Below are positions 1 to 41,415 of a stretch of DNA of 41,415 nucleotides, piece by piece. The stretch comes from an uncultured bacterium. GTDB taxonomy: Bacteria > CSSED10-310 > CAZUFC01. The notes beneath the pieces are model-generated. The model was not told the DNA's origin. It did no database searches and worked only from the letters and a program-made list of their open reading frames with translations. The stretch lies in the NCBI GenBank assembly GCA_964619725.1, contig CAZUFC010000074.1, positions 1 through 41,415 on the forward strand. Direction: 5' to 3'. Position numbers and translations under genes: made by a program. The first letter of the stretch is position 1; each line of letters starts with the position of its first letter.

Positions 1-731
1 GTCGGACTTAACGTCGGTGAATGCGTAGGACTCTGCGTCACCGTCGGACTCAACGTCGGCGTCCGCGTCGGAGTATCAGTCGGGCTCCACGTCGATGTCG
101 GACTTAACGTCGGTGAATGCGTCGGACTCTGCGTCACCGTCGGGCTCAACGTCGGGGTCCGCGTCGGAGTATCAGTCGGGCTCAACGTCGAGGTCGGACT
201 TAACGTCGGTGAATGCGTAGGACTCTGCGTCACCGTCGGACTCAACGTCGGCGTCCGCGTCGGAGTATCAGTCGGGCTCCACGTCGATGTCGGACTTAAC
301 GTCGGTGAATGCGTCGGACTCTGCGTCACCGTCGGGCTCAACGTCGGGGTCCGCGTCGGAGTATCAGTCGGGCTCAACGTCGAGGTCGGACTTAACGTCG
401 GTGAATGCGTAGGACTCTGCGTCACCGTCGGACTCAACGTCGGCGTCCGCGTCGGAGTATCAGTCGGGCTCCACGTCGATGTCGGACTTAACGTCGGTGA
501 ATGCGTCGGACTCTGCGTCACCGTCGGGCTCAACGTCGGGGTCCGCGTCGGAGTATCAGTCGGGCTCAACGTCGAGGTCGGACTTAACGTCGGTGAATGC
601 GTAGGACTCTGCGTCACCGTCGGACTCAACGTCGGCGTCCGCGTCGGAGTATCAGTCGGGCTCCACGTCGATGTCGGACTTAACGTCGGTGAATGCGTCG
701 GACTCTGCGTCACCGTCGGGCTCAACGTCGG
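1..731. repeat. Coding tandem repeat: 96-bp unit in two alternating variants forming a 192-bp higher-order repeat
   Basis: GTCGGACTTAACGTCGGTGAATGCGTAGGA recurs at 1, 193, 385 and 577. The unit encodes TST(W/L)[28 protein letters not shown] on the minus strand. Degenerate P/T repeats continue to about 1200. Confidence 0.95.
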
Positions 732-2540
732 CGTGCGAGTCGGAGTATCAGTCGGACTCCAGGTCGAGGTCGGACTCAACGTCGGTGAACGGGTCGGACT
801 CAACGTTACCGTCGGACTCAACGTCGGCGTGCGCGTCGGGCTTAACGTCGAAGTCGGTGTGCGCGTCGGGCTTAACGTCGAAGTCGGTGTGCGCGTCGGA
901 CTCGACGTGGGCGTCGGGCTCCTTGTCGGGCTCAACGTCGGACTCGGAGTTCGCGTAGGACTCAATGTCGCCGTTGGAGTACGGGTCGGACTCAAAGTCA
1001 CAGTAGGAGTGCGCGTCGGACTTAACGTGGGCGTCGGACTCCTCGTCGGACTCAACGTCGGTGTGGGCGTGCGAGTCGGACTTAATGTCGGCGTGCGTGT
1101 GGGGCTCAAGGTCGGCGTGCGCGTAGGAGTTCGTGTCGGCGTTCGCGTCGGGGTGTTCGTCGGGCTCATTGTCGGCGTTGAAGTGGGAAGCGGGGTGGGC
1201 GGCGGCGGATCGGAATTGAAATATATGTCCAGCGTAGCGTTTCTGCTGTCTGACCAGACTACATACTTTCTGTTCTGGTTTGAATTATAAGCCGTACTGA
1301 CGGTATGATAATGCGCGGCCAAATTTGAATTCGCGTCCGACACCTGGGTGGGGGTTCCCCATGAAGACCCCGATCCTTCTACATACAGGGCTTTGCCGTC
1401 GCTTCTTCTATAAGCGAGTCTCGTAGTGGAGCCGTCCATCCACAAGCGCGGATATTGAAGATTGTAGGACCCGTCCGAAGCGGCAACGTACAGTCCGAAA
1501 TTCAATCCTTCGTCTGTGCTGTAGAAATCAAATATATCCCAGTTTCCAAAATAATCGCTTTCAAAAACAATACAAACATTACTGCCGGCTATTCGCATGT
1601 GAGGTTTTCGGTCGTCCGAAAAATTAAAATGATGATTACTCGTATAAACGAAAGCCGGCCGGGTATAATACCAGTACCCTATATTGCCGTCAGTCGAACT
1701 TATCTGCACCTCACAGGAGACATGCACGTAATTGCCGGAAAATTTAACTGTGGGATAGACGCAATCGTAACCGAATCGAAGCCAGTGAGCGTTCCAGTTG
1801 TTTCCTCCGTCTGTGGTATAAACGGTAAAAATTGAATAATAGGTGTCGCCGGTGTATATGTTCGGCCAGTTGAATGAAATTTCACTGGATGTTCCCACAG
1901 CGATGGAGGGTGATCCGCCGAAACCGCTCATGCTGGGATAACCGCCGAAATAATAGAACCCGTTAGCCCAAAAACTGGTTACGTCATTCGGATTCTCCGT
2001 CCTGATGAATGATCCGTAGGGCGTGCCGCCGATATCAATCGTCACGGCGACATAAACGTAACCGCTTGAATCCACCGTCACTTCTGGATAATAAACCCCA
2101 TTTCCCGAAGTCGTCGCATTGAAATTCCAGGAATATCCGTCCGTCGTCTGGAAAAGAAACATATAACCGTTGGAAGTATGAAAAGCTACATACGTATAAT
2201 TGCCGTAAACCGTCGTCGAAGTCTTCAGTTCATCCACTTCCACTGGAGGGTCACCGAAACTGAAACCTCCCAACAGGTAATCAAACGCATTAAAGGCATT
2301 CGTCTCTTCCAGAAATTCTATCTTTCCCGACCGCTGAAATGTCACTGGCGCAGTCTTTGGCGTCAATCCGTCCGATGAACCCGCGTAAGTCGAAACAGGC
2401 TGGACAGAATTTTGCACATTATACGCCTTACCTGTCTTCCCATTGATCTCCGGCGCCTGTCCTGCCGCACACAACGATGCAAAACCTGAAAAAAACAAAC
2501 AAGCCACAACAACCAAAGCGTTTCTTGAACTAATCCTCAT
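1..2540 (-). CDS. Secreted BNR/Asp-box beta-propeller protein with a very long Pro/Thr/Ser repeat stalk; 3' end lies outside the window
   Basis: ATG at 2540 with AAGGAG upstream. My translation stays open to the window edge (about 846 codons). It begins with the signal-peptide-like [26 protein letters not shown], has Asp-box-like motifs [15 protein letters not shown] and STDEGLNF, and becomes P/T-rich from about 1210 leftwards. It is probably missing from the ORF track because no stop codon lies in the window. Confidence 0.9.
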
Positions 2541-2634
2541 GAATGCTGCTCCTTTTTATAGAATTAAACAATCCTGGTTAATTCAGTAAATCCCTCACTT
2601 TAATCGTCGCCCGAAAATAACTTAACCATATTAT

Positions 2635-2663
2635 TTTATAATGTTTTCAGCTTCAAAAGTCAA
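2635..2663 (-). promoter_or_regulatory. Sigma70-like promoter for the repeat-stalk gene
   Basis: TTGACT-N17-TATAAA on the minus strand, about 95 bp upstream of ATG 2540. Confidence 0.55.
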
Positions 2664-2762
2664 ATCGAATCCAGGAAATTTTTCTTGCTCATCCGTAAGA
2701 TTATGTGCAATCCGCAAAATTGAAAAAGCGCTGGGTTCGAAGGTCCCATTCCAGTGCAGAAG

Positions 2763-5699
2763 CTATTCGTAACTGAAAATAACGGAATCGATATTACCGA
2801 TGAGCGTTCCGGTTTCTTTTTCAAGACATCCCGCCCAGAATTTCAAACCGTATGCCTCACCGGCATTTACCGGCCACACGAATGTCAATATGTTTTGAGT
2901 CGTCGAGTAACCGTCCTGTATCGTCGCTTCCACCCAATCAGCATCCCGGGACCAATCCGGCCAGAAAAAGTAATCTCCCCACACGTCGAAAATAACGAAT
3001 TTCTGAACCAGGACGTCTTCACCCATATGCTCGATAAAGAGATTCAAAATGAACAGGTCTCCTGCCCGAAAGATATCCTGATTCAATTGCAGGTCAGTGA
3101 AGAAATAGTCCGTCGGCGTAGGCGAGAGTGACGGCGCTGCGGTAGGCGGCGTTTCAGCGAGCGTGGGACTGCAGGTGGGCGTATTGGTGGGAGTCAGGGT
3201 CAATATGGGTGTGGCGGTCGAGGTAGGCGTATTGGTTGGAGAAAAAGTCCAGGTAGAAGTGACTGTATGTGTAGGAGACTGCGTGGGAGTATCCGTGGGA
3301 GTCGGCGAAGGGGTCCTGGTTCCGGGATAGGTAGGCATGGGAGTTTCAGTAGGTATAAAAGTGGGCGGAACCTGCCCTTCATATCGGCTGCAGATGGCTA
3401 CGTCATCGATATAGAACCCTTCATAGCTGTATATATAGTCTGATTCCAGGACAAAACGCAGGTAAACCGATTCTTCCTCGTCAGCGATTGAGGAAATATC
3501 GTAAATCATTTCCATCCATTCGCCATCGCTTTCGTATCCTTCGTACAGGGTATCCCAGGATAAGCCGTTCGCACTGATCATCACCCAGGCCTTGTCATAG
3601 TTGTTTTCATTATGCAGCCAGCGTCTGAACCGGAGTTCAGTCTGAGTCACTCCGGTACAATCGAAAGATTGGGAGGTTAATTTAAACAGGCCGTCGTTGC
3701 CGTAGTTTCCATCCAGGTTTGTGCCGTACACACAATCGCCTGTATAAGCCTGCCCCGGTCCGCTCTGAGGCGTGCCGAACTCCCAGCCGCCCGTACCGGT
3801 ATTCTGGATATCCCAATCAGGATCGGAATCGAAACTTTGCAGATAAAGCGGGCATACGTCCATGTAACTGCATACTCCCAGGGAAAAAATTTCCTGGTCG
3901 TCACAGAGGGGTTCATCGGCATACAATGTCAGGAGGAATTCAATGACGTGATTTTCCGGAGCAGCGGCTGAAGCCTGTATTCTGAAGCCGTTATTGAGCG
4001 TCCATCCCAGTCTTCCTCCTTCAATATCGTCAAAGTATGCGGTGTCGGTTATGATCGTAACATAAGGGTCCTGTGTGGATAATTGCGCTGATATTCCGCT
4101 GATTCCCCATGCCGGAGCTTTTAAAGCGACCATGAGATTCGAGGTTTCTCCCGGATCGAGGACCCTGTCGTTGTCTCCCTCCTGATCGTATACGGTGTGG
4201 GACACGTAGAGCAGTCCGTATTCATCCAGGGGCATGAGTCCTGCTAGAAGCGTGATCGGATAATCTCCTATGGTCATAAACATCCTCCTGTCTGCATACC
4301 CCTCGGCTGACGCCAGGAAATGAAAAGACGAAGGATAAGCCGGATATAGAAAACTGCCGTAGACCGGATCGGAGGTGCGCGGAGTTTCTCCGTTTTCCAG
4401 GACCGCCTCCTCAAAAGAGTAAACAGCAGAAAGAGGTTCGCCCGTGCATTCGTCGACGATATGACCTCTGACCATCGGACCGTCGAGGATCAAATCGAAC
4501 AGGGTCATCCATCCCGCCCGGTTTCTCGATACGGTCTGGTTTCTTATCGAATAAGGCGGATAATAGGACCCTGCGTTAACTTCTATCTGCCAGCAAAAAG
4601 TCCCCTGCATCGCATAAAACCAGTCCGTCTCAACTCCATCCGTCGGATACAACACTTCCCACCATACGCCCGAATCATATCCGTATCCGCCGTCCTCACG
4701 TCGAATGCCTGCAGCGATTCTTCGTCCCCATTCGTCGACTGCGTACCTGTCAGGCGTATGCCAGAAGCGGCAACCATAAGGCATAATTAAAAGTTCATCA
4801 AAGCTGTGATAAGACAGGGCCGCCTCGAATCCCACCGTCTCCGCAAGATTCATCACCGCCTGCACTTCCGGTTCAGACCCTGCTTCAGTACCTCGATATC
4901 CAGAACTGCCCGGATCGCTGCTGGAACCGAAACATTCTCCCCATAAAAACGGATAATTATGATCCAGATTAACCCCGTAAGAACCGTCGTAATTTTCCCG
5001 ACGGTTTTTCGTCCACCACATATCTTCCGTCCAGCAATACGCGCTGCCGTCAGGATTCACCATGGGCATTACCCAAATCTGCAGCTCGTTAACCCATTCG
5101 TTTACGTCCGGATCGCCGCCGTAACCTGCAGTCAAATATTCCAGAACGTCCATCGCTATCTCCGTCGACATGATCTCCCTGGCATGATGCAAACCCATTA
5201 TCATTACAGACGGCTCGTCTTCCTCATCCCCAACGTTGTCTGAAACTTTTGCAGCCCAAACAGTCCGCCCTTCATGCGACGTTCCCGCCTCATGCAATTC
5301 GCAAATCTCAGGATAAGAATCTTCATACCATTGCAGCAAACCGACGACCTCTTCATAATCCATATATTGCGGATCGACATCACGATCCTTCATTTCGTCC
5401 GGACTAAAGAGAGTCAAACTCGTCGGAAACCTGGACATCAATATCTCATATCCGCAAGGCCCCGTCAGCAGCTCGACTCTCTTTCCTTCCCCTGAACGTC
5501 CTACCACATCAAATATATCCCTGTTCCACTCCTCATTCTCCTGCAACAGCTCCGAGTAGTCATCCTCATCAACCTGGACGATCCATCGGTCACTGCGGAA
5601 TCCGGCCGTTAATTGTTCTGCCGCCGATACCATAGTCAGCAACAGCAAAATTACTGCTGTAATTCTCTGGAAAAACGATCCGGGGTATTTCGATTCCAT
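2763..5699 (-). CDS. Secreted multidomain M14 zinc carboxypeptidase-family protein (catalytic domain, beta-sandwich domains, P/T linker, C-terminal domain)
   Basis: Signal peptide; HHARE (HxxE), NPDG, SYHS and QIEV motifs of carboxypeptidase T-like M14 enzymes; P/T-rich linker at about 3110-3370. Confidence 0.85.
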   Translation of the reverse strand: MESKYPGSFFQRITAVILLLLTMVSAAEQLTAGFRSDRWIVQVDEDDYSELLQENEEWNRDIFDVVGRSGEGKRVELLTGPCGYEILMSRFPTSLTLFSPDEMKDRDVDPQYMDYEEVVGLLQWYEDSYPEICELHEAGTSHEGRTVWAAKVSDNVGDEEDEPSVMIMGLHHAREIMSTEIAMDVLEYLTAGYGGDPDVNEWVNELQIWVMPMVNPDGSAYCWTEDMWWTKNRRENYDGSYGVNLDHNYPFLWGECFGSSSDPGSSGYRGTEAGSEPEVQAVMNLAETVGFEAALSYHSFDELLIMPYGCRFWHTPDRYAVDEWGRRIAAGIRREDGGYGYDSGVWWEVLYPTDGVETDWFYAMQGTFCWQIEVNAGSYYPPYSIRNQTVSRNRAGWMTLFDLILDGPMVRGHIVDECTGEPLSAVYSFEEAVLENGETPRTSDPVYGSFLYPAYPSSFHFLASAEGYADRRMFMTIGDYPITLLAGLMPLDEYGLLYVSHTVYDQEGDNDRVLDPGETSNLMVALKAPAWGISGISAQLSTQDPYVTIITDTAYFDDIEGGRLGWTLNNGFRIQASAAAPENHVIEFLLTLYADEPLCDDQEIFSLGVCSYMDVCPLYLQSFDSDPDWDIQNTGTGGWEFGTPQSGPGQAYTGDCVYGTNLDGNYGNDGLFKLTSQSFDCTGVTQTELRFRRWLHNENNYDKAWVMISANGLSWDTLYEGYESDGEWMEMIYDISSIADEEESVYLRFVLESDYIYSYEGFYIDDVAICSRYEGQVPPTFIPTETPMPTYPGTRTPSPTPTDTPTQSPTHTVTSTWTFSPTNTPTSTATPILTLTPTNTPTCSPTLAETPPTAAPSLSPTPTDYFFTDLQLNQDIFRAGDLFILNLFIEHMGEDVLVQKFVIFDVWGDYFFWPDWSRDADWVEATIQDGYSTTQNILTFVWPVNAGEAYGLKFWAGCLEKETGTLIGNIDSVIFSYE

Positions 5700-6161
5700 T
5701 AAATTTCTCCTTTGCGATAACTAAGATATGACTGAGGAGACCGGTATTCCATAAATTCCCTCGCATGAAATCTCCAGCATGAAGACCACCTCTATATTAT
5801 CTAATTTACGATTTTAAAAGCAAATACTGCGCCCGTCCGTTCGCCGGATTGACATCATGAGGGAAAAACTCCTAATGTCTCAAACCGTTTCAGGGCTGTG
5901 AAACGCAAGGGTTGGAAGAAACCGCAGCGATGCTTAGGCAGGCTGGAAGCATGCGCTCCCAGTGAAAAGCAACGGCGCTGAATTCAAAAATAAAGGAAAC
6001 GGGTCGAAGGAAACGCCAAGCAAAAGGCCCACGCCGGTTTGATCTGTCCCCAATGTTCTTATATCTGAATTTAAGTTCAAACCCGGTTCGTTTTACTTTA
6101 ATCGAACATTTTGCCATACTTAATTGTTGATTCTATCGGAACAGAAAAGGGAGGTTTCTCG

Positions 6162-9017
6162 ATGAGCGTAACTCAATCCGAATACGTGCTGATAACCGAC
6201 ATAGGAAGCACGACGACCAAGGCGTTGCTGCTCGGCAATAAAAACGGCAAATTCATTTTCTTGGGTCAGGCGGAAGTTCCGACGACCGTGGAGAAGCCTT
6301 TCGAGGACGTCAAGACGGGAATTTTATCTGCAGCCCGGAAATTGGAAGAAGATCACGGTGTAAAACTGGTTGATTCGAATGCGCTCGTTAATGCGGCATA
6401 TTTGACGACGAGTTCGGCCGGCGGGGGTTTACAGATGCTGGTATTCGGGTTAACGAAGAGTGATACCGGGCACGTGGCCGGAATTACCGCACATGGAGCT
6501 GGAGGCGTCATTTTGCGAACGTTGACGATAGATGATGAAATATTACCGGTCGACAAAATGCGATTAATCAGAGACCTCCATCCTGATTTGATATTGATGG
6601 CGGGCGGTATTGACGGCGGAGCCATCGGCGGCGTCGTGCACTTGGCCGAGTTGCTGACGCTGGCTGAGCCTGAACCGAAATTCCGGCAAAATCAGAAAAT
6701 TCCCCTGGTATTCTGCGGCAATAAAAACGCTCGCTATTTCATTTCCCGCGTGCTGCAGGACAGGTTTGAATTGCACATTGTCGACAATGTTCGTCCCGCA
6801 ACGACGGAAGTGAATACGGAACCGGCTAAAAACAAAATTCATCAATTGTTCATGGAAAACGTCATGGAGAGAGCTCCCGGATATGACAGACTCAAACGCT
6901 GGGTCTCCGCCGATATACTTCCCACTCCTACGGGAGTCGAAAGGATTCTCCGGTTATACGCAGAAACAAATGAAAACAATATATTAATGCTTGATATGGG
7001 GGGAGCCACAACCGATATTTTTTCCAATATAAGCGGCGAATATCATCGAACAGTCGCCGCTAACATCGGAATGAGCTATTCTCTGTCGAATATACTGGCA
7101 CAGGCTGGGATCGATGCCGTCATGCGAAGGCTGCCCCGGAATTTTCCTGAACAGGAAGTCAGGGATTACGTCGCCAACAAGACCTTGCATCCCGCCTATG
7201 TTCCGAAAACGTTAAAGGAGCGCATGGTTGAAATTTCTATGGCGATTGAAGGGATAAACATCGCCTGGCATCAACACAAGGAAATGAATTTCAGAACGGT
7301 GAAACTGGGTTTTCTGGATCGTTTGAAGAAAAGAGACATCGACAAATTCGAAGCGATGTTTTCGAGCGTTACCGATGAGCTCTTCCAGTTGTCCGAAGTT
7401 GATATGATAATAGGAGCCGGCGGAGTTATCTCTCATATGTCAAATCCTCTCGAAGCCCTGGTCGCGCTGTCCGACGGATTCAAACCTACAGGCATAACCA
7501 GAATCTTCGTGGATAGATCATTCAAGAGTCCTCACATGGGAGCGCTCTCCGCAAGCGAACCGGAAATCGCGCTGGAACTGTTCAAAAAAGAATGCCTCCA
7601 GGAAATCGGTTATCTTATAGCGCCGGCAGGCAAAGCGGTCCAAAATAAAAATGCGCTGGAAGTTCATGATCAAGAAAATAGCCGAACCTTTGAAATGAAA
7701 TGGGGAGACGTCAAGCTTCTCCCGAAAGGCGGAAATTTCAAATTCACTCCTTTAAAAAATTGCTCGTTGAATAAATCCGAGAATCCCGCCTTGCTCCGCA
7801 CCGGCCTTCCTGTAATGATCGACTGCAGAGGACGGGACAAAAATTTGACAGACATACCGATCAGTTACAGGGACATACTTGATTGGCCCGGTGATTCCGA
7901 ACCGTTTCGTTCCGAGGTGCATCCTTCTTCTCCCGAAATGATTTACGGCAACTTTAAACTGGAAAGACGCTTGCCTTACGAAGGACAAATTTTCGTTCGA
8001 AAGGGAGACGGCGTTTCTCCGGGAACCATCGTCGGAGAAAACCGTTTCGGACCTCCTCGCATGTACGTCATCAATATCCGGAGTCTGGTCGGTTATGACA
8101 GAGAACTGACGGAAGAGGACATAGAAAAGGGACTGCTGGTCAAACCGGGCGACAAAATCAAAGTGGGTCAAAAAATATTCGCTCTCCGCTCCGGCGGTCT
8201 GGTCAATTTCGAATACCTTTACCGCTCGCAGGTGCGTGGAATCGTTACCTTAATTGAAAAACACGGAATAATCGTTGTCAGAGAAATACAGGACTATGAC
8301 GGTAAACCTCATAAAGTGAAAGTATCAAAAGAAATGGAAATAAAACCCAAACATTTGCCCGGACATCTGCGATTCAAAACCGGCGATTTCATCGAAAAAG
8401 GTCAGATACTAGCCAAAGACATCGGAAAAGGCATTTTCGTCAAATCGCCGGCTACCGGCATAATCAAAAATATCGATACAATAAAAGGAACTGTAACCGT
8501 CCAATATGACATCAATCCCGTTCAATTGAAAGCCGGCGTTTATGGTACGATAACCGCGATAAAAGAAAATCTCGGCGTCAAAATAGAGGGACGGGGACAC
8601 ACTATTCACGGCATAATAGGCTTCGGCGGGGAATCATACGGCGAAATCACGCTCCTGCAAAATTCCGGTTCCCTGTTCCGGGACTCCAAAGATAAAATAG
8701 TCGTAACGTTCGACCCCGTTAATACGGCGACACTGCGCAACGCATCGGAAGAAGGCATCGCCGGCCTTATCGCTCCTTCAATTACCAACAAGGATTGGGT
8801 AAATTTCTACGGACATGAAATCGGAGTCGCCTTGACAGGGGATGAGGATATTCCGTTCGTGCTGATCCTTACCGAAGGCTTCGGCAACTTCAAAATGGCT
8901 TCGGAATGCGCTGAATTCCTGAGACACGCTCAAGGAAAAACCGCATCTCTGTCCGGCCGCACCCAAATCAGGGCCGGCGTAATGAGGCCCAGGATCATCA
9001 TTAATGAACGGCCTTGA
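6162..9017 (+). CDS. GlmL/MutL-like (glutamate mutase L family) actin-fold ATPase fused to an uncharacterised ~350-aa C-terminal region
   Basis: DIGSTTTK, SSAGGGL, MAGGIDGG, ILPTP and DMGGATTD motifs. ATG 6162 follows GGGAGG and is preferred to the TTG at 6111. Confidence 0.8.
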   Translation: MSVTQSEYVLITDIGSTTTKALLLGNKNGKFIFLGQAEVPTTVEKPFEDVKTGILSAARKLEEDHGVKLVDSNALVNAAYLTTSSAGGGLQMLVFGLTKSDTGHVAGITAHGAGGVILRTLTIDDEILPVDKMRLIRDLHPDLILMAGGIDGGAIGGVVHLAELLTLAEPEPKFRQNQKIPLVFCGNKNARYFISRVLQDRFELHIVDNVRPATTEVNTEPAKNKIHQLFMENVMERAPGYDRLKRWVSADILPTPTGVERILRLYAETNENNILMLDMGGATTDIFSNISGEYHRTVAANIGMSYSLSNILAQAGIDAVMRRLPRNFPEQEVRDYVANKTLHPAYVPKTLKERMVEISMAIEGINIAWHQHKEMNFRTVKLGFLDRLKKRDIDKFEAMFSSVTDELFQLSEVDMIIGAGGVISHMSNPLEALVALSDGFKPTGITRIFVDRSFKSPHMGALSASEPEIALELFKKECLQEIGYLIAPAGKAVQNKNALEVHDQENSRTFEMKWGDVKLLPKGGNFKFTPLKNCSLNKSENPALLRTGLPVMIDCRGRDKNLTDIPISYRDILDWPGDSEPFRSEVHPSSPEMIYGNFKLERRLPYEGQIFVRKGDGVSPGTIVGENRFGPPRMYVINIRSLVGYDRELTEEDIEKGLLVKPGDKIKVGQKIFALRSGGLVNFEYLYRSQVRGIVTLIEKHGIIVVREIQDYDGKPHKVKVSKEMEIKPKHLPGHLRFKTGDFIEKGQILAKDIGKGIFVKSPATGIIKNIDTIKGTVTVQYDINPVQLKAGVYGTITAIKENLGVKIEGRGHTIHGIIGFGGESYGEITLLQNSGSLFRDSKDKIVVTFDPVNTATLRNASEEGIAGLIAPSITNKDWVNFYGHEIGVALTGDEDIPFVLILTEGFGNFKMASECAEFLRHAQGKTASLSGRTQIRAGVMRPRIIINERP

Positions 9018-9118
9018 GCAAATTCATCAGTAAAACGGAATGTAATGCAGAGCCGGCGTGAATTAGAGCGCGCTGAAACAGGAACGACCGGATTGCTGCA
9101 CCGGGCGCTTGAGTCGAT

Positions 9119-10456
9119 TCACAGATACGCGAGAGTAAGATTGAAAGTCGTCGTTCCCGGCGGTATTTCCGAAATGACTTCCATATCGAATTCCTTGCCC
9201 GTCCAGAAATATCTCCGGACTGATTTTCTCCGGTCGCAGGCGACATAAATATCTGCGACGCCGTCTCCATGAAGGTCTGCGATCATACAAGCATTAACGA
9301 AACCTGTCACAGAGCGATCAATTAATACCGGACTCCAGCCGCCGTCTTCGGTCCGCTTCAGCAACCATAAGCCGGTAAGACCGCAGGAGGCCGCCAGTTC
9401 TTTCACCCCGTCGCCGTCCACATCCCCCGGAACCAGAAAGCGACATCGTTTCTCCGCTCCTATTTTTGCTGTTACTGAAGAAACGATTCCTCCCTCTTTA
9501 TATTCATACTTCTTAATTATCAGGGCTGTTTTCGTTCTATTCTCATCAGGAGGCGACGGCGCCTGCATAGCTGCATACAAAGCCGTTTTTCCGTCTCCTT
9601 CCATATCAGCAGCCAGTATTTCTTTGGCGTGAGTGTATTCCGGAGCATCGATCAGCTCTTTGACGAAATCTTTGCCGTTCCATTTATACATTACAATCGT
9701 TCCCATTTGCGGTTGAAGGCTTATTTTATTCGGTTCCGAAGGAGTAGCGAAAAATTCGTTCATTCCATCTCCGTCTATATCGCCGATTTCTATCTCGTGA
9801 ATGAAGGTATCCGGTTTCGGCTCCAGTTCGGTCGGCGCCGGACCTGTTTCACCTTCCTCAAGTATAACGATCACGCCCTGGTCATGCGTTCCGAGAACCA
9901 TTTCAGGCTTCCCGTCTCCCGTCACGTCCCCTATTTCAATATCGCGAAACCTGTCCCACTTCCCGCCGAATGACTTTTCATACAACGTCTCGGATACCCA
10001 CTCGCCGTCGATTTTCCTCCAGAATTTCAACATGGCTTTGTTCGCGCCTATAGTCAGTATCCCCGATTCTCCCTTAAGCTTATACCCTACGGCTTTATGA
10101 AAAGCATTACTGTCGGGGTCTTCGATCATCTCGGAAACCCAGCCCCTCTCCGTTAAACGAATTATTTTCAACCGCGCCGGGGAAATTTCCCGCTTCTTAC
10201 CGAATTCCGACGACATTTTTACTTCCTGGTGAGCCTGAGACAGCAGCAACGCCGGCTCTTCCTTCTCTGGAAATTTCGTTCCCTCATTATTCTTTTTCAC
10301 CGCTGCAACCGGCTCCTTGTCGCTTATAGTTTCTCCGGACTTCTGTCTTGAACATCCCATCACGAAAAACAATATCGCCATCGCTATACAAAACTGAAAA
10401 AATTTCATCTTCCCTAATGAATCCATAACAGCCGATTTAATCCCGATTGCTCTCAT
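9119..10456 (-). CDS. FG-GAP/VCBS-repeat beta-propeller lipoprotein
   Basis: Lipobox-like FVMGC; repeated GDVTGDGKPE, GDIDGDGMNE, ADMEGDGK, GDVDGDGVKE and ADLHGDG loops. The start could be the ATG at 10408. Confidence 0.8.
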   Translation of the reverse strand: MRAIGIKSAVMDSLGKMKFFQFCIAMAILFFVMGCSRQKSGETISDKEPVAAVKKNNEGTKFPEKEEPALLLSQAHQEVKMSSEFGKKREISPARLKIIRLTERGWVSEMIEDPDSNAFHKAVGYKLKGESGILTIGANKAMLKFWRKIDGEWVSETLYEKSFGGKWDRFRDIEIGDVTGDGKPEMVLGTHDQGVIVILEEGETGPAPTELEPKPDTFIHEIEIGDIDGDGMNEFFATPSEPNKISLQPQMGTIVMYKWNGKDFVKELIDAPEYTHAKEILAADMEGDGKTALYAAMQAPSPPDENRTKTALIIKKYEYKEGGIVSSVTAKIGAEKRCRFLVPGDVDGDGVKELAASCGLTGLWLLKRTEDGGWSPVLIDRSVTGFVNACMIADLHGDGVADIYVACDRRKSVRRYFWTGKEFDMEVISEIPPGTTTFNLTLAYL

Positions 10457-10686
10457 TTTACCTTCTTTACCTTTCCTGAAAGTCGTCTCACTCCTTTACG
10501 AACACTCATACTTTTGAGTACCTTCATCCATTGTAACTTAAAATTTTTCCGGCTTGAAAGTCAACGCCCGATAAGGCGTCCGAATTATCTTGAAAAAAAA
10601 TCCTCAGGGTTTTATGATCTTAAAGTTTTCGTGCGACCGGCGTATGGAACCTGCGATTTTGATCATGTCTTCCGAGGAGGTAATAA

Positions 10687-12000
10687 ATGAAACGTAAAAA
10701 GATTATCATCATGGGCGCTGCGGGGAGAGATTTCCACAACTTCAACGTCTATTTCAGAGATAACGATGAATTTGAAGTCGTTTGCTTTACCGCAACTCAG
10801 ATTCCGGATATTCATGGTAGAAAATATCCTGTTGAACTGGCCGGAAAACTCTATCCGGACGGTATTCCCATTTATGATGAAAAAGAACTGAGCGGCTTAA
10901 TTAAACAACACGAAGCCGATAAAGTGGTTTTTTCTTACAGCGATGTTCCTCACTCTTATGTTATGGATAAAGCTTCGATCGTCAATGCGGCAGGCGCTGA
11001 TTTCGTGTTGCTTAGTCCGAAAAATACTATGCTTAAAAGCAAAAAACCGGTTATTTCCATATGCGCAGTCCGAACAGGATGCGGAAAAAGCCAGACCACC
11101 CGTCGAGTCTGCGAAATACTGCAATCCTTCGGCAAAAAAGTTTCGGTCATCAGACACCCCATGCCTTATGGAGACCTGGCGAAACAAATAGCGCAAAGAT
11201 TTGCCGATTATGAAGACTTGGACAGGCATGAATGCACCATCGAAGAAAGAGAAGAATATGAACCGCATATCGACAGGGGGTTCATCGTATATGCCGGCGT
11301 TGATTACCAGCGCATTCTGGACATGGCCGAACAGGAATCCGATATTATTCTCTGGGACGGCGGCAACAACGATTTCTCTTTTTATGAATCCGATTTCTAC
11401 CTGGTGGTGGCCGACCCCCACAGAGCCGGTCATGAATTATCCTACTACCCCGGAGAAATAAATTTCCTGATGGCCGACGCGATTCTTATCAATAAAATGG
11501 ATACTGCAGATAAGGAAAATGTCGATGTTATCATGCAAAACATCCGTGCATATAATCCCAATGCCGATGTCCTGAAAGCTGAATCCCCCGTTACTGTCTC
11601 GGAACCGGAAAAAGTCAAAGGAAAACGCGTTCTCGTCGTCGAAGACGGTCCCACGCTTACTCACGGCGGAATGAAATTCGGCGCAGGCGTCGTTGCTGCT
11701 AAAAAACTGGGCGCTTCAGAATTAGTGGACCCCAGACCCTTTGCCGTTAATTCCATCGCTTCCGTCTACGAAAAATACGCTCACCTCGATGCCCTGCTTC
11801 CCGCGATGGGATATGGCGCCGACCAGGTTAAAGACCTAGAAGATACCATCAACCGAATACCCTGCGATCTCGTCGTCATCGGCACCCCCATCGACTTGAC
11901 CAGAGTCGTCAATATCAATAAACCCTCCGTCCGCGTCAAATATGATCTTAAAGAGATCAGCAAGCCAGACCTGGAAACATTACTGCAAAAGTTCAAATAG
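10687..12000 (+). CDS. COG2403 P-loop NTPase, usually annotated cyclic 2,3-diphosphoglycerate synthase-like; probable arginine synthetase (ArcE) family
   Basis: MGAAGRDFHNFN N-terminus, AVRTGCGKS P-loop, RHPMPYG, TIEEREEYE, WDGGNND and EDGPTLTHG motifs; strong GAGGAGG RBS. Confidence 0.75.
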   Translation: MKRKKIIIMGAAGRDFHNFNVYFRDNDEFEVVCFTATQIPDIHGRKYPVELAGKLYPDGIPIYDEKELSGLIKQHEADKVVFSYSDVPHSYVMDKASIVNAAGADFVLLSPKNTMLKSKKPVISICAVRTGCGKSQTTRRVCEILQSFGKKVSVIRHPMPYGDLAKQIAQRFADYEDLDRHECTIEEREEYEPHIDRGFIVYAGVDYQRILDMAEQESDIILWDGGNNDFSFYESDFYLVVADPHRAGHELSYYPGEINFLMADAILINKMDTADKENVDVIMQNIRAYNPNADVLKAESPVTVSEPEKVKGKRVLVVEDGPTLTHGGMKFGAGVVAAKKLGASELVDPRPFAVNSIASVYEKYAHLDALLPAMGYGADQVKDLEDTINRIPCDLVVIGTPIDLTRVVNINKPSVRVKYDLKEISKPDLETLLQKFK

Positions 12001-12056
12001 CGCCTGTCCACAAACTCGATTCACGATTCAAATTTTTATGCTGGACAGTCGCTGAG

Positions 12057-12095
12057 GTTTCTGATCCATCCCGCGGCGCAGGATGGATCAGAAAC
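12057..12095. terminator. 15-bp perfect inverted repeat between convergent genes (terminator or REP-like)
   Basis: GTTTCTGATCCATCC (12057-12071) pairs with GGATGGATCAGAAAC (12081-12095). No clear U-tract. Confidence 0.5.
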
Positions 12096-12272
12096 TACTC
12101 ATCATCGTTTGATCAGCAAAATTTGACGAAGTTTTCTTTAAGGGATAAAACTATAATTCCCGGCGAACTTTTGATGCTTCGTTCTTTCCCTTAATGGCCC
12201 GTGTCTGAGTCCAAAACTGAGCGAATGCCGTTCAACTTTGAAAGAGAGATCGAAAAAAGTCGAAGAAGACGA

Positions 12273-12356
12273 ATTGCGAGCCCGATACCGACCCCGATTA
12301 CTGAAACAAACTGTCAAAAGCTTTGAAAGAAGTGTAACCACGGTTTGATCAGTCCC
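12273..12356 (+). repeat. Dispersed intergenic repeat, copy 1
   Basis: Matches 14573-14656 at 75 of 84 positions, ungapped (counted by eye). Confidence 0.9.
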
Positions 12357-12422
12357 GTTTTTTCTATTCAACTGCCTCTCAATGATTCGTAATGTTACGG
12401 ACAGCGCCGGCCCACAAAAAGA

Positions 12423-13331
12423 TTAATTTACCGGCTTTTTGATTCGTATTAATTTTTCCAGCGCCAGACGGTACAATATATTCAACGCCTGAAGCCTCTC
12501 CAGAGAACTCTTCGAGATCACTTTTTTTACGCTTGCCTCACCGTCTATCAGCGAATATATCTCCCATCCCTGTTTACCAAGCATTTTCAGATGATATGAC
12601 GCCTTGTAGTCCGTCAGGTTCTTTCGCGTCAAAACAGGAATATGTCTTTCCGATTTGAGGTAATGAAATACCTCTTCCTCGAATTCCTCCTGTGCTTTTT
12701 CATAATATGACTTCGCTTTTTTATCGTCCGGGTTCCTCGCCAACTCGCTGCCGAAAATTTTCAACGCCTCCATGTAATCCTTTTTCAGCAAAGCTCCCTT
12801 GCCGCTTCTCAATATCTCGTTCTCGCCAGTATCTTCATCCTGACCCTCATCAATATCTTCTGTTCCAGGATAATCCACCGTTATTACGGGAGAGGGAGAC
12901 ACCGAACTCTCTTCACCCTCCGGCCCCACAAATCTGTCTTTCATGCGAAACAGGCTTAACATGACCGTCAATAATTCCGATAAATGAATGGGTTTCACTA
13001 AATATCCGTCCGCTCCTACTCCAAGCCCTTCCACTCGCTGTCTGAGTTGTTTGCGAACCGTTACGAATAAAAAGAGAATCTCCGAATTTTTCGGGTCCTG
13101 CCTTACCTTGCGGCAAAAATTCAAACCGTCCGTATCCGGCATCTCTATATCTGATATGATCATATCGAATGTATTATTCTCCAATAACTTTAAAGCCTCA
13201 TCCGCATTCTCCGCCCACATCGGCCTCAAGCCGGAACGCCTTAAGAATCTACTGAATAATTCTGCTGTGGATACCTCATCCTCCACCAGAAGTACCTTTT
13301 TGTCTTTTAACGCATCTTGGTCATTCTTCAT
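12423..13331 (-). CDS. Orphan response regulator: receiver, acidic linker, TPR-like helices, winged-helix-like C-terminus
   Basis: VLLVEDE, ISDIEMP (phosphoacceptor Asp), FVT and VKP motifs; AAGGAG RBS; paralogue of 13417-14355. Confidence 0.85.
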   Translation of the reverse strand: MKNDQDALKDKKVLLVEDEVSTAELFSRFLRRSGLRPMWAENADEALKLLENNTFDMIISDIEMPDTDGLNFCRKVRQDPKNSEILFLFVTVRKQLRQRVEGLGVGADGYLVKPIHLSELLTVMLSLFRMKDRFVGPEGEESSVSPSPVITVDYPGTEDIDEGQDEDTGENEILRSGKGALLKKDYMEALKIFGSELARNPDDKKAKSYYEKAQEEFEEEVFHYLKSERHIPVLTRKNLTDYKASYHLKMLGKQGWEIYSLIDGEASVKKVISKSSLERLQALNILYRLALEKLIRIKKPVN

Positions 13332-13416
13332 GCTTTTCTCCGTTACTCCTTCTGAAAACGCAAGTCAACCTTACCGCCCGGCAGCGTTTCGTCTATACTC
13401 TATTACAGCTCGTCTT

Positions 13417-14355
13417 TCAGGCTGAGTTCACGCCTATCAGATTCTCACGAGCTAAATGATCCAGAATATTCAGCGTCTTGTACTTCCCTAACCCGCTGAC
13501 TGAATAAATGTCTCCGATGTTGGAACGCCCGTTTACCAGCGAAAAAACATATACTTCATCCTTGTTGAGATTCTTAATCTTTTCGTCCGACATCTCTTTC
13601 TTTCTGAAAGGAATATGTTTCTTCGACTCCAATATTGAATATACATGCTTCTCAAAGTTGAAGCGAGCGTAATTCAAAAACTTTCGAATCGTAGAATTTC
13701 CCGGATGAGCTTTCAAATCTTTCTCCCAGATTTGCATCGCTATAATGAAATTTTTCGCCTGGAAAGCTTCCATCCCTCTCTTGAACAAGTCGCTCTGATC
13801 AGCCGCTATCGACTCAAAATCAAGTCCTTCCTCTTCAACGACAGAATTCATGTTCTCTTTCGCCTTTGTCGCCGACTTATTGCCGGAATTGACCTTCATT
13901 CTGCCGTTTCCCCCTGGATGATCTTTCGCTGAAGAATTCGTTACCCTTTTGATGTATCTCTCCTTCAAACGAAACAAAGTAACCATTGTGGACAGCAATT
14001 CCGACAAATGCAACGGCTTGGACAAGAATCCGTCCGCACCGGCAGATAAACCTTCTACTCTCTGCCTGAGCTGCTTTCTGACCGTCACGAACAAAAATAA
14101 AACGTCCGAATAACGGGGATGTCGGCGTACCCTGCGACACAAATTTATTCCGTCCATTATGGGCATTTCAATATCAGCGATTATCATATCGTAATTCTTC
14201 TTCTCTAACTCCGTCAGAGCCTCAGCTCCGTTCGCCGCCCAAGTCACGTTCATTCCCTGACGTTCGAGAAAACATCGAAACAAATCGGCAGTACTTGTAT
14301 TGTCCTCTACAAGCAGAATAATTTTACTTTTCAGCATATCGGTTTCAGCTTTCAT
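13417..14355 (-). CDS. Orphan response regulator, paralogue of the adjacent gene
   Basis: ILLVEDN, IADIEMP and SKP motifs; shares LFLFVTVRKQLRQRVEGL with its neighbour; GGAGG RBS. Confidence 0.85.
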   Translation of the reverse strand: MKAETDMLKSKIILLVEDNTSTADLFRCFLERQGMNVTWAANGAEALTELEKKNYDMIIADIEMPIMDGINLCRRVRRHPRYSDVLFLFVTVRKQLRQRVEGLSAGADGFLSKPLHLSELLSTMVTLFRLKERYIKRVTNSSAKDHPGGNGRMKVNSGNKSATKAKENMNSVVEEEGLDFESIAADQSDLFKRGMEAFQAKNFIIAMQIWEKDLKAHPGNSTIRKFLNYARFNFEKHVYSILESKKHIPFRKKEMSDEKIKNLNKDEVYVFSLVNGRSNIGDIYSVSGLGKYKTLNILDHLARENLIGVNSA

Positions 14356-14394
14356 CCAAACCCCTCCACCCTTAGCCCTGCATTCGTCTTTTAT

Positions 14395-14423
14395 ATTTTA
14401 AAATTTACATTATATAATGTCAA
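14395..14423 (-). promoter_or_regulatory. Sigma70 promoter overlapped by a 14-bp perfect palindrome (candidate operator)
   Basis: TTGACA-N17-TAAAAT on the minus strand; palindrome ACATTATATAATGT at 14407-14420. Confidence 0.7.
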
Positions 14424-14572
14424 CTTTATCTTCATTTCCAAAATTCCCTCTCTGAAAATACTCTCGCAACCGACCCTCTTTCCTCTCTCCCCGTCTTTCC
14501 CCAAAAAAGGGCATTGAACTAAAATACGTCTTCTAAGGTCACAATTCGACACTATCCCGTCATTTTGTTTCG

Positions 14573-14656
14573 ATTGCGATCCCGATACCGACCTCGTTTA
14601 CTGAAACAAACTGTCAAAAGTTTTTAAAATAGTGTAACCTCGATTTGATCAGTCCC
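14573..14656 (+). repeat. Dispersed intergenic repeat, copy 2
   Basis: Direct repeat of 12273-12356. Similarity to copy 3 extends left to about 14535. Confidence 0.9.
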
Positions 14657-14697
14657 AAAAAAAGAAGCCGTACCCGTGCTTCATTCACAGATACGGC
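14657..14697 (-). terminator. Intrinsic terminator
   Basis: Minus-strand GCCGUAUCUGUG pairs with CACGGGUACGGC (12 bp, with two G-U pairs that only work on this strand), followed by UUCUUUUUUU. Confidence 0.75.
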
Positions 14698-14995
14698 CGC
14701 GACTCAGGGGTTTTCTTTCATCAGCTCTGCCGGCCACCCGAAAAAACGGGTACGAGGGGTAACGTTTTCGACCGGCTTCACATTTTTGGAAAATCGCATC
14801 TATTCGACTTGCAGCGGCCCTCTTTATAGTAAACATTGGGATTTTCCCGGTAATACATTTTTACCGCCGCAATTGCAACGCAGGACGGCGATCTTCCGGT
14901 TTACAGGCGAAATTTCATCATCTCGCCTTCCTTTGCCTGCGTCTGCTCAACTTAAATTATCGTTACTTCGGCCTCCTTTCTTTCGTTATTTCCGG
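14657..14995 (-). ncRNA. Candidate ~340-nt sRNA or structured leader
   Basis: Bounded by a sigma54-like promoter and an intrinsic terminator; no convincing ORF; several hairpins. Confidence 0.35.
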
Positions 14996-15005
14996 CATAT
15001 CTTAA

Positions 15006-15021
15006 AGCAAAAGCCTTGCCG
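15006..15021 (-). promoter_or_regulatory. Sigma54 (RpoN)-type -24/-12 promoter
   Basis: CGGCAAGGCTTTTGCT has the exact GG-N10-GC spacing of the TGGCACG-N4-TTGCW consensus. Confidence 0.55.
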
Positions 15022-15444
15022 GCCTGCCGATTTCCTGTATTTATCAGTAAAATAATGCTTTTATTTATTCCCTTCCGACCAGCCGCTATTTTCTGGTCAA
15101 AACTGTTCCGGGAGGTCTCTCAATTAGGGCCGCATCACAAACGCCGGAGCGAGTTATTCTTATGAAATAATTTAAAAACAAGGTGTTACGAACAGTATCC
15201 ATATTACACGGCGACAAAGGGCCGTTGTATCCAAAAGAAACAGTCCCGTTAAAGTTTGACTGCATACTTTTGTAGATGTTATTTATTGTTTTGAGAGTTT
15301 GCGGTGGACCGGAGCATTCGACTGCTGTGAACTCGCGTTATCTTGCAGACGATAAAGTTTAAGAGAGAACGAATTGATGAGAAAATTTTTTGAAAAAAAA
15401 ATTAAAGATTCGATAAAACAATTGCGTTTATTTGGAGAAGTAAT

Positions 15445-17007
15445 ATGAGAAAAAACAGAATCGGCGGCCGCGTATACTGGTTGTTTGCGGCGCTTGTAAT
15501 ATTGATCATCAGTTATGTGGGAGCTTACGACGAGGGTCAGGAAGTTCGCGAGACGCTGGATTTAACGACCCAGGTCTACACATTGATAACGAAGCATGCG
15601 GCTGAGCCTACGGAGCCTCAGGAATTGATATTCGACGGCATTCGCGGGATGTTGAGAACGCTTGATCCCCATACGCATTTTCTGGATTCCAAGACGTATA
15701 ATTACATGCGTGAAGAACAGGAGGGCAGTTTTTTCGGTATAGGAATATCTTTTGACATTCGGGAGGGAGTGCTGACGGTCATATCGCCGATAGAAGGCAC
15801 GCCGGCGTATGAAGCGGGAATAATGGCCGGCGACCGTATAGTAGCGATTGAGGGGGTATCGACGACTGGCATAACGACGTCGGAAGTGATCAACAAGCTT
15901 CGGGGCAAGCAGGGAACGCCCGTAACTATAACGATAGATCGTATGGGAATGGCTGAAACGTTCGACGTAACGCTGATAAGGGACAGGATTCCGTTAAAAA
16001 GCGTCCAGTATCCCATCATGTTGGACTCAAAGACGGGGTATGTAAGGGTCATTAATTTCGCTTCTTCAACCCGTGATGAGTTGCTGGAGGTGTTAAATCA
16101 ACTGAAGAAGCGCGGGATGGAGCAATTCATACTTGATCTGAGAAACAATTCAGGAGGATTGTTGGCAGCGGCCAATAAAGTTTCCGCCCTGTTTCTCCAA
16201 CCCGGACAAATGATCGTATCTACCCGCGGCAGAATACGAGGCTCGAACATGAAGTTCACGGTTCCCGATGATGAAGATACCTGGGATGTGCCGTTGATCG
16301 TTCTTGTCAACGAATGGAGCGCCAGCGCCTCTGAGATTGTTGCCGGAGCGGTTCAGGATCATGATCGGGGACTTATTCTGGGTGCGGAAACGTTCGGAAA
16401 GGGGCTGGTGGGCAGTCTTTATTCTCTGAAAAATGATTGCGCTTTACAGGTTACCACGGCTCAATATTATACGCCATCAGGAAGATTCATTCAGAAGCCT
16501 TACGACATTCCTCACAGAAAGCAGGCGCAAACAGGCGCTCAAGGCGCAAAAGAAGAAACACAGGAGACGTTTTACACTGAATCGGGCAGAGAGGTTTACA
16601 GTGAGGGAGGAATAAATCCGGACGTTTACATAGAAGATGAGCTGGTGTCTGATCTTGAGATACAGTTGAACCGTCTGCATTATTTTAATTTTGCTATTTC
16701 TTATGTGTCTGATCATGAAGTGACGAAAGAACTTGAGATAACAGATGAGATTCTGGAAGAATTCCGTCGTTTTTTGATCGACAATGAAGCGGAATTTCAT
16801 AAAGAGAGTTTCCTGACGCTGAAAGATAAAATCAAAAACGGTTTAAAGGCACGCATATTATCGGTAGCTCTGGAAGACCCTCAGATAGGCTATGAGGTGA
16901 CGCTGAAAGAGCAGCCTCACATTAAAAAAGCAATGGAGCTGTTTCCCAGGATTAACGAGATGATAGCGGAAAAAGACCGGGTGGCAGACCGTTCAGACGG
17001 CGAATAG
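15445..17007 (+). CDS. ctpA: S41 carboxy-terminal processing protease with a PDZ domain
   Basis: LDPHT, GIGI PDZ loop, DLRNNSGG, SASASEI (catalytic Ser), TFGKG (catalytic Lys), YYTPSG and GINPD motifs. Confidence 0.9.
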   Translation: MRKNRIGGRVYWLFAALVILIISYVGAYDEGQEVRETLDLTTQVYTLITKHAAEPTEPQELIFDGIRGMLRTLDPHTHFLDSKTYNYMREEQEGSFFGIGISFDIREGVLTVISPIEGTPAYEAGIMAGDRIVAIEGVSTTGITTSEVINKLRGKQGTPVTITIDRMGMAETFDVTLIRDRIPLKSVQYPIMLDSKTGYVRVINFASSTRDELLEVLNQLKKRGMEQFILDLRNNSGGLLAAANKVSALFLQPGQMIVSTRGRIRGSNMKFTVPDDEDTWDVPLIVLVNEWSASASEIVAGAVQDHDRGLILGAETFGKGLVGSLYSLKNDCALQVTTAQYYTPSGRFIQKPYDIPHRKQAQTGAQGAKEETQETFYTESGREVYSEGGINPDVYIEDELVSDLEIQLNRLHYFNFAISYVSDHEVTKELEITDEILEEFRRFLIDNEAEFHKESFLTLKDKIKNGLKARILSVALEDPQIGYEVTLKEQPHIKKAMELFPRINEMIAEKDRVADRSDGE

Positions 17008-17035
17008 GTTCACGTTTTTTCAGAATCCCGAACTG

Positions 17036-18331
17036 ATGGAAATACTCATTATAAGTCCAAAATGGGAAAAATATCGTCATTGGCCCTATTACATGCCGCT
17101 GCTGGGCCCTTTGACCGTCGCAGGGATAACTCCGCCGTCTCACAATGTGACTTATGTGGATGAGAACACGACGGAGATAGATTTCGATGCCGCTCCTGAC
17201 CTGGCGGTAATATCAGCTATGACGGCTCAAGCCCGGCGCGGTTATGAAATTGCCGACGAATTCAGAAAAAAGGGAATCAAAGTGGTTATGGGGGGCTTGC
17301 ACGCTTCTTTAATGCCTGATGAAGCTTTGCAACATGCTGACGTGGTGGCTGCCGGAGAAGCCGAAGAATTGTGGTCCCTTATTCTTGATGACTTCTCGGC
17401 TTCACAACAGCGCCCGCTTTACCTGCAGGAGGAATTTGCGGACCTGTCGTGCGGCCGGTGGGCTTCTGCCAGGAGGGATTTGATAAATCCGCAGGGATAT
17501 ACGAAAACGCCGGAAGGCCGTCGCGTTTTGGAACCTGTTCAGGCCGGCAGGGGTTGCACCAGAAATTGCGAGCATTGTAATGTTTCCTTGATTAACGGAA
17601 CTCGATTCAGGACCAGACCCCTCAATGACATCGTTAGGGAAATCCGACGTATCGAAAGCGAATACCTCTTTTTCGTCGACGATGCTCTGCCGGATCAAAG
17701 AAAATTTTTTACTGAATTGTTTCAGTTGATGAAGCCGTTGAATCGAAGATGGATTTCAGTGGGGGGCCTCAACCTGGCCGAGCATCCGGAATATCTGAAG
17801 TTGATCCGTGAAAGCGGGTGCAGGGCTTTATATATCGGTTTTGATCGCCTGAGCACGCACTGGAGGAGAGAAGATGCGGCATATGCGGCCCACGAACTTT
17901 ATCGATTAGACCTGAAAAAGCATGACGTCGCAGTCAGACGCGATTTCATCGTAAACAGAAAAAAATGTTTGGATGCGGTTAATCGAATACGGGACGAAGG
18001 AATCGCCGTTATCGGGACGTTCGCTTTCGGTTTCGATCAGGACGATGAATCCGTCTTTGAAGAAACCCTGGAATTTCTGACGAAAGCAGATGTGGAGCTG
18101 GCCGATTTCGCGGTATTGACGCCTTACCCGAAATCGCCGCTTGCCGTGAGACTCCAAAAAGAAAATCGAATATTACATTATAACTGGAAACTGTATAACG
18201 GATGCCATGCTGTTTTCCGTCCGAAAAACATGTCGCCGGAGAGACTGGAGGAAAAAACGGAGTGGGTCTGGAATTGCTTTAATGAAAAAAAATCGATTTT
18301 CAGGCGTATGATTGAAACTTTCCGCCGTTGA
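17036..18331 (+). CDS. B12-binding domain radical SAM protein
   Basis: N-terminal cobalamin-binding domain (VVMGGLHAS, GEAE); RGCTRNCEHC CxxxCxxC motif; FFVDD; LTPYP. Confidence 0.9.
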   Translation: MEILIISPKWEKYRHWPYYMPLLGPLTVAGITPPSHNVTYVDENTTEIDFDAAPDLAVISAMTAQARRGYEIADEFRKKGIKVVMGGLHASLMPDEALQHADVVAAGEAEELWSLILDDFSASQQRPLYLQEEFADLSCGRWASARRDLINPQGYTKTPEGRRVLEPVQAGRGCTRNCEHCNVSLINGTRFRTRPLNDIVREIRRIESEYLFFVDDALPDQRKFFTELFQLMKPLNRRWISVGGLNLAEHPEYLKLIRESGCRALYIGFDRLSTHWRREDAAYAAHELYRLDLKKHDVAVRRDFIVNRKKCLDAVNRIRDEGIAVIGTFAFGFDQDDESVFEETLEFLTKADVELADFAVLTPYPKSPLAVRLQKENRILHYNWKLYNGCHAVFRPKNMSPERLEEKTEWVWNCFNEKKSIFRRMIETFRR

Positions 18332-18355
18332 CATTTGACATGCATCTGATATTCT
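18328..18355 (+). promoter_or_regulatory. Possible internal sigma70 promoter
   Basis: TTGACA-N16-TATTCT upstream of the OMP gene. Confidence 0.4.
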
Positions 18356-18412
18356 TGAGTTGCTTTCACGGCAAATGAAACTAACGACGGTACTGCGATT
18401 CAGGAGGATTAA

Positions 18413-19486
18413 ATGAAACAAAACAGCAAGATTATCACGGCGATTTTTTGTTTTTCAGCAATTTTCAGTTTTAACGCGCAGGCGCGATGGTTCCCCTTGT
18501 TTGATTTCAGGACCGCGCCTATGGCGGATACGGGCATAGCCATCGACAATTGGGAATACGGTTCGCCGGCGACCCTTAATCCTGCTTCTGCAGCTTATAT
18601 CGAGCGCTTTTCAGCGGACGTCGCCTATGGGAATCTGGAACCCGATGAGGACCCCATCGATACGGACATTTACAATTTTAAAATCGCTTATGTTTTCAAA
18701 GGACCGGTCTTCTGCCTGAATTATCAGACACAGCGTTACGATACATGGGAAGAAAAACGGTTCAAAACGGGTTACGAATTCAAAGCCGCTTATAAACTGC
18801 TCAGCGACAAACTGGCATTAGGAGCGGGACTGCTGATGTGGAACTATGAGGAAGAGGGACTCTTCTATTACGGTTCAGCCCAATCTCAGTCACGCTGGAA
18901 CATCGACACCGGCTATGAATTGACCTTCAAGGGCGGGGCCGTTTTTCGGATCAACGATCAGTTTTCTCTTGCAGCGATGTATTCTTCGGAAAGCGATGCG
19001 TCCGAGCATAAAAATGCGCCGGCGCCCGGAGAAAACGAAAGCCAGGAAGAGCCGGCAGTCATTTTCGGAGCGATACCTCAGGAGTACGGCATAGGCATCG
19101 CCTATCACGCAGGCTTCCTGGAAGGACTTTCCTTTTTCCTGGATTACAAATCCTACGATGATGCAACTCTCGATAAGCAGATCAATGATACTTCCTATCA
19201 ATTCGAAATCGAAGGAAATTCCATAGCCTCTCTGGGAACGGAATACGTCCATCATTTCAAAACCGGAAGCCGTTTCTTCGCCAGGGGAGGCCTGGCCTTC
19301 AATGAAGAGTCGGAACTGGACAAATATGGCCTGGGGGTCGGAATATCCTTGCCGGGTGGACTTTACAGCGATCTTATCTTCCAGTTTCGCGATATTTACA
19401 CGCCAGAAAACGATGAAGAAAACGGGGAAACAATCGAAACGGATAAATCTTTGATTGCGCTCAGAGTCGGATGGTACATTCTTTAA
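18413..19486 (+). CDS. Outer-membrane beta-barrel protein (FadL/PorV-like)
   Basis: Signal peptide ending AQA, early NPA motif, alternating aromatic/Gly beta-strands, C-terminal LRVGWY. Confidence 0.65.
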   Translation: MKQNSKIITAIFCFSAIFSFNAQARWFPLFDFRTAPMADTGIAIDNWEYGSPATLNPASAAYIERFSADVAYGNLEPDEDPIDTDIYNFKIAYVFKGPVFCLNYQTQRYDTWEEKRFKTGYEFKAAYKLLSDKLALGAGLLMWNYEEEGLFYYGSAQSQSRWNIDTGYELTFKGGAVFRINDQFSLAAMYSSESDASEHKNAPAPGENESQEEPAVIFGAIPQEYGIGIAYHAGFLEGLSFFLDYKSYDDATLDKQINDTSYQFEIEGNSIASLGTEYVHHFKTGSRFFARGGLAFNEESELDKYGLGVGISLPGGLYSDLIFQFRDIYTPENDEENGETIETDKSLIALRVGWYIL

Positions 19487-19557
19487 TGTAGTCTTTGCCC
19501 GGAATATTCTTAAAATTGCTCGGGTGCTCACTTTACGGTGAATGTGAGGAAAAACAC

Positions 19558-19896
19558 ATGCTAACTGGATACAATTCCGAAGTAAGATACAAAGGTTTAG
19601 TTTATCACATTCAAACTCAGGACAAGGGCAGAAACAATCCCAAAATCGAAACCACCGTTTACAGAAAAGGAGCCGTGCAGGATACCAGGAGAATTTCGTA
19701 CGAGGATATACTGCCTTCGGATTGCCTCGAAGAAGTAGTGGCGGAATTGATGAAAGAACTGCATGAAAAAACGGTGGAAGATATAAAATCGGGTTTTTTC
19801 TCCGATGGTGAAGATACGGGAGTATTTCGGCTGAAAAGGGAAACAAGGAAAAAACTGGAAAAAGTGATCGTCCAATATCTCAACCAGAACGGCTGA
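19558..19896 (+). CDS. Small hypothetical protein
   Basis: ATG 19558 follows GAGG; begins MLTGYNSEVRYKGLVYHIQTQDKG; fills the gap between co-oriented genes. Confidence 0.75.
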   Translation: MLTGYNSEVRYKGLVYHIQTQDKGRNNPKIETTVYRKGAVQDTRRISYEDILPSDCLEEVVAELMKELHEKTVEDIKSGFFSDGEDTGVFRLKRETRKKLEKVIVQYLNQNG

Positions 19897-19944
19897 TTAA
19901 TCGAACATTCATCGGCCATTGCTTCCCTTATCTATACCCTTTTC

Positions 19945-21354
19945 ATGATGAAAAAGGAAAAAAAACAACAAAGCAATCTGCTGAGAAGCATTCCTCCCGT
20001 GGATATGCTGTTGAATGATTCTTCCCTGGCTTCCGCTGCGGAAAAATTTAACGCCGCTTATTGGTCGAAACTCGTGAAGTCTGCAGTTCAGGAATTTCGT
20101 TCTCTAGTTCTGGAAGATTCCTGGCAAGGCTCGCCCGAAGAAACGCCGGAAGCGATAAGAGGCCTGATTTTCAAGAAAGCTGATAATCTATTGAGCCGTT
20201 CATTGAAAAAAGTGATCAATGCGACCGGAGTCATAATTCATACGGGTTTGGGCCGTTCGACGCCTTCAAGGGCAGCCGTTCAAAGTTTATTTGAAGTGTC
20301 GGGCGGGTATAATAATCTGGAAATAGATTTGAAGAGCGGTCATCGTGGAGACCGCAACAATCATACGGAGGAGCTGCTTTGCTTCCTTTTTGACGCAGAA
20401 GCTTCTTTAGTGGTGAACAACAACGCGGGAGCCGTGATGCTGGTGTTGGATTCGACGGCCTCCGGAAAAGAGGTTATTGTATCCCGCGGGGAGTTGGTGG
20501 AAATAGGCGGCGGCTTCCGAATGCCCGACGTGATGCAGAAAAGCGGCGCGAATCTAGTTGAAGTTGGTACGACCAACAAAACATACATTGAGGATTACTC
20601 GGCTGCAATTACACCGGATACGGGATTGATTCTTAAAGTTCACACGAGCAATTTCAGGACCGTCGGCTTCCATCACGAAGCGGGACTCAGAGAACTGGTC
20701 GAATTGGGCCGGACACGCAATATTCCTGTCTTCTACGACCTGGGCAGCGGCTCCTTTTTCCCCTTTTCTCCTGACACGGGAGCAGAACCTACAATTTCCG
20801 AAAGCCTGCAGCAAGGCATCGACGCCGTCATGTTCAGCGGCGATAAATTACTCGGAGCTTCCCAGGCAGGAATTATTTTAGGTAAGAAAAATTATGTGGA
20901 TGCCTTTAGAAAGAATCCCCTGACCAGGGCCCTCAGAATCGATAAATTAACGCTTGCCGTTCTCGAAAGCACTCTGAGAGAATATTTGCTTCCCGAAAAG
21001 GCCCGTAAGAATCTGCCCACTTTAAAAATGCTGACCGAAGACGTAAAAACAGTCGAGATCAGAGCCCAAAAACTCATCAGCGCCTTACGCGATATCGGAA
21101 AAAAGGGTTACGCTTTTGAGATCAAACCGACCCAGGCGCGCGTCGGCGGCGGCGCATTGCCTTTAACCAAAGTCGATTCCCGGGCCATCTCAGTATCCTG
21201 CGATGGAAAAAGCATTACTCAATTAAGCGAACAACTGAGAACCCGGGCTGTCCCCATCCTGGGACGCATTTACAAGGAAGAATTTCTGCTCGACATGAAA
21301 ACCGTGTTCGATGATCAAACGTCTCTGATCGTTGAAGCATTCCGCGAATTATAG
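19945..21354 (+). CDS. selA: L-seryl-tRNA(Sec) selenium transferase
   Basis: VINATGVIIHTGLGR, VNNNAGAV, SRGELVEIGG, EVGTTN, KVHTSNF, DLGSG, FSGDKLLG (PLP Lys) and RALRIDK motifs. Confidence 0.95.
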   Translation: MMKKEKKQQSNLLRSIPPVDMLLNDSSLASAAEKFNAAYWSKLVKSAVQEFRSLVLEDSWQGSPEETPEAIRGLIFKKADNLLSRSLKKVINATGVIIHTGLGRSTPSRAAVQSLFEVSGGYNNLEIDLKSGHRGDRNNHTEELLCFLFDAEASLVVNNNAGAVMLVLDSTASGKEVIVSRGELVEIGGGFRMPDVMQKSGANLVEVGTTNKTYIEDYSAAITPDTGLILKVHTSNFRTVGFHHEAGLRELVELGRTRNIPVFYDLGSGSFFPFSPDTGAEPTISESLQQGIDAVMFSGDKLLGASQAGIILGKKNYVDAFRKNPLTRALRIDKLTLAVLESTLREYLLPEKARKNLPTLKMLTEDVKTVEIRAQKLISALRDIGKKGYAFEIKPTQARVGGGALPLTKVDSRAISVSCDGKSITQLSEQLRTRAVPILGRIYKEEFLLDMKTVFDDQTSLIVEAFREL

Positions 21355-21460
21355 CCGGCGCCTGTCCGTAAAATCATACAACGGGCAAGACATTATGCAG
21401 CACGAGTTTCTGATAAGTAGACGAGCGGATTTTTCGGCATCGATCAACAATATCTCTTTT

Positions 21461-21564
21461 GAGGTTACAATTCTGCAGAATACCGCATTATTTTGTTTCG
21501 ATTTCGATTTCGATCCCGATTGCAATACCGACCCCGATTACTGAAATTGACTGTCAAAAGTTTT
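21461..21564 (+). repeat. Dispersed intergenic repeat, copy 3 (partial, with expanded CGATNN hexamers)
   Basis: ATACCGACCCCGATTACTGAAA..ACTGTCAAAAG is shared with copies 1 and 2. Confidence 0.85.
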
Positions 21565-21600
21565 CAATGTTATTTTACGGTGAAAAACTTTCGAGCCGGA

Positions 21601-22641
21601 TTACTGGTCAGTTGTGAGTTTCTCCAGGTTCGTTTTTAAGGGCGGCAGAGCGATGCCCTTATCCGTAATGATGCCCCGAATCAGAGAAGCGGGCGTAACG
21701 TCGAACGCAGGATTCCTGATTTCGATTCCTTCAGGCGCTATCCGGCATCCGGCGATGTGATCCACCTCCCGGACATCCCTCTCTTCGATGGGAATCATCC
21801 CTCCGTCGCTCAGACTGTAGTCGATAGTCGACATCGGCGCCGCAATATAAAATGGTACATTGTGGTAATCCGCCAGCACAGCGACCGTATATGTCCCTAT
21901 TTTATTGGCCGTATCGCCATTTGCCGCGATCCTGTCTGCTCCAACCACCACTTTCTGAATCTTTCTCCCAGCCATAAAATACCCGGCCATATTGTCCGTT
22001 ATCAGTGTTACCGGTATTCCGTCTTTCATCAGTTCCCACGTCGTCAAACGGGCTCCCTGAAGAAACGGACGGGTTTCATCCGCAAAAACGCTTATTCTCT
22101 TGCCCTGCTCCACAGCCGCCCTTATTACGCCGAGCGCCGTTCCATATCCGCCGGTCGCCAAAGCCCCGGCATTGCAATGAGTCAAAACGGCATCGCCGTC
22201 TTCCAACACTTCACTGCCGACCTTGCCGATCCGCCGGTTGATCTCTATATCCTCAGCCAGCACCTTTTTCGCTTCCTCCTTTAATAACTCCTTTATCTCC
22301 GACGGACCTGCATCCCTATGCTCACGAACCAAACTCTTCATTCGCTCCAATGCCCAGAATAAATTAACCGCAGTAGGACGCGTCCCGGCAAGCGTTTCGC
22401 ACACCTTCTCAAAACGCTCCCAAAATTCCTCAAAATCTTCCGTGTCTATCTCCGACGCTCCCAGCGCCGCTCCCATCGCCGCCGCGATGCCTATCGCCGG
22501 AGCGCCCCTGATCACCATGTTTCGTATCGCTTCAGCCGTTTCTTCATACCGGCTGTACTTCCGGTATATCTCTTCTTCGGGCAATAACCGCTGATCCAGC
22601 ATTTCCACATGGCCCTCCGTCCACTTTATCGTAAAAGCCAC
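21601..22641 (-). CDS. mtnA: S-methyl-5-thioribose-1-phosphate isomerase
   Basis: [53 protein letters not shown] and NPAFDVTP motifs; GTG start after AAGGAGG. Confidence 0.95.
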
Positions 22642-22799
22642 TTTTGCCTCCTTGCCGATTCTTGGATTACCTCTAATGTCGTCCCCTGGCAGGCTTCCCC
22701 GCCTCCATCCATATTCTAAAGTTAAACAATGTTTTGTTCAAATTTTATTTCACCCTCATCCCCTTTTTCGACCCTGAATCGCCCTGTTATAAATTTTCT

Positions 22800-22827
22800 T
22801 TGACTTTTAAACGCCTTTTGTTAGAAT
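22800..22827 (+). promoter_or_regulatory. Sigma70-like promoter for the kinase gene
   Basis: TTGACT-N16-TAGAAT with a TG extended -10. It supports the ATG at 22887 over the start at 22734. Confidence 0.55.
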
Positions 22828-22886
22828 TAATGAGGGTCTGTAGAGGATTACAGACTTTATTATCAGTTTTAAAGGGAATTCCCGAA

Positions 22887-25880
22887 ATGGCGAAAATTTT
22901 TAAACAAAAAATCCTGCTGGTCGACTTCGAATTAAAAAAGATAAAGGATACGGAAGAGTATCTTCAAAAAAACGGCTATGAAGTTATTCTTGCTTCAGAC
23001 GGGCTTGATGCCCTGGAAAAATTCGCACAGGAACAACCGGACATAGTTATACTGGAGGCGATGCTGCCTAAACTTCATGGTTTCGAAGTATCCAAAGCCA
23101 TAAAGAAAAGCGAAGGCGGTCGGGACGTTCCGGTAATATTTTTAACCGGCGTATATAAGAGCTATAAATATAAAAGGCAGGCTTTAACTGATTATCTGGC
23201 GGATGATTATTTATTGAAACCGATAAAACCGAAAGACTTGCTTGCCAAAATCAGGACGCTTCTTCCTGCGGACGGTTCGGCGCCGGCTAAAACCGATGCG
23301 CCTGTTGAGGCGGAACAAGCGCCGGAGACTGGCCGGGAAGAGGAAATATCGGCTGAAGAAGAGGAAGAAGAGCTTGATTTCGAGTCTCTTCTCAACGAGA
23401 CGTTAGCCGATTTACTGAAAGCGCCTGCGGGTGAATCCGAAGAAGTCGATCAGCAGCAGAAACAAGCTTATGACGACGTCATTGACGATACGCTATCCGG
23501 TATAATAAAAGAAAAGAAAAAAGAAAAAGCGGGACCGGATATGGAAGAACCCTCGCCTGCTGAAACCGTTGCGGATGAAAGGAAGACTCCGTCTGAACCG
23601 GAAGTTCCTGAACGGTTTATTATTGAAGGGCATGAAGAGGATGAAGAAATAGCGGAGGAAATATTCGAAGAAACGGAATATGATGAAGAGGAAGGAATTC
23701 CGTACGGCAAATACAGGTTAATCGAACAGATAGCCTTGGGCGGAATGGCCGAATTATGGAAAGCCAAACAACGGGGCGTCAAGGGTTTTGAAAAGATTGT
23801 GGCCGTTAAACGGTTGCTTCCTCATATCGCCCAGGACAGCGAATTCGTTAAAATGTTCATTGATGAAGGAAAGCTGGCGGCTCAACTCAACCATCAGAAC
23901 ATAGCGCAAATATATGAACTGGGAGAAGAGGACGGAACTTTTTATATCGCGATGGAGTATATTGTCGGCAAGGACCTGAAAAACATATTGAGGAAATCTA
24001 AAAAGGAATCGATTCCATTGACGGTGGAGCATTCGGTTTACATTGCCGTGAAAGTCTGCAGCGCGATCAATTACGCCCACAAAAAGAAGAACCTCGAAGG
24101 CAGAGACTTGAATATCGTCCATCGCGACATCAGTCCTCAAAATGTAATTATTTCCTATGAAGGAGAAATAAAACTCGTCGATTTCGGCATTGCCAAGGCT
24201 GCAGCCAAGGATTCTGTGACTCAAATGGGTGCGCTTAAGGGAAAAATCCTTTACATGTCCCCGGAACAGGCCTGGGGCCGGGCCATCGATAAACGCTCCG
24301 ACATTTTCTCAATGGGTTCGCTTTTATTTGAAATGTTGACGGGAGCTCGGCTTTTTTGGGCCGACAATGAAATGACGATTCTCGAAAAAGTCCGCCAAGC
24401 CGATGTTGAACCGACTATTGAAAAATACGACAATATCCCGGATGAATTGAAAAATATTTTACTTAAAGCTCTCAAGGCTGATCCGAATCAGCGTTATCAG
24501 ACAGCAGGCGACATGAAAAAAGACCTGCATGCGTTTCTGTTCAACCGGAACGTTACACCGGCGTCATACGACCTTTCCCTGTTCATGCGGCAATTGTTCC
24601 CTGAAGAAACGGAAGGCATTATTGAAGAAGTTCCTGATAAAACCTCTTGGCTGGAGGAAGAAGAGGAAATTCCGATTGAAATGGAACCTGTTGCCGTTGA
24701 AGTTGAAGAACAGCAGCGGGAAGAAGAAAAGGAGGAAGCGCCTGCGCCTCCGGCAGTTGAAATGAAAGAAGAGGAAGAAGAGGAGGTCGAGAAAGCGGCG
24801 GAGGTTTCTGAAGAAAAGCAGGCTGAGGAAGAGGCCGAAGTAAAGGTTGAAGAGGAGATTGACGGTCAGGATATAGCGGCGGCGCCTTCGGCAGAGGAAC
24901 AAAAGACGGCCAAGGACCGGGAGACTGCAGAGGAGTTTGCCGGGGAGTCTGAAGTATCGGTTAGCGAGCTTGACATTGAGGAAGAGTTTAACGCTGAGGA
25001 GGAAGAGGAGGAAGAATTCGATCTGGAGGAAATACTTAAACCTCCGAAGAAGCCAACTTTCAGCGACTTTTTGAAATCGACTCCGGTTTTGATCGGAATA
25101 GCCGTGGTCGCTGCCATTATCGCTGTTCCCATCCTTTACGATGTTCTCTCCCAACCCGAAATCCCTCTCCCGGCAGCAAAAACATCCTCCCCGCGCTTTT
25201 TGATGGATGCCGGCGTCGAGCCATTCCCGGCAGGCATGCCTCCGCAATTAGCCGACGCTGAAAGGATCGATGCTGAAAGGATCGAAAGGCCGCCGGTTGA
25301 AAAACCGCAGCCCGAACCCAGGACGCAGCCGAGAAGAGAGCCTGTTCCGCCTACTCCGGTTCCTCGCAGACCTACGCCGGTCAGAATAGCGGACGTTGTT
25401 TCCGATGAGGAGGAGACTGAGGCGATATCGGAAATGGAATCGCTCGGTCCCGCCGATGAATTGCCCGATTTTCAGCCCAGGAAATCTGCCGCAATTGATG
25501 AAGAACCCCAGGAAACAGCAGCAGAAGAAATTGAACCGACAGCAGCGCCCTACAAAGAACCTACGCCGGTTCCCGTTAAACGGGGCGATCTGGTTGAATT
25601 GCCGGATGTACCTCCCAGAGTCAAAACACAAGTTAAACCGCAATATCCCCGATCCGCAAGAGCACTCGGATATGAGGGCTCCGTCACTCTCAGACTGCTC
25701 ATTTCCGAAAAAGGCGATGTGCTGGATGTGGAGGCGCTCTCCGTTACCGGGCCGCCTAAAAGCGGTTTTAAAGAAGCGGCAGTCAAAGCCATTAAACGAT
25801 GGAAATTCGAACCGGCACGTTACAAAGGTGTTGAAGTGAAAACCTATTATAACGTCCTGATTCCGTTCCGACACAATTGA
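22887..25880 (+). CDS. Pseudo-receiver, Hanks-type Ser/Thr kinase, TM helix, Pro-rich linker, TonB C-terminal domain
   Basis: REC fold with IVILEAMLP; kinase motifs IALGGMAE, VAVK, HRDISPQN, DFGIAK and YMSPEQ; TM VLIGIAVVAAIIAVPILY; TonB-C PQYPRSA..EGSVTL..WKFEPA. Confidence 0.9.
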   Translation: MAKIFKQKILLVDFELKKIKDTEEYLQKNGYEVILASDGLDALEKFAQEQPDIVILEAMLPKLHGFEVSKAIKKSEGGRDVPVIFLTGVYKSYKYKRQALTDYLADDYLLKPIKPKDLLAKIRTLLPADGSAPAKTDAPVEAEQAPETGREEEISAEEEEEELDFESLLNETLADLLKAPAGESEEVDQQQKQAYDDVIDDTLSGIIKEKKKEKAGPDMEEPSPAETVADERKTPSEPEVPERFIIEGHEEDEEIAEEIFEETEYDEEEGIPYGKYRLIEQIALGGMAELWKAKQRGVKGFEKIVAVKRLLPHIAQDSEFVKMFIDEGKLAAQLNHQNIAQIYELGEEDGTFYIAMEYIVGKDLKNILRKSKKESIPLTVEHSVYIAVKVCSAINYAHKKKNLEGRDLNIVHRDISPQNVIISYEGEIKLVDFGIAKAAAKDSVTQMGALKGKILYMSPEQAWGRAIDKRSDIFSMGSLLFEMLTGARLFWADNEMTILEKVRQADVEPTIEKYDNIPDELKNILLKALKADPNQRYQTAGDMKKDLHAFLFNRNVTPASYDLSLFMRQLFPEETEGIIEEVPDKTSWLEEEEEIPIEMEPVAVEVEEQQREEEKEEAPAPPAVEMKEEEEEEVEKAAEVSEEKQAEEEAEVKVEEEIDGQDIAAAPSAEEQKTAKDRETAEEFAGESEVSVSELDIEEEFNAEEEEEEEFDLEEILKPPKKPTFSDFLKSTPVLIGIAVVAAIIAVPILYDVLSQPEIPLPAAKTSSPRFLMDAGVEPFPAGMPPQLADAERIDAERIERPPVEKPQPEPRTQPRREPVPPTPVPRRPTPVRIADVVSDEEETEAISEMESLGPADELPDFQPRKSAAIDEEPQETAAEEIEPTAAPYKEPTPVPVKRGDLVELPDVPPRVKTQVKPQYPRSARALGYEGSVTLRLLISEKGDVLDVEALSVTGPPKSGFKEAAVKAIKRWKFEPARYKGVEVKTYYNVLIPFRHN

Positions 25881-25986
25881 TCTTCATTATGTTTTCTCTT
25901 GATTTGAAAAAAATATGGCTATATGATCCTTACATTGACTGTTTTTCGTATTGCAAAAATATTTTCCATCAATAAGGAGAAAGTCT

Positions 25987-26319
25987 ATGAGAAAAATGAC
26001 CGAAAAACAAAAATCATTTTATGAGAATGCTATTCAGGTCTCCAAAGCGGAAATCGATCTCCTGAATGAAGAAATTCAGAAAGAACTCGCCGCAGTCAAA
26101 GAAAGAATCACCAAGCTGAACTCTGAAATCAAAGCCGTAAGACAGATTTATGAAGGCGCCTGCGCGGTAATAGGCGCCGAACCGGAACCGGAAGCCAGGA
26201 TCGATTTGCCTAAAGCGGACACGGAAGAACTGGAGGATAAAGACGAAGACTCGGATGAAGAAAATTACACACTGGAAGAAGAGCTGATTGAGGGCGACGA
26301 CGAAGATTTAGGATATTAA
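25987..26319 (+). CDS. Small coiled-coil protein with an acidic C-terminal tail
   Basis: AAGGAG RBS before ATG 25987; heptad-like helix followed by a D/E-rich tail; followed by a terminator. Confidence 0.75.
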   Translation: MRKMTEKQKSFYENAIQVSKAEIDLLNEEIQKELAAVKERITKLNSEIKAVRQIYEGACAVIGAEPEPEARIDLPKADTEELEDKDEDSDEENYTLEEELIEGDDEDLGY

Positions 26320-26352
26320 TTTAAGCTCTCCTTCTTTTTAACCTCCATTACA

Positions 26353-26387
26353 AGCCTTTACTTCAGTTACTGGAAAGGCTGTTTTTT
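26353..26387 (+). terminator. Probable intrinsic terminator
   Basis: AGCCTTT...AAAGGCT stem followed by GTTTTTT. Confidence 0.55.
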
Positions 26388-26466
26388 CCTTTCTGCATGT
26401 GAGTTTGATTATCATTTTTTTTTTACTTGAAATCACACGCAATCGCATCAGGCATAAAATGCAGTC

Positions 26467-27387
26467 ATGAGACTCTCACTTCATATAATCCTGAACCTCT
26501 TGCTTTGCGCCGGCACGATTTCAGCTGAAGAATACCTCGACGGCTTGAAACGAAAAGTCGAAATTGAAGCCCCCCCCCAGTCCATCGTCTCTTTGGCCCC
26601 CAATATAACCGAAATCCTTTTTGCTCTGGGAATGGGTGAAAAAATCGTCGGCGTCACCGACTATTGCGATTATCCTTCTGAAGTTGAGACAAAACCTAAA
26701 ATAGGCGGTTTTACCAATACCAATCTGGAAAAAATCGTTTCATTGAATCCCGATCTGATAATCGGCACCGCGGACGGGAATCCCAGGCATGTCGTTGAAA
26801 AACTTGATGAATTGGGTTTTACGGTATATGTAACGTGCCCGCGAACCATTGGGGAGGTAGTCGAAGACATCAGAAAAATAGCTTTGATTACCCGCGTTGA
26901 GGAAGAGGGCGAAAGGATTGCTGCAGATTTTAATAAAAGATTGAAAAATGTCGAAAAAAAGTCCGGAATATTCAGAAATATCCCGCCTAAGGTCTTTATT
27001 CAACTCGGTATGAATCCTCTCGTTTCCGCCTCCCGGGGAACATTCGCGCATTCTCTGGTGGAAACAGCAGGCGGAAAAAACATTCTGGCTGATTCCGTCA
27101 TCAAATATCCCCTCGTTAATAAAGAAAAAATAATCATCGAACGTCCCGATATAATCGTCAAGGTCTTTATGGAAAAAAAATGCGCCGGTCAGGAGGACAT
27201 CTGGACACGACTGGACGACGGAATCCCTGCAGCAGCGCATGATAGGATTTATTCCTTGAATCCTGACATTATACTTCGTCCGGGTCCCCGTCTAATAGAT
27301 GGACTGGAAAAATTATCGGACATTTTTACCGAATTCTACAATACAAAAACAAAAGCAGACGCTGAACCCGATGCCGTCATTCAGTAA
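26467..27387 (+). CDS. btuF: Cobalamin (or Fe-chelate) ABC transporter periplasmic binding protein
   Basis: IVSLAPNITEILFALG, VGVTDYCDYP, EKIVSLNPDL and RPGPRLIDGLE motifs. Confidence 0.8.
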   Translation: MRLSLHIILNLLLCAGTISAEEYLDGLKRKVEIEAPPQSIVSLAPNITEILFALGMGEKIVGVTDYCDYPSEVETKPKIGGFTNTNLEKIVSLNPDLIIGTADGNPRHVVEKLDELGFTVYVTCPRTIGEVVEDIRKIALITRVEEEGERIAADFNKRLKNVEKKSGIFRNIPPKVFIQLGMNPLVSASRGTFAHSLVETAGGKNILADSVIKYPLVNKEKIIIERPDIIVKVFMEKKCAGQEDIWTRLDDGIPAAAHDRIYSLNPDIILRPGPRLIDGLEKLSDIFTEFYNTKTKADAEPDAVIQ

Positions 27388-27471
27388 CGTTAATAAGCCG
27401 CTCTCCTTTAAAACGCATTTTGGACCCTTTTAGCGCCGTTGTACCGCATTCATTAGAATTTTGGAGCTCCT

Positions 27472-28515
27472 ATGTTGAAGAACAAGAAGAATCTGTTCGC
27501 CCGAATTGCGGTTTATTTGTCTTTTCTGCTAATTTTGCCGTCGGCCGTTTTATTTTCCTCGGTGGGGACGGCTGAAATACCGCTGACGAGAATTTTAGGG
27601 CAAATCATGCTGGATACGGGGCTGGACGATTACGTTCTTTCTGACTGGCTGCCGCATGATTCGGATGAACTGATCCTTCACAAATTAAGATGGCCGCGTA
27701 TTCTGACCGCTTTTTTCATAGGAGCCGCTTTATCTGTCGGAGGCGCTGTATTTCAGGCCATACTTCGCAATCCACTCGCTGATCCTTACATATTGGGACT
27801 GTCCGGCGGAGCCGGTTTTGCCGTTACGCTGACGATCGTACTGGGAATCGGCGCTCTCCTGCCGGGAAGTCCTTTACTGCCCCTGGCGGCTTTTACGGGA
27901 AGCATAACGGCCGTGTTTCTGGTCTATGCGCTTTCCGGACACAGGGACAGGTTCTCAAGCTTTACGTTGCTTCTGGCAGGCGTCATCGTGAATGCCTTTT
28001 TCGCAGCGCTGATCTTGTTCATCTATTCAATTGCCGAAGCTGAACAGCTTCAAGGCATGCTTTTCTGGATAATGGGCAGTCTGAACCGGGGAGATGTTCC
28101 TGTGGTCACTCTTGTTGTTTTTATCGGTATCGGCCTGGTCTACCTCATGTTACAGGCCCCGAAACTGAATGTATTGAGCCTTGGAGACGAAGCTGCCATG
28201 AATCTTGGTATCGAGGCCAGAGCGTTAAAAAAGCGGCTTTTTATCGCTGCATCAGTAGTCGTAGGCGCTGCAGTCGCAGCCGGAGGGCTGATTGGTTTCG
28301 TGGGGTTGATAGTGCCTCATTTCATTCGTCTGGCCATCGGCCCCGATCACCGGAGATTAATTCCGATGTGCATATCCGTAGGAGCGATTTTCCTGGCTTT
28401 GAGCGATTCTCTGGCCAGAACCGTGATTCAACCCGCCGAACTGCCCGTAGGCGTCGTCACGGCATTAATCGGAGCCCCGGCATTTCTGGTCATGATGCGC
28501 CGACGCATTCGATAG
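27472..28515 (+). CDS. btuC: FecCD/BtuC-family ABC permease
   Basis: LRWPR, FQAILRNPLADPYILGLSGGA, LGDEAA..LG, IGFVGLIVPH and ELPVGVVTALIGAP motifs. Confidence 0.85.
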   Translation: MLKNKKNLFARIAVYLSFLLILPSAVLFSSVGTAEIPLTRILGQIMLDTGLDDYVLSDWLPHDSDELILHKLRWPRILTAFFIGAALSVGGAVFQAILRNPLADPYILGLSGGAGFAVTLTIVLGIGALLPGSPLLPLAAFTGSITAVFLVYALSGHRDRFSSFTLLLAGVIVNAFFAALILFIYSIAEAEQLQGMLFWIMGSLNRGDVPVVTLVVFIGIGLVYLMLQAPKLNVLSLGDEAAMNLGIEARALKKRLFIAASVVVGAAVAAGGLIGFVGLIVPHFIRLAIGPDHRRLIPMCISVGAIFLALSDSLARTVIQPAELPVGVVTALIGAPAFLVMMRRRIR

Positions 28516-28528
28516 GATTGTTTCCCTT

Positions 28529-29359
28529 ATGAACGCCCTTCATCGACCTTCTCCCTTAAAGCTTGAAGCAGTCGATCTTATATTCAGATATGATAAAGAC
28601 GCGGTAATTGATCGTTTTTCTTTTCGTTCCGCTGAAGGCGAATTCCTCAGCATCATCGGTCCGAACGGCGCAGGAAAAAGCACACTGCTTAAAATCCTTT
28701 CTGGAATTCTCGCTCCTGAAAGCGGCGAGGTCATCATCGACGGGCAGCCGCTTCGAAAAATGTCCAGAAAACAAACAGCAAAAAAAATCGCGGTCGTTCC
28801 CCAATTCACTCATATTGAATTCCCTTTTACCGTACGAGAAATTATAGCCATGGGTCGAACGCCTCATCTTGACGCCATGCAGTGGGAATCCGCTAAAGAC
28901 CGCTCCATCATCGAAGAAGCAATGATTCAGACCGACGTCTTTCCCTTACGGAATAAAATCTTTAAAGAACTCTCCGGCGGCGAACGGCAAAGAGTCATCA
29001 TTGCGAGAGCCTTGACTCAGCAACCTGACATGATCTTCCTTGATGAAGCTACCGCTCATCTTGATATGGGTTATCAACTCGAATTCATGTCCTTTATTAA
29101 ACGATTGAATCAGCAAAATAACATTAATGTCCTTATGGTGACTCACCAGATTAACCTCGCCGCCAGATTCTCCGAAAAATTAATTCTGATGCGCAACGGA
29201 CGACTGATCGCTCAGGGTAAACCGGAAGAAGTCCTCTTGCCGGAAAACATCAAAAATCTGTTCGATTGCTCCGCAATCATCAACAAAGACCCGGCCGCAG
29301 GAACTCCCTATGTATTTCCCCTGCGCAGCTTAAACGAAACGAAGAATGAATACGATTGA
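28529..29359 (+). CDS. btuD: Cobalamin/Fe-chelate ABC transporter ATPase
   Basis: Walker A GPNGAGKST, signature LSGGERQR, Walker B FLDEATAHLD. Confidence 0.85.
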   Translation: MNALHRPSPLKLEAVDLIFRYDKDAVIDRFSFRSAEGEFLSIIGPNGAGKSTLLKILSGILAPESGEVIIDGQPLRKMSRKQTAKKIAVVPQFTHIEFPFTVREIIAMGRTPHLDAMQWESAKDRSIIEEAMIQTDVFPLRNKIFKELSGGERQRVIIARALTQQPDMIFLDEATAHLDMGYQLEFMSFIKRLNQQNNINVLMVTHQINLAARFSEKLILMRNGRLIAQGKPEEVLLPENIKNLFDCSAIINKDPAAGTPYVFPLRSLNETKNEYD

Positions 29360-31127
29360 CCTCCCTGATAAAAACGAAACGCGTAAAAAATATCTGACGC
29401 CTGCCTTTCTGCTTATAATCATGATCATCCTTGCACTCCGCCTTCCCATATCCCAGAACAGATGGATCGATGTAGACGAATTCCAGCATCTGCATTCTAC
29501 ACGATGCATCGCTGAAGGACAGATCATTTACAAAGATTTCTTCGAACATCATACCCCTCTGTTTCAGTTTACTCTTATCCCCTGCTACCTTAAATACAGA
29601 GACACTCTTGATTACCTGTTCGCCTGCAGATATCTCATGATTTTCCATACCTGCCTTATTGTTCTGATGACTTTCCTGACAGGCTTCCGCCTTTTCGGAA
29701 AAACGGTTGCTCTCGCCGGAACCGTCTTTCTTCTCCTGTTTTACGTATTCCAGATAAAAACAATAGATATCCGTCCCGATCTTCTGCTGACATCCGCATG
29801 GCTGTCCTTTCTCCTTCTGATGATGCGGAATCCTTCGAACCGTGTCAGCCCTCATAATTTCTGGCCGGGAATCTTTGCCGGTCTGGCTGTCCTGTCTTCT
29901 CCAAAAATACTGCTCTGTCTCGGAGGAATAATCCTGTTTAAACTCATTGTCTCCATTACAGGCAAATCTCCCGTCAAATTTTCAATCATTCTCTGGAACC
30001 TCCTTATTCTGAGTCTCGGTTTTCTCACAGCCCTGATGCCGGTCATTCTGTATTTTTATCTCAAAAACGGCTTATTTGAATTCATCCAAAACGCTTTGCT
30101 GCTCAACTTAGAATGGAAGCATCGATTCCTGCCGACAAGAGGGCTCCAGGCCATGTTCAGTGAGAACCCTCTGCTCACGACTCTCAGCATTCTAGGCGCC
30201 ATTGATTTTCCGATCGCTCGCATAAGGGCATACAGAAAAATAAAATCAAAAGAAAACTCCATGGCCCTTCGAAAACATACTGCCGAATATCCCCGCTCTG
30301 TTTTTTATGCGGGATTCCTGCTGGCCGTTTCTACTCTCTTCCTCATGCCTGAACCCTATCGGCAAACGTATCTTCTCTTCCTGCCCCTGATATCTTTACT
30401 CGCAGCCCGATTCGTTTTTGTCCGCATACTTTCCCAAAATACTGCTGAATCCCTTAAAACCAATCATCTCGCTCGACAATTGAATTTTTCTCTCCTCTAT
30501 CCGATAATTGCTCTTGCTTTGTACGTCTTACTCCCCTATAATCGGTTGTTGGATTTTGCGCCTGGGGGGCTAAAGAAATCCTTCTTCTTTCCGATTATAT
30601 GGTTGATTGGTTTCTCTTTTACATCACTCATTTATAAACTTCGTTTTCGTTCCGTCGCGCTTCTGACTTTTGTCATTACTCTTTCGGTTTTCCCTCTCAG
30701 TCAATACGCAAAATTACTGGACCTTTCAAATTTATCTCAATGTATCGCTGTCAAATTCACGCTGAATCATACGGAGGCAGACGACATCGTGGCTGACGGC
30801 TGGAGCGGATACGGGTTCTTGAGGAACCATGCTTATTTTTACTTTTTTCTCCATCGGGGCATAGCTGAACTACTGACTGAAAAACAAAAAAGCGACCTGG
30901 TCGTGAAAGCCTTTGAAGAAAAAAATCCTGAATTGATTATCTACGATCACCACATCAGATACCTTTCTCCCAAGGTCAGGAGTTTTGTTGAAAAACATTA
31001 CTCCTGGTCAGGTTACAAGAATTTTTATCTTTTTGATCCCCATCGCCGTAAATACGACTTCAAAACCATTCCGTCTCCGACACGTAAAAACTTCGAAAAA
31101 ATGGTGATCCAGCCATTCAAGGAATAA
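29346..31127 (+). CDS. GT-C fold integral membrane glycosyltransferase (PMT_2/ArnT-like)
   Basis: DE motif after TM1 (DVDEFQH), YKDFFEHHTPL, RPD, many TM helices; overlaps btuD by 14 bp. Confidence 0.7.
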   Translation: MNTIDLPDKNETRKKYLTPAFLLIIMIILALRLPISQNRWIDVDEFQHLHSTRCIAEGQIIYKDFFEHHTPLFQFTLIPCYLKYRDTLDYLFACRYLMIFHTCLIVLMTFLTGFRLFGKTVALAGTVFLLLFYVFQIKTIDIRPDLLLTSAWLSFLLLMMRNPSNRVSPHNFWPGIFAGLAVLSSPKILLCLGGIILFKLIVSITGKSPVKFSIILWNLLILSLGFLTALMPVILYFYLKNGLFEFIQNALLLNLEWKHRFLPTRGLQAMFSENPLLTTLSILGAIDFPIARIRAYRKIKSKENSMALRKHTAEYPRSVFYAGFLLAVSTLFLMPEPYRQTYLLFLPLISLLAARFVFVRILSQNTAESLKTNHLARQLNFSLLYPIIALALYVLLPYNRLLDFAPGGLKKSFFFPIIWLIGFSFTSLIYKLRFRSVALLTFVITLSVFPLSQYAKLLDLSNLSQCIAVKFTLNHTEADDIVADGWSGYGFLRNHAYFYFFLHRGIAELLTEKQKSDLVVKAFEEKNPELIIYDHHIRYLSPKVRSFVEKHYSWSGYKNFYLFDPHRRKYDFKTIPSPTRKNFEKMVIQPFKE

Positions 31128-31131
31128 CGGG

Positions 31132-34083
31132 ATGCAAGCATATCCGACTCCTGAAAAGCAATCGACCACGAAACAACCGGGCGCCGGCGGCAAAAAATTT
31201 CATGAATTTTTTAAATCGAAAAACGGACGTACGATCGTTCTGCTTCTTATCCTGGCGGCGGCGGCAGCCCTGAGATATTATAAATTAGTTCATTATGAAA
31301 TCTGGTTCGATGAATCCTGCATGGTTTTGATCGCTCGCTCTGATTTATCGGAAATCCTGAACGGAAAAGCCCTTGATGTTTATCCGCCCCTTTATTTCCT
31401 GCTCCTCCATTTCCTCCTTAAAGTCGCCGATCCGCTTCTGATGCTTAGATTACCCTCCATGCTCAGCGGAACTTTCAGCCTGCTGTTTATCTTCCTGATC
31501 GCCAGAAAGCTTTTCAATACGCGCATAGCTTACTTCGCTATCGCAATGTCAATACTAAATCCCTTCCAGTTTTACTATGCCAGAGAAGGAAAAATCTATG
31601 CTCTCCTGACCTTCATGTGTCTCATTTATGTATATCTCTTTCTGAAATTAAAAGAATCTCCAGATGATAAAAAAACCTGGACCCTCTTCACCGTCACTTT
31701 CATTATTCTTCCCTATATGCATTACATCGCCGCCTCCATTCCCCTGGCCGCCTTCATTTACATCCTCGTCAATCCTCGTCTCCCTGAAAAATTCAAACGC
31801 CGCTTCTTTCTCAGCGCCCTTGCCGCAGTTATCGCATTCCTTCCCTGGATCAGAATTCTAATCATAAAAATAAATCAGACTCTGGCATCCGAAAATATAA
31901 CCTTTATTCCGCCGTTGAGCCTCAAACGGATCGTTTCGCTGTTTTACGTTTTCGCATCGGGTTTTAATTCCCCGCTGATTGCGGATTATGTCGTCTCGAT
32001 TCTCACGTTCATTTTTTTCCTTAAAGGCTTGTCCGCTTTTCGCAGATATCCGAAAAAAACTCTATTCATCTTTTTACTGTTTATCGTGCCGCCATTGCTT
32101 ATAACCATTTTTTCGATTTTTCTGCCGATGTTCATGGAAAGGTACGTCATTTACAGCGGCATTTTTTATATTATTCTGTCGGCATACGGCGTTGCATCGC
32201 TGCGGAGCAGGGTAATGAGGATAGGAATAATCAGCGTTTTCGTGGTTTTGAATGCTCTGGCGGTCAGCAATACTTATCAAAACAAGATGCCTTATCAGGC
32301 GCGCAATCCGAGCAAATTTTTTCCTGCGACGCCGCGGCGGCCATTTCGAAACATATGCGGATTTATAAACGAGTCGTACCGGGAGGGTGACGCAGTTCTG
32401 CATTTTTTACCGCAAACGAGTCTGCCCTGCCGCTTTTATCTTAAAGAAAATATACCCTCTTATCCGACGACTCTTCATCCCGATCTGATAGCCTATGAAG
32501 GATTTAAAGACCTGGGCGAAAAAATAGGAGACTATCCTGTTCCTTTATGGGAAATATTCCCTGATTATGAAAGGTTCTGGTTGATCGAATCGTACTGGGG
32601 CGTCGCCCCGGACAAGACGGTTCCCGCATGTGAGATAAATCAGTGGCTTTCTTCCCACTGCGTATTGCTGGATGAAAAGAGATTGTGGGACATAGATTTG
32701 CGGCTATATGAAAAACATCCGGTGTTCGAGGGAGCGGACAAAACGAAGGTATTGGCGGATAAGGGGGCTTTGAAATTGATAGAACTGGAAGAACCTTTAA
32801 CCGGCCAAGAGGATAAAATTTTTCGTTACAGGACGCTTCCAACCGTTCACGATGAACTTCTGGAAAATATAATGAGCATCGAGACGCTCCGTCATGATAA
32901 TGATCGTTTTTCATTTCGAGTGACTAATGTTTCGGATAAAATCATCGATTATTCGGAAACCTGGAAGTGGATCAGCGGAATACTCGAAGCGGAAAGCATG
33001 AATATATATCCGTCAAAGGTTTTAACCTGGTGGATACCTATCTGGCGACGCCCTTCCATTCCGTCGTGGGGAAATACGGTTATGCTTTCGCAAGAAATCC
33101 AGCGTTTAAAAAATGAACCAAACAGAAAGCTGGAGTTCGATCTGAGAACAAAACCCGGAAATTATGCTCTATTCGTCAGAATGCCGTTCTGGAACGTATC
33201 TTCCAAAGAAACCCGTGCTGCCGTATCTTTCTTCCTAAATGACGAAAAACTGACTCATTTCGTGCCCGTAGGATACGGCCCTTATACCTCTATGGAAACC
33301 GTCCATCTGGGTAATTTTCACTCCGACGGAAACCCTCAAAAACTCTCAATCCTCGGCGCCGGAAACGAAGATCAAAAAGTCGCCTGGCTTGACATCGACC
33401 GTTTCTTTTTCGTTAATCTGGAAAACTGCACTTTTCTCGATTGTGAAAACGCCGAACAGCTCGGAACATATGCTCACTGGTTCCTTAATAATTCCGCCAT
33501 AGAATCTCCGCATCTCAACAAATCTGTTATGACGGTCGAGACGCCTCCCCAAAGTTTTTCAAATACTCTGAGCCTGAAAATCGACCCGTCGGCTGAGCCG
33601 CGTGAGTTATGGGCCAGAATGCCGGGACTGGGCCATTACGCACCTGGTTTGCGGGCGGAAATACATATCTCAGTCACTGATCAAAAAGAAATAAAAATCG
33701 TTCAGGGGATGAGTTCAGGCATTCATCGTTCGGGCTTTATCCGGCTGGCGCGTCTTTATGCTGGTCGCTCCTATTCCGTCGACATCAAAGCCTATAATCC
33801 CTACGAACAAAAAAATGCCTTCGCTGATGCCGATTTTCTGCTCCTCACGCCCGTTTTTCTCAATGAACAGGAACAACTCAGCGTCATTTATGCCGACTGC
33901 TTTTCCACCTTCAACCTGAATCGGTCAGTTTTAAAACCGCAGGAATTTAAAGAATTTTCAGTCGCCTTGTCGAATATCCGTCCCCATGCCTCAAATAAAA
34001 ATGATCTGCTGCGCATCGATTGGGAAGAATTCGGCACTAAAACGGATTACTGCCTCCAGTTTCCCGTTACGAGTCAACCATGA
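31132..34083 (+). CDS. GT39/PMT_2-like glycosyltransferase with a large extracytoplasmic C-terminal extension
   Basis: IWFDE, DVYPPLYF, LRLPS, YYAREGKIY and ERY motifs; about 11 TM helices; two similar C-terminal beta-sandwich modules. Confidence 0.8.
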   Translation: MQAYPTPEKQSTTKQPGAGGKKFHEFFKSKNGRTIVLLLILAAAAALRYYKLVHYEIWFDESCMVLIARSDLSEILNGKALDVYPPLYFLLLHFLLKVADPLLMLRLPSMLSGTFSLLFIFLIARKLFNTRIAYFAIAMSILNPFQFYYAREGKIYALLTFMCLIYVYLFLKLKESPDDKKTWTLFTVTFIILPYMHYIAASIPLAAFIYILVNPRLPEKFKRRFFLSALAAVIAFLPWIRILIIKINQTLASENITFIPPLSLKRIVSLFYVFASGFNSPLIADYVVSILTFIFFLKGLSAFRRYPKKTLFIFLLFIVPPLLITIFSIFLPMFMERYVIYSGIFYIILSAYGVASLRSRVMRIGIISVFVVLNALAVSNTYQNKMPYQARNPSKFFPATPRRPFRNICGFINESYREGDAVLHFLPQTSLPCRFYLKENIPSYPTTLHPDLIAYEGFKDLGEKIGDYPVPLWEIFPDYERFWLIESYWGVAPDKTVPACEINQWLSSHCVLLDEKRLWDIDLRLYEKHPVFEGADKTKVLADKGALKLIELEEPLTGQEDKIFRYRTLPTVHDELLENIMSIETLRHDNDRFSFRVTNVSDKIIDYSETWKWISGILEAESMNIYPSKVLTWWIPIWRRPSIPSWGNTVMLSQEIQRLKNEPNRKLEFDLRTKPGNYALFVRMPFWNVSSKETRAAVSFFLNDEKLTHFVPVGYGPYTSMETVHLGNFHSDGNPQKLSILGAGNEDQKVAWLDIDRFFFVNLENCTFLDCENAEQLGTYAHWFLNNSAIESPHLNKSVMTVETPPQSFSNTLSLKIDPSAEPRELWARMPGLGHYAPGLRAEIHISVTDQKEIKIVQGMSSGIHRSGFIRLARLYAGRSYSVDIKAYNPYEQKNAFADADFLLLTPVFLNEQEQLSVIYADCFSTFNLNRSVLKPQEFKEFSVALSNIRPHASNKNDLLRIDWEEFGTKTDYCLQFPVTSQP

Positions 34084-36551
34084 AAAAAATCATTAACACC
34101 TTTATATTTCTTTCAATATTCGGCATCTATTTGAAAACGCTCTGCCCCACAGTATATGTGGGAGACAGCGGAGAAATAACAGCGGCATCTCATCTCCTCG
34201 GCATTCCTCATCCCACCGGCTACCCCTTCTTCCTTCTCATCGCCAAATCCTTCTCCCTGACCATACCCGTCAGCGCCGTCCACTGCCGCCTTAATATCCT
34301 GTCAGCCTTGTTCAGCTCACTCGCCATCGCCTGCCTGTTTCTCTTCCTGGTAAAATTAAAGAATTCTTCCCTGGCGGGTTGGATCGCTGCAGTCTCCATG
34401 GCCCTCTCGGCCACCTCCTGGCAAAACAACATCATCGCCGAAGTATACTCACTGAATATTTTTTTTATGAGCGCCTTTCTATTAACCCTGCAACGCTTTC
34501 TCAACCAAAAAAATTGCCGGAACTTATGCCTGACCTTCTTGACCGCAGGTTTCGGAATGCTCCATCATGGCACATTCGTTCTCTTTTCTGCACCCTTCCT
34601 GGCTCTCCTCATCCTTTACCAAATTCGTTCCCCTCGTTTTCAAAAACGACTGGTCGTCGCTTCCCTCTTTTTCGTTCTGAGCTGCTCACTGATATTGTAT
34701 CTCCCCATCCGATCCGATGCAGAACCCTGGATAAACTGGGAAAATACAAATAATCTCGACGGATTGGTCAATCATCTTACAGGAAAAGAATTCCATGAGG
34801 ACATGATCGTCTTTGATATGCCGGAAGTCCGTATGCGTCTCAAACAGCTCACGGCAGACATTGGTCATGAATTTTATTTCCCTTTAATCCTCTGCGCCTT
34901 TATCGGAATGCCGGTTATGATTCGCCGGAACCTCTTGTACGGACTGTCTCTCCTCCTTACCGTTTCTATCAGCATTCTCTTCTGCCTTACCTATCAAATT
35001 CCCGATATTCAGCCCTACTTCCTGACCCTGTGGTTCGTAGGCGCCGTATGGATCGGCGTCGGCTCTGACTTCATACTCAAATTCCTGAAAAACAATTGCC
35101 GGATGATCTGCTTCGCCTCACTCGCCGTCACTCTGCTCCTGCTCTCCTCCTTACAACCGCTCGTCAAACACTACTCGAATTGCGACTTCTCCGAAGTCTT
35201 CATCGGACGCAGCTTCGGCATCGATATCCTTAACACTCTTGAATATGACTCACAGGTCAGAACCAGAGGCTGGACCGCCCCTTTCGTTCTACTCAGCCTT
35301 CTGGCTGTCGAAAAAAGAAGACCTGACATCGCTCTAGTCACCCCGTTGCTCGATCACTTCTCTTTTCCGCTGCAATCAAACCAGATCGTCTACCACGTCT
35401 CGGCTGCCGATCGACGTCCACCCTTCGGCATGATCCTCCGTCAGGTCGGCATCTGCCTGAGAGAAGTTTATCCCGATGAAAGAATTATTCCGCGACCATG
35501 GTTCGAATCCATATACCGGGTCGTTCCCGAAATCGCTGAAAATTCACCGGACAACTTCCTTATCGATGCCGTGGTCGCTCAATATTACTACCGCCGCGCT
35601 GAAGATCAATTCGTCAAAGGAAATATCGAAAGTACTCTAAGGGACCTTAAATCCGCCGAATCCATCGCCAAAAACAATGCCCGTATATTGAATAATCTCG
35701 GTCAAATATGCCACCGAATCGGACTCAAACATAAAGCCGTCTATTACTTCAGAAAAGCCTCACAATTCAGCCCCGATCTCCCCAAAATCTGGAATAACCT
35801 CGCCGTCGCTCTTCTCCAAATGGAAAAAAATCAGGATGCTTACCAGGCTTTCAACGCCGGCATTAAATACGGAATGCCTCCCGATGCCGTCCATGAAAAC
35901 GCCGGCGACGTCTTCTTCGAAAAAGGCCACTTCGAAGCCGCTTCAAGAGAATACTTTCAGATCAGGGAAGTTAAACCCCAAAACGCAGAAGCCTTCCTTA
36001 AACTCGGTCTCTCGCTTAAAAATAGGGGCTTGACAGAAGATGCCATCATTCAATTTCAAAAATCACTCGCCGCCAATGACTCCTTCCCGGAAGCTCACCT
36101 CGAACTCGGAAAACTCTACCTCCAAAAAAACTCCTTCCAAAACGCACTCTACCACTTCCAACGCGCCATCGAGCTCAGACCTCACAGCGCCGCTATGCAT
36201 AACCTCCTCGGTAACGCCTGGTACAAATATCAAAACTTTGAACTCGCCGAAAAATATTACAAAAACGCCATCCATATCTCACCCAGAATCGAATTCTACA
36301 ATAACCTCGGCGCACTCTTTATCCAAACAGAACGATACGGACAAGCCGTCGATCTCTACCTCAATATCCTCCAGCGCGATCCTTCCTTCATCACCGCTTA
36401 CAATAACCTCGGCACCGCCTACTACTACCTGCAGAAGATCAAAAAAGCCGCCGAAATGTGGGAAAAATCTTTGCTTTTGGCTCCGGAACAAAATACAATT
36501 AAAAAGTATTTAATCGAATTGAAAACAAATTTGCCGAAGGAGGCGAAATAA
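34080..36551 (+). CDS. DUF2723/TMEM260-like protein O-mannosyltransferase-family protein with a C-terminal TPR array
   Basis: TLCPTVYVGDSGE, GIPHPTGYP, AEVYSL and YLPIRS motifs; repeated NNLG/NLLG TPR motifs; ATGA overlap with the upstream gene. Confidence 0.85.
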   Translation: MKKIINTFIFLSIFGIYLKTLCPTVYVGDSGEITAASHLLGIPHPTGYPFFLLIAKSFSLTIPVSAVHCRLNILSALFSSLAIACLFLFLVKLKNSSLAGWIAAVSMALSATSWQNNIIAEVYSLNIFFMSAFLLTLQRFLNQKNCRNLCLTFLTAGFGMLHHGTFVLFSAPFLALLILYQIRSPRFQKRLVVASLFFVLSCSLILYLPIRSDAEPWINWENTNNLDGLVNHLTGKEFHEDMIVFDMPEVRMRLKQLTADIGHEFYFPLILCAFIGMPVMIRRNLLYGLSLLLTVSISILFCLTYQIPDIQPYFLTLWFVGAVWIGVGSDFILKFLKNNCRMICFASLAVTLLLLSSLQPLVKHYSNCDFSEVFIGRSFGIDILNTLEYDSQVRTRGWTAPFVLLSLLAVEKRRPDIALVTPLLDHFSFPLQSNQIVYHVSAADRRPPFGMILRQVGICLREVYPDERIIPRPWFESIYRVVPEIAENSPDNFLIDAVVAQYYYRRAEDQFVKGNIESTLRDLKSAESIAKNNARILNNLGQICHRIGLKHKAVYYFRKASQFSPDLPKIWNNLAVALLQMEKNQDAYQAFNAGIKYGMPPDAVHENAGDVFFEKGHFEAASREYFQIREVKPQNAEAFLKLGLSLKNRGLTEDAIIQFQKSLAANDSFPEAHLELGKLYLQKNSFQNALYHFQRAIELRPHSAAMHNLLGNAWYKYQNFELAEKYYKNAIHISPRIEFYNNLGALFIQTERYGQAVDLYLNILQRDPSFITAYNNLGTAYYYLQKIKKAAEMWEKSLLLAPEQNTIKKYLIELKTNLPKEAK

Positions 36552-36828
36552 TTTTTTTTGATTTTTTCGAAAACCAAAAAACGTTACACGACAGGGAATT
36601 AAAGGCGCAATTATTCCGATTTTTACTGTTTTTACCGAAATTACCAAAAAAAGTGAATAATTCGCCTTGACATTCCGGGCAAAAAATATTAGAACGAAAA
36701 TGAGGATTTAAGGGTTTCCTCAAAGGATTCTATTAGGGTAAGGGTCAAAAGAGAAAGTTTCATATCACGAAAGAGGAAAGGAGCGACGTTTCCTCGAAGC
36801 TGCAGAATAAAGGGTAAGGGTTAGAACT

Positions 36829-37758
36829 ATGAAAAGACGAAAGACGACAATATTCTTGTATGCGTTATGGATTTCACTGGCAATGAGCGTTACGACGGTA
36901 AAGGCGGGACATTTCCAACCGGAGCCTCAGATATTAACGGTGGAGACTGAGATGTTGTCACCGGTAAGGCCATTGGCTTTAGAACCGGACCGCGGCTTGG
37001 ATTCTGCTGTCATGTATGCATCTCGATTGATGACGGCCCGGAGTTTCGGCATGATGGAGCTGGAGCCGGAGGTATCGAATTATCCCACCTGGACGCCGAC
37101 TCAGGAACCCACATTCACTCCAACGCCGCCGTCTCCGACGCCGACGCCTCAGCTTAAGCCTGACGCGCCGATACTGGCGGAAGAACCGGGTTGTTCACCG
37201 GGTTTAACGAACGAAATTTTCTGGAGTGATCCGTCAGTGATGCCGGCTGACGAGTATTGGGCGATGTGTGCATTGGATCCTGAATTTGAAGACATAGTAC
37301 AGGAAAGTGATTGGATTGACGACCTGAATTATGAATTCACGGGATTGGAACATAACGAGGTATATTATTACAGCGTTCAGTCCAGGTATCTGGGAGGCGA
37401 AGAGAGCGACTGGTCGAACACTGTATGGTCAAGGCAGGATGCTGAACCGCCGATAGTATGGATCGGAGGATTCTGGGATACTTATCTGGAATACGACAAC
37501 TATTCGATGTTGACGGTGATGGCGTTTGTACCCGAAGAACCGGTGACGATCGAGATTCTTTTCGACGGCGTACATACAGGATTGTTCCTTAAAGACAACG
37601 GCGAAGACGGCGACGAAAGAGCGGGTGACGGGTTCTATACGCATCGAAGCATGTTCTTTGTTTCGCTGGAACCTGAGGATTTACCCGTATCGCTGGAAAT
37701 AAAGGATTGCGCGGGAAATCATTCAACAATGCCGTGGCCTGATTTGTGGGTTTACTGA
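36829..37758 (+). CDS. Secreted protein with a P/T linker, an FN3-like domain and an acidic C-terminal module
   Basis: Signal peptide; PTWTPTQEPTFTPTPPSPTPTP; FTGLEHNEVYYYSV..ESDWS (FN3-like); LKDNGEDGDERAGDGFYT (choice-of-anchor X-like). Confidence 0.8.
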   Translation: MKRRKTTIFLYALWISLAMSVTTVKAGHFQPEPQILTVETEMLSPVRPLALEPDRGLDSAVMYASRLMTARSFGMMELEPEVSNYPTWTPTQEPTFTPTPPSPTPTPQLKPDAPILAEEPGCSPGLTNEIFWSDPSVMPADEYWAMCALDPEFEDIVQESDWIDDLNYEFTGLEHNEVYYYSVQSRYLGGEESDWSNTVWSRQDAEPPIVWIGGFWDTYLEYDNYSMLTVMAFVPEEPVTIEILFDGVHTGLFLKDNGEDGDERAGDGFYTHRSMFFVSLEPEDLPVSLEIKDCAGNHSTMPWPDLWVY

Positions 37759-37801
37759 TCAGCCGATCGATCCGAACTGCAAATAGCGACTGTATATTAA
37801 T

Positions 37802-37844
37802 CGACGGCTTCCTGGTCGCCCGGCCCGGAAGCCGTCGGTTTTTT
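37802..37844 (+). terminator. Intrinsic terminator
   Basis: CGACGGCTTCC pairs with GGAAGCCGTCG (11 bp), followed by GTTTTTT, between convergent genes. Confidence 0.75.
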
Positions 37845-37892
37845 CCCATTAAGGACTTGTGAAATGCTGAATAAAGAAAACGCGAAACAGGC

Positions 37893-38561
37893 TCAGGCCT
37901 CGTCGGTTTTCATGTCCCCCGGTCGCCTGCCGTTTTGATAGTCGACGTCCGAAGAAAAGGGCATGGGAGAAAATCTCCGTTGAAATATCGTCTGCAAATC
38001 GCCCTCTATTAGCTTCGGACATTGCTTCGCCGCTTCGCTGATATGTTCCATGGCATCCGCGTAACTTTTCTGCTTGTAAAGCAATCGCGCCAGATTAAAA
38101 CGAATCGGCACGGCATCCTTCACCTTAATAGCTTTCAAATATTGCGAAGTCGCTTCGTTATTCTTGCCAAGCGATTCATAACAAAGCGCCAGATTAAAAC
38201 GTATTTTTCCGGAATCGCCGTAAAAAAGCGCTTTCTTGTAATAATTCACGGCATCATTAAAATAATTTTTCCTCTGCAATTCATATGCTTTTTTGGACCA
38301 GTCATCCGCCTTTATACGTAAGCTCTCATAATCAAAAAATTCGTCGAAATATCCACGGTCCGTCAGCAAAATCAGTTCTGTCAAAACGTTTTTCAGTTCC
38401 TGCCTGCTCTCGCACTCCATCTCGATCGTCATCCTGTTACCGTTGAATCTAAGTTTCCCGCCGTCGAAACGGATGGTTTTCTCATTTTCGGAATTCTTCA
38501 CTCCCGTCCGCTTAAAAATAGCGTCGATACCTTTGCCCAACACATCCTCTTCATTCTTCAA
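37893..38561 (-). CDS. TPR protein with an N-terminal ParB-like LGKGIDAIF motif
   Basis: The probable start is the TTG at 38561, 9 nt after AGGGAGG and overlapping the parA stop. About three TPRs (FNLALCY, FNLARLL). Confidence 0.75.
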   Translation of the reverse strand: MKNEEDVLGKGIDAIFKRTGVKNSENEKTIRFDGGKLRFNGNRMTIEMECESRQELKNVLTELILLTDRGYFDEFFDYESLRIKADDWSKKAYELQRKNYFNDAVNYYKKALFYGDSGKIRFNLALCYESLGKNNEATSQYLKAIKVKDAVPIRFNLARLLYKQKSYADAMEHISEAAKQCPKLIEGDLQTIFQRRFSPMPFSSDVDYQNGRRPGDMKTDEA

Positions 38562-39333
38562 TAGCTTCAACCTCCCTGGCAAAAGTTCGATAATCCCGGG
38601 CCCCTCGACTGTCCGGATCATAAAGGATTATGGGCAGCCCGTGACTGGGAGCTTCAGCAAGCCGTATGTTGGAATGAATTACGGTATCGAAAACCTGACC
38701 GTCGAAATGAGAACGCAATTCCTCCACTACCCTTTCACATAACTTTGTTCCCGTCTGATAAATCGTCGGCAGTATCCCCGATAATCTTAACTCTGGATTC
38801 AGCCTCGTCTTCACAATTTCTATCGTGTTCAATAACCGGCTCATTCCCTCCAATGCAAAAAAATGAGCCTGCACCGGCAAAATGACTTCATGCGCCGTCG
38901 TCATGGCGTTCAACGTCAGCAAACCCAACGATGGCGGACAATCCAGCAATATATAATCGTAATCTTCTTCCACATCCAATACCTTCTCCGCCAGTATGAT
39001 CTCACGCCCTATCGTATTCACCAGCTCTACTTCCGCTCCAGACAAATCCAGTCTCGCCGGCGCCAAATCCATCCTCTCTACCGCATTCTTTACTATCGCA
39101 CACTCCAAATCCGCATCAGCCCGAACCAATACGTCGTAAATCGAACGGGATAATCCGTCCGGATCGATCCCCAGCCCAATTGTGCTGTTCGCCTGCGGGT
39201 CCAAATCTATCAACAGCGTCCGACGTCCCATTTCGCTTAAACAGGCCCCTAAATTAATCGCTGTCGTCGTCTTGCCGCTCCCGCCCTTCTGATTCGCCAA
39301 GGCTATCAATCTCGTCGCGTTGCTTTTTTTCAT
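38551..39333 (-). CDS. parA: ParA/Soj-family ATPase with no adjacent parB
   Basis: Deviant Walker A NQKGGSGKTT, IDLDPQAN, DCPPSLG, ALEG and RLAEAPSHG motifs. Confidence 0.92.
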   Translation of the reverse strand: MKKSNATRLIALANQKGGSGKTTTAINLGACLSEMGRRTLLIDLDPQANSTIGLGIDPDGLSRSIYDVLVRADADLECAIVKNAVERMDLAPARLDLSGAEVELVNTIGREIILAEKVLDVEEDYDYILLDCPPSLGLLTLNAMTTAHEVILPVQAHFFALEGMSRLLNTIEIVKTRLNPELRLSGILPTIYQTGTKLCERVVEELRSHFDGQVFDTVIHSNIRLAEAPSHGLPIILYDPDSRGARDYRTFAREVEAIEE

Positions 39334-39559
39334 AAGTTGCCCACCGCTTTAAAATTATCAATATAAAACGCATGAGTCAACTGATTTCCGCTCCGATATG
39401 ATTCAAATTTTTCGTGCAAATTATTCATCACCGCTTTACTGCCCGCAGCTTTGCAAATCGAAAGGATCATCCCTTCTTCAAACTTCGGCTGCATTTTGAC
39501 TTCATTCATAAAATGATTATGCAAATCCTTTTCAGGACTCCAAAGCTTTAATTTTTTAT

Positions 39560-39731
39560 GGACTGATCAAACTGGGGGTACTCTTTTTCATGAAATATTT
39601 GACTGATTGTAATCCTCTTAAGAAACTAATCCTGTCCCACTAATATCTGCATGACGAAACACCGCTGTTTTTTTCATTGAGAGACGATTGTTCAGGTATC
39701 GGCGTCTGTATCGATATCTCTGTCACAATCG
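39560..39731 (-). repeat. Dispersed intergenic repeat, copy 4 (inverted, degenerate, split by about 80 bp)
   Basis: The reverse complement of 39560-39610 aligns to the right half of copy 1 (exact GTTTGATCAGTCC). The reverse complement of 39690-39731 resembles the left half. Confidence 0.6.
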
Positions 39732-39861
39732 GCATGAATATTTACGAGGAGATGTATTTTATCATTATCAGATTTTCAAGCCTTCTCAATTGTTCAAGGA
39801 TGTGAAAATTGTAACCGCGAAACATGGATATTTGACCGATGCCGTTTTTTAAAATCGAACA

Positions 39862-40066
39862 GAAAAAAAGGGGTTGGTTAAGAAAAACTCGCTTTTATTC
39901 CTTTACCGCGAAAACTGCCGGCAGGAAGTCTTAGGGGAGTCATGGAGGAGGGATTCCCTTGCAATGGCAGCTCTTCGCATTTTTGCTTCGAAAGAAGCAT
40001 TCATGGATACGGCTCTCTTAACCAACGCCCTTATAACTTAGAATAAAAGCGTCCATGCAAGCCCAA
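39862..40066 (-). ncRNA. Candidate ~200-nt structured sRNA or leader upstream of parA
   Basis: Lies downstream of a sigma54-like promoter, has several long inverted repeats and ends in a U7 tract. Strand is not certain. Confidence 0.4.
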
Positions 40067-40076
40067 ATATTATGAT

Positions 40077-40092
40077 AGCAATTCCCATGCCA
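40077..40092 (-). promoter_or_regulatory. Sigma54 (RpoN)-type promoter
   Basis: TGGCATGGGAATTGCT is one mismatch from TGGCACG-N4-TTGCW and has the exact spacing. Confidence 0.65.
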
Positions 40093-40406
40093 AAGATCAA
40101 GTATTTTTTTTGGGCTGATTTTACTAAGAGTTACAGATTCGGAGCTCATTATGCCAGCAGCAATACAGCAACTTCTTCCGTTACCCTCTATTTTATTGCT
40201 TTATAATGGTTTTCTTGATTACTTGCCTCCTTCTTCCTCCGCCTCTCTCTATTATGTAACTCGAAACTTTACTCTCATTCCCCGATGAACAAACACTTCA
40301 CATCGTTCTCCTTCTCGCGCCGCCCTTGCATGCAAATTCTGCACTTTTTATGACCGGGCCTTTTTATTCATGAAAACATTTCATCCTGCCCCCCCAAATT
40401 TTTTGT

Positions 40407-40435
40407 TTGACAATTTTAGTCTCGAAAGATATAAA
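40407..40435 (+). promoter_or_regulatory. Sigma70 promoter of the tRNA operon
   Basis: TTGACA-N17-TATAAA about 30 bp upstream of tRNA-Gln. Confidence 0.75.
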
Positions 40436-40466
40436 TAGTTTGACTCCTGGGATGGGAAGGTTCCAT

Positions 40467-40539
40467 TGGGGAGTCGGCTAATTGGTAAGCCACCTGACTC
40501 TGGATCAGGCGATTGCAGGTTCGAGTCCTGCCTCCTCAG
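40467..40539 (+). tRNA. tRNA-Gln(CTG)
   Basis: Acceptor stem TGGGGAG/CTCCTCA, anticodon arm CCTGA-CTCTGGA-TCAGG, T arm GCAGG-TTCGAGT-CCTGC; CCA not encoded. Confidence 0.95.
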
Positions 40540-40578
40540 TAGAGCCGTTCCGTTTCCAGATTATTCATCGGAGTGCCC

Positions 40579-40651
40579 GGTCCCATCGTCTAGCGGCCTA
40601 GGACATCGGCCTCTCACGCCGAAAACACGGGTTCGATTCCCGTTGGGACCA
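40579..40651 (+). tRNA. tRNA-Glu(CTC)
   Basis: Acceptor stem GGTCCCA/TGGGACC, anticodon arm TCGGC-CTCTCAC-GCCGA, T arm ACGGG-TTCGATT-CCCGT; CCA not encoded. Confidence 0.95.
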
Positions 40652-40668
40652 TAAAAGAAGTTTTCAAG

Positions 40669-41130
40669 ATGAAAAAAGAACACAAACAGAACGTATTGCT
40701 GATAATCATCACCATGGTCATTGCCGTCGGCATGGTTTGGCTGAATACCTGGCAAAGGTGCCGCGAACAGTTTCGCGAAGGCGAAGCATTTTATGAACAC
40801 AACGATTATCTAAAGGCGATTACGGCTTACGAAACCGCCATTCATGCTTATACGCCGTTCAATTCCATGATTCCGAAAGCTGCTGAAAGACTCTGGGACA
40901 TAGGAATGATGTACGAGCAGAAAGGCGAATTCGATGCCGCATTGATAGCGTTGCGTTCTCTCCGGTCAAGTTTTTATGCAGTAAGAAGCCTGTATACCCC
41001 TTATCCGGAATGGATTGAGAAAACCGAAAAAAGGATTCCTGAAATCATTGAAAAACAGGAAAACGCCAGGAAAATAGCCGGAGAAAAAACATCCTCTGAA
41101 ATAATCGCCCCGCCTCCATCCCTGGAATAA
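40669..41130 (+). CDS. Membrane-anchored helical (TPR-like) hypothetical protein
   Basis: N-terminal TM helix, then TPR-like helices (GEAFYEHNDYLKAITAYETAI); starts 17 bp after tRNA-Glu. Confidence 0.75.
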   Translation: MKKEHKQNVLLIIITMVIAVGMVWLNTWQRCREQFREGEAFYEHNDYLKAITAYETAIHAYTPFNSMIPKAAERLWDIGMMYEQKGEFDAALIALRSLRSSFYAVRSLYTPYPEWIEKTEKRIPEIIEKQENARKIAGEKTSSEIIAPPPSLE

Positions 41131-41156
41131 AAGCTGTTTCCTGGAGTAGGTCGAAA

Positions 41157-41415
41157 TTCAACCACGAATCTAACGAATCGCACGAATCAGGAAAAGGACA
41201 TTACGGGAATTTATGGCTTCGCTGTCGGACCTGAACTGGAAAACATTCATTAGCTGCAATTCACGGTCGCGTCTCCATTCTTATTCGTGGGATTCGGGTG
41301 ATTCGTGGTTGTATTCCTGATTAAAATCGTTAATGATACGGCGGCAAAGCTGCAATACGATCCTTGAAACGGTTATGCTTTATTTTTTTCAACCACGAAT
41401 CTAACGAATCGCACG
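41157..41415. repeat. Intergenic repeat built from 9-bp CACGAATCN-like units, in direct and inverted copies
   Basis: TTCAACCACGAATCTAACGAATCGCACG is identical at 41157-41184 and 41388-41415; an inverted copy lies at 41283-41311. Confidence 0.9.

Follow-up and report, generated by a model that had tools for sequence, protein, structure and literature searches.

A ParA paralogue and a TPR protein with a ParB-type N-terminal peptide: a candidate two-gene positioning module in the phylum CSSED10-310

Chromosomes and plasmids, carboxysomes, chemoreceptor arrays, flagella and division sites are all organised by ATPases of the ParA/MinD type. The partner protein decides the cargo, and many ParAs are still regarded as orphans. 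According to the accessible text of one preprint (bioRxiv 10.1101/2022.06.09.495121), the partners of these ATPases touch them with charged, disordered N-termini and the remainder of the protein serves the cargo. For the chromosomal ParABS system of M. xanthus, the available portion of PMC12462528 reports that the hydrophobic residues L11, L15, L18 and I19 of ParB mediate ParA binding, that R13 drives activation (a lysine occupies this position in about 50% of ParBs), and that a 20-residue ParB peptide suffices for stimulation of ParA when DNA is present. The locus described here probably encodes, judging from its sequence, a dedicated two-gene positioning module in which the partner of a ParA mimics the ParB activation peptide. 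No description of a TPR partner of ParA with a ParB-type motif was found in the main text of open-access papers and preprints, and public sources name members of the partner family only as 'tetratricopeptide repeat protein'.

The window, that is, the whole stretch of DNA that was analysed (41,415 nt), belongs to a 9.17-Mb metagenome bin (G000; 90.9% complete, 6.5% contamination), and every genome compared was a metagenome bin. The window carries the second ParA ATPase gene of this genome, which forms an operon on the minus strand with the gene of a small TPR protein, the partner (Table 1). An earlier note on this DNA had reported that parA is overlapped by a downstream 222-aa gene, and this arrangement was found, with an overlap of 11 nt; the LGKGIDAIF motif that the note had located in the product mapped exactly to residues L8-F16. 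The protein start given there, MKNEEDV, held up in part: the 222-aa form is supported by one public gene call, and its initial M is a TTG codon (38561) read as methionine. Another public gene call gives a 216-aa form from GTG 38543, and the motif lies inside both forms. The operon probably ends at the hairpin at the partner stop codon. A promoter scan of the region gave counts that were not above those of shuffled sequences, and no promoter is claimed. A 64-aa open reading frame at 39330-39524(-), which has an ATGA overlap with the parA start, was considered and was not included in the conserved module; it had no Pfam family, and a search of the 13 other genomes of the phylum gave no homologue.

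Table 1. Positions of the features of the parA/partner operon in the window.
Feature	Position	Strand	Remarks
Module parA	38551..39333	-	260-aa Soj-like ParA paralogue; AAA_31 match
Partner gene	37893..38561	-	222 aa, TTG start; ParB-type N-terminal peptide, three-strand/one-helix domain, three TPRs and conserved tail
LGKGIDAIF, L8-F16, ParB-like ParA-interaction motif	38514..38540	-	Conserved block V7-T19 = 38505-38543
Coupling junction	38551..38575	-	GGAGG 38571-38575, 9-nt spacer, TTG start 38559-38561; parA stop TGA 38551-38553 within the first codons of the partner
Small beta-beta-beta-alpha domain, residues 27-68	38358..38483	-	AlphaFold2 model, pLDDT about 84-86
TPR region, residues 78-180, three repeats and flanking helices	38022..38330	-	Pfam, model and Foldseek
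Post-TPR tail, residues 189-197, LQTIFQRRF	37971..37997	-	Family pattern LFxxRFGxxK
Terminator-like hairpin at partner stop codon	37883..37902	-	Position only; number of such sites in the region not above shuffles

The window ParA matched the AAA_31 family with an E value of 2e-62 (210.6 bits; cutoff 27), and its best PDB match was M. xanthus ParA (8RAY, E 3e-72). The deviant Walker A motif reads NQKGGSGKTT, with K16, G17, G18, K21 and T22 invariant in alignment A2, as were D43, D45 and N49 of motif 2 and D131 of Walker B; the Walker A of the module ParA homologues contains KGGS/AAKT. In the accessible text of PMC12462528, the residues of M. xanthus ParA that match D43, D45 and N49 are D58, D60 and N64. 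The window protein was 49% identical to the canonical ParA encoded on contig C87 of the same genome; its identity to the module-type ParAs of eight related genomes was 59-62%, compared to 46-51% for canonical ParAs. Module and canonical ParAs separated in the tree (support 87/88), and 15 alignment columns discriminated between them. A ParA-like gene on contig C301 of genome G002 fell within the module clade, where its branch was very long, and its position was treated as unreliable.

The ParB-peptide pocket, as given for M. xanthus in the available part of PMC12462528, was transferred manually to the module ParAs through the alignment with 8RAY. The residues at the positions of Y81, V116, E117, L118, L150, L152, L155, E176, L181, T184, L187 and L192 were conserved in 12/12 module ParAs, and the pocket residues were common to both ParA classes. 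Around Y81 lies an acidic cluster; two of its members, at the positions of E82 and D110, are D/D in the window ParA and H/H in the other 11 of the 12. Mutation of R238 of M. xanthus ParA abolishes DNA binding; its equivalent is R224 in the window ParA and was R or K in all 12 module ParAs. Two arginines that were invariant in nine canonical ParAs were replaced in 12/12 module ParAs (R by G in 'DARTN' and R by M or S in 'PRN'), with basic residues instead at +2 and -1, and the window ParA has H/S at the second site. Because of these replacements and the H/S of the window protein, nucleoid binding by the module ParA is uncertain. The module ParA does not have a C-terminal amphipathic helix, and its C-terminus is acidic.

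Pfam analysis of the partner gave TPR_2 (7e-11), TPR_1 (4e-9), TPR_16 and TPR_8 above their cutoffs, with the best stretches at about residues 100-185. In the AlphaFold2 model (mean pLDDT 80), a low-confidence N-terminus (residues 1-24, pLDDT below 50-60) is followed by three strands (27-32, 35-40 and 43-48), a helix (56-68) and seven TPR-type helices (78-180); residues 181-200 had a pLDDT of 77-86. The best Foldseek matches of the TPR region were 3-repeat consensus TPR modules (E about 2e-5), for example 2wqh, with an rmsd of 1.0 A over 97 columns. These results agreed with the small alpha/beta region and approximately three TPRs that had been described from the letters alone. In the tail, F193 was invariant in the partner family alignment and R196 was present in at least 90%. 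When the N-terminal 82-residue model was compared to the PDB with Foldseek, nothing was found at E<=0.001 (roadblock/MglB and a 47-residue 'cdomain' chain, both with E>1, were ignored). An ESM Atlas search with residues 1-95 gave no usable match, and a PDB sequence search with the partner family profile returned generic TPR matches only.

The earlier note had also seen neither a ParB CTPase nor an HTH motif in the partner, and Pfam bore this out: no match to the ParB_N CTPase domain with its GxxRxxA/GERR box was obtained at E<=1, and neither an HTH parS-binding domain nor a ParB C-terminal dimerisation domain was found among what were exclusively TPR families. Since these three domains are absent, a parS-clamp mechanism is impossible for the partner. 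An hhalign comparison of the partner with eight ParBs of the phylum gave a probability of 1.9% and no ParB relationship beyond the peptide; on this result, the proposal that the partner is a degenerate ParB was rejected for the protein body.

A whole-protein search of 40 relatives identified full-length partner homologues (28-34% identity) in 8/13 other CSSED10-310 genomes and in 0/27 genomes outside the phylum, and a ParA was encoded directly upstream in 8/8 cases. The combination of parA with a downstream motif-TPR gene, for which the earlier note had suggested a search, is thus present in related genomes, with both the motif and the ParA adjacency retained. The coupling geometry was also conserved; the GGAGG, 9-nt spacer and start codon were arranged identically in the window and all eight homologues, and the overlap with parA was 11 nt in the window and seven of them and 14 nt in G005. 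In six of six metagenome loci the partner was preceded by a module-type ParA, one of which was identical to that of G008; the scan had been seeded with the motif, which makes its presence at these loci circular; this does not apply to the ParA adjacency. When the N-terminal 95 aa were used, without such a seed, for a HMMER scan of 1.84 billion representatives, eight matches were obtained. Six were family members, including the window's own, and all of these had the N-terminal motif; the other two were unrelated repeat proteins.

Other searches were less informative. A whole-protein word-index search, with an index that was too insensitive, returned only the partner itself and one generic TPR protein. 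A profile search with alignment A3 returned 72 matches, all of them long generic TPR proteins, since with four full-length rows the TPR columns dominated the profile, and it was uninformative on fused forms. Nothing partner-like was seen downstream of the other ParA-like genes of G002 and G004 (L046-L048). No conserved cargo gene was found beside the module, and the genes around it were not the same in the window as in the other genomes.

No other part of the partner is as conserved as the peptide, which is nearly invariant across a family with about 30% overall identity. Residues L8, G9, K10, G11, I12, A14, I15, F16 and T19 were invariant in 10/10 members with 25-34% identity to the window protein, and in 15/15 partner N-termini. 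These 15 loci all belong to one candidate phylum, some of them being close kin, and represent considerably fewer than 15 independent observations. Synonymous codon differences were found among the homologues all along the motif. The earlier note had considered that the true start might lie downstream of the motif; the homologues start at ATG or GTG codons upstream of it, and at V7 and L8 they mostly have GTT/GTC and CTG/CTC, none of which is a start codon. L8-F16 fits the pattern L11-G-R13-G-L15-x-A-L18-I19 of M. xanthus ParB, as given in the accessible text of PMC12462528, in all four of its hydrophobic positions as well as in the basic residue at the centre. The basic residues of the N-terminal segment are K10, K17 and R18.

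The canonical parAB that the earlier note had proposed to look for was found as a parA-parB operon on contig C87, and its ParB begins MKKRGLGKGLGALIP. The co-resident peptides are LGKGIDAIF in the partner and LGKGLGALI in ParB; by class, the distinguishing positions are I/acidic/I/F in partners and mostly L/x/L/[IL] in ParBs, one of which has F at the first. The pattern LG[KR]G[LIVM]x[AS][LIVMF] occurred three times in the 9.17-Mb genome (17,915 stop-to-stop frames with a minimum length of 100 aa, 4.35 million residues): in the canonical ParB, in the window partner and in one internal membrane segment, so that ParB provided the only other N-terminus with this pattern.

Taken together, the sequence evidence favours, with moderate confidence, a self-contained module in which a ParA paralogue of Soj descent is paired with a dedicated partner. 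The partner has the genetic features of the adaptor class: its gene adjoins that of its ATPase, its N-terminus is flexible and charged, and its TPR body is a protein-binding module. In the proposed mechanism, the disordered N-terminal peptide (about residues 5-20, with the core L8-G-K10-G-I12-D-A-I15-F16) would imitate the ParA-interaction motif of chromosomal ParB and dock in a pocket formed on the window ParA by V102, L136, L138, L141, I173 and L178. K10 would touch the Y66/D67/D96/E103 site of ParA, and ATP hydrolysis would be stimulated. The body of the partner, with its three-strand/one-helix domain, 3-TPR module and LFxxRFG tail, would tie ParA to something other than DNA, which may be a protein cargo, a self-formed scaffold or an envelope or pole landmark. 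The nucleoid would probably still be the matrix for the ParA dimers, as the R238-equivalent arginine is kept. The two arginine replacements, the histidines in the acidic cluster of 11 of the 12 module ParAs and the lack of a conserved neighbouring cargo gene count against this reading. Complex prediction for the module ParA dimer with two ATP, two Mg and partner residues 1-40 (own alignments) gave a score of 0.00 in both runs and was counted neither for nor against this mechanism. The earlier claim of a two-gene activation module is therefore strongly supported in its structural half, which is a conserved, translationally coupled module; its functional half, that is, binding, ATPase activation, matrix and cargo, is what we infer.

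It is possible, although rather unlikely, that the module ParA segregates the chromosome and that the TPR protein is a landmark, anchor or bridge, which either tethers or activates ParA at the pole or envelope or binds ParB via its TPRs and provides the peptide in trans as a 'split ParB'. One argument for this explanation comes from four genomes of one family (G009, G010, G011 and G012), where the module ParA was the only strong AAA_31/Soj-type ParA found (E<1e-60; other matches E>1e-12). A canonical ParA was not found in G009 and G010 (92-93% complete), the ParB of which (CTPase motif GERRWRA) has no ParA-binding peptide and lies behind a gene that does not encode a ParA; that the TPR partner in these genomes keeps its peptide counts, on the other side, for the independence of the module from the canonical system. 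Conservation of the R238 equivalent in the module ParAs and the resemblance of the peptide to that of chromosomal ParB, rather than to a diverged plasmid or orphan type, would also be consistent with segregation. However, at least five module-bearing genomes (G000, G003, G005, G007 and G008) also have a complete canonical parAB, the ParB of which bears its own peptide. The loss of the ParB peptide where canonical ParA is missing suggests that ParB does not feed the module ParA. Across the phylum the ParB motif goes with ParA adjacency, which favours the two-gene module: LG[KR]G[LF]x[AS]L was carried by 9/9 ParBs that adjoin a canonical ParA and the motif by 0/5 ParB-like genes without an adjacent ParA, in an inspection that left out seven weaker ParB_N matches (G005:C45, three in G003, G000:C120, G004:C195 and G001:C114). 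Contact between the TPRs and ParB is hypothetical, and ParB without ParA also occurs in other bacteria.

A regulatory role by mimicry was considered improbable. The TPR protein would in that case be no cargo adaptor but a checkpoint or inhibitor: it would vie with ParB for ATPases of the ParA type, the canonical ParA among them, and either titrate these or activate them too early. The ParB motif core is nearly identical in two proteins of one genome and the pocket residues do not differ between the ParA classes; because LGKGIDAIF is so close to LGKGLGALI, cross-talk with canonical ParA or a role as a modulator of chromosome segregation is possible. Nevertheless, the module and its invariant peptide persist in the four genomes in which canonical ParA was not found, translational coupling joins the partner in every case to a ParA paralogue of its own, and the class-specific differences in the peptide and in ParA (15 columns) fit insulation, not cross-talk. 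Finally, a chance or convergent ParB-like N-terminus on an ordinary TPR protein that is co-transcribed with ParA is highly improbable and already disfavoured, for although the shared segment has only about nine residues, profile-profile comparison with ParB found nothing and TPR proteins are very abundant in the genome (many TPR-only matches in the whole-protein search), the motif has stayed invariant in an otherwise diverged partner, recurs in the genome at no other N-terminus than that of ParB, and lies at the extreme N-terminus behind the same ParA paralogue at 15/15 loci.

The dedicated module of a ParA paralogue and a peptide-bearing partner also invites a more speculative extension, which we consider doubtful: a ParB peptide may have been transplanted onto a TPR scaffold, so that positioning became independent of DNA and two ParA paralogues of one cell must discriminate between near-identical peptides. 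In G009 and G010, and probably in G011 and G012, the TPR protein would then be the sole activator of ParA, perhaps supplying the missing peptide of ParB in trans, or the ATPase may have been fully re-purposed. If true, this would be a natural example of the modular re-wiring of a ParA motor through peptide transplantation.

Several consequences follow for the study of ParA partners. Two ParAs that are 49% identical reside in one cell with the peptides LGKGIDAIF and LGKGLGALI, which provides a natural test of specificity, and four peptide positions and 15 ParA columns are candidate specificity determinants. By sequence, the ParB peptide appears to be a portable module. For the phylum CSSED10-310, all knowledge of which comes from metagenome bins, the operon also offers a first access to the organisation of the cell.

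Among described systems, chromosomal ParABS (Soj/Spo0J; M. xanthus, H. pylori and T. thermophilus) is similar in its closely related Soj-type ATPase, a partner gene directly downstream, the LG(K/R)G-h-x-A-h-h peptide and the pocket residues. The module partner differs in its lack of the ParB_N CTPase, HTH and C-terminal dimerisation domains, the body being composed of a three-strand/one-helix domain and TPRs, and in the peptide, where both L of the ParB type are consistently replaced by I (the first of them is F in one ParB), x is acidic and F stands in place of I/L. McdB, the partner of McdA in carboxysome positioning, is a disordered, coiled-coil, condensate-forming protein and in this respect differs from a folded TPR protein. 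McdA/McdB nevertheless resembles the module, as described in the accessible text of PMC6328274, PMC12139897 and 10.1101/2022.06.09.495121, in that two genes encode a ParA-type ATPase and a small partner that does not bind DNA and, via its N-terminal region, connects the ATPase with a protein cargo. The module peptide, however, is of the canonical ParB type, no search revealed a sequence relationship to McdB, and no carboxysome or BMC genes were found nearby. In PomX/PomY/PomZ, which positions the division site of M. xanthus, a short N-terminal peptide of PomX, which is not a ParB, activates a ParA/MinD ATPase, according to the available portions of PMC7993993 and PMC13170346; PomX is a large scaffold in a three-protein system, whereas the module has only two genes and its partner is a TPR protein of 222 aa, and no homology was detected. 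ParC/ParP and PpfA/TlpT, which position chemotaxis arrays (10.1101/2022.06.09.495121, accessible text), and also MinD/MinE likewise combine a ParA/MinD ATPase with a dedicated partner that has an N-terminal activating segment, but their partner folds and binding sites are different and MinE binds another site on MinD; unlike these systems, the module has no adjacent chemotaxis genes and its ParA has no C-terminal amphipathic helix. Compared to all of these, the operon is likely to represent a new kind of intracellular positioning module, one that adds a new family of ParA partners in which the candidate ParA-contacting element can be recognised by eye as a copy of the chromosomal ParB motif.

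The TPR protein gene (the partner) overlaps the parA stop codon by 11 nt in the window, and a GGAGG sequence lies 9 nt 5' of its TTG start. This arrangement confirmed the earlier note's account of a 222-aa gene that follows parA with an overlapping stop and start. One public annotation source gives the same 222-aa protein and another a 216-aa form starting at GTG 38543; both contain the motif within the N-terminus (M)KNEEDV-LGKGIDAIF-KRT. The best solved relative of the window ParA was M. xanthus ParA (8RAY, residues 21-274 with D60A; E 3e-72), followed by the Soj proteins of T. thermophilus and H. pylori. The 64-aa ORF adjoining parA matched no Pfam family and lacked homologues in the 13 other genomes of the phylum; it could be a leader gene specific to this lineage, or no gene at all.

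Positions of the parA-partner module and other features in the window
Feature	Position	Strand	Details
Module parA	38551-39333	minus	260 aa; Pfam AAA_31, E 2e-62
Partner gene	start 38561, stop 37893-37895	minus	222 aa; downstream of parA
Conserved partner tail	37971-37997	minus	modelled beside TPR region with fair confidence
Terminator-like hairpin	at partner stop codon
64-aa ORF	39330-39524	minus	stop overlaps parA start (ATGA)
tRNA-Gln(CTG), tRNA-Glu(CTC)	40466-40651	plus	~1.1 kb from parA on the side away from the partner; strand opposite to parA
153-aa protein	40669-41130	plus	after tRNAs; N-terminal hydrophobic segment, TPRs (TPR_16, E 8.5e-8)
1048-aa protein	22734-25880	plus	response-regulator receiver, Ser/Thr protein kinase, C-terminal TonB_C; unusual architecture
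Two large membrane glycosyltransferase-like genes	31132-36551	plus	consecutive, ends overlapping; PMT_2 (983 aa) and TMEM260-like with many TPRs (823 aa)

According to the M. xanthus study (PMC12462528), the four hydrophobic residues of the ParB motif (L11-G-R13-G-L15-x-A-L18-I19) mediate binding, ATPase stimulation needs R13, which is Lys in about half of ParBs, and a 20-residue ParB peptide is sufficient for ParA stimulation provided that DNA is there. Every functional position of this motif was suitably filled in the partner (L8-G-K10-G-I12-D-A-I15-F16). Canonical ParBs of the phylum (n = 9) read LG[KR]G[LF]x[AS]L[IL], compared to which the four variable positions were consistently I, acidic, I and F in the partner family; together with 15 ParA alignment columns that discriminate the module from the canonical class, these positions are candidate specificity determinants. 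A scan of the 9.17-Mb genome as 17,915 stop-to-stop frames of at least 100 aa gave three occurrences of a relaxed ParB-type pattern, one each in the canonical ParB, the partner and the interior of a membrane segment. The canonical parA-parB operon was located on contig C87 (ParB N-terminus MKKRGLGKGLGALIP), and the window ParA, 49% identical to the canonical ParA of the same genome, is therefore a second, ParB-less paralogue.

Identity to the window ParA was 59-62% for module ParAs and 46-51% for canonical ParAs of the same phylum, and a tree parted the two groups with support of 87/88, save for one long-branch sequence of uncertain placement. Sites reported in PMC12462528 were transferred from M. 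xanthus ParA to the window ParA through HMMER alignments (to obtain window numbering, subtract 15 from the M. xanthus number ahead of about residue 71 and 14 beyond it). All 12 module ParAs retained the hydrophobic pocket in which substitution weakens ParB binding (V116, L150, L152, L155, L187, L192), the nearby residues with NMR shifts (E117, L118, E176, L181, T184) and Y81, positioned opposite the ParB peptide's central Arg/Lys. The E82 and D110 positions were Asp/Asp in the window ParA and His/His in the other eleven. The position of R238, where the R238E substitution removes non-specific DNA binding by M. xanthus ParA, was R or K in 12/12. Every module ParA lacked two arginines that are invariant in the nine canonical ParAs, having G and M/S in their place, with new basic residues at +2 and -1; the window ParA has H/S at the second site. 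Because the R238 position was kept but these two arginines were replaced, matrix binding by the module ParA is at most plausible.

Pfam and NCBIfam matches of the partner were confined to TPR families (about residues 96-185), and neither a CTPase domain nor an HTH was found, in agreement with the TPR body described from the sequence earlier. Since these features define ParB, the partner is not a ParB; no relationship to ParB was found outside the peptide (hhalign probability 1.9%). A role in chromosome segregation, with this protein acting as an anchor or a ParB bridge, appears unlikely. An AlphaFold2 model built from ten family members (mean pLDDT 80) comprised a low-confidence N-terminus (residues 1-24), strands at 27-32, 35-40 and 43-48, a helix at 56-68, seven TPR-type helices at 78-180 and a short ordered tail. 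Its TPR region superposed on three-repeat consensus TPR modules, and the small N-terminal domain had no significant match in a PDB fold search. The tail (LFxxRFGxxK) was the second conserved element of the ten-sequence family alignment; it may serve in docking or occupy the protein's own TPR groove as a ligand, and we speculate that the three repeats and the tail mediate peptide-in-groove binding, possibly self-association.

Across the phylum, the peptide was present in 9/9 ParBs adjoining a canonical ParA and in 0/5 ParB-like genes without an adjacent ParA, a pattern that, as judged from gene content, links retention of the peptide to having a cognate ParA. Protein and family searches found no canonical ParA in two relatives, G009 and G010 (92-93% complete). 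Their ParBs (L051 on C9 and L050 on C16, respectively) kept the GERRWRA CTPase box and had no LG[KR]G peptide, that of G009 carrying a degenerate GLGDAF, and a non-ParA gene preceded parB instead of parA. Both genomes keep the module with its invariant peptide; as they belong to one genus, they represent essentially one evolutionary event. Two further relatives, G011 and G012 (60% and 78% complete), had the module ParA only. The presence of a module ParA and no canonical ParA in these four genomes indicates that the module is independent of canonical ParA, and it is quite improbable that the partner is a mimicry-based regulator of the latter. ParB_N proteins of a second type (ELISENPEQPRRKF...GERRWRA), which lack a ParA-binding peptide and have no ParA next to them, were seen in the window's genome (L001, contig C100, about 988-1857, minus strand), G006 (L058) and G011 (L059); the L001 frame has no obvious ATG/GTG/TTG start 5' of the ParB_N domain.

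Relatives were sought in the 40 nearest genomes using the whole partner protein, the motif not serving as a seed. Full-length relatives (28-34% identity) were found in 8/13 same-phylum genomes, and the 27 genomes outside the phylum gave TPR-region matches only. In all eight, ParA was directly upstream, GGAGG preceded an ATG/GTG start by 9 nt and the N-terminus was MKSD(x)ENVLGKGIEAIF; the overlap with parA was 11 nt in seven and 14 nt in G005. The V7 and L8 codons of the homologues were mostly GTT/GTC and CTG/CTC, which are unable to start translation, so the motif is translated and a start downstream of it is contradicted. Synonymous differences occurred at nearly every motif codon, the amino acids being constant except for D/E. 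The ten-sequence alignment contained an invariant cluster (L8 G9 K10 G11 I12 A14 I15 F16 T19), and outside it the family sequences were 25-34% identical to the window protein. When the first 95 residues of the partner were run by HMMER against 1.84 billion representative proteins, eight matched: two unrelated repeat proteins and six family members, including the window's own protein, all with VLGKGI[DE]AIF at about residues 2-22. Six metagenome contigs carried the partner gene with a module-type ParA upstream in every case; as the motif itself had served as the seed for finding these contigs, their evidential value lies in the ParA adjacency alone. The partner relatives belong to candidate division CSSED10-310, and the module occurred in 9/14 of its genomes, the window's genome included, in a dataset of metagenome bins from a single phylum whose members are related to each other. 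With ParA adjoining throughout, the absence of any functional link between the two proteins is very improbable.

Neighbouring genes were not conserved between the window (PMT_2/TMEM260-like glycosyltransferases, an ABC importer and tRNAs) and the relatives (purA and a conserved gene of ~481-486 aa on the opposite strand). A 593-aa ORF without a Pfam family precedes the glycosyltransferase-like pair. At L046 (contig C62 of a related genome, G004), ParA/MinD-like ATPase genes adjoin a small ORF that may encode a GvpA-like gas-vesicle protein.

The reading best supported by these computational comparisons is that ParA and its partner form a dedicated module: the partner N-terminus would mimic the ParB activation peptide and the folded remainder would link the ATPase to a non-DNA target. 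Of the peptide-activated, two-gene positioning system first proposed, the conserved coupled module and the ParB-type peptide are upheld, and the ParA pocket is retained; activation by the peptide and positioning stay proposals. This design fits the general rule for ParA/MinD partners (10.1101/2022.06.09.495121). No description of a TPR partner of ParA with a ParB-type motif was found in open-access papers and preprints, and the family is a previously undescribed one within the known systems of ParA/MinD ATPases and peptide-bearing partners. The partner would work like the N-terminus of ParB, yet lacks the features that define ParB; the module is nearest to ParAB in sequence and to McdAB, PomXYZ, ParC/ParP and PpfA/TlpT in logic.
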